A stretch of 64,000 nucleotides of DNA, from NCBI GenBank assembly GCA_031414655.1, contig JANNVZ010000002.1, forward strand, positions 129,687 to 193,686. Direction: 5' to 3'. Origin of the DNA: Flavobacteriales bacterium. Lineage in GTDB: Bacteria; Bacteroidota; Bacteroidia; Flavobacteriales_D; Sanyastnellaceae. The notes beneath the pieces were generated by a model. It had not been told where the DNA came from and searched no databases. It saw only the letters and a list, made by a program, of their open reading frames with translations. Within the stretch, counting starts at the first letter, position 1, and each line of letters opens with the position of its first letter. A program made the position numbers and the translations under genes. Below are positions 1 through 64,000 of the stretch, one piece after another.

Positions 1-46745: not shown

Positions 46746-47807
46746 TTACTTATTGCTCTGCGAAGCATAACTCCTCCACCTCTCTAAGATGGTGGTCATG
46801 TCTTCGGGCAACTCTTTTTCAAACTGCATCCACTCGCCACTAACGGGGTGGATGAAGCCCAGCGAACGCGCGTGCAGTGCCTGCCGTGGCAATATCTGAA
46901 AACAATTGTGAATGAATTGCTTGTACTTGGCGAAGGTGGTTCCTTTCAAAATCTGATCGCCTCCGTATTCAAAATCGCCAAAGAGTGTGTGACCAATGTG
47001 CTTCATGTGCACACGTATTTGATGGGTACGGCCTGTTTCCAGTTTGCATTCTACCAAAGTGACGTAGCCTAATCTTTCTAGCACTTTGTAATGCGTCACC
47101 GCGTGTTTGCCATGGTCACCATCCGGAAAAACAGTGAACACTTTACGGTCACGTATACTGCGGCCTGTGTTGCCAGTAACGGTGCCGTCTTCTTTTACAT
47201 CGCCCCACACAAGGGCCACGTACCTGCGCTCTATGGTGCGCTCAAAAAATTGTTTGGAGAGTTGTGTAAGCGTGCGATCTGTTTTTGCAATGACCATTAC
47301 ACCCGTGGTGTTTTTATCTAATCTATGCACTAAGCCCGGGTGGGTGTCCACTCGCAGGGGCAAGTTTTGAAAGTGATACAACAAACCATTTACCAATGTG
47401 CCGGTGTAGTTGCCATGACCGGGGTGCACCACCATGTTGGCCTGCTTGTTCAGTATCAGCAGTTCTTCGTCTTCGTACAGAATTTCGAGTGGGATGTTCT
47501 CTGGCAGCAACTCCAACTCGCGAATGGGGTAAGGCAATTCAATGGTGATCACATCCAATGGTTTCACCTTGTAGCTGCTCTTCACAGGCTTGCCACCCAC
47601 TTTTACAAAATCGCTGTCGCAGGCATTTTGCAGCCGTGTGCGCGAGGTTTTTTCTAACTTGTCAAAAAGGAATTTGTCTATACGCACCATGCTTTGGCCT
47701 TTGTCCACCACCACGCGATGGTGCTCAAAAAGGTCATCATCGTTGTCTATTACAGGTTCGTTGTCCAATTCTTCTTTCATGGTGCAAGTGTACGCCTCAC
47801 GCGCCAC
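46746..47807 (-). CDS. rluD: RluA-family 23S rRNA pseudouridine synthase (RluD-like)
   Basis: S4-like N-terminus (RIDKFL) and catalytic HRLDKNTTGV, GRTHQIRVH. An alternative ATG lies at 47780. Confidence 0.9.
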   Translation of the reverse strand: MAREAYTCTMKEELDNEPVIDNDDDLFEHHRVVVDKGQSMVRIDKFLFDKLEKTSRTRLQNACDSDFVKVGGKPVKSSYKVKPLDVITIELPYPIRELELLPENIPLEILYEDEELLILNKQANMVVHPGHGNYTGTLVNGLLYHFQNLPLRVDTHPGLVHRLDKNTTGVMVIAKTDRTLTQLSKQFFERTIERRYVALVWGDVKEDGTVTGNTGRSIRDRKVFTVFPDGDHGKHAVTHYKVLERLGYVTLVECKLETGRTHQIRVHMKHIGHTLFGDFEYGGDQILKGTTFAKYKQFIHNCFQILPRQALHARSLGFIHPVSGEWMQFEKELPEDMTTILERWRSYASQSNK

Positions 47808-47899
47808 CCCTGACCCCTACAGGGGAAGTTCGGGAGGGTTTTGTGAGAAGGGTTTCGGGTTTCTTATCACATCCCATCAAAGCTGGCGCTTTTCTCCCT

Positions 47900-47950
47900 G
47901 AACTCGTTTCTGGGTCTCACAATGGTTTTGTGGGATGCCAAAACGAGTTC
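47900..47950. other. Extended hairpin at the left edge of the accessory islet
   Basis: GAACTCGTTT...AAACGAGTTC (perfect 10-bp outer stem) encloses CTCACAA-TGGT-TTGTGGG. It lies 9 nt past the stop of ORF 47959-48819 and has no U-tract on either strand. Confidence 0.4.
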
Positions 47951-47958
47951 GGCATGAC

Positions 47959-48819
47959 TTACTGTTTGATTTTTCCTTTGATGGATGCAATGCTTGCTTG
48001 CGCCATTGCGATTTTTTCTTCTTTACTCAATGCTGCGAGCTTTTCATCCAAAATAATTTCAATGCCAGACTTTATCGTCTCAAAATATTCTAGGCATTCC
48101 TCCTCAGATAAACTGTGAATACCAACACTCAGAATAGAGTACATCGCTCGATTGTCTACGAGAAAACTTGGAAGGTATTTTCCCAAAGCCTCTATTTTTT
48201 CCTCCATACGTAAGCGAGTAAATTTATCTTCCGGTAAACCAATATCGCCCTTATGATTGTCAAAACACTCTCTAATAAGGTGCTCAAATATTCTTCTTAA
48301 ATAAACAAACGATCCGATCCCTACGCCATTTGCTGCAAGGCCTATGGCTCTTGTGAACTCCTTTAATTGTTCTTTGGGCAAGACTTTATTGTATTCCTTT
48401 ACCTGTCCGATATGGATATCGGCAATAGATGGGTATTGACCGACTTTCATTAATGATTTCGTAGCTGTATCGTATCTAATGAAAAAGTGTATTTCGTCCT
48501 CATACCTCCTGCATCTCAAAATGATTCGATCAATACCACCATATTGATGGAAGTGATTGCTTCCATTAGAGACGTTAGCCGCACCCTCAAACGTGGACGT
48601 TTCTTTTCGGACGGAATTGTACCCTTCTATCGTTATTCTACCTCTGCCTCCAGTTTCGACACCGACTGCTAAGAGTCGAATAAAGCTATTATTGTTTTCA
48701 CCATTAATCTCTATGGGGGAATAGAGAGGTAAATCGAAAAAGAAATACTTTAATTCAAAAGCCATGATACTCTTTTCTTGCGAAGATATTGAGAACCCGA
48801 GTAGCAAGCTTCTTCTCAT
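47959..48819 (-). CDS. Hypothetical protein 'ORF A': unknown N-terminal half plus a DUF4145/HEPN-like helical C-terminal half (tentative)
   Basis: The C-terminal half (KEFTRAIGLAANGVGIGSFVYLRRIFEHLIRE...MYSILSVGIHSLSEEE) fits the DUF4145-type pattern and contains an Rx4H word (RRIFEH). The ATG abuts the upstream stop (TAGATG); an alternative ATG lies at 48765. Confidence 0.5.
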   Translation of the reverse strand: MRRSLLLGFSISSQEKSIMAFELKYFFFDLPLYSPIEINGENNNSFIRLLAVGVETGGRGRITIEGYNSVRKETSTFEGAANVSNGSNHFHQYGGIDRIILRCRRYEDEIHFFIRYDTATKSLMKVGQYPSIADIHIGQVKEYNKVLPKEQLKEFTRAIGLAANGVGIGSFVYLRRIFEHLIRECFDNHKGDIGLPEDKFTRLRMEEKIEALGKYLPSFLVDNRAMYSILSVGIHSLSEEECLEYFETIKSGIEIILDEKLAALSKEEKIAMAQASIASIKGKIKQ

Positions 48820-49791
48820 CTACCCCACAACCACCACCCCCACCGTATGCCTCGCCACCCCCAGGTTCTTAGCGCAGAGGTGCGGCTTGAAGGCCGTCCA
48901 GCCCAATAGCGTGGCTGTTGTTTCCACCTTGCTGTTGGGCTGCAGTACAAGGCCCTCGCCCTGCTGCGGGCCTGCGGCTGTGGCGCTGAAGTACACCACT
49001 ACATCGGTAGTAGCTGTTTTGGTATGGGTGCTCAGTTTTAGCTTGGTGTCACCCGTTTTGATGGACGCCCGCAGGCGCAGGCTCTTGGTGGCACCTACGT
49101 TCAACAGCACCTTGTAAGGCTTGCCTGCCGCGCGTCTGCCGCGTTTTTTGTGTATTTTTCTTGCGCTGCGGTAGCGGTCGAAAAGCAGTGTCTCCTTCAC
49201 CTGCAGCACTTTGAAAAGCTGGTCCATGCGCTCGCGCAGAAACACGCGCATATCGGCCATGCCCTGCACCATCTGTGCGCGGTGGCGCTTGGTAGTGGCG
49301 CGTATGTCCAGCGGGGCTTCGCGCAGGTCTTCCCATTTGGCCAGCTTCACCTGCAGCACGTCCACATCACCCGCACTGATGCCGTAAGGTGCCAGCAGGG
49401 CCTTCACCCCATCAGCAGTTTCCCACACCGTGCGGCTGTTTACGGTAAGGTCGGCAGCGCTTTGGCGCGTCACATCGCGCAGGCAGCGCTTCAGGCGGTT
49501 CACCACCTCGCCATCGGGCGCAGTATGGGTGAAGTAATAGATGCAGGCAGCGCCCACCAATGCCACGTCAGTAAGCAGGGCGATGCGCGCTAAGCTCCTG
49601 TCTTGCGCATATCCAGTGATATCTGGCGATGCGTCCACTGCCGATGCCTCTATGGCGGCATACAGAGCGTCAAATGTGAGCCTTTCTCCTGCAAACGCAG
49701 GTAATACTGTCACTAATTGCGCTTCCACATCATCAAAGTAGAGGCGGAGTAAGCCTAACATGCTGTAATAATCGTTTTGTTCGTCTGTCAT
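48820..49791 (-). CDS. Hypothetical protein 'ORF B': GC-rich orphan, helical N-terminal part, basic linker, beta-rich C-terminal part
   Basis: A 323-codon open frame in a clearly GC-rich block (hand counts of 57% and 68% G+C in two 60-nt lines). The amino-acid composition is protein-like and no family is recognised. Confidence 0.55.
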   Translation of the reverse strand: MTDEQNDYYSMLGLLRLYFDDVEAQLVTVLPAFAGERLTFDALYAAIEASAVDASPDITGYAQDRSLARIALLTDVALVGAACIYYFTHTAPDGEVVNRLKRCLRDVTRQSAADLTVNSRTVWETADGVKALLAPYGISAGDVDVLQVKLAKWEDLREAPLDIRATTKRHRAQMVQGMADMRVFLRERMDQLFKVLQVKETLLFDRYRSARKIHKKRGRRAAGKPYKVLLNVGATKSLRLRASIKTGDTKLKLSTHTKTATTDVVVYFSATAAGPQQGEGLVLQPNSKVETTATLLGWTAFKPHLCAKNLGVARHTVGVVVVG

Positions 49792-49826
49792 GGGCTGATG
49801 GTGGGTTGTGACTAGTGTAAGGTTAC

Positions 49827-50258
49827 TTTAATTATTGTTTCCGAAAAACAAATATATGATACCGAATGATACATTATTGTCTACGATGCAATAATTATTG
49901 TATACGCTATAGAAATAATTACTCCCGATGTAATAATAAATGTACACCAAATAATAATTGTAGACCGCATGCTATAAATATCTTGTTGCGTAGTAATAAT
50001 TATTGTCTCCGAATGTAACATTATTACATCCAAATGTTTGGAAGTAAAATTATATGCTTAGGAACAAATAAAGTAATCTTCGGAGGCAATAATGTTTGTT
50101 TCGTGTAAAATAATTATTGAATTTTAATAAAAAGTCTTGCTTCGTAGTGAATAATGTTTTGCTCGGAAGCAATAATTATTCCTTCGGAATAATAATATAT
50201 TTTTTCGGAAGAATAATTGTGTGTGTCGGAGGCAATAATTGTAGTTTACTTCAGCAAG
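49827..50258. repeat. Degenerate tandem array of about 20 units of ~21 bp: palindromic core AATAATTATT plus a YCGRWRG-like word
   Basis: Exact cores at 49890, 49995, 50109 and 50171. Twenty unit starts placed by eye span 407 bp over 19 intervals (~21.4 bp each). A hand-counted line is 27% G+C. No ORF explains the region. Confidence 0.8.
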
Positions 50259-50457
50259 TCATGGATGCTTTTGATGGTATTGCTATGGCCAATCTGCTTC
50301 TCCTGCTGACAGAACAGGAACGCAGTGTGGCGTTTGTGCGGGCGGTATGGCACAATGAGCAATAGGCTCTTGCTTATGGGTGGGGGTGAGTTGGCTAAGG
50401 TTGGTTGACGGTTGTGCGGGAGTGTTGTGGGGTAGTAAGAGAGAGCCTTCTGACGAT

Positions 50458-51087
50458 TTAAGAATATGATTTAAAACCTAATTGGTTTTTCCCGGTTTTG
50501 GCTACCCATACCAATGCAAAGGTCTCATCGCTGCTTCTGTGAGGAAGCCAAATGCCTTCATGCGTTTCAACAAAGAAGGGTGAGTCTTCTACCTCTTCCA
50601 ATAGGTCGTTGGGATTTCCAGGAAGAACATATAAAGAATAGCTGTGCCTACCTATTTTCTTTTTTTTGATTGGAATAAGCCCATGAAGCTGCTGCATCTC
50701 AAATCGAGAACCTTTGGCGATCACTTCTCCTGTTATGATGAAATGTCGTGGAATATCATATAAATCCCAGATGTCTCTTTTTCCATTAGGTGTTGGATAT
50801 TGCTTTCTAAGCTCATGCTCACAAAGGTTCATTACACTAGTAAGAAGCTGCTCTTTCTTTATGTCAGCAATTGTTAGTTCATCCTTAGGTAAGTCATTCG
50901 GTACTTTCTCTAATTTACGAGTTGAAATTGTTGCATATAAAGAGAAATCTGCGTCATGGTAAGCAGCACATAAATCTCCTTTGTACAATTTATTGGCTAG
51001 CCAGTCATCATTGAATTTGCGAAGTTCAATAACCAAGTCAGACACCGACTTTTCTAAGATTGGACCCTTTGCCCACGAGATTTCCAT
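50458..51087 (-). CDS. Hypothetical protein 'ORF C' (209 aa, no recognisable domain)
   Basis: Clean ORF with low G+C, divergent from the DUF2971 gene. No motif recognised. Confidence 0.5.
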   Translation of the reverse strand: MEISWAKGPILEKSVSDLVIELRKFNDDWLANKLYKGDLCAAYHDADFSLYATISTRKLEKVPNDLPKDELTIADIKKEQLLTSVMNLCEHELRKQYPTPNGKRDIWDLYDIPRHFIITGEVIAKGSRFEMQQLHGLIPIKKKKIGRHSYSLYVLPGNPNDLLEEVEDSPFFVETHEGIWLPHRSSDETFALVWVAKTGKNQLGFKSYS

Positions 51088-51191
51088 TCATGCGATTTAT
51101 AGCAAACTTACAATGGATGCTAGAATCCAGAATTAGAGACGAGGAAATCATATTACCTCAACCCTCTACATTTGGCTACCTGACAATTGCC

Positions 51192-52007
51192 ATGAAAAAG
51201 CCATCAAAAATCTTTAAGTACGAGGGGATAAATGATCATAGTCTTCTAAATCTGAAAAGAAGCGGTGTGTACTTCGCATCACCTTCTGAATTTAATGACC
51301 CGTATGATTGTAATTGTGGTTTCAAATTGGAGATTGAACCATCTAAACTCGAAGATTTAAGAAGCGGATCTTTTGCATCTCAAAAAGGCCTGCCGAAGGA
51401 AATCCTGAACGAGTTGCGCCATGCTAGTCCTGATTTTTTTATCAATGCGGCTAAGCAGGCGCTTGAAATAGCAAATGATGATTTTTTAAAAAATGGAGGA
51501 ATTGCCTGCTTTTCGCGAGTCAATCACAACTTGCTGATGTGGTCTCATTACGCCAGTTCCTTCAAGGGCTTTTGTCTCGAATTTGACACCAATTATGAAC
51601 CATTCACAAAGCTTTATCCAGTTATCTATTCTGGAACTCTTCCCACCTTGGACGTATCCAAAATTCTAGTTGGTCAGAATGGTATTGAAACTGAAGCTGG
51701 AGAACATTTAAAACTTTTTCTAACTAAATCCAAAGATTGGCATTATGAGAAGGAGTGGCGGTCAATACACAAAACAAAAGGCACTCTGTTCACATATCCA
51801 CAAGAGGCTTTAAAATCAATATACTTTGGTCCGTTGATCGACCCAGCTTATAGGGAGATAATATGCTTGGTTATTCAAGGACAAAATCGGAATGTGAAGT
51901 TCTTTAAAGGAGATATTTCAAAAACCAGTTTCAAAGTTGAGTTCACCGAGTTCTTGTACACTCCATATATACAAGCAAAGGAGAGTGGGCTATTAGATAA
52001 AAGATGA
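51192..52007 (+). CDS. DUF2971-family protein 'ORF D'
   Basis: IFKYEG...GVYFASPSEFNDPYD, CFSRVNHNLLMWSHYASSFKGFCLEF and KDWHYEKEWR match the DUF2971 hallmark blocks. The ATG at 51192 is preferred over the ORF start at 51060. Confidence 0.65.
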   Translation: MKKPSKIFKYEGINDHSLLNLKRSGVYFASPSEFNDPYDCNCGFKLEIEPSKLEDLRSGSFASQKGLPKEILNELRHASPDFFINAAKQALEIANDDFLKNGGIACFSRVNHNLLMWSHYASSFKGFCLEFDTNYEPFTKLYPVIYSGTLPTLDVSKILVGQNGIETEAGEHLKLFLTKSKDWHYEKEWRSIHKTKGTLFTYPQEALKSIYFGPLIDPAYREIICLVIQGQNRNVKFFKGDISKTSFKVEFTEFLYTPYIQAKESGLLDKR

Positions 52008-52118
52008 CACGTCCCATAATGGCGCTGGCTTCTGCTCCTAGCATTCCCCCCGCCCATAAAAATATTTTCTCAATCATGCGGACTATGCCCCATGTTTGCG
52101 TCACAACCAACAGCAAGT

Positions 52119-53219
52119 ATGAAAATTTTTACAACCGTCTTTTTATCGGGGACTTTGTTCCTCTTTTCGCAAAGCACACAGGCACAAACCCTCGGCAGCA
52201 TTGAGTCCGTAGAGTATGATGCGGTGAATGGCCGCTTCCTTGTAAGCAATGGCAGCAACATCATAGAAGTGGATGGCAACGGCAACGAGGTGGACTACTT
52301 CGGCACCGAACCCGCTGCGGACTACGGCATGGAGGTCATGGGCAACGCGCTTTTCACCATCGTTATTGATGGTTCCAGTAACAACTTCGTAAAGGCCTTC
52401 GACCTTACGAGTGGCGTGGAAGTAGCCAGTCTGGAAATTACCGCTGCACAATTTCTGAACGGTATGGCCACCGATGGCGACCACCGCATCTGGGTCACTG
52501 ATTTTTCTGCCAAGAAGATTTATGAAATAGACTTTACAGAGCTGGCCAATCCGACTTATGTGGAAATAGTGAGCAACACGGTTACTACGCCTAACGGCAT
52601 TTGTTATGATGGCAACAACAGCCGCTTGGTGTTTGCCAACTGGGGTGCCAGTGCCAAAATAAAAGCCATCAGCCTGCCCGACTACACCGTAACAACTCTT
52701 GTTGCCAACGCAGGCGTGGGCAACATTGACGGTATAGACAATGATGACTATGGCAACTTCTACATCTGCTCTTGGCAGCCTGTGCAGATTAAAAAATACA
52801 GCAACGAATTCACACTGGAAGAAGTAATAACGGTGGCCGGCCTCAGCTCGCCAGCCGACTTGTGCTACGCTGAAGAGATAGACACACTTGCTATTCCCAA
52901 TGCTGGCAATAGCACAGTGAAGTTTGTTGGCTTCGCGCCCAGCAAAGTGGAAGTATCCATAGAAAATCCTTTTGCATTTACCTGTAATCCCAATCCGGTG
53001 AGTGACAGAAGTGTGCTCTATTTCACATTAAAAGAAAGTGGAATTACTACCATAGATATTCTGGACCATCAAGGTAAGTTGATACAAACCATCATGGAAG
53101 AAAACCTGCCTGCTGCTCAACATAAATTTGTGATTGGTGAGTTGGATATTGCTCAAGGCAATTACTTTTGGAAAATATCAAATGGAGGTTTTGTTTACAG
53201 TCTTCCATTTGTGAAGTAA
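52119..53219 (+). CDS. Secreted beta-propeller-like protein with a T9SS type A (Por_Secre_tail) sorting domain
   Basis: Signal peptide from the ATG at 52119 (MKIFTTVFLSGTLFLFSQSTQAQ); the C-terminus NPNPVSDRSVLYFTL...IDILDHQGKLIQT...GNYFWKI. Confidence 0.75.
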   Translation: MKIFTTVFLSGTLFLFSQSTQAQTLGSIESVEYDAVNGRFLVSNGSNIIEVDGNGNEVDYFGTEPAADYGMEVMGNALFTIVIDGSSNNFVKAFDLTSGVEVASLEITAAQFLNGMATDGDHRIWVTDFSAKKIYEIDFTELANPTYVEIVSNTVTTPNGICYDGNNSRLVFANWGASAKIKAISLPDYTVTTLVANAGVGNIDGIDNDDYGNFYICSWQPVQIKKYSNEFTLEEVITVAGLSSPADLCYAEEIDTLAIPNAGNSTVKFVGFAPSKVEVSIENPFAFTCNPNPVSDRSVLYFTLKESGITTIDILDHQGKLIQTIMEENLPAAQHKFVIGELDIAQGNYFWKISNGGFVYSLPFVK

Positions 53220-53303
53220 AAGCAACTGCAAGTGCTTTTATGGTTTTTGAGTAGATTGTACGAGCGCCCTCAACCAGCGCCCTGCAAGGAAAAAGGTGAA
53301 ACG

Positions 53304-53340
53304 CAACAGACCACTTTCGCAAGAAGGTGGTTTGTTGTTT
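53304..53340 (+). terminator. Probable rho-independent terminator
   Basis: CAACAGACCAC-(12-nt loop)-GTGGTTTGTTG, an 11-bp stem with one G.U pair, followed by TTTG. Confidence 0.5.
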
Positions 53341-53358
53341 GATAGAGTCTGAATACTT

Positions 53359-53916
53359 TTGAATACGCTTATGAAAAAAATCACCTCCATCTTTTTCGCA
53401 CTCTTCATCTCATTATTCGTTGCCGCACAAGTGACAGAGGATGAGGAATACACTACTGAAACAAAAAAGACTAAAGAGGACAAGGAAAAGAAAGACTTCG
53501 ACATTAGCGAGAAGTTGGTGTATGGAGGTAATGTGGGCCTTGGGTTTGTCGGAAATTCCCGATTTGTTCAGGTAAATCCGATGGTGGGTTACAAAGTAAC
53601 CGACTGGTGGGCGGCAGGTGTTGGCTTCAACTATACCTATCTCGGCAATCAGAGCAATAACTTTTCATATTATGGCCCTACGCTTTGGACACGCGTGAGG
53701 CCGCTTGAAGGATTTTATCTGCATACGGAATACAACTACCTGCACGCGAGTTATTACAATGGTTCTATACCGGTGTGGCTAGTAGGCGGTGGCGTTTACA
53801 GTCAAGGCAATGTGTTGTCCATTGGTTTCTTCCTTTTGTATGATGTGATACAGCATGAACAATCGCCTTATCGTGGTGGCCTGGTTCCACAAGGTGGTTT
53901 GCTTATCGGGTTTTAG
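53359..53916 (+). CDS. Hypothetical secreted protein, small beta-barrel-like
   Basis: Signal peptide (ITSIFFALFISLFVAAQ), a KE-rich linker, then alternating aromatic/Gly beta-strand pattern (GLGFVGNS, AAGVGFNYTY, VWLVGGGVY). Confidence 0.5.
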   Translation: MNTLMKKITSIFFALFISLFVAAQVTEDEEYTTETKKTKEDKEKKDFDISEKLVYGGNVGLGFVGNSRFVQVNPMVGYKVTDWWAAGVGFNYTYLGNQSNNFSYYGPTLWTRVRPLEGFYLHTEYNYLHASYYNGSIPVWLVGGGVYSQGNVLSIGFFLLYDVIQHEQSPYRGGLVPQGGLLIGF

Positions 53917-53919
53917 AAA

Positions 53920-64000: not shown

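What the first reader, a model, noticed from the sequence alone, without database searches (positions are those of the whole stretch)
47808..52118. Compact four-gene accessory islet with mosaic composition between rluD and a T9SS substrate gene
Between two ordinary chromosomal genes lie four ORFs with no housekeeping role. ORF A (47959-48819, minus) has a DUF4145/HEPN-like C-terminal half. ORF B (48820-49791, minus) is a GC-rich orphan. ORF C (50458-51087, minus) has no recognisable domain. ORF D (51192-52007, plus) is DUF2971. They are arranged as a co-oriented pair A/B and a divergent pair C/D, separated by the repeat array. Hand-counted 60-nt lines give 37% and 48% G+C in ORF A, 57% and 68% in ORF B, and 27% in the array, so composition changes sharply over a few hundred bp. 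As I recall, DUF4145-type and DUF2971 proteins are recurrent but functionally unassigned passengers of defence and mobile-element neighbourhoods. No integrase, transposase, tRNA target or clear direct repeats mark the borders, so this does not look like a standard island. The combination of HEPN-like ORF, orphan partner, phased repeat array and DUF2971 pair is my best candidate in this window for an undescribed system, possibly an abortive-infection or exclusion-type module. Whether the four genes work together is pure inference.
Basis: partly seen in the sequence, partly recalled or inferred. Interest (0 to 1): 0.7.

Follow-up and report, generated by a model that had tools for sequence, protein, structure and literature searches.

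The report
Gene patchwork hiding a protein–repeat-array unit
The four genes are not one system but a patchwork of unrelated accessory genes; one is a known type of single-gene phage defence, and another belongs to a large unnamed Bacteroidota protein family that always sits behind a long array of 21-bp repeats, a pairing I could not find described.

Summary
The ORFs, the repeat array and the sharp composition changes are real. ORF B has 58% G+C and GC3 of 0.68, which is +3.8 SD for this window. The array has 29% G+C and ORFs A, C and D have 38-39%.

- ORF C has no homologue anywhere.
- ORF A belongs to a family of more than 1,950 proteins and sits alone in variable neighbourhoods. It has no DUF4145 hit.
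- ORF D is DUF2971 / PADLOC PDC-S31, the family of the validated single-gene Aristaios defence.
- ORF B's relatives are never next to relatives of A, C or D.

ORF B is not an orphan. A profile search finds 266 clusters at E<=1e-10 and 1,832 at E<=1e-3, with no Pfam, NCBIfam or PHROG model. Its predicted two-domain fold is confident (pLDDT 94.5) and has no informative structural match.

In all 9 independent lineages examined, the strongest 21-bp-periodic DNA in the locus lies directly upstream of the family member. Unit sequences differ between lineages and between paralogues. The window's subfamily keeps two inverted arms, 10 units each in the window and in L020. Gene and array both evolve fast.

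My best guess, at moderate-to-low confidence, is a cognate protein/operator-array pair.

The parts
47807..47842 (+). G+C-rich hairpin followed by TTTT ('E1'), just upstream of the rluD start. A similar copy lies at the end of the related contig L003.
47900..47958 (.). Compound hairpin between rluD and ORF A. It includes ATGCCAAAACGAGTTCGGCAT at 47935-47955. Copies flank the ORF B module region in L003. Two Logan contigs break here.
47959..48765 (-). ORF A, 268 aa from Met19 (the open frame runs to 48819). It is a solo member of a family of more than 1,950 proteins of about 262 aa, mostly Bacteroidota. It has an N-terminal alpha/beta domain and a C-terminal helical domain.
48820..49791 (-). ORF B, 323 aa, G+C-rich. 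Residues 1-211 form an all-helical domain, 212-225 a basic linker and 226-323 an 8-strand beta-sandwich. It belongs to a large unnamed family.
49849..49856 (-). TATATTTG, which matches the Bacteroidetes -7 promoter consensus TAnnTTTG. It starts 65 nt (-65 to -58) upstream of the ORF B ATG, inside the last array unit, and is conserved in L003.
   Evidence: the consensus itself is from my own knowledge
49829..50036 (.). Promoter-proximal arm of the array: 10 units of 21 bp. On the ORF B strand they read TTCGGAnnCAATAATTA.
50037..50248 (.). Distal arm of the array: 10 units of 21 bp (one of 22) in inverted orientation (AATTATTnnnTCCGA). The dyad centre is near 50036 (CCAAATGTTTGG).
50262..50366 (+). 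Conserved element distal to the array. It can be read as a 34-aa divergent ORF (MDAFDGIAMANLLLLLTE...). The first 18 residues are conserved in L003. Its function is unknown.
50367..50440 (.). G-rich tail. It is the outer end of the roughly 1.6-kb segment shared with L003, and similarity fades here.
50458..51087 (-). ORF C, 209 aa. It is a true orphan: the only database match is itself, and there is no domain or PDB hit.
51192..52007 (+). ORF D, a DUF2971 protein matching PADLOC PDC-S31 and phrog_1762. It carries FNDP, WSHY and YEKEWR (ExE) motifs and is a predicted ADP-ribosyltransferase-type single-gene defence candidate.

Best explanation
The interval is a patchwork of independent accessory pieces, not one system.

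(1) ORF D is a stand-alone DUF2971 / PDC-S31 gene. It is a predicted ADP-ribosyltransferase of the family that includes the Aristaios abortive-infection gene.

(2) ORF A is a solo gene of a large mobile family. A HEPN-like toxin fold is possible but unproven.

(3) ORF C is a lineage-specific orphan.

(4) ORF B and the repeat array together form one self-contained unit of about 1.6 kb. This unit is one member of a widespread, unnamed Bacteroidota family in which the protein gene is always preceded by 8-20 repeats of 21 bp, that is, two turns of the DNA helix per repeat.

Proposed mechanism for the unit (inferred, not shown): the array is a helically phased operator-type binding array for a cognate protein, most simply the ORF B protein itself. 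The protein would assemble along one face of the DNA on both inverted arms and thereby control the promoter embedded in the last unit. Protein and array would co-diversify as a specificity pair.

Shown: the association, the period, the two-arm architecture, the fast evolution without length change, and the portability of the unit. Inferred: who binds the array, and what the assembly does.

The confidence of 0.55 is a blend: about 0.8 for the patchwork conclusion and about 0.4 for the cognate-binding mechanism.
For: Patchwork:
- ORF C has no homologue.
- ORF A relatives sit alone, next to PIN/PemK, Fic or HNH genes.
- ORF B relatives in 9 lineages have no A, C or D neighbours.
- Window 48822-50406 matches L003 at 89.5% identity with different genes on both sides. 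The homology ends at ORF B's stop codon.
- ORF D matches PDC-S31 at 4.6e-54 over the full model. DUF2971 is the domain of Aristaios and a predicted ADP-ribosyltransferase.

The unit:
- Loci were chosen by protein similarity alone. In every one the strongest lag-21/42/63 segment of the whole locus lies within about 600 bp upstream of the family gene.
- Unit sequences are unrelated between lineages. They also differ between paralogues from the same sample: the window units are AT-rich, while the L017 units are 53% G+C.
- The window and L020 each have 10 + 10 inverted units. L001 has 6 + 7. L008/L019 also show inverted arms.
- Between strains whose gene is 96.9% identical in nucleotides, the proximal arm is only 67.5% identical, with zero indels over 480 bp. 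Changes concentrate at fixed phases of the unit.
- At syntenic positions the ORF B-family proteins are 42% identical while the adjacent DUF3822 proteins are 72% identical.
- A -7-type promoter box lies in the last unit.
Against: - No DNA-binding fold is recognisable in the pLDDT-94.5 model.
- About half of the family members examined are acidic (pI 4.6-4.9) yet still carry arrays. This is unusual for proteins that coat DNA.
- Distant members have purely direct arrays, so the two-arm form is not universal.
- An exact promoter box was found in only 3 of the 11 loci scanned (2 of the 9 lineages).
- Nothing shows that the protein touches the array. There are no transcript data.
- Only 9 lineages out of hundreds of clusters were inspected.
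Confidence: 0.55

Rival explanations
1. One reading: the four genes plus the array act together as one new abortive-infection or exclusion module.
For: The genes are tightly packed. The ORF B stop abuts the ORF A frame (TAGATG). ORF D belongs to a defence family. ORF A shows weak RnlA-like fold hits.
Against: There is no co-occurrence anywhere. ORF C has no homologues. ORF B relatives lack A, C and D neighbours. ORF A relatives lack B, C and D neighbours. The module shared with L003 excludes ORF A and ORF C. PDC-S31 and Aristaios are single-gene systems.
Confidence: 0.04
2. The array acts as RNA. It would be transcribed into a repeat RNA that partners with the ORF B protein, as in type III toxin-antitoxin systems such as ToxIN. 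In the two-arm arrays it would instead form a long hairpin RNA.
For: The repeats lie directly upstream of the gene and are specific to each protein. L015 has 14 near-identical direct repeats followed by strong hairpins before the gene. The single-strand folds are far more stable than shuffles: z -10.9 for L020 and -5.5 for the window.
Against: Units within an array are only about 60-75% alike. Variation between strains is concentrated at fixed unit phases and length is strictly preserved, which fits DNA helical phasing. In the window the promoter-like box lies between the array and the gene. There is no Rfam match. The protein shows no ToxN/AbiQ-like match.
Confidence: 0.12
3. The array is bound by a general host factor, or acts as structural or bent DNA, that tunes expression of a highly expressed gene. 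There is no cognate relation to the ORF B protein.
For: The two-turn phasing and the A/T-tract cores are the best conserved features. ORF B's high GC3 could reflect codon bias for high expression. Acidic family members argue against self-binding.
Against: Paralogues from the same sample carry completely different units, AT-rich versus 53% G+C, which one host factor is unlikely to read. A wedge-model curvature calculation gave no exceptional intrinsic bend for most arrays, including the window's (the parameters were recalled from memory). No such array precedes any other gene in about 200 kb inspected.
Confidence: 0.2
4. The unit is a relic or working part of a mobile replicon. The array would be an iteron-type origin or a partition centromere, and ORF B its initiator or centromere-binding protein.
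For: The 21-22-bp phased repeats beside their gene, with the promoter inside the array, and the fast co-diversification, mirror iteron/Rep and parC/ParR logic (from my own knowledge). The unit has different flanks in L003.
Against: The setting is chromosomal. The position is stably syntenic in two lineages at 42% protein identity. There is no match in 72,556 plasmids or 50,697 phages, none in viral contigs and no PHROG. There is no partner ATPase, no winged-helix or ribbon-helix-helix fold, and several paralogues occur per genome.
Confidence: 0.08

Closest known systems
Aristaios / PADLOC PDC-S31 (single-gene DUF2971 anti-phage proteins, predicted ADP-ribosyltransferases related to DarT and AbiGi)
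   Same: ORF D has the DUF2971 domain above Pfam's cutoff and a full-length PDC-S31 match. It is of similar size, 271-296 aa against 316 aa for Aristaios. It carries Tyr and ExE motifs, read directly as WSHY and YEKEWR.
   Different: It comes from a different phylum and sits on a chromosome. Its activity is untested. The neighbouring orphan ORF C has no counterpart in the known system.
Iteron arrays with their Rep initiator genes (P1, F, R6K and pSC101-type plasmids)
   Same: Repeats of about 21-22 bp are phased on one face of the helix. They lie next to the cognate gene, overlap its promoter, have element-specific sequences and diverge quickly.
   Different: The ORF B unit is chromosomal and present in several copies. 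It has 8-20 units, often in two inverted arms. The protein has no winged-helix fold, and nothing suggests replication.
parC/ParR-type partition centromeres (plasmid R1: 5 + 5 repeats flanking the promoter)
   Same: Two sets of phased repeats surround or abut the promoter of the gene for the binding protein.
   Different: There is no ParM/ParA-type partner gene. The arms are inverted rather than direct. The period is 21 bp rather than 11 bp. The protein fold is unrelated.
Type III toxin-antitoxin systems (ToxIN, CptIN, TenpIN)
   Same: A tandem repeat array lies immediately upstream of a protein gene, with repeats specific to that protein. These systems act in abortive infection.
   Different: ToxI-type repeats are 34-45 nt, few in number, near-identical, transcribed and followed by a terminator. 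Here the units are 21 bp, up to 20 in number, divergent and partly inverted, and the promoter-like box lies downstream of the array.
RnlA/LsoA HEPN toxins (for ORF A)
   Same: Both have a two-part layout: an alpha/beta N-terminal domain followed by a helical C-terminal domain. The best fold matches, though weak, are RnlA chains.
   Different: The match is weak (E 0.035, TM 0.23). There is no conserved Rx4-6H motif across the family, no Pfam HEPN or DUF4145 hit and no adjacent antitoxin gene.

Membership tests
DUF2971 / PDC-S31 / Aristaios-type single-gene defence (ORF D) | Pfam DUF2971 match above the gathering score | tested here: met
   39.4 bits against a cutoff of 22, E 1.6e-9
DUF2971 / PDC-S31 / Aristaios-type single-gene defence (ORF D) | Near full-length match to the PADLOC PDC-S31 model | tested here: met
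   E 4.6e-54, model positions 4-256 of 259. Also phrog_1762 at 7e-50.
DUF2971 / PDC-S31 / Aristaios-type single-gene defence (ORF D) | ADP-ribosyltransferase motifs: a conserved Tyr in motif II and ExE in motif III (PMC12522546) | tested here: met
   WSHY and YEKEWR were read in the translation. No structural check was done.
DUF2971 / PDC-S31 / Aristaios-type single-gene defence (ORF D) | Protects against phage when expressed alone | not testable with these tools
   This needs a phage challenge experiment. It has been shown only for the lactococcal Aristaios.
HEPN / DUF4145 (ORF A) | Sequence match to DUF4145 or another HEPN Pfam model | tested here: not met
   No hit at E<=1 for ORF A or for 33 of its homologues
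HEPN / DUF4145 (ORF A) | Conserved Rx4-6H catalytic motif | tested here: not met
   R157-x4-H162 occurs in the window protein, but H162 is not conserved. The invariant residues are R157, R158, E161 and H217.
HEPN / DUF4145 (ORF A) | HEPN-type helical fold | tested here: inconclusive
   The model has pLDDT 90.5. The best PDB hit is RnlA at E 0.035, probability 0.6, TM 0.23.
Type III toxin-antitoxin (ORF B plus array) | Near-identical direct repeats on the gene strand, separated from the toxin gene by a terminator | tested here: not met
   The window units are divergent and half are inverted. A promoter-like box, not a terminator, lies before the gene.
Type III toxin-antitoxin (ORF B plus array) | ToxN/AbiQ-type endoribonuclease toxin | tested here: not met
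   No Pfam or PADLOC hit. The fold searches show no such match.
Iteron / Rep replicon module (ORF B plus array) | Phased repeats of about 21-22 bp next to the gene | tested here: met
   The period is 21 bp in all 9 lineages
Iteron / Rep replicon module (ORF B plus array) | Winged-helix Rep protein, carried on a plasmid or phage replicon | tested here: not met
   The N-terminal domain is all-helical with no PDB match. There are no plasmid or phage matches. The context is chromosomal.
ParR/parC-type partition locus (ORF B plus array) | Adjacent partition NTPase gene | tested here: not met
   None was found in any of the loci
Classical genomic island (whole interval) | Integrase or transposase, tRNA target, flanking direct repeats | tested here: not met
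   There is no tRNA in the 64 kb and no border repeats. None of the four ORFs gives a recombinase hit.

The most novel reading that the evidence does not exclude
ORF B and its array represent an undescribed class of chromosomal protein/repeat-array devices in Bacteroidota. A fast-evolving two-domain protein of new fold and a helically phased array of 21-bp units (10 + 10 inverted units in the window) would co-diversify as a private recognition pair. Several such pairs per genome would form a self-recognising nucleoprotein assembly whose role (switch, exclusion, incompatibility or defence) is unlike any characterised system.
Probability: 0.3. Interest if true: 0.8.

Novelty: new variant of a known kind. 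Interest (0 to 1): 0.6.

Why it matters
Two things follow. First, the proposed four-gene defence system can be dropped. The only defence-type component with outside support is ORF D, an ordinary member of the DUF2971 / Aristaios kind.

Second, the work exposes a robust rule that I could not find described. A protein family with hundreds to thousands of sequence clusters, no database model and a confidently predicted new fold is tied, across deep divergence, to an upstream array of 21-bp phased repeats. The architecture of the array is conserved while its sequence and the protein both change quickly.

This kind of pattern marks specific protein-DNA recognition pairs such as iterons with Rep proteins, or centromeres with their binding proteins. 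Here it occurs on chromosomes, in several copies, and without any known partner function. The idea is directly testable by asking whether the protein binds its own array. If it does, this would define a new DNA-recognition domain and possibly a new kind of regulatory or self-recognition device in a major bacterial phylum.

Tried and rejected
- **Array as coding heptad repeats.** Rejected. The window array has stops and 20/22-bp spacings. Open frames in other arrays follow trivially from a repeat length divisible by 3, and no strand or frame is consistent.
- **The second 21-periodic region of the window (401-1100).** It is a genuine heptad-repeat coding region in an ORF of 351 aa and is unrelated.
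- **Known RNA families and tRNAs.** None found.
- **Intrinsic DNA curvature.** A wedge-model path calculation, with parameters recalled from memory, gave a positive control ratio of 0.31. The window array scored 0.92-0.96, no different from shuffles. Only L008 and L011 were mildly bent. This gives no support for a static bend as the common feature.
- **Phage or plasmid origin of ORF B.** No match in phages, plasmids, viral contigs or PHROGs.
- **Empty-site and synteny test of the rluD to T9SS-gene interval.**
  - The genome scan returned only one distant locus.
  - Exact-protein look-ups gave only contigs that break at 47881-47904.
  - The test therefore could not be done.
- **Conserved sequence shared by all upstream regions.** None was found between lineages. 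A G-rich 20-mer at -614/-628 in two lineages may be chance.
- **Exact Bacteroidetes -7 box in all loci.** Found only in the window, L003 and L020.
- **Literature searches.** Searches for 21-bp repeats in Bacteroidetes and for PDC-S31 found nothing relevant.
- **Integron-like cassette reading of the border hairpins.** No integrase is present, and I saw no attC-type core sites by eye. I did not pursue this further.

Full report
**Observation**

They lie between an RluD-type pseudouridine synthase and an SGL/Por_Secre_tail protein.

The composition mosaic is real. The window is 43.2% G+C. ORF A is 38.8%, ORF B 58.1%, the repeat region 29.4%, the segment beyond it 52.2%, ORF C 38.9% and ORF D 38.1%. 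ORF B's GC3 of 0.68 lies 3.8 SD above the mean of 40 window ORFs (0.45 +/- 0.06). ORFs A, C and D lie at 0.35-0.38.

There is no tRNA in the window, no Rfam match in 46.5-53.5 kb and no repeat pair marking the borders.

**The four genes taken one by one**

ORF D is DUF2971. It matches the PADLOC single-gene candidate PDC-S31 over the whole model (4.6e-54) and phrog_1762. The literature describes DUF2971 as a predicted ADP-ribosyltransferase related to DarT and AbiGi (PMC12522546). It is also the only domain of Aristaios, a validated single-gene abortive-infection system of lactococcal plasmids (PMC11381338). ORF D carries the expected Tyr and ExE motifs, read as WSHY and YEKEWR.

ORF C matches only itself among 5.8 billion proteins. 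It has no domain or PDB hit.

ORF A belongs to a family of more than 1,950 proteins of about 262 aa, mostly from Bacteroidota.
- It has no Pfam hit, and in particular no DUF4145, in ORF A or in 33 homologues.
- Its model (pLDDT 90.5) has an alpha/beta N-terminal domain and a helical C-terminal domain.
- The best PDB matches are RnlA toxin chains, but they are weak (E 0.035).
- There is no family-wide Rx4-6H motif.
- Its relatives sit alone in unrelated neighbourhoods, next to PIN/PemK, Fic or HNH genes.

**ORF B is not an orphan**

The word-indexed search found only two relatives. A profile search of 1.84 billion representatives found 1,832 clusters at E<=1e-3 and 266 at E<=1e-10. They are either about 215-245 aa (N-terminal domain only) or about 310-328 aa.

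No Pfam, NCBIfam or PHROG model covers the family. ORF B itself has no PADLOC hit, and there is no PDB sequence match. The family is absent from the plasmid, phage and viral-contig collections.

The AlphaFold model is confident (pLDDT 94.5). It has a helical domain at residues 1-211 that includes a 60-residue helix, a basic linker, and an 8-strand beta-sandwich. Foldseek gives only weak hits, and only to the beta-sandwich: Ena pilins, cupins, PirA and small phage proteins.

**No co-occurrence of the four genes**

ORF B relatives were examined in 9 independent lineages:
- the window and L003;
- L001/L002;
- L008-L010, L018 and L019;
- L020;
- L011/L012;
- L013;
- L014;
- L015/L016;
- L017.

None is next to a relative of A, C or D.

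A strain-level relative, L003, shares window 48822-50406 at 89.5% identity but has different genes on both sides. The similarity ends exactly at ORF B's stop codon.

**What travels with ORF B is the array**

The loci were chosen only by protein similarity. In every one, the strongest 21/42/63-lag periodic segment of the whole locus lies within about 600 bp upstream of the family gene. In the 64-kb window the array ranks first, with z 5.2 against a background of 0.58 +/- 0.73. The only other periodic region is heptad-repeat coding sequence.

Unit sequences are unrelated between lineages. They also differ between paralogues from the same sample. L017 comes from the same sequencing sample as the window contig and has units of 53% G+C.

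The arrays are not coding.

**Architecture of the array**

On the ORF B strand the window array reads as 20 units of 21 bp. Ten distal units (AATTATTnnnTCCGA) are followed by ten proximal units in inverted orientation (TTCGGAnnCAATAATTA), with the dyad centre near 50036.
- L020 has the same 10 + 10 layout.
- L001 has 6 + 7.
- L008/L019 also have inverted arms.
- More distant members have 8-14 direct units.

A TATATTTG box fits the Bacteroidetes -7 consensus, which I cite from my own knowledge. It lies in the last unit, starting 65 nt before the ATG, and is conserved in L003.

**Evolution of gene and array**
- Between L008 and L019 the gene is 96.9% identical in nucleotides and 98.8% in amino acids.
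- In the same pair the distal flank is 95-100% identical, the distal arm 86% and the proximal arm only 67.5%. There is not a single indel in 480 bp.
- The differences in that pair cluster at fixed phases of the unit.
- The window and L003 show the same trend: gene 95.2% and array 80.5%.
- At syntenic positions (GEVED gene, ORF B family gene, DUF3822 gene) the ORF B-family proteins are 42% identical. The neighbouring DUF3822 proteins are 72% identical.

Both partners therefore evolve fast while period, length and arm structure are held constant.

**Interpretation**

The simplest reading is a cognate recognition pair: a phased operator-type array bound by a protein that co-evolves with it. The only gene consistently linked to the array is the ORF B-family gene itself. 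The fact that paralogues in one sample carry quite different units argues against a single host factor.

Points against this reading:
- No recognisable DNA-binding fold is present.
- About half of the members are acidic, with pI 4.6-4.9.
- Direct evidence for binding is lacking.

An RNA-level role remains possible, since the single-strand folds give z -10.9 and -5.5. It fits the phase-specific variation, the length constancy and the position of the promoter-like box less well. A static-bend explanation got no support from a curvature model, whose parameters I recalled from memory.

I put about 0.8 on the patchwork conclusion. I put about 0.4 on the cognate-binding mechanism.

**Limits**
- Only 9 lineages were inspected.
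- The empty-site comparison in close relatives could not be run.
- The claim of several paralogues per genome rests on shared sample and contig sizes.
- Literature searches were limited to the held library.

Noticed in passing
window 47900-47958; L003 582-602 and 3023-3043; L022 623-647; L023 11118-11142: A short hairpin, ATGCC(A/G)AAACGAGTTCGGCAT, lies between rluD and ORF A. It recurs at both ends of the ORF B region in the related contig L003. The exact 25-mer GATGCCGAAACGAGTTCGGCATGAC also occurs in intergenic spots of two IMG/VR viral contigs. Only one copy is present in the 64-kb window. It may mark exchange points.
   Followed up: partly
window about 47881-47904: Two independent Logan contigs, L004 from the right and L021 from the left, both end inside this hairpin region. 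The NCBI contig spans it. This suggests a repeat or a strain polymorphism at the islet's left border.
   Followed up: no
window 47807-47842; L003 1-38 (reverse): A G+C-rich hairpin followed by TTTT looks like a terminator. In the window it sits upstream of the rluD start, facing away from any gene. A similar copy follows a 170-aa gene in L003. It may be a remnant of a former neighbouring gene.
   Followed up: no
L003 39-551 and 2264-2950: In the related strain the ORF B unit is flanked by two other orphan-like genes: a 170-aa putative membrane protein and a 228-aa helical protein. ORF B itself carries a 1-bp deletion there, which is either a frameshift or an assembly error.
   Followed up: partly
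window 50262-50366 (+): A 34-aa divergent ORF lies just beyond the array (MDAFDGIAMANLLLLLTE...). Its first 18 codons are conserved in L003, better than the array itself. It is unclear whether this is a peptide, a promoter region or an RNA.
   Followed up: partly
window 50380-50405; L008 and L019 at about -628 from the ATG: A similar G-rich 20-mer (GGGTGAGT(T)GGCTAA(A)GGTTG) lies about 615-630 bp upstream of the ORF B-family gene in two lineages, but in opposite orientation. It could be chance; one match also occurs in an unrelated viral contig.
   Followed up: partly
L008 5740-5940 compared with L019 424-624: The promoter-proximal arm of the array is hypervariable between two strains, 67.5% identical without indels. 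The gene and the distal flank are 97-100% identical. This is far more divergence than the surrounding DNA shows.
   Followed up: partly
family alignment A3 (37 members): The ORF B family splits into basic members (pI about 9.5) and acidic members (pI about 4.7). The window gene is basic. Two probable paralogues from the same sample are acidic, and one of them (L017) has a G+C-rich rather than AT-rich array.
   Followed up: partly
window 358-1413 (-): An ORF of 351 aa has a long heptad-repeat C-terminal half. It gives the only other 21-nt periodic signal in the window. This is a coding feature unrelated to the array.
   Followed up: yes
L015 1083-1135 and 1217-1270: In one distant family member, 14 near-perfect direct 21-bp repeats are followed by two strong hairpins, one with a perfect 25-bp stem, before the gene. 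This layout recalls type III toxin-antitoxin loci.
   Followed up: no
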